64,000 nt of DNA, taken from contig MCFE01000202.1 in NCBI GenBank assembly GCA_002104905.1, forward strand, positions 68,058-132,057, given 5' to 3'. Below, in pieces: positions 1 through 64,000 of this stretch; position 1 is the stretch's first letter; each line of letters opens with the position of its first letter. Source of the DNA: Basidiobolus meristosporus CBS 931.73 (taxonomy: Eukaryota; Fungi; Basidiobolomycota). The position numbers were made by a program, and so were the translations under genes. The notes beneath the pieces are model-generated. The model worked only from the letters and a program-made list of their open reading frames with translations. It had not been told where the DNA came from and ran no database searches.

Positions 1-1640
1 GGCATTAGGGCAGCCTCATTGCAAAATCCTTGTGGTTGATGTGGAGTGGATCCACTTGTGGGAACAGATTCTTTCTGTAGGGAAAGCCACAGGGCTCCTG
101 CCAAAGATATGCACAAAGAATGTCAAGGCTAAGACACATGGTGAGTGATGGGTCTTAGTAGAGTTACTTGTTAGGTATGTGGTATGGATCAATGTTGGCA
201 TTGTGTATGGGGACTTATGTACATCCATCCAGTTTACAATCAAGTAACACCCAAAGATTCATCAGAAACTAACCAGTTTGAATGCATCAAAAGTAAGAGC
301 ACCAGTTGAGTGCATAAGTAAGAGGTGCAAAAAAAGGCAATGCAAATTAATGTACACACATTCAGAAGACAATTGTGTGGCTGGTATCAGAAAGTGAGAG
401 AAATGGCAGGGAACCAATCAGAAGCAACTTGAGGACTGTTGTGATGAAACATTGTGGCCAAGTTTTTTGCAAAATCTGAAGTGCAATTTTTTCCCAACAG
501 TTTTTGCATGGTGTCCTAATGGTGTCATTAACTATTGGTCATGGGATTTGAATTTTGTGATGGTCTTTTGACAGGGTTATCAGACTGATTTTTCATAAAG
601 TGTTTCAGCAAGCATCTCCTGGTTGCAGTATTACCAAATAGTCCATGCAATCCCATCCCCCTCAGGTATCTGTTAATCTGATAAGCCTAGGCTTGAACAA
701 GCAGTTTACCTTGTACCCTGGCTTGCCTTGTTAGACCAGACTTTGCTCCTTTCCTGATGAGCCCTTGCCTTACCCCCTGCCCTGTGACTATTCACCACAC
801 CTTTCATATAGGTGACTTAACACAAGGTCTGTTGCACTGGGCTTTAGAGGTAATAGAGAGTCCTGTAACTTGTCTGCCAGACTACTTATGAGAATAACCA
901 TCTGGGCTTTCTCAGTGGTTTGCACTCCAGTTGATTCCATCTCATCAACCAACAGGATCATTCAGTTGATTGGGCTTCTCATTTTGTCTCCTTGCAGCAT
1001 TGTTGTGGCCCAGAGTTTTTGTCAAGGTTGGGATCTTTTGGTGGCTGAACATGACTGCTAGATGTCTTTCAGCACCTTTTAGGAGGTCTTTGCCATTCCT
1101 GCTCTTAAGCCATGGTAAACAGTTTGTGTCTGATGTCAAGGCTAAGGCAGTTGAAGACATTAGGCTCTTTATTCTGGTGTTTTAAAGCTGCTTTGCCTAC
1201 ATCTTCAGAAGGACATTCCTCCCCCCCCCCCCTACAACAACATATCAAGGGCCTCTTCATTCTAGCATTTGAGACTTGGTAGGTCAACCAATCAACTTTT
1301 CAGACAAAGGAGAAATTCTGGCAGGTGGCAGTGTTGGGTGTGCTGGAGAGTGGTGACTTAGACCCATAGACTGTTGGAAGAGTCTTGGAGGAACTAATAG
1401 TGATTGGAAGCACAAGTAGATTCCCTGAATTTCACTTGAGAACTGGCTATATGGAAAAGTGAGATTCACACTTTTTGATGGTCTTGGATGCATATCATAA
1501 ACATGGTTTCTCTGGAGCTGGAAATGGCAGGTTGGTATCTTCAGGTGTACCCAAACTCTTGAGCATTGGATCCACCAATGTCTTTGATTCAAAGGCAGAT
1601 GAGGCCAAAAGGCCATTGTTCCTTCTTCAGGTCTGCCCAG
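1..1640. mobile_element. Degraded, CpG-depleted transposon-derived sequence, family unresolved
   Basis: Essentially no CpG seen by eye in 1-1640, versus abundant CpG from about 1700. No credible ORF. Contains an LTR-like segment (next entry) and a C-run at about 1219-1232. Confidence 0.45.
615..798 (+). repeat. LTR-like segment homologous to the solo LTR at 59577-60066 (opposite strand)
   Basis: Manual alignment: CAGTATTACCAAATAGT...ATCCCCCTCAGGTAT...TCTGATAA...CTTGAACAAGCAG...CTTGCCTTGTT matches the reverse complement of 59580-59770 (CAGTATTGCCAAAAAGT...ATCCCCCCTTAAGTAT...TCTGATAA...CTTGAATAAACAG...CTTGCCTTGTT). Confidence 0.55.
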
Positions 1641-3347
1641 CCTGCGGGAGAGCACGGTTGGGGGACCAGTGATTCTGGTGGTTGCTCTCCTCAGGGAGAT
1701 TTTGGGATCCGCTCATGGTAGACATCCGGCATGAGTTCCAACCATGGTGTGATGTGTTCGATGGCCTCCAAAGCGTGACCTTCGCACTTCCAGAATCGAC
1801 AGATCAGCGTGTGCTTGACTTGGAAGCAAGCCGTGGAGCCGACTCGACTTCCACATGCGTCGTGACTTGGTGCGGGGCCCGATCGGTGGCATCCCTAACA
1901 TCGACCATGGTGGGGATCGAGGGGATTCGGTAGGACCTGGAATGGAAGCGACCCAAATCTTCGGTGGTGTCCGAGTGGTCCCGGATTCCCCTCCCCCACC
2001 CCTATGTTCCACCGGATCTGCCGACTGAATCTTCCAGAATGTTTCCAACAGGGCTCCCGTTTGAGAGCGGGAGGGGACAAGCCAATCTGGTGTAAAGGGT
2101 GATACAAGCCAGGCTTGGGAAGGGGCGGATGGGGGAGGGGGATGGTTTCAGGGAAAGCTTTGGCTCTGTCGCATGCAACTCCCTCCTGGCCACTTGTATG
2201 GGTGATGCTTGGGCCGTGGTTCGTTGCGCAAACGACCACCGGCGCTCGTCCATGTGGCCACTGCGGAACCTTCTGGTGGTGACGCAGGAGCCACGGTGCA
2301 TTCTGCCAAGCATTGCGACTGGAGGGGGGATCACCCAGCGGCAGCCTGTGGACCCCGTTCCCACCAAGTGTTAGGGGTCAGCTTAGCTTGCACTCCTCGC
2401 CTCGTAGTTGGTGGCTAATGGCTGAGGAGGCATTACGAACTTACACGGTGTTAACAGCAACCGAATGATGGCTGTATGGGGCTCGGATCCCGGGCGTTGA
2501 TGCTCGATTGACATGAGTGGTCACGGCCAAATCCACCCAGATGGCCGAGGTCCCAGGTTGGCCCCCGGCGGATTTTCTACTCCGATTTCCAGAAGCCCGA
2601 TGACGCAGGTGGTCTGGATGCACCTCACCCAGCCCCCCCCCCTGCCGTCCCTTAAGATGGTCAATGGAGGATCGGTGGGAACCTACCCAACAGTGGTTCC
2701 AGTCGGGGAAACTTGAGCGTGACCACTCCCCTTGCTTATTACCAACGGGCACTGACCGGCGGAGATTGGCTGGTCGTGAGTTCCATGCACATCCAGTGAT
2801 ATGTAGGCGGGATGCAGGGGGGAGGTGCATGCATGAAACGCGCGGTCACAACAAACCATGGACCCGGATCCAGCCTAGGTGTGGCGAAGGTTCCAGAGAG
2901 AAGCGAGGTTTATTGAACGCGATGCATGTGCAGTGCTTAAGAATAGTGGGTCTCTACTAAGGAAAAGGAAAGCGACCTGGGCCGGGGCACTGAAAGAGAA
3001 GGGAACGGAAGGGAAGAGGGGGGCGGAGGTGGAGGTGAAGGTGAAGGTGAAGATGGGATGATGATAGGAGAGGGGGATGCGGCACTGGGTGGTTAGGAAT
3101 CATTGGAAGAAGTTTCACGAAAGAATTGACTGCTGACTGATTTTGGCCCACATAGTCACGGAGTATATCTACAATTTACGAGTACACACCACCCGGGGGG
3201 GGGGTTAATATGCTGGGTTCTAAGCAACCTACTGAAGCCATGGGGAGGGGGGGGGACAGGGAAATCCAGGTTGGAAGTATTCAGGGTGCGGATTGCGTAT
3301 GGGGCCTACACATCCCCATTTGCCGGTCACGTTGGGAATTGGTGGGC

Positions 3348-5049
3348 TCAAGCGACTAGGTGGGATTCGTAACGAAACTTCCCTAGCTCCTGCTCAGTGG
3401 GTGTTACCGGAGGGGTGTCGAGGGCTTCCAGGATTTGCTGGGCGATGGGCAGGTGGTCCTCCTCAACCTAAAGCGATTGTTACTAGGGGACATTGGGAGA
3501 GCTGACTCGAGGCCGTCCACTTACCAGCACATTGGCGCATTGGGTGGTACTTAGGTAGATGAGATTGATACCAGCATCGCTGAGGGGGTTGGACATGGAG
3601 TGGACGATTCCGTACCGGTCGCATACTAAAACATTCGTTAGTACCGGATGCACTTGGCAAGGCCGAGAGCCGAGTAAACCAACCCTCACCGAAAATTGAA
3701 AGGTCGATCTGAATCAACCTCATGGGCAGTCTGGTCAGGCTCATGTTGATCATGTAATGTTCGAACTGGGCCAAAACGCTTTCCTCCACGATCAGGGAGA
3801 TCCCATCCTCGGTAGCAGTGAAGGACACGAATCGAGACTTGGTGCTTCTGTGGAGCAGGGTGGCGGTTAGTATCGGAAATGCGGTGGTGGGAACCGTCGG
3901 GATTACCTGAAGTCCTCCTCAAGCTCGGGGTAGAGTAGAATGCGGATCAACGTCATGGCCCAATTATCTCGGTACTCCTTGTCCAATCCGACCAGTCGAA
4001 GCTTGTGCTTCGTGACGATCTTGGTACATTGTCGACGAACCTGGACGATGATATCTTGCTCAAGCAAGTTGCCGTTGCCAAGGTTTTCCATCGACTCCAG
4101 GCTGGTGGGCGGTTGCTCCAAATTGAAGCTCCCTGCGGGGATCTCCATAGGGAATGGGGACTCGGGAGGGGTGGCTAGCTCCACTGTGTCAAGATCGATG
4201 AAGTCGAACCCGCAGGCTTGCAAAGTCTCTACGGCGAACGGGATCCGTTTTTCCTTGATCTGCGAAATGAAAAGTTCCGTGAGTACTCTACCCCCACCGA
4301 GACCAACCGGTTCCTAGCCCACTTACAAGGAAATAATCGGTTTGATAGGTCGACAAATAGAATATACTGATTCCAGCTCTAGCGAGGGGGCCTGTGAGTT
4401 CGTTGATTCGTCGCGAATTGAGCTCTAGAAATACGGTCAGCGAAAGGGTTGATGGGGTTCGGGAAAACAAGCGCATACCCATTCCGTAAGCGTTATCAAT
4501 CTCTAGTACCCGAAATATGTCTTCGCAGATCTTTATCCCGGGAGTGGACTTCAACGCCGGGGATTGCAAGAAGTCCTTCTCCACGGAAACGACGTCGGCG
4601 ATGATGGAGATCTCGGAGACATTCTCGGTGTAACTGAAAAAGCTGTCCCGTCTACGGTGGGAACAGGTCGGTCGAGAGAAAAGTGGCGAGGCGAGAGGCA
4701 ACGAAGAGGTGAAAGGTGAGTCGGAGGAGCAGTAAGCACAGGTTTCAACGAGCGGGTGGTGTAGATAAAAAAAGAAAAATGGTTAACAATTGGCCCGCAA
4801 ATAGTACGTTCACTGATAAACCGAGTTCCAAAACAAGCACTGATCAAACAACCCCGTGGTCAGGAAAGGTTAACTCCACTGAACCCACCAAAACTACGAA
4901 AACAAAACGGGGGAAATAGTCGAAGCTGAATGGTGTATTAACCTTGAGGGGAAGAAGGTGTTTTTCACGATGGCGTGTGTCCACAGTGGCCGGGAACTGA
5001 TAGGGAAGCTGAGAATGCGCACACGCGCGGGAAGAATGGAAATGTTCAT
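3348..5049 (-). CDS. CASTOR: CASTOR/GATS-like ACT-domain protein (multi-exon)
   Basis: N-terminus MNISILPARVRILSFPISSRPLWTHAIVKNTFF, then SFFSYTENVSEISIIAD, GPLARAGISIFYLSTYQTDYFLV and NPLSDAGINLIYLST. These are the repeated ACT motifs of CASTOR1/2. GT-AG introns join the ORF pieces. Confidence 0.8.
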
Positions 5050-5693
5050 GGGCTCAACGATAGTATATTTAAAGCACTCTGCTAGCACGCAATCGAAGGG
5101 AGGTGGGCAGGGGGAAGGTCGAGGTGTGTATAGGAATATTCACAAGTGGCACGTACGAACGCCACAGAGAAAAATAGAGAAATCCAGGTTGCGACACTTG
5201 GGAGGAGCTGGGTAAAATTTATAAAATCGGAAAAAGGAGAATCAGAAACATGCCTCATCGAAGGGGGTTGATTGAATCCCATACATCATCCACTGAGCAT
5301 TCACACATCCTTATTTACTTCAATTCCACAAATACCCCATTCGCACTCGCTCTTGCACTTAAGCTTCTGTCATTAGCTATCTTTGTGCTGCCATCGGTGC
5401 AATAGCGTATCGGAGTTTGGACTGGGTTTGGGTGAAACAACATTCATTGAAACATTCACGTAGATCAGTCATCATGACCCATTGTTAGTAATCCGATTCA
5501 GGAATTGGTTATCTCCGAAGTCTTCCGCAAGATATGTGACTGCAGCCATACTTCGTATCTGTCGCTTCAGACATATTCTAGAATGAGGGGCTCACCATTC
5601 CTGGCCGTCTATTCTGGAATACATCCACAGCGTATCACATCCAACCCGAACATATCAATTGCAACATGCAAATAGCTTCGTTGAGTGGATTTC

Positions 5694-6783
5694 ATGGCGA
5701 CCAATTCAAAGACCAAACTTTATGTCAAAGGGAACGACGAGGAAGACTGGAATCACCGATCAGCCTTACCAGTCGCTACGGCAGACGTGGATCTTGATGG
5801 GCCTCCCACAACTGGTGAAGAGTACCTGAGGATGGTTCGGTAGGTCGCCTAGAACAACCTGCCCATCCCCACCCATTAAGCTTTTTTCTCTGTTTGAAGC
5901 ATGGAAGCCAATAATCGACCAAGTGTATTCATCGCCAAAAACAAGCCGTCTACTTCCATTCCAACCTCCATACCAAAAACCCCTAGAGAAGCGGAAAAGG
6001 TCAAAGGACAACCGGTTAGCCGAGTACCGTCACCAGAATGGCGAGAGGCGTTCAAGCTACGATTTAGTCGGCTGCGTAAAGTAACGGAACTTTTTGGGTA
6101 TGCGCCTTGTAGACAATGGATGTTGATGTTGCTTTAAACTTTAGACTGTCGAGGAGAGAAGGAAAACCATAAAGTCGTCAAGCCGCATTGAGGGCTTGCC
6201 AGGCATAAAAGATGAAACAGCGTGGCTTGGTCTTCTCTACGGGGATTCCTCAAAGGCTGAGACTCCCGCAGAAGCTCAACCATTGCTGCCATACGCATCC
6301 GTTGTGCTAAAAATGGACCAGGTACTAGGTTGAATACGGAGTAACTTTTCCCAGCGAAACGCTAATCGATTTCCAACAAGAAAACAACGCTGGCCCTGCT
6401 GGAGTACCACATCGACTGGCTAGATGAGGACTCGCTCACCAAAAATCAAGTAAGCATTGCTTCGAAATCCGCCAAAGAATGGATCAAGGCTAACATTCAT
6501 GCCAAGGCGCAATGGCTATTTGCCCTGCTTCTTCGTGTCGACAAATTGCTCACCTCCGACAGTATATCAACTCTTCGAGAGCTATGCCGCCAGTGGGGCG
6601 CCATACGCACCAACCTGGTAAGTGGTTTCCGTGGCGTTGTAGGCGCGGCCTCTGGCTAAAACCATTCCATCTCAGACAAACGGGACTGGTGAGCAAATAG
6701 CATCGTTGAACATGCTCATTAGCATTGTGATAGATTATTTCGGACAACTTGATCTGTGGGAGGAGATTAACTCTGACGGATAA
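5694..6783 (+). CDS. GEMIN2: Gemin2/SIP1/Brr1 family SMN-complex subunit (multi-exon)
   Basis: DGPPTTGEEYLRMVR, PSPEWREAFKLRFSRLR, QWLFALLLRVDKLLTSDSISTLRELCRQW and C-terminal LNMLISIVIDYFGQLDL are the Gemin2 conserved blocks. Confidence 0.85.
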
Positions 6784-7250
6784 TGTAAAATTAATGCCAC
6801 CTCGGAGGATGAATCTTGAATAAATCGAATCAGAAACATAGCCAAGTTGGCGGAAATTCGGATTGTTTTTGTTATGAGTGTTGTCCACCAGAGAGGGTTA
6901 GATGGCTGATTGGCTCGGCGTGGAAAAACAAGGGACAAAACCCAATGACAACATGGCTGATTTGTTTACGCTCGATAGGATGTTTACACTTGAGTGATGG
7001 CTAATAAATAGTTTGTGCGGAGGATACCGGCCACACTTTACATCTCCCACTGCTAGTTTACGAACATTAAGGAATAGCCACTGAAGAGCAAATAGAGGGT
7101 GGACTCATTCAACACATTCTACTAACCTTTCCTTTCATAGCACCGCACGTTTTCAGGTAGGCTAGCCACAACCCCACCAAACATATATATATTCGGCCCG
7201 CCTAACCGATCCTGCTCTAGTTGTCCCTTCGACTTGCACAAACGCGAACC

Positions 7251-10200
7251 ATGGGATATTATGGAAGCTTTATAGTCACCCGTAGAGTTGGCGGGGACTT
7301 CAAGACTTTTCCGATCAACAAAAAGGAGTTTCTTATCGGAAAGTAAATATGGTTTGGAGTTTCTCATGGCTGATAACGGGCATAGCAGTTGACCATTCAC
7401 CTCTAGGCAACTCACCTGCGATGTTCGTATATACTTACCTCAGATCGCCGACAACCACTGTAAAATTTCCTTCGAAAAAGAGGGTCAGGTAAGCGGCGAG
7501 TTGGACGACAACATGAGGCTGATGATGCTAATCGTCCCCACCGTTGCAGGCTACCCTTATCAATTTCAGCAAAAACGGGACCATGGTCAATGGAGAGAAG
7601 CTCGGCGAGCAGGACCGAAGAGCGCTGAATGACAAAGATATCATCACCATCCACGACCGAACCTTCCGTTTCGAGTATTCCTCTCCGAACGCGGCCAAGC
7701 CACAGCCAACCGTACATGTTTCAAAACCACTTCGCCCCATCAGCAGAACGAATGCCTCCGCCACTCCACTTAAATCATCCACACGACCATTCAATCGCAC
7801 CACCACGCCCCTCACAAATCAAGTCAAGGGACACACCAGGGCCCCTTTCACCGAGCCATCCAAAAAAAGCGTGAGGCCTATCCTGGGTACGGCCCAGAGT
7901 TACAGAGAGAGTCAAATCAAGCAAGAAGACCAGACGCAATACTCTGCGTTCTCCATGCTTAAGACTGAGCAGCCAGACATGGATGGCCTGCATATCAAAG
8001 CCGAGGATGCAATCGCCAAATGCGAAAGTCAGCTGAATACAATCAGCGACAAGTTGAACCAGTCAAGCCAGATCCTCGCCAATGCTCACGCGGCCAGTGA
8101 TCACAAGAACGTGGAGATAATCCCGTCAGTAATCAACAACATGGAAGCATGTGATGTGAAGGTAAAGACTGAGGATTCAACGGAGAGAGTCCAGGAGCCT
8201 AAGCAAGACCATATCGCTGATGCTAACGAGGCATCTCCGAAGCTTCCCAAGGCGCTGCTCCTATTGAGCAGTGCGAGTTCTAAGAAGAGAAAGTCATTGG
8301 ATACAACGTCGCTCATGCAACCTCGTTCACCTGGTCGCCGTTCCTCAAGACGGAGATCCTCACTGCTGGACCACACCAGCTTGCTAGCAATCAAGCCTGA
8401 GCAGGATCATTCGGAGCCATCGGTCACCACCACCAATGATGCCACGGAAGAGAATCCGCGTCGCAAAGTCACTTTCGGGCCCGACTTGAGCCCGGAGATT
8501 TACGACCGCACTCTGCCTCCAAATTCTCCACTCAAGCGAGGAAAGAAGACTCCCAGCGGGACCCCAGCATTATCACACAGTAAATTAAGAGACGTGATCT
8601 CCGATGCCTCGGAGCCTTTATCTGTACGTCGAGTCACATTCGGGCCAGATCTTAGTCCGGAGATATTCGACAAGGCGCTTCCACCCAATTCTCCACTGAA
8701 GAAGGGTAGAATCACCCCTTCCATCAAGCAGACCCCTCTGAGAGACTCCGTCTGCGCCAAACCCACCACGCCATCCTCCTCATTGCTAAAGAACGTCCTG
8801 AAGCAATTCCGTGCGAAAGAAAGCAGCCCAATCACATTGGATTCCAACGACGATTTTGCTGAGGGTGTTGATTTGGCCGAAGAGGCCAAGGAGTTCTTGC
8901 ACAGCATAGATCCATCGCAAGACAATCACGAGTCAGAGACGATAGAATCCAATACGGATGGCGATGAAAAACCGGTCGAGGATAGCATTCTAACCGGTAA
9001 TAATGGGTCCGAGCAATTGTCATCCGCTGAGCCTGGCAACGTAATCACCTCATCCGAGAGCCTTATCACCGTGAGTATCGAAGCGTCAGAGGATTTCGTC
9101 GAAGAAGCTGCAGATGGATTGTCCACACCAGAGAAACGAGCACCAGCGTTCTCGGCGACATTCACCTCGGACAGCATTTCTGAAGGGATTGCTATTGCGG
9201 AGCTTTTCGACACCTCAATGGTTTCGCCCGTTCACTCTTCTGACACCTCAGGCGACAGAATGGAAGTCACGGCTAGCCATGGCGACGCCGATGCTGCCAA
9301 TCTGCAGCCCGAAGAAAGCCCATCCTCGCCAGCTGGTGATCTTTCCGACTCTGAAGTCACTACATTTCCTAATGTTGAGAAGGATGAATCTGATTCGCAT
9401 ACAGATGACGACAGAGATGGTGATGATGCAAGCGGTGATCAAACGCCGAATACATCTATATCAGTAGAGCAGGATAGCGCACCCACCACTCCTCAAACCA
9501 TGCCTACTTCCGGAAGCCTATCGGAAAGTGTCAGACAAGGCCAGGAAATAGCCGAGCTTTTCGCCACCCCTCCAAGCAGGAACCTTGAAAGCCCACACTC
9601 CCCCATGTCCGTCGATTCGCCTTCGTCGACTCTTCAACTCCCCGATGTGGTCACTCCAACTCGCAAGCCGCTTACCACCACTGTGGACACTTGTGAGAGT
9701 CTCCGGGAAGGCGAGGCCATAGCCAATCTTTTCGCTACCCCGTCACCTAAAGCGTCCGAGGAGAAATTCTTCACCCCAGATTCCATCAACGCATTGACCG
9801 TAGACGCGGAATCCGTTGTTAGCCAAAGAGCGGTGGACCTTGGCCAGTCCGGCAAAACCCCATCCATGCATATGGATATGGATACTGAAAGTTTCATTGA
9901 AGGCGAAACGATCGCTAACCTACTATCTACTCCGACCCCCGGCAGTGATGCCCACCTACCAGAATCCCCTCTGGCGGCGAAGTCGACTTGTACACCTAGC
10001 TCCAACGTAACTCCTACAAGTAGCGTAGCAGAGTCTCCTCTCGCACCCTCCCCCCAAGCCTCGCTAGCCACCGAGGCTAATATAGAAGATGCTAATTTCC
10101 CCGACTTCATTGCAGGCCTGGAGGGGCTTGGCACCATTTCCGAATCGAATCAAGAAGTGGTGACCGTCAGCAAAGAGGATTCCGAGCTCGATGAGACTAT

Positions 10201-13200
10201 GATGGATATCGATTCCGAGGTGGAGAATACTAACGAGGAAGCTGAACAAGAGCCACTGGCCGTAGAGGAGTCCGGGGAAACTGCTGCCGAACTGAACGAG
10301 GAGGAAACTCCAGATGTGAGCTATGAAGCAATGGTGGAAGCAGAGGTAGAGCATATTGCAGGTCCCCTCGATCCCGAGAACGACCCTTCGGGCTCAGTCG
10401 AAGCCGGCAAACCACTTGAGGAGGGTGTTCTTCTTGATGATCCTATCAAGGACCCAACCGAAATCGTTGAACATGTCAAGGCAGTCGAGGAAAAAGATCA
10501 AGATGAAGATATGGAAGATCAGGAGGAAGTCATCAATGATTCGGAGAATGCCGATCTTAATCAAGCAAACGATGATGATGAGGAGGAGGAGGAGGAGGAG
10601 GAGGAGGAGGATGTTAGCACGTTGATATTTGAGCAAGAAGCGACTGTAGAGACTCTTCAGAATGAAGTTGCTGTCGATGTGAGCGAGAAAGAGATAGGAA
10701 CAGCACCCAACAACGAAAGTGGCGAAGAGACGGACGATAATAAGCAAATCGATGAAAATGGCGAGGAACACGGCACTGTTAACGTGCACCAAGATGAACT
10801 CGACGAAGCAGATGATGCTTTACCCGAAGAGAATTTGAGTGGTGAAGCCGATGTCGAGGCACATGACACTCTAGAGGTTGATGCTAAGGACGACGAGGCC
10901 CAGCCAGAGGCCGAACTGGATGCATATACCAACACTGACGATGCCAAGTCAGAGGACGGAAATGTCGAATCTGAAGATAAGCCAGATGAAGATCCCGACG
11001 TTGCACAGCTTGAGGTTAGCGATCATGAAGATTTTGCTTTGGACAATGCGGAGGTTGATGCCAAGGATGATGAGGCTCAATCAGAGGACGGCCTGGACGT
11101 GGATGCCAAGGTTGTTGACGCTGAGTCAGAAGACCTAAATGTCGAATCTGAAGACAAGCTAGATGAAGGCCTCAACGTCGCACAGCTTGAGGAACCTGAG
11201 GTTAGCGATCATGAAGATATGGCTACAGACAATGCAGGTGCCGAGAAACCCAGTGATGACGAAGAGATGGAGTCGGATGAAGCGAAGAGTGATGAAGCTC
11301 AGCCAGAAGTTGATATCACGGATGGCCATGTTAAACCAGAAGTGGAATCGGATGTAGAAGCAACCAACGAAAATGTTGAGCCAGAAGACCAACTGCCTGA
11401 AGACTCCCACCTCAAACAGCCAGAGGAAACCGTGGTTAGCGAGCATGATGATATGGGATTGGACAATGTGGGTGAAAAGCAACCTAGTGACAATGAAGCA
11501 GATTCCGAGGTGGATGTCGAGCCACAAGACAAATCGGAAGAAGTCTCCGAAGTTGCACTGCCAGAGGAAGCAGAAGCTAGTGACCATGAGGGCACAGAGA
11601 TCGCTGAAGCTGACGATCAACCGAACGTGAATGATGCCGAGGTTGCAACCACCCCTAAGCGCAAGGAACCCGAACAAGAAGCTTCTAGCGAAACCGAGGA
11701 GCATAGTGAGCATGATACCCCAATGAAATCCTCGCCCACCTCCAATGTGACCCTTGCCAGATCCACTAGATCCCGCCGAAGGGGTGACAGAGTTATTCAG
11801 TATCCAGAATCCAATTCGGATGGCGCTAACCAGACTCGTCCCGTAAGAGCTAGCAAACGAGTCGCTCAATCCGAGAATCAGGAGACATCCAAGCCTGCTC
11901 GCACTCGCTCAACCAGGGCAACCAGAACTAATACCGTTCCTGATGAAGATACCCAACATGAGGAAGTCGACTCCCCCATCCGTCCTCGTTCTACCCGTCA
12001 GAAATCAAAACCGCAACACGAAGTTGAGGCACCCCAACCCGAGGCTGCCATCGAGGAATCCGATCCCATAGAAGAGAAGGAGGAGCAAGAAGAGGAGGCG
12101 CCTCTCCCCAAACCACGGAAGACCACACGCAGGACCAAGAAAAGTAAGCCCGAGGAACCTAGCCACGTCGAGGCCAATGTCAGTGAAGAGCCCCAGATCA
12201 AGACTCGCGGTAAACGTACTCTCGAGGAGTCCAACGAAGAGGAACCTTCGTCGAGATCGACCAAAACCCGCTCAAAGAGATCCAGGAAGGTCGCTCAAGA
12301 AGACGAGGAGCAACCCGAGGCAGAGATTGTTCCGGAACCCCTGCCGATCACTCGCGCTTCAAAAAGAAGCAAGAGAACGGTGGAGAAAGTCGAGGCCCAG
12401 CGTGAAACCTCCGATCACGATGTCACTGATGAGGAAAAGGTCGAACCCACTGAGGGTAAGGTTGCCGATGAATCCCCAAAGGTCAAATCCGGACGTCGCA
12501 AGCGCACTCGTAAGAACGACCCTGAGCCGATGGCTTCGGATGATGAGCTTGAGTTGGAGATGAAGCACGTGACACGACGAGGAAAGCGCGCCACAGCCTC
12601 CCAAAAAGCCTCCCAGGCTGAGGAAGTAACGGACGACTCACCGGAAGATGCGGTGGTGGAGAAGAAACCCAAAACACGTAGCAAACGTGCCGTAGCCACC
12701 GTGGCCACCGTGGATGAAGCGGAGGAAGAGCCTTCCGAAGAAGTGGTGGAGCAGCCCAAGATCACCACACGTCGCGCCAATAGAACCGCGAAACCAACAG
12801 TGAAGAAAACCCGCTCCACACGTGGTACCAAACGTGCGGTCAGGGAAGAGGAACCCGCTGAGGAACCCGAAACTTCCGAGAGCAAGGAATCCGCGAGTGA
12901 GGAAGTCACGGACAGCCCTGCCCAGCACGATACCGACGAGCCCGATACCGTCGTCGAGCCACCCAAACCAAAGCGTGCATCGAAACGCACCAAGGCTCAG
13001 AAGAGCTCTACCAAGACTAGCGCCAGAAAGAGCAAGGCCGAGATCCCCCCGGAAGCTGATACGGAAGAGGGAGAGGAAGTGGAAGTGGAAGCGAAGAAGA
13101 AAGCCACGACCACACGAACCGCCAAAACCACCACTCGTTCCAAAGCCGCCAAGGCCACGAAACAAGAGGAGCCTGCTGCTGAGGTAATTCCGAAGCGCAC

Positions 13201-13393
13201 CAGAAGCACCAAAACGGGCAGTAAGCGCAAGGCTGATGCAGTCGAAGAGGAGCAGGAGGAGGAGGAGGAGGAAGCCAAGCCGATCACCCGTAAACGGGTG
13301 AAGGCCAGCGAAACCACCAAACCAGCCACTCGATCCAAAGACTCCGCAAAGATCACCACGCGCCAGACTCGCTCCAGAACTCGCAAGAACTAG
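7251..13393 (+). CDS. MKI67-like: Ki-67-like protein: N-terminal FHA, two RVxF+KiR PP1-docking motifs, ELFxTP repeats, acidic middle, basic disordered tail (about 2,000 aa)
   Basis: Exons 7251-7342, 7407-7488 and 7550-13393 give MGYYGSFIVTRRVGGDFKTFPINKKEFLIGKQLTCDVRIYLPQIADNHCKI...DIITIHDRTFRFE (Ki-67-type FHA). Also RKVTFGPDLSPEIYDRTLPPNSPLKRG, RRVTFGPDLSPEIFDKALPPNSPLKKG and four EGxxIA(E/N)L(F/L)xT(P/S) repeats. Confidence 0.75.
10870..11235 (+). repeat. Intragenic tandem duplication (about 180 bp unit) in the acidic region of the Ki-67-like gene
   Basis: EVDAKDDEAQ...NVESEDK...VAQLE...VSDHED...DNA occurs twice in tandem. Confidence 0.8.
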
Positions 13394-13528
13394 CGGCTGC
13401 ATAAAAGATAGAATTGTGTATAGTGTAACTTGGACATATTTTCGGAATAAATTTTGTGGATATACGCTTGGTAATTTATTTCATTCGCCCCGGAGTCTAG
13501 ACATATAGGTTATGGTGGGTATGCTGAA

Positions 13529-14334
13529 TCACACCTGGTCATCGGCCTTCTTTTTGACCTGCTCCTCCTCGATAACGTGGGTGATTAGAATGCTATTGGG
13601 CCGTTGTTTGGTCCATGGGGGTAGGGGGGATTGGAACATGGCGATCGGAGTGGTAGTCGGATTATTCTCGGCGTAGACATGGGTATCAATGGGCTCTGGC
13701 CTCGGGCGTCGTGGAGCGGCCACAACGTGGGATAGGTTGGCGGCGGAAAGTCTGCTGAGGATCCAAGAGGTGGTTCGAGTGAAGGTCCTGGGGGTAGCAA
13801 TAGGGTCTACATTCGGAATCTGGCCACTGAGGCGTTGAAGGTGGTACCGGTTTTTGTACATCAGCGAGCTGCTCCGGGCTCCTTTCTCCTTGGATTGGGT
13901 CGGGGCCAATGGCTGCGGGAGGTCGGTGGTCGGTGAGGCCAAGGTGGACATCTGCCCAGGTAGGAAATCATCAGGGATGACGGAGTCCCTGTTGGAAGGC
14001 GAGATCTCGTAGGAAAACCGGGAGGCGTCCCCGAAACCCTAAATCAGCCAAAGTCAGTATCGAACATGGATGAACTTCGAGAAGATTGAAAGACCTGGCT
14101 TCGCCTACGTCTGTGAATCCAGATAATCAGATAGATCAGCACCCCCACAGCGATCACCAGTGTGGCCGAAACGCCGATGAGGGAGCCGACTAGCGTGTCT
14201 TGGATCATCTCCTTGTTGGCCAGGATTTTCTGGTAATCCAGGGGGGATGAGGCGGTCTCTATGCCATTAGTAATCGAGATGAAGTGGCCACCCCCTATTG
14301 CACCAGTAGGCAACGATTTCTCTGGATACTGCAT
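13529..14334 (-). CDS. Single-pass membrane protein of unknown function (probable intron at about 14036-14091)
   Basis: Hydrophobic LVGSLIGVSATLVIAVGVLIYLIIWI followed by HRRRR (positive-inside). Joined in frame to ORF 13529-13951 through a weak GT donor and a CTGAC...TTTAG acceptor. Confidence 0.55.
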
Positions 14335-15032
14335 GGGAGAGGCACCGGTGGCTCTAGATTGTTAGTCAAAGACGGGGAAATGCCGGCCACTAGGTGCAGA
14401 GGCGGACGAGAAGGGATATTTAAGATAGCAACTTGGACTGCTCTTCAGATTCAATCGCTATTCTCTTGGACGGAGGATAACATACACATAGATGAACAAT
14501 GAGCGCGAATTGTCCGGCGATTTATTGCTCTTGCTCAGGTCCATTTGTTAATCTTTGTTTACTCAAGTGTTTTGATGGCCATTGTTTGGTTTGACACGCT
14601 GTATGAATCCTCACCCAATGCTGCAGATAATCATGATTGCAGGATGTGCAGCATGCGGTATGCGGTATGCGAATCGTTGTTGAATCTACTCTTCCCTCGA
14701 AATGTTGTTTAATTTACATATACATTGTCGCTTCCCAAAGCGTTGCTGTTTAATTTACACACATAATCGTGCTTAACTTGACCTGACTGAGCCACTGGTT
14801 ACAACACTCGCACATCTGGCGATGAGGAGGGCTCAAGTACGGAGCAGTTTGCGTCATGATCGTGATTGGCGATTTTACCTCACCAGCTTCAACTAATCTA
14901 ATTGGAAGGTTTGAACACAAGGTTTAGGAAACGTTTCCCGTGTAGGTGCATGATGTTTCAAGGTACGAAGCGTGGTGGGATTGCTCCTATAAATACGAGG
15001 CTGTGGACTGAGAGACCGACGGTATTGCTGCA

Positions 15033-16760
15033 ATGATGGTTGCATTCACCTCACCACATCGATCCTCGAGATCAGGCACTCTGTTGTGTCTCTTGCTCGC
15101 CTTGATTTTAACGGTCAATGCTGGTGTGGTCGAATACAACCTTACCATCACCCAAGATCTACGCTCCCCTGACTGCTTCGAAAGACTAGTCGTCCTGGTG
15201 AACAACCAGCTTCCAGGCCCCGAAATCCGCGCTCGTCCTGGCGATACACTCGTTGTCAATGTGCTCAACCAGATGGATACGGATGTGGTCTCGATGCATT
15301 TCCATGGGCTCCACAACAAAGGCACGCCGTACTCGGATGGTGTCCCTCGTCTGACCCAATGGCCCATCCTCCCAGGAACCATGTATCGCTACGAGATGAA
15401 CGTGGGCGACCAGGTGGGCACCTATTTCTACCACGCCTCTACCAGTATCCACGGAATGACCGCATTCGGACCCCTCGTGATCGACGACAACCTGGGCCCC
15501 AGACTGTTCAAGTATGATGAGGAGCGTAACTTCCTTCTGAGTGATTTCTTCCACAAGGATGATGACACCATCACCACTGGATTGCTATCACCCAACTTCC
15601 ACTGGATCTTCGCCCCACAGTCGATGCTCATCAACGGTAAGAACCTTGTCGAAACCAAGTGCACATCCAAGGATGACAAGGTCTGCACGTCCTGCCAACA
15701 CGACGTCACTACTGTGGAGAGGGGAAAGACCTATCGCTTCCGCATCTACGGCTCCGCCATGGCCGCATTCTTCCGGTTCAAGATCGCTGGTCACAAGTTG
15801 ACTGTTATCGAGGTTGATGGCTCCTATGTGCAGCCCTATGTCACCGATCATATCGAGGTGAACGCTGGTCAACGCTTCTCAGTCCTAGTCACTGCTGATC
15901 AAAGCCCCGGAACCTACTATATCAAATCCGAGCCAGGATACGAATGGAAGGTCCCACCTGCTGCTGCAGGCACCCAAGCAGATGGTGTGGCCATCTTACA
16001 GTATAAGGAAGCCAAGCAGCCCGATCCTAGAGAGGTCCCAAGCAAGAACGCACTTCCACAGGTTCCAGAGCAAGAGTTCCTGTGGGAAACTGATAGATTT
16101 GTCAAGCTACCATACCCCTCCGACGCTGTGCCCAACTTCCCAAAACACTTCAACCGCGAGTTCATCCTGACCCCGACTGTAGTATTGCTGGGTGATGGCG
16201 GTGGTTTGGTCGGTGTGCCAACTAAGATGGTGATCAACAATGTCACCTACGAACACCCAAGAACCCCTCTTCTTAATGACCTGTATACTGGACAGATGTC
16301 TCGTAGCATCGACTATTCAAGGATCCCGCCCGATGGCTACGACCCTAGACGTGGCACTTATCCGATCCAACTCGGGGAAGTGATCCAAGTTGTCCTTCAA
16401 CTGACCGCTGACCCTAATGGTCGTTGCGACGTGCACCCATTCTATCTTCACGGGCACAAGCTGTTTGATCTCGGTGGTGGTAAAGGCGCGTACCCTGGAA
16501 AACTCCCAATGCTTAGAAACCCTCCGTTCCCACGTGACATCATCACTCTGTACCCTACAGCCGAGAGTCAGGGAATCCATAATGAACCACACTCACCATG
16601 CGGCTGGAGAGCATTCCGCTTCATTGCCAACAATCCAGGCACCTGGCTATTCCAATGTCGCGCCACCCCCCATGCCATCATGGGTATGGCCGCGGTATTT
16701 GAGGTCGGAGTGGACAAGCTCCCCCCTCCACCACGTTCTCTTGGTAAATTAGCATACTAG
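15033..16760 (+). CDS. Secreted three-domain multicopper-oxidase-fold protein (ascorbate oxidase/laccase-like) with a degenerate trinuclear copper site
   Basis: Signal peptide; VVLVNNQLPGPEIRARPGD; the L1-L4 positions read HFHG, YHAS, HPFYLHGH and FQCRATPHAIMGM. Intact 575-aa intronless ORF. Confidence 0.9.
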   Translation: MMVAFTSPHRSSRSGTLLCLLLALILTVNAGVVEYNLTITQDLRSPDCFERLVVLVNNQLPGPEIRARPGDTLVVNVLNQMDTDVVSMHFHGLHNKGTPYSDGVPRLTQWPILPGTMYRYEMNVGDQVGTYFYHASTSIHGMTAFGPLVIDDNLGPRLFKYDEERNFLLSDFFHKDDDTITTGLLSPNFHWIFAPQSMLINGKNLVETKCTSKDDKVCTSCQHDVTTVERGKTYRFRIYGSAMAAFFRFKIAGHKLTVIEVDGSYVQPYVTDHIEVNAGQRFSVLVTADQSPGTYYIKSEPGYEWKVPPAAAGTQADGVAILQYKEAKQPDPREVPSKNALPQVPEQEFLWETDRFVKLPYPSDAVPNFPKHFNREFILTPTVVLLGDGGGLVGVPTKMVINNVTYEHPRTPLLNDLYTGQMSRSIDYSRIPPDGYDPRRGTYPIQLGEVIQVVLQLTADPNGRCDVHPFYLHGHKLFDLGGGKGAYPGKLPMLRNPPFPRDIITLYPTAESQGIHNEPHSPCGWRAFRFIANNPGTWLFQCRATPHAIMGMAAVFEVGVDKLPPPPRSLGKLAY

Positions 16761-16871
16761 GTCGCCGACTATGGAAAGTGAAATTAAAATAAACATTCGA
16801 TTTGAAAATTTCCATACGCATTGATTACGTTTCTCTTGGAATCTATCCACCACCGTTTCTCCTTGACTGTT

Positions 16872-19092
16872 ATGAGTACGGAAGACTCCCTAAGCCCGCG
16901 CGAGGCATACATCTTTACCCTTCAAGAATTGAGTTCTTTCGACTGGAATGAGGTGGTTGACAATGCTGTTGAGAGGAAAGAACTTCTCAAGGAATATTTA
17001 AGGCTAGCTGCCACCATCACTGAAGGTAAAAACTCTTCTTTAGCATGAGGGGCACCATGGAAGCTGAATGAGGTGTCTATTCTTTAGCAATTTGCAATAT
17101 CAAAGCAAAAAAATTATCTCACTTCATATCCTCCGCCCTACCTTCGTTACTAAGGGGCCTCGAGTTTGTCTCTTGGTCGATAGCGAATTTAGGTATGTAC
17201 AGCCATAAAGAGCTCAGGGTGCATTTGAGTATACTTACAGAACTCTACCTGCTTAGCTTCTGAAGACGAACAAGCTGGGGAGGTAGTTGATTTGCTTTTA
17301 GATTTTGTGGACACACTATCCAGTCGGCTCCCAGCAACTGCATTGGTAACACTCGATTACCTGTCGCCAAGTAGCCCACAAACTAAAGAATCCCACGTTG
17401 AATAGAGTTACGAGCTGAGCCCGAACCCCTCTGACGAGGCAGGTCGACTTCACTACCTTCTCACATATGTTTTGTTGGAAATCTGTGAACACTACTTAGA
17501 GCCAACGCCTTTTTATTTCGCCCTTCGCTATCACATGAACAAGCAACCCAGATATTACGCACACGAGCAGCCTGCGGTTGAAGTTGGCACGAACTCCAGA
17601 CTCAAACTGCATCGAATCCTGGTAGTCTACGAGATATGGACGGGAATGCGCTTGGTACGAATCTCTGACTCCTTGTTTTCATCTAGAACTCTGTCCACAA
17701 AATGCAGCTTTCGCTCGACATGTTGTTGCTGCGTAAGGACCATGGGTTCACCATCACAGGTAGTTTGGTTTGGTCGATTATAAACTTCTTCACGAGCCTT
17801 AAACGAAGAGAACCCTATAGATGATGATGACGAAACACCGCTAGTACTTTCCGAAGAGGGAGTAGCCACCTTGTTTGCATGCTATCTTGGGACTCAAGTG
17901 GATCCAGCTGACGACAAATCATCTCTGCATCCAACCATCCCGTTCAGTATGACTCATCAGCAAGCCTACAAGTACTTGATAGAGTATGCGACACTATTGT
18001 TGGCTAGGTAGGCAAGTTTTCAAGGATCACCTCCAACAGACGGTATACTCAGCAGTATCAACTACAAATCAAAGGCCGGACGAGAGATATCAAGCCATAT
18101 ACGATAAAGGACTTCGGATTCTTTTCCATCTGATGGAAAACACCCCGCCTGAAACCATCTCGTACGAGTCCCTGGACCTCACTCTGCCGATATTTGGCAG
18201 TACCATCATACAAGTGACCCAGGTAATGTGGACACTTCGACTCCATTCTACTTGGAAGCTCACCTCCCGTTCTTCGCAGGCCATCGCCTCATTTGCATCA
18301 TGCTCGCCTGACGCCAAGGCTCGCTTCTTGGCTTACCAGATCCTCTCCCAGCATCTGATGAGCATGACGAGCGATTTGAGAGCGATTATTCTCACCGAGC
18401 TGCTCTCCAGCTGCCCCTTCGAGACTATGAAATCGGCAGCCATCAACCTATTGAAGGAGAGTGTGGAGCGAGACTTCAGCTCAGGAAAGGTACGACTGGT
18501 CTATGCAGACCTCGCCAATGCAGCCAATAACACCAGCCCTTCCAGACCCATCTATTCAACAGCCCAGTACTGTTCCAACAATTCCTTCCGCGGATCCTTT
18601 CCCACGAGCATCTAGGGACGTTCGAGGAATCGCTCAACCACCTGGTCTACGGGGTGAATTTCTATCTCTACCTACTGATTCGGGATAAAGAGAACCAGGT
18701 AAGCCGCTCATTACTTCGTGGGCTTCATTTCGTTTGCGCTAAGTATCTTTCGCCAAGACCGGTGTGTGGAGCGAAGCCAATATCCAAGCCATCGACAGTA
18801 AGTATCTTGCGCCCTACGCCAGCGAGATCCGTGGATTGATGCAGAAGGCCACAGGTAAGGCACTGGGTACGGTCGGCGATATCGATTCTTTTGACTAACA
18901 GGGATTCGGCAGAGAATCCACGGGATGCCGAGACCCAGGTACATATTCACCGTGCATCGGACCAAGCTTGCGAGCTAACAAACTCCTTCGCAGGCTCTCC
19001 TACTCCAGTGCTACTCGGTAGACAGCACCCTCCAGAGGATTTCGGAAATCATCAAAGTTTATTTTTACAAAAATAGCGATTGCCGCATCTAG
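16872..19092 (+). CDS. Glomulin/ALF4/Ybp1-family protein (multi-exon; 3' end approximate)
   Basis: LRAIILTELLSSCPFETMKSAAINLLKESV and NHLVYGVNFYLYLLIRDKENQ..TGVW match the glomulin/Ybp C-terminal blocks. Many short GT-AG introns. Confidence 0.65.
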
Positions 19093-19123
19093 AATTTTGT
19101 TTACGACTCTTTACAATAAATAA

Positions 19124-21069
19124 TCAACGTAACGGTGACAGCTGCTCCTCCTCTTCCTGCAACCCTGGGTGGTGACGGAGCTGCTCTAGCGTTTGGTGTA
19201 TCGTATGCTCGGACTCGATCGAGTGGTGTACTGACTCATGCTCCGTCGATAGACTCGCCTCGTCGGAAACGACATAGTAACTGGAATCGAGCAGCTACGC
19301 AATGAAGTTTGTGAGTCCCTTTTCTGTCAAGAAGCCAACCGAACATCGTCACTTACCTCGGGATGCCCGTGTCGGAAGTGATACGCCAGCCCGTTGGGGT
19401 TCATATAACTCTTGTCACAGCCCTCGACCGAGCAGATAAATGGCTTCTCCATCTCCTCCTCCTCAGGCCCATGCGCGTGCGTCTGATGGTACTGCAGCCC
19501 ATTGGGGTTCCGGTAGCTTTTGTCGCAACCCTCGTGTGGGCATTTGTACGGCTTTTCGATTTGATCCAGACCGCCGTGCATGCCTGAGTTGCCATGGCCG
19601 GATGTGTTTTTCGCGTGCTTGATGTGATAGGTCAGCCCGTTGATGTTCTTGTATTTCTTGTTGCAGCCGAGGAGCCCACATCTATACGGTCGGAGGGCTG
19701 GGTCTATCCGGGGGTGAGACACCTTCATATGGTAAAAAAGTCCGCTCGAATCCAGGAAGCTAGCGAGGCAATTGTCGACCCCGCAGCCATACGCCTTCCC
19801 CTCGTGCTCTCCGAACTGGAACTCTGTCGGAAGCAACGAGTCCGAGTGGGAGATGGCAACGAAGTCGGCAGTGACCATGGACTGCGAGGTGTTGAGGATA
19901 TCTTGAGTTAGCTTGCTTTCAACGGGTGCCATCAGCGCCTGCGTCAATTTCTCCTTTTCCCGGCTCTTCTGATTCATGCTTCTTTGTATCTTTCTCCACC
20001 GGTTGCGACAATGCAGACCTGGGCGTCCGGGGAAGAACTGCGAGATTTTCTGCCACTGGCTTCCCAGCTCTTCGTACTTCTCCAGCAACAGCCCGTCCTC
20101 TTCTGGTGACCATTCCGCTCGGTCGATCGCCGGATCCAAACTTTCCCTCCAGCGCTTGGCACATTGATCATCTGTACGTCCCGGGATCGCCTCGGCGATC
20201 TTACTCCATTGCCCTTGGTAGCGCTCAACCCCTTGGCGAAGCAATTCGTCCTCCTCGGGCGTCCAAGCACCTTTGCGTAGACTGGGGTCTAGTGAATGGA
20301 ACCATCTTTTTCGGCAGTTCTTGTTGGTCCGACCTGGCACACATGCAGCGATTTTCGCCCATTTCTCGGTCTTATCGCCATACAGTTGAACCGCTAACCT
20401 AAGCAGGTTATCTTCCTCCGGGGTCCAAGCACACCGTTGTCTGTCCTTCCTTTTGCAAGGAATGGTCGACGTGATCATCAGGGAAGCTTCGGATTGTGAG
20501 TGGATGGAGGAGAGGGAGCTGCCCGTAGACGGCAGGCTGACGAGGCCAGCAAGCGTCTGAAGGTTTGTGTCCAGATTAGCTAATATCGAAGGATTCATGG
20601 TTGAAAAGTCATCCGGGTGCAGCTAGCAATAGGCCCGTTATTTAGTGAGCTAGTATCTCTGAAGGCAAGTGGGGGTCGCAACTTACAGATATCTCATCAA
20701 CCTCATCTTTAATATGTGAATGCAACACACCTTGAGCAACCTCATCATGTTGCAGGTGAGATAGCTCTGAGTGCTCTGAGGTGTCGGGAGAGTGGCTCAA
20801 GACGTGGTGTTGAACAGCGATCCCTTGCTCGTCATAAGCCGAGATGATATGTTGCTCCGAAGCCTCCCGTTCAAGAGCCAAAGCCTCTTGTTCGTAAGCA
20901 GCCGCCAGCTCAGCACTGCTCGGAGAGTCTTCCGGATGATACTTCAGTAGACAAAGGAAGCGGTTAATGGCAGTGCAGAAGGGGGAAAATCAGGTTCCTG
21001 GGTTGGTCTGGAATTGTGGACATGTAGATAGCGTGGGGATATTTTGGTTTATTTCTATAGACTTACCAT
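19124..21069 (-). CDS. Three-repeat Myb plus four C2H2 zinc-finger transcription factor (4 exons)
   Basis: Three WTPEED/WSPEED...GR....C..RW Myb repeats and four C-x4-C...H-x3/4-H fingers with NGLxYH. Exons: ATG at 21069 (GTAAGT donor), about 20942-20687, about 20622-19357, and a final exon ending at 19124. Confidence 0.85.
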
Positions 21070-21506
21070 AAGCTGCAGCTTTTGTGGTTTAAACTCGTCG
21101 AGAAACTTTTGGTTCAGTGAGCACGGAGCAGAGACGAGTCAAAAAGTTTTCTTCGCTCTTCAATCTGCCAGCTAGTTTGAAAAAAAATAGGCTCTCATTG
21201 TGAGCCAATCAATGCTGCGGATGACGAATGTGTCACTGTATTCTGGAATATATATACTCCGCCATGTATCGTGTTTGATCCTTTGTTGGTGTTATCAACT
21301 GTAACCCAGACATGTGGTTTATTATTGTTGTGACTACCTTTCCATATGCGTAGGATGACTCTATAGAAAAGGTATAAGCATCTATAATATGTGGTAGGAA
21401 GCCCATCAACCACCATCTAGCCACACTTGAAGCCCATCAACCATCATCTAGCCATACTTGTCTAGTCCAGTGTTGACGGTTTCGCCCTGCATATTCTCCA
21501 GCCTGT

Positions 21507-22088
21507 CTAGTAACCACTCTTTCCTCCGTGCCAAGCTTTGGCTGCAGACAATCCCCATCCATAACCGTTAGCATATCCATATTTCTTCCCTGCTCTATGG
21601 CCATTATTAAACCCACGCTTCCTACCCCTGGTCTCGCCGTCGCTCTGACCCTCCGAAAACCCTTCCCAGTACCCATCGTCCACGCCACTCTGAACACCAT
21701 CAGCCTTTCCATTTTGCTGCCCTTCGCGTTGCCCTTCAACCGAGCCCTTGGCGAACCCCTTCCAATATCCCTTGTCTCTGCCATCCTCGTAGCCTTCCTT
21801 ATAGGCGGCTCTCCTGCCTTCTTCGAAGCCACGCTCGTAGTCCCCGCTCTCATAGCTATGGTCATGGTCTCCCTGATCGCCCTCGTCCTCGCCTTCACTC
21901 TCACCACCGTCATCGTCATCGTCATCCCCATATCCATAGCTGTAAACATCTCGGCCGCCGTTCCATGCTCGTTTTGAAACACCAAAGCCTCTTTTCTGGA
22001 GATTCACCCCGGAATGGTCTTCTGTGGCTAAGACTGAGGATGCTATATATAGACAAAGGAGAGAGCCAATGGTGAGTCGGAGCATCAT
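21507..22088 (-). CDS. Secreted protein with Kex2 (KR) sites, an acidic patch and a long Gly-X3 repeat
   Basis: Signal peptide MMLRLTIGSLLCLYIASSVLA, LQKR and SKR sites, then 24 consecutive GXXX tetrads (one Ala in place of Gly). TATA-like TATAAGG upstream. Confidence 0.75.
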   Translation of the reverse strand: MMLRLTIGSLLCLYIASSVLATEDHSGVNLQKRGFGVSKRAWNGGRDVYSYGYGDDDDDDGGESEGEDEGDQGDHDHSYESGDYERGFEEGRRAAYKEGYEDGRDKGYWKGFAKGSVEGQREGQQNGKADGVQSGVDDGYWEGFSEGQSDGETRGRKRGFNNGHRAGKKYGYANGYGWGLSAAKAWHGGKSGY

Positions 22089-22662
22089 TTGAAAACGTCG
22101 GTGATTGGATAGTATTGGGAAGAAGTCCAAATGGATTTAGCAGCCAAAGGGCTCCTTATATCAGTTCAGATGTTTGACATTGGGCACGGAGAACGCGGAC
22201 CGGTTACAACGAGTCTCTTGAAACGATGTCAAGCCAAACCGCCTCCAAATTAGGTTTCAGCGCATGGTTCCGGTCGAAACACGGGCGAGTGTAAGAAACC
22301 GCACTTCTCAATTATCCTGTTCCAGAATCCCCATGAGCTTTCCGATCATTTTGGCATGGGTTGTGTGGGATGTAGAGAAATCATGGTTGACGTCAGGGTT
22401 TATCAACCTCATTGCCAGTATTGGTATCCGTATTAGGGGAACGCTGGTGCGAGCATTGAAAGGCGAGCTCCTGGAGAAGAACTGACCTGGAAGCCGCCGG
22501 CAAGAATATCTTACCACTTGGATACCCATAGTGTATGCACCACAGACTTGCGGCCTTTACAATATACGACGTACATTTCAATAGCACTTTCTAGGGGTCA
22601 ACCAAACCTTCCGCTCTAAGATTACCAAGGAGCCCGTTTCATACAAGAAAAGGAAATATTAA

Positions 22663-23106
22663 ATGGCTACGGAGACGTCCTGGACTTCGCTATTCATCTT
22701 GGTACGTAGCAGCCCTCATTCTTCCCCTGGCGGTTGGTCACAGAACCTCACTTTTCCCCATTTGTAGTCTGCTCTAGTCACCGTGCTCGTCTCGGTTGGA
22801 ATATACATATGTTATAGGCGCAGCAGTCGTCTGGTCCCAACCGGAGCCTATCAACTACGCCGAGTCAACTCCGGTAACCAACTAGAACAGGAAGATTTTC
22901 AACACCTGCTGTCGGAAGTAATGATAGATGAAGGAGCTGAGCCAACAGAATCTTTCAGCAGAGATGTTGAGCCCTTCGCTGATTCTGATGAGGACCGAGA
23001 TATCATCTCACCTCAACCACCCGTGGAGGACTTTGACAACGACGCTACCTCAGGCATCTTCGCCATCGACGACGAGTTTGAGGAGTCCAACGTTAGCCAT
23101 CAATAA
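22663..23106 (+). CDS. Small single-pass membrane protein with acidic cytosolic tail
   Basis: ATG 22663, intron GTACGT...TTGTAG at about 22703-22768, then SALVTVLVSVGIYICYRR and a D/E-rich tail. Confidence 0.6.
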
Positions 23107-23405
23107 AGTGGAGAGGTTGCTATATCCATACGAAGGGCATTTGATTGCTTCTTGTGTTAATTACTGAGAAAGCGAATTCCAACCTTACACCACTTCTCCC
23201 CACCAAGCACCAATTTCCCGCCTATTACTCATCATGGAGATACTTCTGAAATGCAATTGGATCTTCCAACTGCAGCAACGATTTATTTAAAATTAAAAAC
23301 AGAAAAGATTGCATTCATTCGATGAAATTGGGCGGCTTCATTACGCACGATGGTGTGGGTAGAAGTGAGTATATATACAGAAACAAGGCAGCACTATCCT
23401 TTGGA

Positions 23406-23726
<321 letters not shown>

Positions 23727-24120
23727 CTACTGTTGGGGAAGAGAGGGGAAGGAATAAATTGGGATCAAAAGAGAAGAGAGGTTTATCGCTCACTTGGGGC
23801 AAATCAGGGACTTATATATGGGTCGATCACGCGAGATCGTGCAGTGGATAGAACCGGTTACTTCTAATCACAGTCATTAAGCTCCCCAATCTCGAATTCA
23901 AAAATAGGGATGAGTCTTGTGTTGCATGGGATCCCTTGCGCAAACGCGTGTCGCCCATCGATCCTGATCCGGTTGGTGATTCTTTGTTTAAACGAGTTGT
24001 GCCAATTTGATTTAGTGACCATGAGGTTCTTTATTTACAGATTCAACAATGGTGGGATGGCTGGGATGGCTGGGATTGCGGTTGGGAATGAGTTGCTGCG
24101 ATGGAATAAATAACCAGTAT

Positions 24121-25600
24121 TTAGGCGGATGCCATGATGGCCTCAATTTCCGCAATTTCCTTGGGTGCGGTGGTAAGATTCTCAATGGAGTCCTCCTTGA
24201 TCACTACATTGTCTTCGATACGGACACCACCGACCTTGCGGAACCTGTCGAGGGTGGGGATGTCAAAGAATTTGGCGGTCTTGGGGTCCTTCAGAAAAGG
24301 CTCGATGATGGCATCACAGAAGTAGATTCCAGGCTCCACGGTAACAACCATGCCTGGCTTCAACTCACGGCGCATGCGCAAATAGCGGATACCGGGCTCG
24401 TTGATTCTTTCTACTCCCTTGGGATAGCCACCAACATCATGGGTGTCGATGCCAATGGAGTGGCCGAGCCCGTGGGGATAGAATGCTGCTGGAACATAAT
24501 GGGCAATCAATTCCTCAACGTCACCCTTGAGAATGCCGCACTTGATAAGGCCCTCGCAGGCAATGCGGCTAGCAAGACGGTGCATATCTTCCCACTGGAC
24601 ACCGGGCTTCAAGGCAGCCAGCACTTGCTTTTGCATATCCAAGACAATGCTGTAGATGGTCTTGGCATCATCAGTGTACTTACCACCAACGGGGAAGGTA
24701 CGGGTGATGTCTGAGGCATATCTGTGGTACTCGCCTCCAGCATCTACCAAAAACAATTGATTGCCATCAGGCATGTCGCAGTTGTTACGACCATAGTGCA
24801 AAGTGGCCGCGTTCTTGCTATATGCCATGATGGGGAGGTAGGATTGGCGCATCGAGCCACGACGATTGCACTCGTACTCGAACAACGCTTGAAGCTCACG
24901 CTCATTCATACCAGGCTTGATGCTCTTCATGAGACTCACATGAGCCTCGCTGGAGATCTTGCTAGAAATTCTCATGATTTCGAGCTCAAATTCCGATTTG
25001 AACATGCGTGCCTCCTGGAGTGCCTCAAGGAGCTTGCTGTCGTCGGCGCCACTTTGATATTCGCCCAACAGCGAAGTATCAGTGTTGGCCAAGACGTGCA
25101 CGCACTTTGGTGAGAGCTCTTTCACGGTGGCGGTCAAGGTGTCAGCATATCTGACCTCGTCGACGTCATATCTCTCCTTGAGCTCCTCATTGGTTTCAGG
25201 CATACCGATCCACACGATATCGTCTTCGGGGATTCGTGGGGCGAAAAGTATGGCCTTGTCGTTGCCGATGTCATAGAGGAACTCGTATCCTGGCTGTTCA
25301 ACACCGGTCATATAGAAGAAATAGGGGTCCTGATCGAAAGGCATTTCCTGTTGGAAGGTGGTTAGCACTATTTCAAAAACCTGGGTGCGCTTGTGCAAAT
25401 ACTCACAGTGTCACTGTCGAACTTGACGGTGTTGACGTGCCCCTTCAAGTAGATGACGCCAGAGTCGACACCAAGGTTTTTGGCAACCTTGCGGTTGTTG
25501 ATTTTAGAGTTATAACGGAATTGCTTAGCGTCGACCATATCAACCAAAGAAGCGGGAAGGATGTTGGTAAACCTCGGGCTGACCACGTCGTATTTATAAC
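24121..25600 (-). CDS. Xaa-Pro dipeptidase/aminopeptidase P (M24B); 5' end approximate, one intron at about 25349-25407
   Basis: DAGGEYHRYASDITRTFP, HGLGHSIGIDTHD, TVEPGIYF and GGVRIEDNV metal-binding motifs. Confidence 0.93.
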
Positions 25601-26211
25601 GCCATGCATTTGAAAGAGAATGCTGATGATATCACTAGCCTTCACGATCCCACATGATATTGTCTGCAGATGATTGGGCTGAAAATACGAGATTCCGATT
25701 GTTTGATATCCTGATCAGCCATTTTAATGGGTGGGATTCTTCAAGTTCCCTTACACAAAGAGAGTTCCCATTCCCACCTCCATTCATTGCAGGTGGCTAA
25801 TTCGAAACGGTTTTTCGGATTAGACCAAGTGCCGCAAGTGTCAGTAATATTTCCATACCTGGCGCCAGCTTTCTGAGTGAGGGTTTAGTCACAAGACTCG
25901 CTCTGATTATGTATTAATTAGATGCTATCTTCCCTAGACTTGTGTCATAATTCTGATTAGGATTTGATTGAATTCCAACCAAGCTTCTTTTCCCAAGACC
26001 ACGGCCATTCGACCTGTCAATTGTCGGTTGCTTGCGCCCAAGACTTTCGATAATACGGTATTTGGCTTGTTGCGTATAATTGGGGTAGTCATCTCGATGT
26101 TGCATAAATAAACAAATTTATTCAAAGGCCCGATTAACAAAATGGTTTAGATTCCGATTAAGCTGATCTATTTAATCAAGGTACGGCTAAAAGTACAAGG
26201 GGGTATTGAAT

Positions 26212-27081
26212 TCAACGGCGGTTACCAATTTTTGAGCGCCATGTTCGAGCTCGTTCAAAGCCATTGATTCCCAACTGATAGTCAACAAATGTTCGTTGAA
26301 TGTCACTAGAGTGATTCATAACGAATGGCCCATATTGGACAATAGGCTCCTTGATGGGTTCACCTGCGACTAGTACGAAATGGACCGAGCTTTGCTTAGT
26401 TTCTATGCTGATAGCTCCTCCTTTCTCACTGAGGGTCAACGTGTGGTGGGCTTTCCCAAGAGTGTTCTTTGCCCCGAAGTAACCCTCTCCCTCCAATACA
26501 TATAGGAAGCCTTGGTAACTTTCCGGAATAGTTTGTTCGAGTTTCGAGTTCTTCTCAACCTTGAAGTCCAGGTACATGGTTGGAGTTTTGGTGACCACCG
26601 GACTATTGATCCCAAATGAATGGCCGGCAATGACCTTGATCACTGCATTGACACCTGGTGGTGACACTTTGGGGATATCCTTATCTAGCAATTCCTGGTA
26701 TCTAGGCTCGCACATTTTATCGGCTGCGCTAAGGTTGACCCAGAGCTGGAGACCGCGACACTTGGTTTGTGGCATTTCAGCATGGACAATACCACGCCCA
26801 GCAGTCATCCACTGAAGATCGCCGGGGCCTATTTTCCCTTGGTGACCCGCGAAATCTTCATGTGCTACTATTCCCTCAAGCATGTAGGTGACGGTCTCGA
26901 AGCCTCGATGTGGATGATCCGGAAATCCAGCTGGAGGCTCGACCATGAATTCATCCAGCATCAGGAAAGGATCGAAGTTCTTGAGCTCACTTGTTCCTAT
27001 ACTCCTTCTTACTGTAGCTCCATCCCCTTCTGACTGTGCGATTGCCTTGACTTTTCTTGTAATGTATCTTTGGACGGTCAT
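26212..27081 (-). CDS. Pirin (cupin) family protein
   Basis: EGDGATVRRSIG, DPFLMLDEF, GFPDHPHRGFETVTY, LQWMTAGRGIVHAEMP, GLQLWVNL, GEPIKEPIVQYGPFVMN. Confidence 0.96.
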   Translation of the reverse strand: MTVQRYITRKVKAIAQSEGDGATVRRSIGTSELKNFDPFLMLDEFMVEPPAGFPDHPHRGFETVTYMLEGIVAHEDFAGHQGKIGPGDLQWMTAGRGIVHAEMPQTKCRGLQLWVNLSAADKMCEPRYQELLDKDIPKVSPPGVNAVIKVIAGHSFGINSPVVTKTPTMYLDFKVEKNSKLEQTIPESYQGFLYVLEGEGYFGAKNTLGKAHHTLTLSEKGGAISIETKQSSVHFVLVAGEPIKEPIVQYGPFVMNHSSDIQRTFVDYQLGINGFERARTWRSKIGNRR

Positions 27082-27521
27082 AAGAAAGTTGTTCAAATTG
27101 AAATTGTAATTGATGATGATAGCTTTCCAACCTCTCTAATTTATAGTTGGGGCTCCCGGAAGTATTATCCATATATGGATCTATTTTCCCTTGCCCTATG
27201 CAACCCGATTTGATATCAAGGAATTTATCCGTAGCGCTGCTTATTCCACGATCTAGTCACTACAAATTATCTTCTAACTGCCTGACCATATCAATAGTTT
27301 ACATCTACCAACCTTGGTGAGCAAAATGTATGGTTAGTTAGTGAGCAATGTTCGACAGAATATCTTGGTTGATGGGATATTATCGCTGATTCACGTGGAT
27401 TTTGATTACTGATGCTACACAGCAGTATTGTAAAGGTCCGGAATGGGAAATTACATTAGTGATATATCGGAAATATTTTGCTGGGGAGATTACCAATCAG
27501 TCGTTCAAGGAAATATCAAAA

Positions 27522-27603
27522 TGATGAGAGTGGGGTTCGAACCCACGCCTCCGAAGAGACTGCGACCTGAACGCAGCGCCTTAGACCACTCGGCCATCTC
27601 ACC
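27522..27603 (-). tRNA. tRNA-Leu (CAG)
   Basis: GGTGAGATGGCCGAGTGGTCTAAGGCGCTGCGTTCAGGTCGCAGTCTCTTCGGAGGCGTGGGTTCGAACCCCACTCTCATCA: intact cloverleaf with long variable arm. Confidence 0.96.
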
Positions 27604-27611
27604 TTGTATAT

Positions 27612-28807
27612 TGTTACAATAGTCTGAAACCCGACGAGAACATACAGATGATCACGACATATATAGTTATGTCACTGTGTAATGATGCTTGAATATATGC
27701 TCACTGTTGGGCAAACTTGAAACATAGTATATGCAAGCAATCGTGAATTGTGTTATAAGCAGATCCAGCGCTAAGAATAAAAGACAGACCTTGTTACACC
27801 AGAAAAGTGGGAGAACCGGACCTGAATATCATAACATTTGGTAGCAGCAATGTATTTGAACATCCTCTGAAAAAAAGAAGAGAAGATGAGTACTAGTAAA
27901 AGTACTAAAGGTGGTAGCCCTGGTGAAGATTAAAATGCATTGCAAAGGGAGTAATTACAAGAATTCAAGAAAGAGAACCAGTGGCCAAAGGTGCAATATA
28001 GTGCACAAGAAGATTTGCCTACAAAAGAAGATATTTCGAAGGCTTATGGGAGTCTGGGATCTAATCAGGCAAAGCTGACAAAGCCTGAAACTTATGAAGG
28101 AAAATCAAATGTGGACTCATGGACATTTCAAGTTGGAAAGTATATGAAGTTCACAAATGTTAACAAGTCTCAGAAAGTTGAATATGCTTCAAGTCTGCTC
28201 CAAGGAAAAGCATTATTGTGGTGGAGATCTCATTTAAGAAGGTCTAAGGAAGGTCATGAAGATGAAATTGAGATGTGGAAGGAATTCAAACAAGAATTAG
28301 TAACAGAGTTTAAACCAATAACAGCAACAAAGCAAGCCAGAGATAAACTTGCTAAGTTAGTCCAAAAATAAAGAGATAGTAGTTATACTAACCACTTCAA
28401 GAACCTGCTGTTGGCTATTGACAGTATCTCCAAGGATAAGATACTTGATTGTTATGTTTGTGTTTAAAAAATCAATAAGAAAAGAAGCAGAGTTGTGTGA
28501 GCCACAAATGCTTAGAGAAGCACATATGGTGGCAGAAAGATATGACCAGTTTATGTTTGGCAATATCCCGGCTGATAGAAAAGAAGTACAAGAATTTGCT
28601 AAAACATTGGACCAAAATAAGAAAAAAACCAAAGAATATTCCGTGAAACACAACATATGTTATAATTGCAAAAAAGAAGGCCATCATTTTTATGAATGTT
28701 TCAAGTGCAAGAAGGATAAACTGTTCCAAGAGGAAGTCAAAGATTCTGAAGAAATGTTGAATACAATGGAAGATCCATATATCTTACATAAGGTAGAAAG
28801 AGTTTAA
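27612..28807 (+). mobile_element. Ty3/Gypsy remnant: 5' LTR (about 27612-27836), tRNA-iMet PBS, broken gag
   Basis: TGTTA...TAACA termini with AATAAA inside; TGGTAGCAG PBS immediately after. gag reads KPETYEG...LQGKALLWW...WKEFKQEL and CYNCKKEGHHFYEC, with a stop and a frameshift. Truncated by the Copia LTR at 28810. Confidence 0.8.
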
Positions 28808-28809
28808 TT

Positions 28810-30193
28810 TGTTGTAAGAATCTTGGAGATATTGGAAGTTATTGGGAGAACAAGTAGATTATGTGGTTTTCACTTAATGATTCATTGAATGTAAAAGTAG
28901 TCTTTATAATTTTACATGATCTTGGCATCACAAACATGTAGAATAGATTAAGCAAGGTCCTAAGAACATGTGTGCAAAGTTTGGGGTGTTTGGACATCTT
29001 TGAGAATTTTCATGTTCTGGATACCTGGTATTTTGGTGAAAATAATTCAAGTAAATCCCAACAAGGAATTTGGTCAGTATTCTCTAGGACTTGAAGGTAA
29101 TGATCTAAGTGACTAAGTTTGGTAAATATTTAGGTGGAATTACAAATTTTTACAACACTCCCACTTGGCTAAATGTTCATACTGACTAGCCCTAACTTTG
29201 ACCTAAGATATTCAAACTTGCATATAGCTATAGTTGTAATATGTCATCATTCATCGAGACAGTGATACTGATAGTACTCTTAGTCAGTGATGGCTAATAT
29301 GTGCTTGGTTCTGGCATGAAAAGTTGGATTTCTACCTAATTGTATACATCCTTGATTATCTTGAAATAAAGTAATAGGTGTTTTGTGACATAGGCCGAAA
29401 TCTGTAAAAAGCTTTCTTAACCACATTGCTTTTTTTGTAGCTTCACTGGCTGCCGTATACTCTGCCTCTGTGGTGGAAAGTGCTACAGTTGGTTGCTTTC
29501 TTTAGTTCCATGAAATTGCTCCTTGACAGTAAAGAAAGGTATATCCAGTGGTGGATCTTCTGTCTTCCAAATTCTGTCCCCAATCAGCATCAGAGTATCC
29601 CACAAGATCCTGTTCTGAATCCTTACAAGTGTATCTTAAGCAGATATCAGCAGTTCCTTTTAGGCATCCAACAATCTGCTTAACTGCTGCAATATGATCA
29701 AATCCATAGTTCTGATTATGCTGGCTGAAAACTCCCACTGAATATGGGATATCTGGACATGTTCCAAGCATGTTATACATCAGACTGCCAATCATAGACA
29801 GATAAGGAAAGTCAGGGCTTTCAGATGGCACTAAGCTCACTTGATTTGGTTGAGTTTTGACTGTTATCAGAGTCTTAGAGATATTGGAAGTAATTGGGAG
29901 GACAAGTAGATTATGTGGTTTTCACTTAATGATTTATTGAATGTAAAAGTTGTATTTATACTTTTACATGGTCTTGCCATTACAAACACGTAGAATAGGT
30001 TAGGGAAGGTCCCAAGAACATGTGTGCAAAGTTTGGGGCTATTTGGACAACTTATCTAATATTCATGTTCTGGGTAGATATTCCAAGTAAATCCCAACAA
30101 GGAATTTGGTCAGTATTCCTTAGGATTGGAAGGTTATGATCTAAGTGACTAAGTTAGGTGAATATTTAGGTGGAATTACAAACTTTTACAACA
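28810..30193 (-). mobile_element. Ty1/Copia remnant: two related LTRs (28810-29157, 29862-30193) flanking only RT C-terminus/RNase H
   Basis: About 340-bp direct repeats starting TGTTGTAAAA on the minus strand; PPT AAGTGGGAG before the 3' LTR; PYLSMIGSLMY, LVGYSDADW, RRSTTGY, KKQPTVALSTTEAEY. Confidence 0.9.
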
Positions 30194-31694
30194 ATAACAA
30201 TATTAACATGGTCAGTATTTTGCCAGCATTCACTTGAAGTCTAAATATGAATGTTCTCAGTATTGATAAATAGGTATGACAACTTTAACAAAGGGTGTTT
30301 TTTATTGCAGTGCCCAGTTGATATATATTTGGGTGTGGATACCTCCCTTCACTATAAAGCATTAGAGCAAGATTCCCCCATAGATATTTAATTCTGATTG
30401 ATATGCAAGAAAGATGTGAAAATGCAATACATGGAAATCCAATTTGGATGGCTTTGTAATTGATTGCACTCATATTTGCTCCCAATATTCCTGATTATCA
30501 ATGGGCACATAGTAAATTATGTGTATGGGCAGTAATACTGACAGTCAATGTGCACAGGGCAGTTTCTTGTAACCATGGACTCAAAATATCAGAGTTCTTG
30601 TTTGAGCAAAACTTGGATTCAGGGTATTTTTCCTACCACTTGATGGAATGCTTCTGTCAGGGATAGTGATGCATCTAATGGTTTATACGCAACCAATTTA
30701 TATTTATCTGTGGGTCAGAAATTAACTTTGGAGGTTGTGCGCAAAGTTTGAAGCTTTTCCTTTCTTTTCCATGACTTGTACCGCACACTCCAACAGTTTG
30801 TTTTCGAAGGCCTTACCCAAACAATCAATGCAGCACCTCTCAGTAGACCTACAGTTAAACGTTGAGCAAAGTGGTGTATCATATTTTACAAATGCTAGAC
30901 AAGAAGCAAATATCGCAAACCAATTTCGTCCCTAGCGCATCAAATTTCAGTCAACGGAATCTTTTCAAATCCAAGGTCAGACCGAAAACGCGTCTAGAGG
31001 ATCATGTGACAGCCAGTTCGTATAGCCTGTTGAAACCCCAACTACACCAATATAAGCTACTGGATATTTGCTAAAACCTAAATTTCACTGGAAATGGCGC
31101 ACTGTGGCACATCATCTGGATTTGGCTAAATCGTTGAGCAAGTCGGAATCCGCGAAAATACACGTGCATTAGAGAGCATCTCCCACCACCCAATGAGAGG
31201 ATCAGTAGCTGGGGCATGGACAACCGAGTGGATGGTATCCAAACTGATGTTGATGAAAGTGGGCTACATTAACTAATAAACCTACACGTGTGCACTGCTC
31301 CGAATTCCAATGGCCAGGCGAATGTGATGTTTTGTAGGATACAGGCCATAAACCAGAACACACTGTGGCTCACTCGGAAACCATCGATAAAGTAACATGA
31401 ATTCAATCAGTCTAGTTTTGTGAGAGTACCGTCCAATGCCCCTAGTTGTCATTATTGGCGAGTGGTATCCTCACAGCAGACATTACACAAGTATTTTCCA
31501 CATTCTTTGGTCCAAAAAAGATTCACACAGTCGGTTACAAGTACACATTTGCCTTTGGAGGGGTGTGGATTGCTGAATATAAATGTATCTCCCGCCCCTC
31601 CCCGGAACGCCAACAATCTATTATGTAAGTATATATAAAGCATTTCCAGTTGTTGTTAACCCTCAATAACTTGTTCACTTATCCAGTTCGACTC

Positions 31695-32035
31695 ATGATG
31701 CACCCATTAATACTGATCGTGTTAGTCATTATCTTTGTGGGTATTCTGGGGAAACTATTCGCTTGTATCCGGACCCGGTCTCGCACTGAAGGTAAGTTTC
31801 TTGTGGCAGTGTTTTGGCATGCGGTAACTAATATCCTTCCAAAGATGAGGAAGAGACAATCCCGTACAGTCGGCCACCTGTTTCGCTAGCAAGGAGGAAT
31901 CCAGAGATGGCCACCTCGCCACCCCCATACGCAGAGGCCATCACCATTCCACCGACTGCCTATTTTACCCCCACTAATGACTCGCCCTACGGCCATTCCC
32001 ATCCTCAAAGCCAGGCTGATCCTGATTCACACTAA
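31695..32035 (+). CDS. Small N-terminal-TM protein with PPPY motif
   Basis: MMHPLILIVLVIIFVGILGKLF, intron 31792-31844 (GTAAGT...AAAG), exon 2 containing SPPPYAEA. Confidence 0.7.
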
Positions 32036-33454
32036 TTCTGGGGATTGATGACCAACGCTAGTCCATCTAATCATTGTTTAATTCGTTCTCATGTACCTTA
32101 ACCACACCACCGCATGTATACAGAGTTAAGCGGGACTTTCTGTTAAATAAATGTATATAAACCTTGTCGCAGCTATCTCTACCAGCATCACAATGATGAA
32201 TCAAGATCCTAATGCTAGATTAACGTCACATCAGCCTACTCTATGATCGTTCCAGGTGCTCACATTCTCCAAAAGCAGTTCAATGGAATCGATAATACCT
32301 TACAATTCGGCTATCTACCGTAATAGCCAGCCACAATTACTCGGAAACTTCCTCGGTAGTCATGTGTTTACTCTCAACTGTCAAAAGCCATGGCCAGATT
32401 TATGACACATATGTTAGTATCCCGGTGGGTCTCAATGCCTGAATTGGATAAAACATGAGCTCCAAGTGGATTTATTCTTTTTCTATAGTTTGCTCATAAA
32501 CATCCCATTGCGTTATCTGTTCATAGCTACCAACCTATGTAACGGCTAAGCATTTCCTTCTCATACAACAAATCAGATATGAACCGTCCAAGTTGCTATT
32601 TGAGGACTATTGTAGATCGAGTAAATCCAGTGTAGAAGCGAGTGCCTGAGGCTGATTGGGATATATAAAAGAAAGAGGGACGATTCTCTGATAAAATGTA
32701 CATTAGTATACATAGTTCGATAAAGCTTGATAAGAGCAACATGCAAAGATTATGCCTTTGAATCAAAAATCTGCATCCAGGGAATGGATGGCTAATAGTT
32801 GGCTTCCCACCAAATAATCTTTGGATTGGCACTATGCATACCCAACATGTATTCTACATGATAATGGCTCTGAACATCAAGTTTTAGCAAAGCTTTATAT
32901 TTGAGTTATGGAAGAACTCACCAATACATGACTGAAGTCTTTGAGATATGAACAAATGAGTGAATTCAGTAATGAACGGTTCGAACAAAGCGGAGATCTA
33001 AAAACCAAAATACCTCTATACATAGTACTCACATGCCGCTTATTGGTATTGATTAAATATGGAGCCTTAACAGTGCAATGCACATAGCAGCGGTAATTCC
33101 GTCAATATATCTGCATCCTTGATTTTGTGAGATATGAAGAGTAAATGCTTCAAGTTTCGCGTGTATATATTATGTTCTCATCCCTTGGTCGATGGATCAA
33201 AGTCATATGAAAAGGTATTGATCTGATCACTGCCATTCCCGTACAGGCCATTCCCGTACAGGCCATCCACAGAACGCCTTCGGAATTTCATATTTTGGAA
33301 TGTCTCATCGAACCTTATTGAGATATCAAATAGGAAAGTGACCTAACACCGCGTTACACAGTAGTTTTCCAGCATGCCAAGGGCTGGATATCTAAAACAA
33401 GCACGATGCGATACCTATATAAACCATCCGTTCAGCTAGACAATCAGCATTTCG

Positions 33455-33890
33455 ATGAATCCGATCTTGGCTCTAATTGCCCTATTTGTTGTAGATTTGG
33501 TCATCATAACTTTATTCAAAAGTAAGTAATCTAGTCTAATTTTTGAGTAGTTCGTTGTGAGTAATGCTGTTAATTCAAGAATGCAGAAAGGAGGAGTTGT
33601 TCCATACCGATTTTCCTACCTCAGTTCCACGAGTTGAGCGAGGGGTCGTCGTACCTGCTAATCCCATGCCCCAAAATACAGTGAGAAATGGTGAGGTAGC
33701 CATCCCTTCAAGTGTACACCTTGGCAATGAAGCTGGTTCTCCCCCTACCTTGACTACCAGCGACGATATCGAGATCGTCATTCCTCCACCGGCATACACT
33801 GAAGCCGCTAACAATCCACCTGCCCCATCTGTTATGGAGGCCCCGCCGAGATATCTCCAGTCCGAAATTAATACCAACTCTGTAGCTTAA
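33455..33890 (+). CDS. Small N-terminal-TM protein with PPAY and PPRY motifs
   Basis: MNPILALIALFVVDLVIITLFK, intron 33522-33579 (GTAAGT...CAAG), exon 2 containing PPPAYTEA and APPRY. Confidence 0.7.
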
Positions 33891-34738
33891 TATCTTGTTA
33901 ATATATCATCCCTAATCTGTCCTCAATCTGTATATATATTGACAATTTAATATATGATCACTTATTTGGAAATGACTACATATACCCTTCAACTATATTT
34001 AATGTTAACCCGAGTTCCATGAATATGATTGATTAAATCCAAGCATTCCTGTATTTTAGCCAATCATGCTTATTGTTGACAAACAATTATCTGTATGTAA
34101 AAGACACTTTAATACACTGAAAATATCACAGAAGGTAATGCTACAAAGCTCAATTACAGCTTAAAGTATAGACTTGTTGCAAAAGTAAAAAATGCTTGGA
34201 AATTGTTTGTAGAAATGACACTTGGTGAATGAGTGGTCTGGAGACCGGATTAAGTAGTCCATAATGTACCAATGGCTTCTAGCAGTGTTTGTGAGTCAAA
34301 ACACATCCTTAAATGCAAATACATATCTGAGATTTTGATACTGCTCAAGGCTAGATGGTGCAATCCTTACCATGAATCAAGAATTAAGAAAAAAGCTGGC
34401 TGGGGGGTATAAAATCTAGCTTAAGTCATTCAAGCTGCTATAAAATGAGCAACTTGTTTGTGAACCTCAAAACTTGAAGACACTATAACCCTCAGCTCTT
34501 GACTCAGAACTAATATTTGCAGTTCTAACTGTTGAAATCAAGTTCAAGGAAAAGAGCTATCACACAAATCTTGTTATAAGAGTTAGGAAACTATGGAGGT
34601 GAATGGGAGAACAAGACGACTACAGAATTCTCACTTGATAACTTATTAAGCACATTGGTAGTATTTTCAGATGCATGAGTCTTGAAGTTATTAAAAGTGA
34701 TTGCAAGGACAGGTAGATTAAGTGGTTTTACATATTAA

Positions 34739-35809
34739 CTCAGGGGGGAGACAGTCACCAAAAGGTGAAGTCTTTATTTCAGTACAAATAAAGAAGCCAG
34801 CACTACTGTGGTAGCTTTCTAACAAGAGTGTATAGCTGAAGGGATTGTTTGGTAGCTTAATAGGAAGAAATAATAGCCCTTTAGTGCTCAAGACACTGCT
34901 CAGCAGCTAGGGGGGTAGCAAGGGGGATAAGAATGATTTGTCAGCAACATTAATGGATGTAGTCGGGGGGGGGGAGAGATAGTTAGGGGGGAGACATTCT
35001 CCAATAGGTGAAATCTTTATTTCAGTTGAAGTAAAGAAGCCAGTGCTACTGTTGCAGCTTTGATACAAGAGTGTGTAGCTGATAGGAATTTGGAAAGTGT
35101 AGTGTAGTGTGTTCTCTTTCAGGCCTTGATCAGTGGGTAGTTGCAGTGGTGAAGTCTGAGACATAATCTGGTTCTAAGGTAGAGTAGTCTGATCATATAG
35201 GGCATAAACCCAAAAGCACCAAGAATAGCATGTCTGTAGGGGCATTCAGGCAGATGAGGCACCAGGGATGTAATGCACCAGACTGCAAGCTTGTTGAGCT
35301 TAGTGCAGTCTCTAGAGGTAAGAGAGAGAAGTGGTAAGCCAAATTCCAGTAAAGGGAAGACAAACTGCTTGAGTAGAAGGAGGCAGCTGGGAGCTGAAGT
35401 TGTAGGAGGAGTAACAGCCAGTAGCTTGTGGAGTGCCTGTCTTGCCAGGATGATTCTCTTCTTCAGGTGTGCTCCAGAGTCTAGTCCAGTAGGAAGGAAA
35501 GGAAAGCCAAGATATGCAGCAGAAACATGAGCAGGTAGTGTGCAGTTCTCTAAGTTGATAGGACAGCCCAAAGGTACTGTCTTTGCAATGGAAAGCTGGA
35601 GATTATTCTTCTGCAGATACTGGTGGATGGTCTGGGAGTTTTGTTGCACATTGGAGGAGGATATTCTGATGTCATCAGCAAAGAGAGTAACCAGGCAGTC
35701 AGCTGAGAGTCTTGGGAAGTCATTCAGGAAGATGGCAAACAGCATAGGACCAAGCACAGAGCCTTGAATCACTCCATTAAGAACTGAGAACACTGGTGAT
35801 TGCTCATTT
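34739..35809 (-). mobile_element. Two tandem 5'-truncated copies of the telomeric LINE family A at an internal site
   Basis: 3' termini CTCAGGGGGGAGACAGTCACCAAAAGGTGA (34739) and TTAGGGGGGAGACA (34983). The RT ORF GVIQGSVLGPMLFAIFLND...LFADD...YLG is near-identical to 62767-63759, with an internal deletion of about 290 bp. Confidence 0.9.
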
Positions 35810-35900
35810 ATACTATGATTGCAAAGTAGAATTTATTGGTGTGGAATGAAATAGTACAAGTGTAGAGGGTTACTTTGGAGATATACATTGTAATACGCAT

Positions 35901-36284
35901 TTAATGGGTGGGGCATTTGGTGCACTTGCAGTTGTCACCACAGCAGCACTTGCCACTTTGGCCTTCGCACGACTCGCACTTGCAGTCGTCCCCGCAGCAG
36001 CACTTGCTCTTCTTGGCCTCGCCGCATTTACAGGCGGAGCCGCACTTGCACCCCTCGCCACAGTTGCATCCGGATTGCTTCTTGCCTTGGCAGTTGACGC
36101 ACTTGCAACCGCCCTTGCACTCGCAGGGTGGCACTTTAATAGTCTTGGCGCACTTGCACTTCTCGCAGGTGCAGTTGTCCTTGCAAGAGCAGGTGGCCTT
36201 CACTTCGACCTTTTGGCATTGGCATTGCTCGCACTGGCAGTTCTCGCCACAGCAGCAGATCTTGACGGTGTGTTGGGAAGCCAT
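35901..36284 (-). CDS. Long modular metallothionein-like protein, copy 1 (127 aa, 36 Cys)
   Basis: MASQHTVKICCCGENCQCEQCQC...CPTH. Six CxC/CCC modules, no aromatic residues, TATA (TTTATAAAA) about 60 nt upstream. Confidence 0.85.
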   Translation of the reverse strand: MASQHTVKICCCGENCQCEQCQCQKVEVKATCSCKDNCTCEKCKCAKTIKVPPCECKGGCKCVNCQGKKQSGCNCGEGCKCGSACKCGEAKKSKCCCGDDCKCESCEGQSGKCCCGDNCKCTKCPTH

Positions 36285-37465
36285 GTTGAGTAGTTTATTG
36301 ATGATAGAGTATGCAAATTCCAAGCCAGATTCCAGATTTTTATAAATTCATTTTCAAGTCGGAACGACGCATCTCACTATTCCCTCCCAATGGCGTAAAT
36401 CTCGCTGCACCAAATGTTCTATTCAAAGACTCCACTCTCCGGCTCAGAAATTACATCACGCGAGATGCCACCCAAATCGTCATCATCAATATCCATTGGT
36501 GATTCGCAGCTGACGTTCCCCAGTGGCTAAAATAACGCAAGCGTTAATTGAAGCAGCTCCTTTAAGCAAATATCTTGGCTTTTCTCTGGTTATGATTGCG
36601 CATCAATTGAGGCCATGCCACGAGTAGTGAAAGCGCCTAAGCACTCAAGCTACAAGCTGGTTTCAGGTATTGTACATACGGGGAATATCCGATCCATAGT
36701 AACCTGACGAGAGCGAACTCCGACGAAATGAATATACGCCCACCAATAATTGAGTAATACTCCAAAGCAGTGGAAGTCACTGCGCCATTACCTTATAAAT
36801 AATAGAGGTACAGAATCACCCAGATCAACTGGATTCTTTTTGAAGTATAGCGGCGGAGGGGAGAAAGCGGAGTTCGGTGACCCTTTTAACCCCGAACCAT
36901 CAAGATATTCGCCTGGATTCTGTGATTCTTTAACACTCACCATATCACGATATATGGACTTCAGATACACACTTCACCCACTTGATTCAGAAACGGAATC
37001 GTGACAAGAATCATACAATCAAGTAAACGCAAGAGCATGACAAATCTTGTAGTGTCGGACCAATGGTTGGTGCATTCCCCAATAGCTAAAATAACGCAAG
37101 GGATCAATAAAGCAGCCATTCCAAGCAAGTTGCAACCTGGAGAGGTATGTAAAGTCGTAAATGTACAATTCAACATTATCACATCACTATTGTCTCAGCA
37201 TTTTACCGATCTCCTAAGGTATGAATCAACTAAACAGTGAAATAATCATCATTGATACATGTGAAGATTCTCGCACTGCGTCCTTCTAGTTTCTGAATGG
37301 GATAATGAAGTTAGCGATTCAACGGCGCCTGATGGAGACTAGACTAAAAAGTATGCGGAACACCGGAATATTGCACAAGGAGTGATTGTCAAGAGAGATC
37401 TATTAGTTGGGAATATCATAGTACAGTGTAAAATGCTAATTTGAGATATACTTTACGGTGGAAGT

Positions 37466-37682
37466 TTAAAGAGTGAGACACTTAGTACACTTGTAGCTGT
37501 CACCATAGTAGCACTCGCCCTTCTGGCCTTCACATGACTCGCACTGGCAGTCTCCCCCGCAGCAGCACCTGTACTTCTTGGCCTCGCCGCATTTGCATCC
37601 GGATTGTTTCCTACCCTGCCATCTCACGCACTTACAACCATCCTTGCACTCACAAGGTGGCACTTCCACGGTCTTGGCGCGC
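37466..37682 (-). pseudogene. 5'-truncated metallothionein pseudogene (copy 2)
   Basis: Begins at AKTVEVPPCEC with no start codon; several Cys replaced by Tyr/Trp; abuts the 3' flank of copy 3. Confidence 0.85.
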
Positions 37683-37790
37683 TGGTACTTAAACGTCAAA
37701 CAATATGATTGCGAAGTAGAATTTATTGGTGTGAAATGAAATAGTACAAGTGTAGATGGCTATTTTGTAGATGTACATTATGATGCCCTT

Positions 37791-38174
37791 CTAATTGGTG
37801 GGACATTTGGTGCACTTGCAGTTGTCACCACAGCAGCACTTGCCACTTTGGCCTTCGCACGACTCACACTTGCAGTCATCACCGCAGCAGCACTTGCTCT
37901 TCTTGGCCTCGCCGCATTTACAGGCGGAGCCGCACTTGCACCCCTCGCCACAGTTGCATCCGGATTGCTTCTTGCCTTGGCAGTTGACGCACTTGCAACC
38001 GCCCTTGCACTCACAGGGTGGCACTTTAACAGCCTTGGCGCACTTGCACTTCTCGCAGGTGAAGTTGTCCTTGCAAGAGCAGATGGCCTTCACTTCGACC
38101 TTTTGACATTGGCATTGCTCGCACTGGCAGTTCTCGCCACAACAGCAGATCTTGACGGTTTGTTGGGAAGCCAT
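37791..38174 (-). CDS. Metallothionein-like protein, copy 3 (127 aa)
   Basis: Near-identical to copy 1; intact ORF MASQQTVKICCC...CPTN. Confidence 0.85.
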   Translation of the reverse strand: MASQQTVKICCCGENCQCEQCQCQKVEVKAICSCKDNFTCEKCKCAKAVKVPPCECKGGCKCVNCQGKKQSGCNCGEGCKCGSACKCGEAKKSKCCCGDDCKCESCEGQSGKCCCGDNCKCTKCPTN

Positions 38175-39035
38175 GTTGGAATGTTTAATGATGATAGGAT
38201 ATGCAGGTACCAAGGCCGATTCCTGCTTTTATAAATTCGTTTCCCAAGCCGGAACGACATATCTCGTCAATCACTCCAATGGCGTAAATCTCGCCATACC
38301 GAATATTCTATGCAAGCACTACATTTGACATCACGTGACATCACGCACTTATTCTTCATCAACACCAATGGGTGATTGGCAGCCGAGGTTCCCCAATGGC
38401 TAAAATAACGCAAGCTTTAAATGAAGCAACCCCTTTGGGCACATATCGTGGCTATTCTCTGATTTTGGTTACGCAGTCAGTGAGACTATGCCGTGGGTAG
38501 TCGAGTCACGTTTAAAGCACCGGTACACTCAACTTACAAACTGGTTCGAGATTCAAGGAATATTTTGAGAAGAATGGGCTTGAACGAAATGAATGTGCAT
38601 CCACCGATAGTTGAATAACTCCCCATGGTTAACTCAGGAACAGAGCGAGTCACTGTGCCGTTTCTTTATTACTAATAGAGTTGTAGCGTTACCTTACTTA
38701 ATCAGATTCTTTTGAATTATTGCGGCGGAGGAAAGGAAGCCAAGTAGATTAAACCTAGTGCTCTAGATATTCGCCTGGATTCTCTGGTATTTGAGCACAC
38801 AACCACGTCACGAAATATGGACTACATACGTGGGAAATTTCGCATCAAAACTCACGTGACGCAGAAACACACTAGCGGTTGGTAGTTCAATCAAGCCTGA
38901 AAAATAAAACTACAGAATATAGTAAACACAAGCATATGCCAAATTTTGTAGTTGTCGAGTAAGATTTATTGATTCGGAATTTAATAGTACAAATGCAGAA
39001 AAGTTTGTATTGGAGATATACACTATGATGCGCAC

Positions 39036-39383
39036 TTAATGGGCGGGACACTTGGTGCATTTGCAGTTATCATCACAGCAGCACTTGCCACTTTGACTTT
39101 CACACGTCAAACACTTGCAGTTGTCCTCACAGCAACATCTGCTCTTCTTGACCTCGCCGCATTTGCATCCGGATGGCTTATTCCCCTGGCAGTTGACGCA
39201 CTCACAACCACCCTTGCACTCGCAGGGTGGTACTTCAACAGTCTTGGTACACTTGCACTTCTCGCAGGTGCAGTTGTCTTTGCAAGAGCAGGTGGCCTTC
39301 ACTTCGGCCTTTTGGCATTGGCATTGCTCGCACTGGCAGTTCTCGCCACAGCAGCAGATCTTGACGGTTTGTTGGGAGGCCAT
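39036..39383 (-). CDS. Metallothionein-like protein, copy 4 (115 aa, part of one module deleted)
   Basis: Intact ORF lacking the CNCGEGCKCGSA segment of copies 1, 3 and 7. Confidence 0.8.
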   Translation of the reverse strand: MASQQTVKICCCGENCQCEQCQCQKAEVKATCSCKDNCTCEKCKCTKTVEVPPCECKGGCECVNCQGNKPSGCKCGEVKKSRCCCEDNCKCLTCESQSGKCCCDDNCKCTKCPAH

Positions 39384-40568
39384 GTCGCGGTGTTTATTCA
39401 GAATAGAGTATGCATGTACCAAGGCCGATTCCTGCTTTTTATATGCTTTCACTTGCTCACCCGCACCAATGGATCACCCATGCTGACCAATGGCGTATAT
39501 CGCGCCTCCGATCAAGGCCGGTCCAATCGCTCTCCTCTACTCCGAGAAATTCGTCACATGATAGCATCGGCGTTGATTTTTCGTCATGTTCAATCCACGA
39601 TTAGTAAGTGATCATTCCCAACGGCAAAAATCACGCATTGGATCGACGAAGCATCTCCTTTAGGCAAATCTCTGGACTTTTCCATAGTAACCCAATGGAC
39701 GCGGCTTTACTGCGAGTGGTAGATGGACGTTTAATGCATACCAAAAGTTAGGTTACAAGCAGGTATGATGCAACGGTCAGATAGGGAGTTATTGTCTTTG
39801 AGGAATATAGCATGTTTGGCCTGCTATGGCCCCAAGAAGATCAATTGGACTGTTGATGAGTTTATGAGAGATTTACGCCATTAGAGGATGCTGTGAGATG
39901 TGTTGTTCCAGCTGGGAGGGTGATTGTATAAAAAGCAGGATTCGGTCTTGATGCGTGCATACTCAGTTCTTTACAAACTATTAAATATGGCTTCCCAAAA
40001 AAAACAGTCAGGAATTGTTGGTGTGACGAACGTTTCCAATGTTCAAAGGTGCGGGTGGAGGCGAAGGCCAGAGCAACCAGTGCATTAAGTGCGCTGCCCA
40101 CAAATATTAGAAAAGCCTAACCCTGCATACACTCCCATCATATCTTGTAAATTTTCTCGAACTATAATATAAAGGTATAATAAGTTGGCTACAAATCTAC
40201 CCTTTGCCCCTTCTTTCCCTACACTATCAACGGTTCCCACTATTTCTCGCTTGTAGATCTTAGTCACAGAACCTTGAGTTCATCATATTCTGTACAACAT
40301 TCAGAGGAAATCTCTCCTTCATGCCCAATGCACTGCAGAAGAATGTCGGATTGTAGATTATGGAAAACTTCACATTGCTTATCACACGTTTCCTCAATGA
40401 ACTCCGAAATAAGTGATTTTCACCAATCCAAGTGGAGACCCAACCTACAGGAATAAAGAATAAACCGATAACGCCATAACGATGATAGTCCAGCGGAATT
40501 GATTTATTTGGAATTCCAAAGCACAAGCTTGGAAGATATCTTATGGAGATATACCGCACGGTGAGTGA

Positions 40569-40914
40569 TTAATAGGTGGGACACTTGGCGCACTCGCAAA
40601 TGCTGCTACAACAGCAGGTACCGCTATGGCTTTCGCACAACTCACAATCGCGGTCGCTCCCGCAACAACACTTATTCTTCTTGATCTCGTCGCATTTGCA
40701 GCTGGATTGCTTTCCCCTAGCAGTTGATGCACTTGCAACCGTCCTTGCACTCGCAAGGTGGTGCCTCCGCAGTTCTGGCGCACTCACATTTCTCGCAGGT
40801 GCAGTTATCTTTACAAGGGCATGTGACTTTCACTTCGACCCTTTGGCATTGGCATTGTTCGCATTGACAATTGTTGCCACAACAACGGATCATGGCGGTT
40901 TGTTGGGAAGTCAT
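40569..40914 (-). pseudogene. Metallothionein pseudogene (copy 5)
   Basis: CAG to TAG stop after CKCINC plus a frameshift; the remainder is recognisable in another frame. Confidence 0.85.
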
Positions 40915-41755
40915 GTTGGAATGTTTAGTGGTGACAGAGTATGCAGGTGTCAAGGCCGATTCCTGCTTTTTATAAATTCATTTTCAAGTTAGAACGACGC
41001 ATCTCGCTATTTCCTCCAATGGCGTAATTCTCGCCATGCTTTATGATCAATCCAATCATCCGTGTCGCCTCCTCTTAGTGACAGACGCGGTTCTTCACGA
41101 ATAATTCTCCACAATGCTACAAACTGATGATATGTGAATCTCCCCCAATAGCTAAAATAACGCAACGGATGAATCCCTAAGCTTATCGAGGGTTACACAG
41201 TATACGAGGCTTCGAATAGTAGAATCATGTTTGATCCGCATCGAAAGTAAAGCCAAAAGCCGGATCCAGAACATGATCGGAGAAGCGTGTGAAGTAGTGC
41301 CTAGAGTGGAAGCCAGCCGATCTGTGATGTACATTTCTGGGAGGTGGTTTGATTCGACACCTAATCACCTTTTTGAATCATTGCGTAACCTGAAGAGTTT
41401 GACTTCGCAGGGTGTGTTGAGTACAACCGGCATGTGTTGGCAGCTTCATTCGTAAGGAAAGTCCGATGAGTTGCATATAGATCATATCGCATTCCAGTCA
41501 CCACACAGGATTCATTCGAAATTAGTGAAAGTATATTTACCACTATCGCCCATTTGGTTTTCGGGTCATCTAGTTCCGTAGGAATCGACACAAAGCGTAC
41601 TGGCGCGGAGGTAACCAGGCTGGTTAAGTGGTACGGTATGATTTACGCTATTAGGAGGTATGGGTGATCCGTTGGTCCGGAGTGGAAAGTGAATTTATAA
41701 ATAGCAGGAATCGGCCTTGGCACCTGCATACTCTAACACCATTAAACATTCCAAC

Positions 41756-42060
41756 ATGGCTTCCCGACAAATCGTCAAGATCTACTGCTGTGGCGAGAAC
41801 TGCCAGTGCGAGCAGTGCCAATGTCATAGGTCGAAGTGAAGGCCGCCTGTTCTTACACTGATGACTGCACCTGCAAGAAGTGCGAGTGCGCCAAGGCCGT
41901 TGAAGTGCCACTCTGCGAGTGCAAGGGCGGTTGCAAGTGCGTCAACTGCCAAGGCAAGAAGCAATCCGGATGCAACTGTGGCGAGGGGTGCAAGTGCGGC
42001 TCCGCCTGTAAATGCGGCGAGGCCAAGAAGAACAAGTGCACCAAGCGCCCTACTCACTAA
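41756..42060 (+). pseudogene. Inverted metallothionein pseudogene (copy 6)
   Basis: Opposite strand; 1-nt deletion after CQC (CATAGG versus CAAAAGG) and loss of the last two modules. Confidence 0.8.
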
Positions 42061-42487
42061 TTCATTAGAAAGACTTAACCCTCATTACTTCCGCCATTGT
42101 ACCTTGTAAATTTCCTCGGAAGTATTTGTCATAACAAATTAGTTCCGAACCTGCTCTTTGCCATTGAAGCCCTATTATTATTGGAATTTTCTTCTACGCC
42201 TCAGTTACCGAACCTTGTCCCCTTTACTTCCTGGTAGCAGATAATATGTTCAGTCATAGTGCATTAAACCGACACAATATGTATGAAACGCATCGTTTTG
42301 TATGTCACTTGATTCAAAATCAATTCATAATCGAACAACTCGATGGAACATGAAAAAGCCAAACACTCTGGCCTAGCGAACACAGGAAAACGTCAAATAC
42401 TATGATTGCGAAGTAGAATTTATTGGTGTGGAATGAAATAGTACAAGTGTAGAGGGTTACTTTGGAGATATACATTGTAATGCGCAT

Positions 42488-42871
42488 TTAATGGGTGGGG
42501 CATTTGGTGCACTTGCAGTTGTCACCACAGCAGCACTTGCCACTTTGGCCTTCGCACGACTCGCACTTGCAGTCGTCCCCGCAGCAGCACTTACTCTTCT
42601 TGGCCTCGCCGCATTTACAGGCGGAGCCGCACTTGCACCCCTCGCCACAGTTGCATCCAGGTTGCTTCTTGCCTTGGCAGTTGACGCACTTGCAACCGCC
42701 CTTGCACTCGCAGGGTGGCACTTTAATAGTTTTGTCGCACTCGCACTTCTCGCAGGTGCAGTTGTCCTTGCAAGAGCAGGTGGCCTTCACTTCGGCCTTT
42801 TGGCATTGGCATTGCTCGCACTGGCAGTTCTCGCCACAGCAGCAGATCTTGACGGTTTGTTGGGAAGCCAT
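42488..42871 (-). CDS. Metallothionein-like protein, copy 7 (127 aa)
   Basis: Intact ORF near-identical to copy 1. Confidence 0.85.
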   Translation of the reverse strand: MASQQTVKICCCGENCQCEQCQCQKAEVKATCSCKDNCTCEKCECDKTIKVPPCECKGGCKCVNCQGKKQPGCNCGEGCKCGSACKCGEAKKSKCCCGDDCKCESCEGQSGKCCCGDNCKCTKCPTH

Positions 42872-44263
42872 ATTGGAATGTTTAATGATGATAGAGTATG
42901 CAGGTACCAAGGCCGATTCCTGCTTTTTATACATTCACTATCCAAGCCGGAACAACGCATCTCGCCAATTCCTCCAATGGCGTAAATCTCGCCGTACCTT
43001 ATGATCAATCCAATCACTCATCTTCACTTTCTCAACCGGACCGATCTTTCTTACTGTATCCACCAATGCCTCGTGATCGGTCCAATTGTCCATCACTTCC
43101 TCACGTGAATTGTGCCACTTTCATTTATCATCACCTATGGACGATTGGTAGGCCGTTGCAATAGCTAAAATCACGCATGCGAATGATGGTGCAGCTCCTT
43201 TAAGCAGCTCTCTTGGCCTTCTCTATGGTTACACAGTAGATTATGGGCTATCTGTAATATAGGGAACTCCTGTCTAGGAAAAGTATATGAAAATCTGCTA
43301 GTAACGAGCGCCAGCCTGACTATTTCTTGAATGCGGCTCCTTTTGACACTCGACCCAGTAGTTTTGAAAAATGCGTAACTAGGCGAAATTGTTTGCGTGG
43401 AACCCAATCGTCTGAGCACATTCACTATGAAAGCAACTCCCGACAACAATGACTTGAACATATTTCATCCAGTGTGGTGAACATTGCCCACACTATTTTC
43501 CCTTCAAACGAGGATTCGCGTTACTCCTGAACAACCCATAAATCCCGAGTATTAAACACAGTTGTTGAAATTTTTGATTTTTAAAAGTATTGTTGAGTTC
43601 TCAGGTCAGCAATCGACCCAACCCGGGTTGCAATCCGGGTGAGCCTGGGTGGTATTAATCATTAGTGAGTAATGATCCCCAATTACATCATAAAGAAAAC
43701 TATATGTTATTTATAAAATAACAGGTAAAAGTTTCCTACTGAGAATTGAAGTGTCACGAAGACGCCTGGGTCGTATTTAAAGTCAACCAGACCGCTGTTG
43801 ATATTGTGGGATACGTAGCAGGGGGGGGGGAATTGTTGAGAACTCCTAACCAGACCTATCCATTGGCTGACTGGCTGAAAAAAATCACGTTCCCTGCGGG
43901 TAGATTTAAGAAAATGAGGAAAAAAAAAGATAGCTCTATCGGGATGATTTTCGTACAGTTCGTAAACGGAAGCCGTCACTAAACAACAATCTCTTGGGAA
44001 TCTGGTGGGGGTTAGCGATAGATTGGTTTCTGAATAATGACCAAATATCCTGCAGGATTGACATCAGTTGATATTTCTCCGATGTGAATGATCGGCACGA
44101 GATACTAGGCCTATTTGACTCTGTAAAATTGTATTGTATTCCGATGCGTCAAATATCCGAAAGGGGCCTGTCTTTATTGCAAGTTACTTCTTCATCAATT
44201 TAAACCTTTGTCATAGATACTAAGTACGCACAGGTCAGGTCTCAGACTATTTTAACATTGTTA

Positions 44264-44574
44264 TGTTACGTACTTAAAGAGTAATGTCCTTTAGAGAGTA
44301 CGAAAAGGGATAACGTGTATGTTATCTTGTGTAAGAATATCTCTTTAAAAGGTTAGGGTGGTGACTTTGTAGAAATATATTCAAGCTAATATTCGTTCCT
44401 ACTACGCTCTTCTGCCTATAACCAAAAACTCCCTTTTTATTTAGTTGCTTGTTTAGTATTTATACCTTATTGTGAGTCTGGTGATTTGTCTTTGATTTGC
44501 TTCTCCCTGGCTACTAAGTCGTCTTTGTATGCGTTGATGTCACTTAACATCGAGTGACTCTTTACTCAGTAACA
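44264..44574 (-). mobile_element. Solo LTR 1 upstream of tRNA-Arg
   Basis: Perfect TGTTAC...GTAACA termini. Removing LTR 2 restores a GTTA/GTTA 4-bp target-site duplication. AATAAA on the minus strand. Confidence 0.8.
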
Positions 44575-44576
44575 GT

Positions 44577-44838
44577 TGTTACAGTTAAGGCCCGAAAATC
44601 CTGTTAGCGTTACCTACAAGCCTAGTACCTACCATGGTATCACCTTACCAAGCCTGGACCAAGGCTAAGGAATACTTAAAAGGACAGGCAAGAAAAGGAA
44701 CAGACAGTTAGTTATAGTTATTAGCTCCAATCCGTCCTTGACCCATCCTGACCCAATCTCCCAAGACCCCTTTGAATAAACCTACTCTTAGTACCTATTC
44801 CCGAGATCCTATCTCTATCTGTACCAAGAGTTACAACA
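44577..44838 (+). mobile_element. Solo LTR 2 upstream of tRNA-Arg
   Basis: TGTT...AACA termini, AATAAA near 44785, flanked by a CAGT/CAGT 4-bp TSD. Confidence 0.8.
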
Positions 44839-44849
44839 CAGTTAAATTC

Positions 44850-44922
44850 GGCCTCGTAGCTCAGTGGATAGAGCGTCCGCCTCCTAAGCGGAAGGTCCCA
44901 GGTTCGACCCCTGGCTTGGTTG
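44850..44922 (+). tRNA. tRNA-Arg (CCT) with an imperfect acceptor stem (possible pseudogene)
   Basis: GGCCTCGTAGCTCAGTGGATAGAGCGTCCGCCTCCTAAGCGGAAGGTCCCAGGTTCGACCCCTGGCTTGGTTG followed by a T-run terminator. D, anticodon and T arms are intact. Confidence 0.85.
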
Positions 44923-45780
44923 CTTTTTATTTATTTATTCCTATCAATGTGAGGTAAAACAGCCTTTTGCCCCAAGCGCAGCAGAGTGACACTTCACTCA
45001 ACGTCTTCAAATATGACACCATATGAACTGTTGGACAACCCGTTATTGCTCTTGTTATGCACTCAGATGAATGGCAAGCTAGAAGCCGAATGGGCCAACC
45101 CTAGTCACATCCAAAGTTGTTGAATTTGCGGTCATGAGATGACTCAACTTCTCACCGGAAGTCTCTGTGTTAAGAGATAGGTTGGGAATGCTCTGGGCTG
45201 CATGGGTATTTGATGCTTCAGACACACACTTCAGCCGAACGTGTACATGAAAGTATGATCAGCCATTTCAAGTTATGTGGACAGTGGGGTGGAGTGAGAA
45301 TACATCTAAAACGGGCAATACTCATGGTATGGAAGTCCGCACACACCCCACTTGTCAACATTTTCATGGGTACTCGGGGAATTCTTGGTTCGATTACCAC
45401 ATGAATCTCCATGTCATTGTCCGAATCAAAGAGTACTTCTTCCACAGCACTACTTCACTAATCACACACGTTCAGCTCTATTTATCCCAACTAGGTCCAC
45501 ACTCTGCCGGACCTCATGGTTTCCACCTCCTACAATCGACCATTTACCTCCGAAAGAAGCCTTCTTATACAAGTAAATACACAGGAAGCTACATCAGTTC
45601 TTGACCATTCGATTGCTGGCTTCCATCAGAACATCCACATGGTTCACGAACCCGACGCACCCCAGCGGGAATGATCCATGTCATTCAAAATCAACCCAAA
45701 GTGCAGATTTAGACGAGGCGAAGGGGAGTTTATTTTCAACACCAGGAGGGATCGGAGTCTATTCGAGGCGGTGGGAATGC

Positions 45781-46032
45781 TTAGTTCTTGCTGTAGCAGC
45801 CGCCCTTGTTGCCACTGTGGCAACAGGATTGGAACTTGTTGAAGGTGGACTGGCTCCAGTCGGCGAGGGCTCCCCATTGGGTAACCCCGCGGTTGAGGAC
45901 GGTGACCGCGCAGTATTCGGTGTTGACGGGATCGATGCCAGCGTTGCAGGAGTTGCGGGTTTTGGAGCACCAGTAGTAGGCGGTGCCGGCGTTGGCGACG
46001 CCGAAGAGTCCAACGAGGGTGAGAAGTTTCAT
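45781..46032 (-). CDS. Small secreted 6-Cys peptide (83 aa precursor)
   Basis: MKLLTLVGLFGVANA signal peptide; mature part has a C..C..C..CC..C pattern; TATAAAA upstream and AATAAA downstream. Confidence 0.75.
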   Translation of the reverse strand: MKLLTLVGLFGVANAGTAYYWCSKTRNSCNAGIDPVNTEYCAVTVLNRGVTQWGALADWSQSTFNKFQSCCHSGNKGGCYSKN

Positions 46033-46886
46033 CTGGGTAAGGGAAGAGGGTCTGTCTGGTGGTCGGTCAAGATCGAGAGCGCAGATCACTTGCCGTTGAT
46101 GATGGTGCGCTTGATTCTTTTATACTCCTTTCTCTTGTCAACTTCCTCTTGGGAGCGAAGATTTTCGTCAATAACCACCTCACATCTCCGCCAATGGTGG
46201 CTCACGTTCACGTAGATCCTCACTTAATCAGGCTTGTGGATCATATCTCCAGTTCCCAACTAAGGGTCCACGAATGAGGACCTCACGTATCCTCACCTAA
46301 GCTCGACCGAACGTCGCACCGCTGAATGAGCTAACCAGCTCTGTGTACGCACTGGTGCGAACTGGGGGTCAATTAATTTCAGCCATATCGGTGCATGCAT
46401 GGGACCCCGGTGGAAAGTCCAAGCAAACGGTTGACCTGATTCTCAGTTGGTAAGATACCGGTTCCATAAAAGCCGAAATCTCAACCACTCGGATCCATCC
46501 GACTCGTATGGCTGAGGATGATCCATGCTTAATTCGACAATCGTGTGAAGGGTGTCGGAGGTAGATCTAGGGCTAATGGGGGCGATTTTGAGGATGCTAG
46601 ACTGTAAAGATAGGGTGGAACTTGAATGCCAAGAGGTTACGTTTCCAGGTGCTGGTTGATACTAGTGTGGAAACAAAGCCTGAAGAGCATCATGAAGCTG
46701 AGAGTGCAGTCACCTAATAGAAGGATGCTTGGTTAGAACTCCAAGCTGGCGGCCGCTCCATCGGTGATGAGTGGGTGTATAGCGATTGATGGATATTCAG
46801 TGGTATAGTTATAGTATATATAAATGGGATTTATTCGGTATCCAGATTATGCATGAGAGATTTGGTACGATGAATGAGCAGTAAAA

Positions 46887-47780
46887 TTATTGCCCACGTG
46901 CAATAGTAGCGGTAATGTAGCCAGAGGGGTCGCTAATGGGTTGGAAAATGTTCATGTCCTTGCCTTCGTTGGGAAGGTTGAAGGGTTTCAGGTTGATACT
47001 GAGGTAGTGCTTGTTCGGGAGTGCATAGCTGATCTCGCGAACATCCACATTCTGAACCAACACCTTCTCACCCATCTGGTACATGGTGGCTTGCACCGAG
47101 GCGGAGTCGTCAGTGGCAAAGGTGCTGAGGGTGATCTCACGAACACTGTTGGCAATCTCGTCGAATGGAATCTCTTCGATCTTGGACTTCTCGAGGTTGT
47201 AGGTCCACTTGGCATCGACACTAGTGGAGAAGATTCGGTCAGTGGCGTCTTGAAGGGTAGTGTACTCGCAGCGGTGGAAGTTGGTGAAGGCAGAACCAGT
47301 GGACTTCAACACAAGGAGATCCTTGAGGCGAGACTCAATGGACACCTTTCCATCCCGAGAGACTGTCATCTCGACACGTCTAGTCTCATCGCCATCACGG
47401 AGGAAGGAGTGAGGGTGGAGTTGGCCATCGATCTCAACACGGGTCCAGCGGTGTTGGATGAGCTTGATGAAGACATCATCGACGTGGGAGTATCTGTTGA
47501 TGAAGTGTTGGCCAATCTCGTAACCAAAGCGCTCGATGGTCTGGACATTCTCAGACTTCTTGGCAAGGACGTAGAGGGTGTTCTTGACAGTGTCAGTTGG
47601 GACAACAACAGAGTTGTCAGCCTCGGTGTAGGAGGTCTCGAACTTGCCATCGAGGAGGACTTGAGCAGTGAGCTCGACAACATCATGCCAGTTCTTGGTG
47701 TGGCGGATGACCTTGGTGATGCGAACCTTGGTCTTGCCGTAGGCTTGCTTCTTTAGGTAGGCATTGGAGGTGTTGGCCAT
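46887..47780 (-). CDS. UOX: Uricase (urate oxidase), paralog 1
   Basis: YGK, DNSVVVPTDTVKNT, LLVLKSTGSAFTNFHRCEYTTLQDATDR, SASVQATMY, LPNKHY. Confidence 0.97.
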   Translation of the reverse strand: MANTSNAYLKKQAYGKTKVRITKVIRHTKNWHDVVELTAQVLLDGKFETSYTEADNSVVVPTDTVKNTLYVLAKKSENVQTIERFGYEIGQHFINRYSHVDDVFIKLIQHRWTRVEIDGQLHPHSFLRDGDETRRVEMTVSRDGKVSIESRLKDLLVLKSTGSAFTNFHRCEYTTLQDATDRIFSTSVDAKWTYNLEKSKIEEIPFDEIANSVREITLSTFATDDSASVQATMYQMGEKVLVQNVDVREISYALPNKHYLSINLKPFNLPNEGKDMNIFQPISDPSGYITATIARGQ

Positions 47781-48261
47781 TTTGTGGATGGGTGTTTGGC
47801 TAATGCTCTGTGTGAAATAGTGATGAGGGTTTCTCCCGATTATATAGTACATAGTTGGCTTGCATTAGCATAATGCTGGGTCGGTTCTCTGGTAGTCTCG
47901 GCCTTTGTTCGCACTTGTCCTCCTATCGTCGAAGGGTACATCAAGTTGCCACCCAACATAGATATTCTCAACGATTGAGATCTACTCCACATCCTTTAAT
48001 TTCGCTCCTATCACAGATGAGCTGTGTGACATAAACTGCCGTGTCGCCAGTCCAATAAGTCAAATCTGATCTATTCAGCTGGCATAACTAGCTACTGATC
48101 TAAGTCTAGACTCAGATTTTGGGAGCTGGACTAAAGGTGACTAGAATATGGTCTTAGCGCCAGTCCGAAGCTATACGTGTGGAGATGGAAGCAAATACCG
48201 CTGCTCGTATATAAAGTGGTACTAGGTCGTAGATAGTAGTAATTATCTACTATCTTACAAA

Positions 48262-49152
48262 ATGTCCGGAGCAGCTGAGCTGAAGCGTCAAGCCTATGGC
48301 AAGGCCAAGGTCAGAGTCACCAAGGCTATCCGTCACACCGCCCAATATAACGACATTGTCGAGCTCACCTGCCAAGTGCTCCTTGAGGGTGACTTCAAAG
48401 AGGCCTACACCAAGGCTGACAACAGCATGGTTGTCCCCACTGACACCATCAAGAACACTTGCTACGTTATTGCCAAGAAGTCCGACCACGTCCAGACCAT
48501 CGAGCGCTATGCTTACGAGCTTGGCAAGCACTTTGTTGACAAGTACTCCCACGTCACCCATGCCAGTGTCCACATTGTCCAACAACGTTGGGCCAGAATC
48601 AATGTCAATGGTGAGCCGCATCCTCACTCCTTCTACCGTGATGGCAGTGAGACCAGAGAGACCTGGGTTACTGTTGCTGCTGACAGAGTGAGCATCAAAT
48701 CGGGATTGGAAGGGCTGCTTGTGTTGAAGACCACCGGCTCCTCCTTCACCAACTTCCATCTCTGCGAGAACACCACCCTTCAGGATGCCGATGACCGAAT
48801 CTTCTCCACCACTGTCAAGGCCCACTACAACATCGACACCTCAATCGGTGTCGAGAACGTTCCATTTGACCGCATCTTTGAAGGAGTGCGCAAGACCACC
48901 CTGGATGTGTTCGCTCACGATGACTCTGCCTCCGTTCAGGCCACCATGTACCGTATGGCCGAGTTAATCTTGAGGCGGTTCCCTGAAGTCCAGGATGTGT
49001 ACTACGCACTGCCCAACAGCCACCACTTTACTACCAACCTTGCCCCCTTCAATCTACCCAATGCTGGCCAGGAGATGACGATTTTCTCGCCAGTGACTGA
49101 CTTCTCTGGATACATCACTGCCACCATTGGTCGTTGTGGTAACAAATTTTAA
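48262..49152 (+). CDS. UOX: Uricase-like protein, paralog 2 (divergent active-site neighbours)
   Basis: YGK, DNSMVVPTDTIKNT, LLVLKTTGSSFTNF, SASVQATMY, LPNSHH; ends in NKF. Confidence 0.93.
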   Translation: MSGAAELKRQAYGKAKVRVTKAIRHTAQYNDIVELTCQVLLEGDFKEAYTKADNSMVVPTDTIKNTCYVIAKKSDHVQTIERYAYELGKHFVDKYSHVTHASVHIVQQRWARINVNGEPHPHSFYRDGSETRETWVTVAADRVSIKSGLEGLLVLKTTGSSFTNFHLCENTTLQDADDRIFSTTVKAHYNIDTSIGVENVPFDRIFEGVRKTTLDVFAHDDSASVQATMYRMAELILRRFPEVQDVYYALPNSHHFTTNLAPFNLPNAGQEMTIFSPVTDFSGYITATIGRCGNKF

Positions 49153-50053
49153 TCTACCATCATTTCACTGTAAAATTCGTTAAATAAATCTTTTCGAATA
49201 AATTTATCACCAACTCTCATCAATCATGTTTAAAGCGGTAATCTATTATTGATACAACTGGGTACTTGCTCCCTTGTCGGAACAAATGAACGATTAAGAT
49301 TATACATGATTATGACAGTTTAGCCACCATGATACGAACAGCCACACGTAACCATCAACCAGTAATCGGTATCTGTGGACAGTATTCCTCGGGAATGTGG
49401 ATATATGCACCCAAAAACGATCGTTGTTTGAGTAGATGTTTGGTGCAATGTGTTCTGGTTAGTTCACTCGTTATTACTTACACTATTCACTATATGCATT
49501 CTATACTACAATACTCCTGGTAGATCGACTTTGTTAATGGGGATAATTGAATTTTAGTAGACAGCATACATTCCAAGTAGACACTAACAACTCTATACAG
49601 ATTTGAACCGGGCTTTGACCAATATTGAAAAATGCTTTCACTTTGATGAAGCCTTGAAAACGATGAGATTATGATGTCTTTGCAGTAACAGAAAGTCGCT
49701 TTTACCTCTCAAGGTATTCAGTAAAAATAAGGTAATCACATGAAACACGATGAATAGTAAAAGGACTTGACCAAGCATCGTTGCATTGTTTCCGCAACGA
49801 ACCGGAGGATTGGCCAAGTATGAAATCACAGCATAGGGATCATTATTCGGTGATTCCAGGGCTACACCAACTGTACAGGGATGGAGATGATACACAGTGT
49901 TTGAAATGCCAAAACAACCACTGGGTTACAGAGGCTCAGTTCTAGGCTGCATAGAAAGTATCAATCAAACTAATTGCAACATTCCTGCAGCGACTCACAA
50001 TCAGTACATAAAAAAGTGATTGGAACATCCACATCCTCACCAGTCTGCCCTCC

Positions 50054-50587
50054 ATGTCCATCATAAAATCCCTACTGTTGTTCAGCGTTGCGATTGCTCT
50101 TACTCACAATCCTGTTGCTAGTCAGGAAGTTGAAGATGGTAGCACAGCTGTTGCCAGTCAGGGGACTACTGATGGTGGAGCCGCGGTGCCGGGTCCTGAA
50201 GTCATTCGCCTGGAAAAGCGGTACGGTGGTGGCCCCGCTCTCTTCAGTTCTCATAGCATTGCCGGAAGTGTACCCGTAATTCAAGGCAGTCCTCTAAATC
50301 TGGGAAACAGTAGCAAAGGAAAGAAACACGGACGCGGGCACGGGCACGGAACTGCTGGAAAACGAGGTCCACGTGGGAGACGTGGAAGACAGGGGAAGCG
50401 GGGGAGACAAGGAAAGCGAGGAAGACCTGGTAGGCCAGGCAGACCAGGTAAATCCGAGATCTATGTTGTAAATCCAGAACCTCCAACAACTCCAGCCCCT
50501 GAACCAAAACCTTATTCTGATGATGTTCCCCCAGTCACAAACTCTCATACGGATGATAGTGCCCCTCCAGCTGAGCCAAATTACTAG
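50054..50587 (+). CDS. Secreted protein with a cationic collagen-like (Gly-X-Y)12 segment
   Basis: Signal peptide, EKR Kex2 site, GTA-GKR-GPR-GRR-GRQ-GKR-GRQ-GKR-GRP-GRP-GRP-GKS, Pro-rich acidic tail. Confidence 0.8.
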   Translation: MSIIKSLLLFSVAIALTHNPVASQEVEDGSTAVASQGTTDGGAAVPGPEVIRLEKRYGGGPALFSSHSIAGSVPVIQGSPLNLGNSSKGKKHGRGHGHGTAGKRGPRGRRGRQGKRGRQGKRGRPGRPGRPGKSEIYVVNPEPPTTPAPEPKPYSDDVPPVTNSHTDDSAPPAEPNY

Positions 50588-51422
50588 TTGCTGGAATAAT
50601 AAAGAACTGAGGGATTGATGGAAATACACTATAATTGTTATGAACAGCACATCTATTCAATAACATAATCATTTGCCACGATGGCAAAGGTGTTGTTTAT
50701 CTAGAACATTTCCGAATTGAATTCTCTTTCTCAATGCCACACAATAAGACTTGACATGCATCAATGAACAGGCATTGAGTTGCGGTTGAAAGTGTTTGTC
50801 TCAGCTCATTGCATCAGGATACTTTGCCTATACGTACCTGACTAGTGATGATACCCGTAGAGGTGGTTCTGGAATCATCGGAGCTAGCATGCATTAATAA
50901 TGGAAATGAAACGGTTCTGGATACGGAATGGAGGTAATGGTTAGGATGTTGCTGATTCCGTCAGTGGTTTAAGTGGTCAAGAGCTTGTGCAGAAGCGCTG
51001 GCCCGTACAATTTTTGGACTACATTATAAAATCATCTATACATACAAATAAAATCCAGTTCCGATTCAGTTCAGATCCTGGACAGCCAGCAATATACACG
51101 TAAAATATTTTGCCCTGCTTATCAAGTGGGGGGTAAACCATATAATGGCAAATAAGGCGTTGTTTACTCAATTCACAAGGCAGGGGGTGAACTACCAATC
51201 GCCATTTTTGGCTAAATTTGGGTTGATTCTGATAGTTAACACACTGAACTGTATCTTGGCTTAATGAGACAGAGCAGGAAAAGGAAAGGGGCACTTGTTT
51301 ACATACGGGATACCCCATGTTTCGCTGGCCCATAAAGGGAAAGCTGTAGGTTGGTATAAATGGAGGCTCTATTGAGATATATCAAGGCATCCACTAAGTG
51401 CTATATCTCTTTTTAAAATAGA

Positions 51423-52861
51423 ATGAAATTCTCCGCTCTTAGAATCTTGTGCTTCCTCTCTGGTTTGGCAGCAATCAACGCTGCAGCTTTCGATCGGAGA
51501 TTGCAAGCTAGAAGCGGTGGGGCCTATGATGTGACGGATGTATTTGGTGGAGGTAATGGCGGAAATGGCGATTCTAACGGCAATGGTGGTAATGGTAAAG
51601 GAGGAAACGGAGCTGGTACCTATGGTTCTGGAAATGGCGACAACGGAAACAGCGGTAACGGCAACGGAGGTAATGAAGGGAACGGAGCTGGCGCCTATGA
51701 CTCTGGAAATGGTGGTAATGGCAACGGTAATAGAGGTAATGGAGATGGTAATGGTAGTAATGGCAACGGAGGAAATGGAGCTGGCACCTACGATTCTGGA
51801 AACAGTAATGGAGACAACGGTGGTGGCAATGGTGGCAATGGTAATGGAGGAAAGGGAGCTGGCGCCTACGATTTTGGAAACGGCGGTAATAGTAATGGTA
51901 ACGGTAACGGAGGCAATGGCAATGGAGGAAATGGAGATGGTAACGGTAATGCCGGCAGCGGAGCTGGTGGCTATGGCTCCGGAAGCGAAGGTAATGGCAA
52001 CGGCAATGACAATGGAGGAAACGGAGCCGGCGCCCATGACTCTGGAAACGGTGGCAATGGAAGCAATGGGGCTGGTGCTTATGACTTTGGAAACAGTGAC
52101 AATAATAACGGTAACGGAGGCAACGGTGGTGGCATGGCAATGGCAATGGCGATGGAGGTAATCAAGCTGGAGCCTATCACTCTGGAAACGGTGGTAATGA
52201 CAACGATAACGGAGGCAATGGTAATGGTAATGGCAATGGAGAAAATGGAGCTGGTGCCTACGATTCTGGAAGCGGCGGTAATGGAGGCAATGGAGATAGT
52301 AATGGCAATGGCGGCAACGGAACCGGTACCTATGATACTGGAGACGGTGGTAACAATGGAAATGGCAACGGTGGTGGCAATGGCAATGGAGAAAATGGGG
52401 CTGGTGCCTACGATTCTGGAAACGGCGATGATGGTAACGGTAACGGTAACGGAGGCAATGGCAATGGCAATGGTGGAAATGGAGATAATAAGGGCAATGG
52501 CGGCAATAGAGCTGGTGCCTATGATACTGGAAACGGTGGCGGCAATGGAAATGGCAACGGTAACGGAGGCAACGGAGGCGGCAATGGTAATGGAGGAAAT
52601 GGAGCTGGCGCCTACGATTCTGGAAACCATGGTAACGGTAACGGTAACGGTAGTGAAGGCAATAGCAATGGAGGAAATGGAGATAGTAACGGCAATGGCG
52701 GCAATGGAGCTGGTGCTTATGATACTGGAAGCGGTGGCGGGAATGTAAATGGCAATGGTAACGGAGGCAATGGTGGTGGCAATGACAATGGAGGAAATGG
52801 AGCTGGTACTTATGATTCTGGAAACGGAGGTAATGGGAATGGTAACGACGATTGCCAGTAA
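51423..52861 (+). CDS. Secreted Gly/Asn-rich repeat protein, copy 1 (1-nt frameshift near 52135; error or pseudogene)
   Basis: MKFSALRILCFLSGLAAINAAA signal; about 15 GAGAYDSGNG-type units. GGCATGGC instead of GGCAATGGC shifts the frame; the corrected frame ends NDDCQ-stop. Confidence 0.75.
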
Positions 52862-53756
52862 TTATAGAGTCATATAATCTAAAATTTGCTTTTATATATA
52901 AATTCCATAAATAAAATCGAATATAGCTGATACTCACGACCCGAAGTAATACAGTGACAAAAAGTGTGGAAAAACCCTCACTAACCACTCAGGATACAAG
53001 AAAGCAGTAAATTCCTATCTAAAAGCTGTGTGTTGATCTATGGATCCAATAGTCATTTTCCAAGTTCAGTCGAAGACACTTTGATTTTTTGGATTATTTC
53101 CATTCTCGAATCCCTACCCAAGTAGAGAGTAATGTTCCAGAATAATGAGGTTGTCTTTGTAAAATGGTTGGACTATGCACTCAAACTAGAGCTAAATACT
53201 GCAATGAGTTGTGTATTTACTCACCTTTCTTAAAACATTCTTGCGCTATACGGTGATTACTCTACATATCAGAGTTTAGCAAAGAGTTGCTTGTCGTTTT
53301 GGTGAGAGTAATTCCCACTTCTACAATAACATCACTATATAAATAAATCCTTCCTAAACAGTTGTCCATAGTTGCAGTATGTCAACATATTCTATTCGAT
53401 TGGTGCGAATACCGAAATGTTATCGAGATCCTAACTCCCGATTCTCCAGAATAGCCAGTGAAACCTCGCTTACTTGATATGATGCAACTCACCAGCCACG
53501 GGGTAGAGGAAGTTAAGGTAAATGTGGGGAAGAAGGTTTCGTTTACTCAATTCACCAGGCAGGGGGTGGACTCCTTACGATACTTAACTCATTGAAATGT
53601 ACCTTGGCTTGCTGAGACATAACTAGAAAAAGAAAGGGGCGTCAGTGTGCATATTCTTTCTGTCCAAAAGGCTAATGCTGTAAATTGGTATAAATAGAAG
53701 CTCTAGTGAGATATATCAAGGCATCCACTAAGTGCTATATCTCTTTTTAAAATAGA

Positions 53757-54986
53757 ATGAAATTCTCCGCTCTTAGAATCTTGTGCTTCCTCTCTGGTTT
53801 GGCAGCAATCAACGCTGCAGCCTTCGATCGGAGATTGCAAGCTAGAAGCGGTGGGGCCTATGATGTGACGGATGTATTTGATGGTGGAAATGGTGGAAAT
53901 GGCGATTCTAACGGCAATGGTGGTGATGGTAATGGAGGAAACGGAGCTGGTGCCTATGGCTCTGGAAATGGCGGCAACGGAAACCAAGGCGGTGGAAATG
54001 GTGGTAACGGTGCTGGTGCTTACGACTCTGGCAATGATGGCAATGAAAACGGCGGTAATGGCAACGGCGGTAACGGTGCTGGTGCTTATGACTCTGGGAA
54101 CGGCAATGGTGGTAATGGAGGAAACGGAAATGGCGGCAACAGAAACGGCGGTAATGGAGATAGCAATGGAAATGGAGGTACCGGAGCCGGTGCTTATGAC
54201 TCTGGCAGTGGAGGTAGTAATGGAAACGGCGGTAACGGTAACGGTAACGAAGGTAATCGAGATGATAATAGCGGTAACGGAAACGGTGCTGGCGCTTACG
54301 ACTCTGGAAACGGCAACAGTGATAATGGAAGTGGAGGCCATGAAGACGGCAATGGAAACGGTGGAAACGGGATCGGTGGTAATGGAAACGGAGGTAACGG
54401 AGCCGGCGCCTATGACTCTGGAAATGGAGACAAAGGAGATGAAAATAGCGGCAGTAACAACGGTGGCAACGGGAATGGAGGGAACGGAGCTGGTATTTAT
54501 GACTCTGGAAATGGAGGAAGCGGAAACGGCAGTAACGACAACGGAGTCAATGGAAATGGTAATGGAAACGATGGCAACGAAGCCAGTGCCTATGGCCCTG
54601 GAAATGGTGGAAACGAAAACGGCGGTAACGGCAACGGAGGTAATGGGGATGGTAATGGTAATGGTGCTGGCCCTTTTGACTCTGGTAATGGTGATAGCGG
54701 GGAAGGTAGCATTGGCAATAGAGATAGTAATAGCGGTAATGGAAACGGTAGCAACGGTGCTGGCGCTTACGACTCCGGAAACGGCAACGCTGGTAACAAA
54801 AACGGAGGCAATGATGATGGCAATGAAACTGGTGGAAATGGAACAGGTGCTTATGACTCTGGAAACGGAAACGGTGGTAACGGCAACGGGGGTAATGGAG
54901 ATGGCAGTGGAAACGGTGCTAGTGCTAATGACTCGGGAAACAATGGTGGTAATGGCACCGGGAATGGTAATGACAATTGTCAGTAA
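53757..54986 (+). CDS. Secreted Gly/Asn-rich repeat protein, copy 2 (409 aa)
   Basis: Same N-terminus and duplicated promoter as copy 1; about 12 GAGAYDSGNG-type units; ends NDNCQ-stop. Confidence 0.85.
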   Translation: MKFSALRILCFLSGLAAINAAAFDRRLQARSGGAYDVTDVFDGGNGGNGDSNGNGGDGNGGNGAGAYGSGNGGNGNQGGGNGGNGAGAYDSGNDGNENGGNGNGGNGAGAYDSGNGNGGNGGNGNGGNRNGGNGDSNGNGGTGAGAYDSGSGGSNGNGGNGNGNEGNRDDNSGNGNGAGAYDSGNGNSDNGSGGHEDGNGNGGNGIGGNGNGGNGAGAYDSGNGDKGDENSGSNNGGNGNGGNGAGIYDSGNGGSGNGSNDNGVNGNGNGNDGNEASAYGPGNGGNENGGNGNGGNGDGNGNGAGPFDSGNGDSGEGSIGNRDSNSGNGNGSNGAGAYDSGNGNAGNKNGGNDDGNETGGNGTGAYDSGNGNGGNGNGGNGDGSGNGASANDSGNNGGNGTGNGNDNCQ

Positions 54987-55369
54987 CACATGGAGTTATG
55001 GTAGAATGATAATGTATTTATAATCTATATCACCCATAAATAACATTGCTTAATCGATATCACTTCTCTATTTATAATATAAATGTCTCGTGGGTTCGAC
55101 CCCCCACCTGGGTAGCAAGTATTTTATCATATGCAATCTGTTAGGAGGGACACTACATTATTTTAACCCTCGCCAGAGAAAATACTGAATTAAAATGACG
55201 GCAGAAGCAAAGAATAGGTCATAACCGGCAGGGTTGAGGTCCGACGCCTTGGTGATGGCAAGTAGTGCTCTGCGTGGAAGATTGGCTGGCATCAATGTGT
55301 TGTTCTGAATACCAACTAAGCCCATTGTGGCTTGGTTTTTCTCCTAATATCTATTTATTAATATAAAGA

Positions 55370-55412
55370 GGTGGCCAAGGCGCTGCGTTCTGGTCGCAAT
55401 CTCTTCAAAGGC
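55370..55412 (+). pseudogene. tRNA-Leu-derived fragment
   Basis: GGTGGCCAAGGCGCTGCGTTCTGGTCGCAATCTCTTCAAAGGC resembles the D/anticodon/variable arms of the 27.5-kb tRNA-Leu; anticodon mutated and no T arm. Confidence 0.6.
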
Positions 55413-58400
55413 CTCACTGCAGTTGACATTATGGTTGCTATCCATTCCAAGATCTCCTCAATAATAATTGCTTGGGCTATGGGTCTTTAGCTATTTTGCA
55501 TTCCAAGACTATAAATTCCACATTATTGAGTTATATTAGCATCTTTTGCTATACACTTTGACACTCTTACAATATTGTCAATCAATGATAGCTACTACCA
55601 CCTGAACAGTAGACAATAAGCTCTACTGGATTAACATGCAATACATTACATCCTCTTTGAAGAGTACAGGTCTCCAAGCCCTTTGAGCTTGCTGAGTATG
55701 AGTAGTGGAGAGTATCTGCCAAGTTATACTGGCTATAAAGAAGGAAGGCATTATAGAGACTGTAGTTTACATCATTATAACTCAGTTTTTGACTGCCCTG
55801 TATTATGTTGGGTTTGACTGGTGTCTTCAGTGGACTAACTTGATTACATGGCACTATCAGTAGTAATGTCCGCAATATCACAGGAGTGCTAATTACAATG
55901 TTTCAATTGCATAAATAACATCAAGCAGAAAACCTTATTGTATCATTTCTTTGTTAATAAATTGATGCCATTCATATCACCATCTAGATTAGTCTTCTGT
56001 CTATCCATAGTAGCTACCCTTGGTTTCCAAACTACTATCCTCCAGAATGGTATAGACAACTTCTGTAAGGAACCCACTTGAGTGCCTCATCATTGCAATT
56101 TGCGGTGGAATTTAGCACTTCCATTCTATGCACATCATTGGGATCCTCTACAGGTTTTATGTGCTCTATCATTTGCAAGTTACAAATCACTGAATCATAA
56201 AGTCTTCACCAAATATTTATATTCCATGCTTAAAGCAATTTAACATGAAAATACCTACAACCAAGATAATGCTGTCAATGAGGGAATGGTGCAGGAGACA
56301 AAGAGGCTAATGTTGAAATATTCTCAAAAATATATTTATCATAACTCTTAAAAATTAGTCTTTTCCTTTCTTACTACAACTTTGGACATCATTTGTTAAT
56401 AAGCAAAAGCTATACTAGGTTGCTGGCTAATTCTAATAGTGTTGCAGCCAAAGTGAGTCATTTCAAATCTGGTATTGATTGAACACTAAAGCTTAATACC
56501 TTGGTATAGCAACAAGCATATATTTCTAGCAATGGTAGCAGCAAATCAAGTGGTAGAGCTACTGCCAGTGAAAAATGACTCCAAGCTTTATCAATCTTGC
56601 TTGCTGCAAGCTATGTACAATTGTAAGCACATTAAGTGATCTGCACAGCTTGCTCTAGGCAATTGTAAACAAGCAATATGCATTGTATGTGCTCAGAGGG
56701 CTGCATCAGGACATAAAATGAAGCACTATTCAAACAGTGCTCTGCTCCCTCCTGCATAGCATACTCAAGTGCTTTGGCTCCACCCTTCATTTGATGACTA
56801 GGTCCAGCATGATACTTGGTATTGAAGCAGTAACCACAGCTTGAAGAGTGGCAAGACCAAGAATCACTACCACAGTAGCAAAGCACATATTGAGGGCTGA
56901 ATAATATAATTGCAACTATGTGGGCTACTTTATAGCATGGTGGGCTATTTATTATGGCTATCAGGGTGAATTTTATTAGATAGCATTCTGTTGTGGGCTT
57001 TATTGAGGATTGAGTGTTGAATTCATTGTTCTACTACTCTACAACTACCTGAAGTCCATGGTTTCCATCATTAGTATGCTTCATGATCAACACCCTTACT
57101 TCTTAAAAGGCACCATTTCAGTGCTAATATTTCCATCAATTGCTGGTTACTTTACAATATCAATAATTCTAGTGGACAAGTTACTGTCTTTAGCACCTAT
57201 TATTCACTGTCTGTTACCACCTAGGTATGCAACTCTACTAATGTTACAGAAATAAGAATCTCAAACGGCTATTAAAGCCATTGCTTTAATACAACATCTC
57301 AGCGTATTGGCAGTAACTTGACATGTTGAAGGAATAGCATTGAAAGTGTGCTGTTATCTGCAGTACTTGAAATGGACTAACACATGTTGAAACAAGTATA
57401 AATAGGTAATCTGGTGGATGTAATCAATATAACTGCTTAATAGCATTTCTAGTATCAAGTTTTAGATGTCACTTGGCTAATGTTGATCTTACTAGTGAGA
57501 TATTTATTGCATATTGTTGTGCATCAACATTTAAAACTTGGCCAATTTCACTACGTTAGAAAATCTAGTATCCTAACTGATTTTCCCTAACCCAAACATA
57601 ACTAATCCCTGTTATGGTTTATTTTATCACTTCTCAGAATCTATTTTTTGCTGTCACACCTGATCAATTTTTGTGTGGTCATTACATCCTCAACTGATCT
57701 GCTAAGCCTTTCCAAGTGATTAGTTATCTGAGATTTCTCCAACTACTTAGCAGTTGCCAAGACATCAGCCAATTAATGATGCAATTTTTCACTTATCTTA
57801 TGCACCTATCAACACCCCAACAGATTTGAATTAGTCCAGTCTCTTGGCACTTACTAATGCTACTCAATCAGAAAAGTATAAATAAAGTTTACTGAACCTT
57901 TTGGTTTAGTGTGTGTCTCAACAAAATTAAAATTGTGCCTCAGCAAAATTTAGAATTCCACAATTCTGTTCTAGTTTCCACCCAAGCCTAGCACATCCAG
58001 TATTCCCAAGAACACCAAGCCTAGCCTGTATAGCAATCCAACTCTGTTGCCTTTATAGCCCAACTCAACTATATACAAGACCAATATTAGACCAGAGCTT
58101 CTCTGCTAATATTTCTATCACCCTTGACAATTCTAAGATTCTGCACTTAGTTATCACTTAGGTTCAGTTAACTCATTCAAGAGTTTTATTACACTTTTCT
58201 CTTCAATACAACACATATGCCTGCAAACTTGTGTATTGGTAGCTATATTACACATGCTATGTTGCCTGAATGAACAGCAATTTGTTAATCAGCACAGACA
58301 ATAGTAGTGCCCATACAATGCTTATTTCAGCTTTACAATAAATATCAATGAATGAGTGATTTCAGCAACTATTTATTAGTAACATGATTCAATTGAACAA

Positions 58401-58902
58401 AAATTCTGCTCATTTAGCACCAAAGTGTTTGTGACTAGTAATAACTTGATTGTAGCTGCTTTGGACAGTATAATGTGTTGTAGTATTGCAGTTTGCTCCT
58501 GTATTTGGCTCTGAGTTGTTGCAATATTGTTGAGTGATGTGGTAATCAGAGAAGAAATTCTGCTGTTTAATGTTTGCAAGCTTTGAATAGTGGTTTTGGT
58601 GGTTGTCACCCTGTTCAGTTTATAATAATGGATCCTATTTATTGCTAGGACTAGCATTGGACTACCAACTGTGAGAGCAATTGTTAGTGCAAGTTGCACA
58701 ATGATGAGAGAGTAAGCTAATGGTGACTATAACTGAGCTGGACTTCTATACAAATATTCATGGGTTGGATTACAGCTCCCCTAATAAGTGTTGCCCCCTA
58801 CTGATTTCCTTGAATGTAATGAGCTGCCATCTTATGCTATGCAATATGGGCTGTAGCTGTGGCAGCATAGTGGTTCAACACAATTCTTTTCTGTTTTACA
58901 TA

Positions 58903-59180
58903 CATTGGGTCAGGGTTAGGGGGGAGGAAAGTCACCAAGTGGTGAAATCTTTATTTACTTATGATAAGTATCTAAAGAAGCCAAGTCAATCTGGAGTTAT
59001 CCCTAGAAAGCTAGGTCTGAGAGATATATTCCTGATAAGCCAGGTTTAAGAGTTGAGAGCCTGAGTGGTACTATATTTCCAGGTTAGCTAGGCCTGGGAG
59101 AGGTTTCCTGGAAAGCCTGGCCTAAGAAGTGAGAATCTGAATATATCTGAGCTGCATTATGCTGGTTTGTGGTAGCTGAA
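58903..59180 (-). mobile_element. Telomeric LINE family C, 3' stub
   Basis: Degenerate telomeric repeats, then TTAGGGGGGAGGAAAGTCACCAAGTGGTGAAATCTTTATTT; the body differs from families A and B. Confidence 0.65.
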
Positions 59181-59576
59181 CTTAGGGTAGGGGGGATGAC
59201 AGTCACCAACAGGTGAAATCTTTATTTCAGCTGAAACAAAGAAGCCAGCACTACTGTTGTAGCTTTGATACAAGAGTGTGTTGCTGAGGGGAACTTGTAG
59301 CCAAGTTTACAAGAAGTGATGATAGTTCTTCAGTGCTCAAGACACTGTTCAGTGGGAAGGGGAGTAGCAAGAGGGGTAAGAATGATTTGTGAACAATATT
59401 AATGAGGGGAATATGATAAGGATTGACATTCATCATAAAGGGAGTGTGCTGCTTCAGATATTGCTGCCAAAGGTCTGCCAAGTACTTCATGTAGGCCAGC
59501 TTGGGTTTTTCTGACTGCAAAATATATTGAGCAAGCTTCTTGACTTCAGGATCTCCAAGTATAGTTCTCCAGCAGG
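59181..59576 (-). mobile_element. Telomeric LINE family A, about 390-nt 3' fragment
   Basis: CTTAGGGTAGGGGGGATGACAGTCACCAACAGGTGA terminus; the C-terminal ORF CWRTILGDPEVKKLAQYILQSEKPKL...KLQQ matches 62767-63080. Confidence 0.9.
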
Positions 59577-60066
59577 TGTTATGAGTATACACAAGGCAGG
59601 AGAGTAGAGCTAGGCAAGGCAGGACTAGGAAAGGACTTAGGTGTGGATCAACAAGGCAAGGCGGATTTCCAAGGCAAGGCTGTTTATTCAAGACCTGTGT
59701 TTATCAGACTGAGGAATACTTAAGGGGGGATAGGACTTTATATACTTTTTGGCAATACTGATGCCAAGAGATATTAGCTAATACTAATGGGGTGGTGGGG
59801 TGAGGCTCAGCAGCAGTGCTGGGGATAATATAGAAGGTAAGGCACTGAGACAGGATGGGGAAATGGATTGGGTCACCTGATCATGTGACCTGGTATTTCC
59901 GTATATGGAACTGGACTATGAAAAGTACAACGGCAAGCTTCCATGTAATGTTCCATTGCGTAACAATGGTTTGGGATGGTCAGGAACTTTCTGCAAGGTG
60001 GTAGAAGGTTCCAGAAGGAATCTCTTAGAAATTGAGTTAGGGTATAGGAGTTGTGGTAAGGGCTAC
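59577..60066 (-). mobile_element. Probable solo LTR
   Basis: Minus strand TGTAGCCC...CATAACA with TATATAAAG and AATAAA; GGTCACCTGATCATGTGACC near-palindrome; HSE-like GAAggTTCcaGAA at 60004-60016. No TSD found. Confidence 0.55.
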
Positions 60067-61458
60067 AAAGGGTAAGAAAGCAGGGGGTCTGGGGGACACA
60101 GTCTCCCAGATAACAAAAGAAGCAGGGGGTTTGAGGGATGCAATCCCCAATATTGCTCTTTCTTCAGTAAGATTCCTTTCAATTTCCTCTGTTTTCCTTA
60201 CTTCAATTTTATCCTAACCTTTCCTAACCCTAAACACTTTTTTTTCATTTGTCATTTTTTACTCAATTACCATAAATATTGAAACTTATTCTTTGCTCAC
60301 TGAGTATTCTTACTATCTCACCATTGATTGTTATCCTTTTAGCCCATTTTCAATATTGAAATAAAAAAACTGAAAATTAATTATCCTATAAATTTTAGAC
60401 CAAATATATAGATATGAAGTATTATTTACTATGTATCATTGCTAAAGTCTAGCTCTTTGCTAGTGCATATTTATATGTGTTATAACTTACTTAAGATATG
60501 TATCATTATATAGCAAGTTAAATATTTTTAAACAAAGTAATATATTGTGATAAAACTTATTACAAAAATAAGGAACTCTCTGATGTTCATAGCCTAATTA
60601 TCTTTTTCACACTCTTCAATATTTTTTTTTAATATATAGAATGCAAGCAACTTGTAAGCCTCTTAATATATCCACTAATAAAAGTATTTCATATTTGAAA
60701 TTTTGAAAATAAATATATTAACAAGAACAATGTTTATTTATTGAAAATATCATAAAAAGGTATAGTAAATAATACCAATAGTTATTTTGTTAAGTAGTGG
60801 TCATTACTACTTTTGGGTAACCAATATTGCGTGTGACTAATATTACTCATGGATGGATGAATTGAGTGAAATCTCAGTAGCCCAATTTAAAATTATTTCC
60901 TACACTTTTATAGTGACAAATGACTGCATAATATATAATAATTATGATATTTTCAGTATCCAGAGTGTGATAATATAAGTTGGTAGAATTACATACTTAT
61001 AACACATTTAACCTGCACATCATACACAGCCTGAAGAGAATCATTTTATTTCTTATAGATATACCAGCTACACAAAACACATGTTGCAGAGTAACAATCA
61101 TGTGGCATTCAAGTGTACAAGAAATCTTGCACCATGAACAAATAGAAAATTGAGAGCACATCTAATCTGCATTGCATATGTAACTACAGAATCACCCAAC
61201 AAATTTGTTTGGTGATTATGCTTCTTTGACAGCTAAATCAAATGATTGGGTGTTACAAGAGTTGAAAAAAAAGCAAGTGCGCAGTGCGAAACTGCTTCAG
61301 AAAATCATAACCATGTTCAACATTTTTGATTGGAGTGATTTATATATAACAGAGTGGTTGATAAAGTATATATGATACTTCTGGGTAGCAGAGGGATAGC
61401 TAAAATAATAATTATTATATTGTAGATACATCAGATAGTTTGCAGATAGATGAATCAG

Positions 61459-61503
61459 CTTAGGGTGTAGGTGTTATAGTAAGGGCTAGGAAAAGGGTTA
61501 GGG
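61459..61503 (+). repeat. Degenerate interstitial telomeric tract
   Basis: CTTAGGGTGTAGGTGTTATAGTAAGGGCTAGGAAAAGGGTTAGGG directly precedes a LINE 3' end. Confidence 0.6.
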
Positions 61504-61557
61504 GGGGAGACAGTCACCAACAGGTGAAATCTTTATTTCAGTTGAAACAAAGAAGCC
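61498..61557 (-). mobile_element. Telomeric LINE family A, about 60-nt 3' stub
   Basis: Identical to 62703-62762 up to AGAAGCC, then joined directly to the family B terminus. Confidence 0.9.
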
Positions 61558-62695
61558 TTAGGGGGGAGGGAAAGTCACCAAGTTGGTGAAATCTTTATTT
61601 GAGTTAAGAACTAATTTAAGTACAAATAAAGAAGCCAATTAAGAGGTCTAGAACCTCTCTAATAAGTAATCTAATTTATGTTTTGTTTCATCTCTAATGT
61701 TTGTTTCAATGAAGTAAAGCTCATCAGGGGTAAATATAAAATTCAGGGGTTTTGGGGGAAGTACAAATTGTAGATGTTTCTGATCAATATAATCCAAGAC
61801 TGGAACCCAGCCTGGGATTAGGTGTAGTAGGAAAGGTGTGTGGACTTGCAAGTAGCTCTGCCACATAGATCTTAGATGGTCCTGAGCCAGTAGTCTTGGT
61901 TTTTCAGCTTTTTGAAGTTTTGAAGCAAGCTCTGTTACTACAGCAGAGCCAACCAGGGTGTGCCAGCAAGAAGATTTCAGGGAGGAGTTAGATTGAAGCC
62001 ATTGTTTGATGGAGGGGTTACGTGATTTCTGAAGTTTGACTAGGAAGGAAGCCTGGAGATAGATCATTCAGATTGGGTATGGGTAGAACCCAAAGACTCC
62101 ATTAGTTGCATGGATATAGGGAGATACTGGAAGATAAGGTACCAAGGATCTGATACACTGATGGAGAAATTTATCCAGGCGGTGAAGTTCTCTGGAGGTT
62201 AGGGATATAATGTGGAGACCAAATTCAGGTACCGGCAGTACATACTGCTTCAGAAGTATAGGGATCTTTGAATTGGAGTGTCTGGAGTGACTACTACCAG
62301 AAGTTTTTTGAGTGCCCGTTGGGCAAGACAGATCCTATTATTCAGGTGGAGCTTTAAGTCAATCCCTTGTTGACAAAACGGCAGACCTAGATATATTGCA
62401 GTTTGTTGTGGCAGAATGCTAGTGTTCTGTATAGTTGTAGTGCATCCAATTGGGACTGTCTTGGAAATTGAGAGTGAGAGGTTGTTGGCAGCCAAGTACT
62501 TCTCAATGATGGCAGTGTCTGCTATGGGATTAGGAGTAGCAATCTTGATATCATCCGCATAGAGAGTTAGTAGTGGATAGGGAGAGTCTGGTGAGGGGCC
62601 TTTTGGAAATAAAGGAAAGTCATGTAGGAATATCACAAATAGTAATGGACCTAGTACAGATCCTTGGACTACTCCATTTGGAACCTCATAAGTCT
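61558..62695 (-). mobile_element. Telomeric LINE family B, 5'-truncated and degenerate
   Basis: GVVQGSVLGPLLFVIFLHDF...LYADD...SKT...YLG; homologous to family A throughout; frameshift and a CGA-to-TGA-type stop; same 3' hairpin terminus. Confidence 0.9.
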
Positions 62696-62696
62696 C

Positions 62697-63770
62697 TTAG
62701 GGTTAGGGGGGGAGACAGTCACCAACAGGTGAAATCTTTATTTCAGTTGAAACAAAGAAGCCAGCGCTACTGTTGTAGCTTTGATACAAGAGTGTGTAGC
62801 TGAGGGGAATTTGTAGGTAAGTTAATAAGAAGTGATGATAGCTCTTCAGTGCTCAAGACACTGTTCAGTGGGAAGGGGGGTAGCAAGAGAGGTAAGAATG
62901 ACTTGTGAACAACATTAATGAGGGGAATGTGATAAGGATTGATATTCATCATAAATGGAGTGTGCTGCTGCAGATATTGCTGCCAAAGGTCTGTCAAGTA
63001 CTTCAGGTAGGCCAGCTTGGGTTTTTCTGACTGCAGAATAAAGTGAGCAAACTTCTTGACTTCAGGATCTCCAAGTATAGTTCTCCAGCAGGAGCCAGGT
63101 GTTGTGTGGTGTGTTCTCTTCCAGGCCTTAATCAGTGGGTTGTTGCAGTTGTGAAGTCTGAGGTATAATCTGGTTCTAAGGTAGAGAAGTCTGATCTTAT
63201 AGGGCATAAACCCAAAAGCACCAAGAATAGCATGTCTGTAGGGGCATTCAGGCAAATGAGGCACCAAGGAGGTAATGCACCATACTGCAAACTTGTCAAG
63301 CTTAGTGCAGTCTCTAGAAGTAAGAGAGAGAAGTGGTAAGCCAAATTCTAGGACAGGGAAGACAAACTGCTTGAGTAGAAGGAGGCAGCTGGGAGCTGAA
63401 GTTGTAGGAGGAGTAACAGCCAACAGCTTGTGGAGTGCCTGTCTTGCAAGGATAATTCTCATCTTCAGGTGTGCTCCAGAGTCTAGTCCAGTAGGAAGGA
63501 AAGGAAAGCCAAGATATGTAGCAGAAACCTGAGCAGGTAGAGTGGAGTTCTCCAAGATGATGGGAGAGCCCAAAGGTACTGTCTTTGCAATGGAAAGCTG
63601 GAGATTATTCTTCTGCAGATACTGGTGGATGGTCTGCGAGTCTTGTTGCACATTGGAGTAGGATATTCTGATGTCATCAGCAAAGAGAGTAACCAGGCAG
63701 TCAGCTGAGAGTCTTGGGAAGTCATTCAGGAAGATGGCAAACAGTATAGGACCAAGCACAGAGCCTTGAA
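62697..63770 (-). mobile_element. Terminal telomeric LINE family A, 5'-truncated at QGS and capped by the telomere
   Basis: Open 330-codon frame (Q)GSVLGPILFAIFLND...LFADD...LSIAKT...YLG...LEFG to KLQQ-stop; 60-nt 3' UTR ending in CCCCCCCTAACCCTAA; 5' end joined to (CCCTAA)n. Confidence 0.95.
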
Positions 63771-63771
63771 C

Positions 63772-64000
63772 TTAGGGTTAGGGTTAGGGTTAGGGTTAGG
63801 GTTAGGGTTAGGGTTAGGGTTAGGGTTAGGGTTAGGGTTAGGGTTAGGGTTAGGGTTAGGGTTAGGGTTAGGGTTAGGGTTAGGGTTAGGGTTAGGGTTA
63901 GGGTTAGGGTTAGGGTTAGGGTTAGGGTTAGGGTTAGGGTTAGGGTTAGGGTTAGGGTTAGGGTTAGGGTTAGGGTTAGGGTTAGGGTTAGGGTTAGGGT
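63772..64000 (+). repeat. Telomere, (TTAGGG)n, about 38 perfect units to the window end
   Basis: Uninterrupted TTAGGG array with the G-strand pointing to the sequence end. Confidence 0.99.

Follow-up and report, generated by a model that had tools for sequence, protein, structure and literature searches.

Ki-67, which in humans coats dividing chromosomes, has long been regarded as a vertebrate protein. A three-exon gene in the fungus Basidiobolus meristosporus CBS 931.73 raises the question of whether an intact member of the Ki-67/RepoMan family exists outside animals and, if so, which of the family's features it carries. The gene occupies positions 7251-13393 on the forward strand of the window, by which we mean the 64,000-nucleotide stretch of contig MCFE01000202.1 that was analyzed. 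On the basis of the evidence set out below, we put the probability that it is the B. meristosporus member of this family at roughly 85%.

Gene model and gene status

The spliced exons (7251-7342, 7407-7488, and 7550-13393) provide an intact reading frame of 6018 nt that encodes a predicted product of 2005 aa and 220 kDa. The coordinates given in a first-pass annotation of this DNA were correct, with an ATG at 7251 and a TAG ending at 13393. The splicing model is based on canonical sites and on the GenBank model of Basidiobolus ranarum; the spliced N-terminus agrees with the B. ranarum protein in GenBank, and the first two exons of that orthologue are likewise 92 nt and 82 nt. The features of the 5' part of the gene are as follows.

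7251-7342, forward strand: exon 1, 92 nt, holding the ATG together with the FHA domain's first 30 2/3 codons; GT donor at 7343
7343-7406, forward strand: intron 1, 64 nt, GT..AG, phase 2, from the splice-site check
7407-7488, forward strand: exon 2, 82 nt, FHA core (CDVRIYLPQIADNHCKISFEKEGQ)
7489-7549, forward strand: intron 2, 61 nt, GT..AG, phase 0
7550-13393, forward strand: exon 3, 5844 nt, carrying what remains of the FHA domain, both PP1 modules, every disordered region, and the TAG stop
7251-7690, forward strand: FHA domain of the Ki-67 type, aa 1-105, across both introns (Pfam FHA)

Were this a decaying or silent gene close to a chromosome end, its frame of 6018 nt would not be expected to be intact and its splice sites canonical, nor would the exon layout be kept and the FHA domain and PP1 modules be under strong amino-acid constraint relative to B. 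ranarum; we regard such a status as highly improbable. The dN values between the two species were 0.086 for the FHA domain, 0.206 for the PP1 modules, and 0.7-0.78 for the disordered regions, and they are read as contrasts in dN only, the synonymous sites being saturated and dN/dS hence not given. Sequence conserved between the two Basidiobolus species includes the FHA domain, both PP1 modules, and a short motif present in several copies. An MCB-like ACGCG just 5' of the ATG was considered as a candidate element and rejected, as its single occurrence is not above chance.

FHA domain, PP1-docking modules, and family membership

The N-terminal domain had been described as an FHA domain of the Ki-67 kind, and both sequence and fold bear this out. 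It is 44% identical to the FHA domain of human Ki-67 over 93 residues (Z=33, with 0 of 2000 shuffles scoring as high) and about 81-84% identical to that of B. ranarum. When the B. ranarum orthologue was used as a phmmer query, the best PDB sequence match was the Ki-67 FHA domain with 56 bits, followed by CHFR with 27 bits. An AF2 model of the B. ranarum FHA domain (pLDDT 89.9) gave the Ki-67 structures 1R21/2AFF as its top Foldseek matches, with an rmsd of 1.4-1.5 Å. The FHA phylogeny that had been suggested as a check was built from an alignment of 113 columns and is poorly resolved; it placed the Basidiobolus pair within a 115-row group of N-terminal FHA proteins from fungi and animals, separate from bacterial and internal FHA domains, in agreement with the claim but with a modest SH-aLRT support of only 82. 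The canonical FHA binding residues are G-R, S-x-x-H, and N, with the role stated for them in preprint 10.64898/2026.06.18.733134. In both Basidiobolus species the phosphothreonine-binding GR is replaced by GK; at SxxH, B. meristosporus has ADNH and B. ranarum SDVQ, and NG is kept in B. meristosporus. With GK and ADNH/SDVQ at these positions, phosphopeptide binding may be weakened or altered in Basidiobolus.

Downstream of the FHA domain lie two PP1-docking modules and two neighboring segments.

8273-8371, forward strand: basic stretch (KKRK ... RRSSRRRSS), aa 300-332, conserved in B. ranarum
8456-8572, forward strand: PP1-docking module 1, aa 361-399, RRKVTF - SPEIY - DRTLPPNSPLKRG (Pfam PP1_bind)
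8621-8734, forward strand: PP1-docking module 2, aa 416-453, RRVTF - SPEIF - DKALPPNSPLKKG (second PP1_bind stretch)
8738-8845, forward strand: segment conserved downstream of the PP1 modules, aa 455-490, SSLLKNVLKQFRAKESSPITLD

A Pfam profile search, which had also been proposed, found both FHA and PP1_bind (PF15276), the latter scoring 82.8 bits (cutoff 27; E=2e-23) in two stretches of the protein, such that the RVxF motif and KiR-SLiM claimed for this gene are present twice. The two modules stand in tandem and each is complete, comprising RVxF, a hydrophobic pair, and the KiR-SLiM. Modules 1 and 2 are each 57% identical to mammalian Ki-67 (Z=15.9 and 17.8, respectively) in alignments that span 35-37 residues and include the KiR-SLiM. 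The consensus of this motif, FDxxLP(P/A)N(T/S)PL(R/K)(R/K)Gx(T/S)P, has been reported solely from Ki-67 and RepoMan (PMC5005033). Module 2 is an exact fit to the consensus through the Gly, Y replaces F in the KiR core of module 1, and both modules contain one additional residue ahead of the final TP. Among the fungal proteins examined, the doubled module looks specific to Basidiobolus. The basic stretch at aa 300-332 is a putative NLS-like element with kinase-site-like motifs. The segment at aa 455-490 is 67% identical to B. ranarum, with a dN of 0.205 versus 0.7-0.78 in the remaining disordered chain.

An unrelated FHA protein could, in principle, have acquired a PP1-docking motif by convergence and not be a Ki-67 homologue at all, given that FHA domains are widespread, that short linear motifs can arise anew, and that the FHA tree has the low resolution and support noted above. 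Convergence of this sort would have to account for a B. ranarum FHA domain that scores twice as high on Ki-67 as on any other solved FHA domain, for a PP1 match that spans 35-37 residues at 57% identity and includes an element reported from Ki-67 and RepoMan only (PMC5005033), and for the recurrence of the identical two-domain order across fungi and animals. We consider it very unlikely and retain membership in the Ki-67/RepoMan family as the preferred reading.

Relatives with both FHA and PP1_bind domains according to Pfam were found in Basidiobolus, Mortierellaceae, Endogonales, Bifiguratus, and chytrids, and FHA-type relatives with no detected KiR motif were found in Kickxellales, Pneumocystis, the homoscleromorph sponges Corticium and Oscarella, and the choanoflagellate Mylnosiga. 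The proposal that an ancestral opisthokont Ki-67/RepoMan gene was retained here is supported. A metagenomic protein of 3365 aa with 23 matched stretches was discarded as an unrelated repetitive protein that was matched via LP..L...GTP strings. Because Ki-67 and RepoMan separated later, in vertebrates, the best reading of the B. meristosporus protein makes it co-orthologous to both. The novelty that had been attached to a fungal Ki-67 did not survive: the name "antigen identified by monoclonal antibody Ki-67" is already given in GenBank to proteins of B. ranarum, Mortierella, Podila, and Coemansia, and fungal Ki-67-like proteins are already described in a preprint of June 2026 (10.64898/2026.06.18.733134). 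Finding an intact member in a fungus, with both diagnostic domains, supports placing the origin of the family before fungi and animals diverged, a point made by those same sources; what this locus adds is that the complete KiR-SLiM dock, beyond a bare RVxF match, is conserved in fungi and duplicated in this gene.

Repeated motif, acidic block, and C-terminal tail

The remainder of the protein is a long chain whose disorder was judged from composition, with the following features.

9164-9220, forward strand: motif copy 1, SISEGIAIAELFDTS
9518-9574, forward strand: motif copy 2, SVRQGQEIAELFATP
9689-9745, forward strand: motif copy 3, SLREGEAIANLFATP, orthologous to one B. ranarum copy
9881-9937, forward strand: motif copy 4, SFIEGETIANLLSTP, orthologous to one B. 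ranarum copy
10076-11695, forward strand: polyacidic block, aa 901-1440 (about 540 aa), net charge -179, from the charge profile
11696-13390, forward strand: C-terminal tail, aa 1441-2005, in which basic (TRSxR/KRSKR) and acidic blocks alternate, ending TRQTRSRTRKN

Four repeats resembling the Ki-67 repeat core had been claimed for this region. The four motifs are real, as four copies of IA[EN]L[FL]xTP arose by chance in 0 of 5000 shuffles and the motif is conserved in B. ranarum, with two copies there versus four in B. meristosporus. Their likeness to the Ki-67 core did not exceed that of shuffled sequence, and the common ground is just hydrophobic-x-x-L-F-x-T-P. In the B. meristosporus protein, Pfam K167R gave no match at E<=10, a PSSM of the vertebrate-derived repeat core reached a maximum of 3.6 (p=0.51 with block shuffles), and HMMs made from vertebrate, vertebrate plus fungal, and fungal (chytrid) repeat copies yielded nothing above shuffles. 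The chytrid homologues possess significant tandem Ki-67-type repeat cores in units of 18-20 aa (NLVGVREMLKTP in Borealophlyctis and MHGVKELFQQPK in Gorgonomyces), which suggest that the Ki-67 repeat is much older than usually stated. We tentatively raise the idea, at somewhat less than even odds, that the hydrophobic-A-x-L-F-x-T-P motifs of Basidiobolus are degenerate versions of the core found in Ki-67 repeats, canonical copies of which survive in chytrids. If so, the entire arrangement of FHA domain, PP1 dock, repeats, and basic tail would already have existed in the ancestor that fungi and animals last shared. The repeat core would in that case be a short linear motif of ancient origin whose ligand has been conserved, and the doubled PP1 dock and the anionic brush would be Basidiobolus-specific additions.

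The description of a long S/T-P-rich chain with charge blocks was confirmed: the protein contains 45 S/T-P sites, 10 of them of full CDK consensus, and residues 451-1440 sum to a net charge of -237, followed by a tail of mixed to basic character. An overall basic character was not found, the whole B. meristosporus protein being strongly acidic with a pI of 4.5 and a net charge of -216. The polyacidic block consists of degenerate acidic repeats of 60-75 aa, each closing in S[DE]H[ED], and these repeats are weak (about 30% identity by segment BLAST). Together with the four-copy motif they make up two internal repeat families, self-BLAST of the entire protein gave no matches, and TRF detected no DNA-level tandem repeats in the gene beyond short GAG runs. 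The B. ranarum orthologue, with 1430 aa, a net charge of +26, and a pI of 9.3, is without a comparable acidic block. The C-terminal tail is 30% identical to that of B. ranarum, and jackhmmer searches against 160 collected proteins, begun from the tail, from the middle, and from the linker between FHA and PP1, recovered B. ranarum alone, and with the tail alone. Arginine-rich extreme C-termini of a similar kind occur in fungal and vertebrate homologues. The tail is a candidate chromatin anchor; it has no detectable relative outside Basidiobolus, and this role is therefore drawn from composition only. The locus indicates that an extreme polyanion with a basic tail is possible in the family, a finding of relevance to the charged-brush model of how chromosomes are coated.

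Proposed function and comparison with known systems

We propose that the protein would serve as a chromatin-tethered scaffold, with its blocky basic C-terminal tail on chromatin, as the C-terminus is in the brush model (reviewed in PMC8354752). The strongly acidic middle (net charge about -240) would project from the surface as a charged brush, and the N-terminal part would recruit one or two PP1 catalytic subunits along with a phosphoprotein partner of the FHA domain. PP1 docking would probably be switched by mitotic kinases; the Thr of RVTF lies in an Aurora-type context (K/R-x-T-F), and S-P sites are present within both PP1 modules, including the full CDK consensus SPLK. Like Ki-67 and RepoMan in animal cells, the protein may work at the periphery of chromosomes and in dephosphorylation at mitotic exit.

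Strong constraint is confined to the FHA domain, both PP1 modules, and short motifs, and nothing in the shorter, positively charged B. ranarum protein corresponds to the acidic block. These observations would also fit a RepoMan-like PP1-targeting subunit that functions in mitotic-exit dephosphorylation only, with no coating or separating role and with an acidic expansion that is functionless lineage-specific drift. In line with that alternative, CDCA2 proteins were the best non-fungal matches via PP1_bind in a word-index search that did not return the B. meristosporus protein itself, and an elephant-shark FHA-domain protein, named CDCA2 in an older version of its record, carries both an FHA domain and the KiR motif. 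The N-terminal FHA domain, very large disordered chain, and blocky tail nevertheless constitute the layout of Ki-67, whereas RepoMan as described is without an FHA domain. Moreover, the two roles are compatible, Ki-67 itself recruiting PP1 (PMC4032110). A function restricted to PP1 targeting is thus a serious but unlikely alternative, and the scaffold with a charged brush remains the interpretation we prefer.

Basidiobolus nuclei are very large, and these giant nuclei, with an envelope that fragments in mitosis, make this a practical fungus in which to ask about the ancestral function of the family. In mitotic Basidiobolus the nuclear content is bounded by membrane fragments only (PMC6492006), consistent with the earlier suggestion that the lineage may open its nuclear envelope; the link drawn from there to retention of Ki-67 is loose.

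In comparison to vertebrate Ki-67 (MKI67), the B. meristosporus protein has an N-terminal FHA domain of the same subtype with a PP1 dock (RVxF plus KiR-SLiM) downstream, is likewise a very large protein whose S/T-P-rich, low-complexity chain is encoded in one exon, and also has repeats within the chain, charge blocks that alternate, and an extreme C-terminus rich in arginine. It differs in possessing two PP1 modules rather than one, in the substitution of Arg by Lys and Ser by Ala at canonical phosphothreonine-binding residues of its FHA domain, and in having no detectable K167R/FKELF repeat homology or LR domain similarity. Most Ki-67 proteins are highly basic, whereas this one is strongly negative. 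With RepoMan (CDCA2) it has the PP1-docking domain PF15276 in common, but RepoMan as described is smaller as well as lacking the FHA domain, and the lineage of the B. meristosporus protein is older than the Ki-67/RepoMan split. The fungal Ki-67-like proteins from GenBank and preprint 10.64898/2026.06.18.733134 (B. ranarum, Mortierella, Podila, and Coemansia; Malassezia, Mycoemilia, and Paramicrosporidium) belong to the same family, and an acidic pI (4.7-5.3) is likewise seen in most of the fungal members that were examined. The B. ranarum orthologue has the identical exon layout and both PP1 modules, and the acidic expansion makes the B. meristosporus protein 575 aa longer. Drosophila CG42232, described in the same preprint, is similarly negatively charged, with an FHA domain at the N-terminus and disorder throughout the rest; its PP1 motif is reported as a bare RVxF match at the C-terminus, whereas the fungal protein has a complete KiR-SLiM adjoining the FHA domain.

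Gene structure and FHA domain

The interval proposed in the first-pass annotation as a Ki-67-like gene, 7251-13393 (+), was confirmed to hold a single gene of three exons, and both of its introns (64 and 61 nt) are bounded by GT..AG.

Predicted gene model of the Ki-67-like gene
7251-7342, + strand, exon 1
7407-7488, + strand, exon 2
7550-13393, + strand, exon 3

The predicted product has 2005 aa (~220 kDa, pI 4.5), and the closest public relative found was a B. ranarum protein. The splicing model is supported because the B. ranarum gene (locus L001, 654-5082) has the same layout, with first exons of 92 and 82 nt ahead of a single large one, and because the GenBank B. ranarum protein has nearly identical N-terminal residues. 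No gene order was common to the window and the B. ranarum locus, where the neighbors are HIG_1_N, an aminotransferase, and UNC-50; the window neighbors are a multicopper oxidase (15033-16757, +), an M24 aminopeptidase P (24124-25398, -), and a pirin (26215-27096, -). The window also contains two uricase genes (46890-47852, -, and 48262-49149, +; Pfam Uricase E = 6e-69 and 8e-64) lying back to back on opposite strands with ~400 bp between them, an ORF (19330-20598, -) whose single 423-aa product has both C2H2 zinc fingers and three Myb repeats, and a reverse-transcriptase fragment (62770-63759, -) close to its right end.

Residues 1-105 of the window protein aligned with the human Ki-67 FHA construct at 41 of 93 identical positions (44%), and the score was 33 standard deviations over shuffles. 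The FHA domain of the B. ranarum orthologue (81% identity to the window FHA over 112 columns) was used in its place for the PDB sequence search, AlphaFold2 modeling, and Foldseek. Among all PDB sequences, its two top matches were the Ki-67 FHA entries 2AFF and 1R21 (56 bits, E = 3e-14), with CHFR the next family at 27 bits. Its model (mean pLDDT 89.9) ranked 1R21 and 2AFF first in Foldseek (rmsd 1.4-1.5 Å, identity 36-37%), and the remaining FHA structures were 14-23% identical. These matches uphold the Ki-67-like FHA recognized at first reading. In a maximum likelihood tree of 140 FHA domains, the Basidiobolus pair fell within a 115-member group of N-terminal FHA proteins of animals and fungi, with bacterial and internal FHA domains outside, at an SH-aLRT of 82 on a tree of few columns and poor resolution. 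At the phosphothreonine-binding residues (G-R, S-x-x-H, and N; preprint 10.64898/2026.06.18.733134), the G-R position is GK in both Basidiobolus species, and the SxxH position is ADNH in the window protein and SDVQ in B. ranarum; most other fungal homologues compared retain GR and SxxH. The phosphothreonine-reader function of the window FHA may be weakened or retuned.

PP1-docking modules and sequence repeats

The Pfam PP1_bind profile (PF15276) scored 82.8 bits on the window protein (cutoff 27) and matched two stretches.

Pfam PP1_bind matches
8456-8572, + strand, PP1 module 1 (aa 361-399)
8621-8734, + strand, PP1 module 2 (aa 416-453)

Identity to the mammalian Ki-67 segment is 57% for each module (Z = 16-18), so that the RVxF and KiR-SLiM reported earlier are present in two copies. 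Kumar et al. (PMC5005033) found the KiR-SLiM consensus, FDxxLP(P/A)N(T/S)PL(R/K)(R/K)Gx(T/S)P, in Ki-67 and RepoMan only; module 2 fits it exactly up to and including the Gly, and module 1 has Tyr in place of Phe. Both modules also occur in the B. ranarum protein, and the duplication is therefore older than the split of the two species. Among the 161 collected proteins, two KiR cores were found only in the Basidiobolus proteins and one fish CDCA2 (RepoMan). These comparisons show that the predicted PP1 dock is duplicated and that short motifs are conserved. The Thr of RVTF lies in a K/R-x-T-F context and each module contains S-P sites, one of them a full SPLK consensus, which suggests that mitotic kinases could regulate docking. 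Directly after module 2, a 36-residue segment, SSLLKNVLKQFRAKESSPITLD (8738-8845), is conserved within the Basidiobolus pair to the same degree as the modules.

Farther along the chain, the motif S-x-x-[EQ]-G-x-x-I-A-[EN]-L-[FL]-x-T-[PS] was found four times, near the positions where the first-pass annotation had placed Ki-67-like repeats; none of 5000 shuffles reached four core matches.

Copies of the motif (pattern matches)
9164-9220, + strand, copy 1
9518-9574, + strand, copy 2
9689-9745, + strand, copy 3, aligned with a B. ranarum copy
9881-9937, + strand, copy 4, aligned with a B. ranarum copy

Two B. ranarum copies are the aligned counterparts of copies 3 and 4, in a region that is otherwise 35% identical, so the motif is under selection. 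The likeness to the Ki-67 repeat core did not hold up. A position matrix of 61 vertebrate repeat cores (consensus roughly P-[VLM]-E-D-L-x-G-hydrophobic-K-[ER]-L-[FL]-x-T-P-K) gave a best score of 3.6 on the window protein, a value that half of the block shuffles reached; true copies score at least 29. HMMs of vertebrate copies, chytrid copies, or both gave no window-protein match above shuffles, and Pfam K167R did not match the protein. As a Ki-67 repeat the motif was rejected, scoring no better than shuffled sequence, an outcome named beforehand as refuting. The two share a skeleton of hydrophobic residues at -9 and -3, an acidic residue at -7, and L-F-x-T-P, and descent of the motif from the repeat core is possible but unproven.

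Two chytrid homologues gave significant scores on this vertebrate-derived matrix. About nine tandem 20-aa units (..NLVGVREMLKTP..) lie at aa 690-860 of the Borealophlyctis nickersoniae protein, with a best score of 19.2 (attained by 0 of 2000 shuffles), and the Gorgonomyces haynaldii protein has tandem 18-aa units (TPKMHGVKELFQQPK; core MHGVKELFQQPK) at aa 640-800, with a best score of 18.5 (p = 0.0005); in control six-frame ORFs of the 64-kb window, 1 of 33,833 sequence windows scored at least 12. Both proteins match Pfam FHA and PP1_bind, and the complete three-part Ki-67 layout is therefore present in fungi. In Basidiobolus the repeat would survive in no more than degenerate form. The preprint (10.64898/2026.06.18.733134) calls homology beyond the FHA domain too low to recognize and makes no mention of the chytrid repeat motif.

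Charge and divergence along the chain

The S/T-P-rich chain with charge blocks described in the first-pass annotation was evident: residues 451-900 carry 25 S/T-P sites and a net charge of -58, residues 901-1440, which hold degenerate acidic repeats of 60-75 aa with S[DE]H[ED] at their ends, a net charge of -179, and in the tail (aa 1441-2005) TRSxR/KRSKR patches alternate with acidic patches up to the last residues, TRQTRSRTRKN. Identity between this tail and that of B. ranarum is 30%, and no other relatives of the former were detectable among the collected proteins; arginine-rich extreme C-termini (e.g., KTRSSKRTKR, RSTRSSRK, and IRTRSRR) also occur in several fungal and vertebrate homologues. 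Because the B. ranarum orthologue lacks the acidic excess (net +26, pI 9.3), the acidic block is either a recent B. meristosporus expansion or a B. ranarum loss; the other fungal members examined are mostly acidic (pI 4.7-5.3). Synonymous sites of the Basidiobolus gene pair are saturated. Non-synonymous divergence is lowest in the FHA (0.086), stands at 0.206 in the PP1 modules and 0.205 in the 43 aligned codons that follow, and reaches 0.7-0.78 in the rest of the chain.

Family distribution and proposed role

An exhaustive HMMER search with B. ranarum residues 1-480 returned 441 proteins at E ≤ 0.001, 76 of them at E ≤ 1e-10. Among the matches looked up, an FHA together with a KiR motif or PP1_bind was found in Jimgerdemannia, Bifiguratus, Mortierella, Podila, Haplosporangium, Entomortierella, Chytriomyces, Cladochytrium, Borealophlyctis, Gorgonomyces, and the elephant shark. 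Pattern searches found no KiR motif in the FHA-type relatives of the fungi Coemansia, Linderina, and Pneumocystis, the homoscleromorph sponges Corticium and Oscarella, the choanoflagellate Mylnosiga, or a tapeworm, an isopod, and a spider. The elephant-shark (Callorhinchus milii) protein XP_007909958, which an older NCBI record version named cell division cycle-associated protein 2 (RepoMan), joins an N-terminal Ki-67-type FHA to a KiR motif and hints that RepoMan lost its FHA after duplication.

Ki-67 was still assigned to vertebrates in a 2021 review (PMC8354752). In GenBank, "antigen identified by monoclonal antibody Ki-67" is already the name of the B. ranarum, Mortierella, Podila, Haplosporangium, Entomortierella, and Coemansia proteins. 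The June 2026 preprint (10.64898/2026.06.18.733134) covers Ki-67-like proteins across non-vertebrates, those of the fungi Malassezia, Mycoemilia, and Paramicrosporidium among them, and notes that some members carry two PP1 motifs and that one from Drosophila is negatively charged; Basidiobolus is absent from it. The novelty first claimed is thereby lost, and the window locus adds a member to an already known family. The proposed tie to nuclear envelope breakdown fits the description of Basidiobolus by Adl et al. (PMC6492006), in which the nuclei are unusually large and their content is enclosed during mitosis by no more than membrane fragments, but many other fungal lineages have the family, and the link to open mitosis is weak.

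On its two diagnostic domains, the window protein almost certainly belongs to the Ki-67/RepoMan family, and we give the overall explanation, in which membership weighs most, a probability of roughly 0.85. The functional picture as a whole stands at nearly even odds. The outer end would bring in one or two PP1 molecules and an FHA ligand, with PP1 docking controlled by mitotic phosphorylation; the middle of the protein would form an anionic brush; and the basic tail would tether it to chromatin, by analogy with the LR domain of Ki-67.
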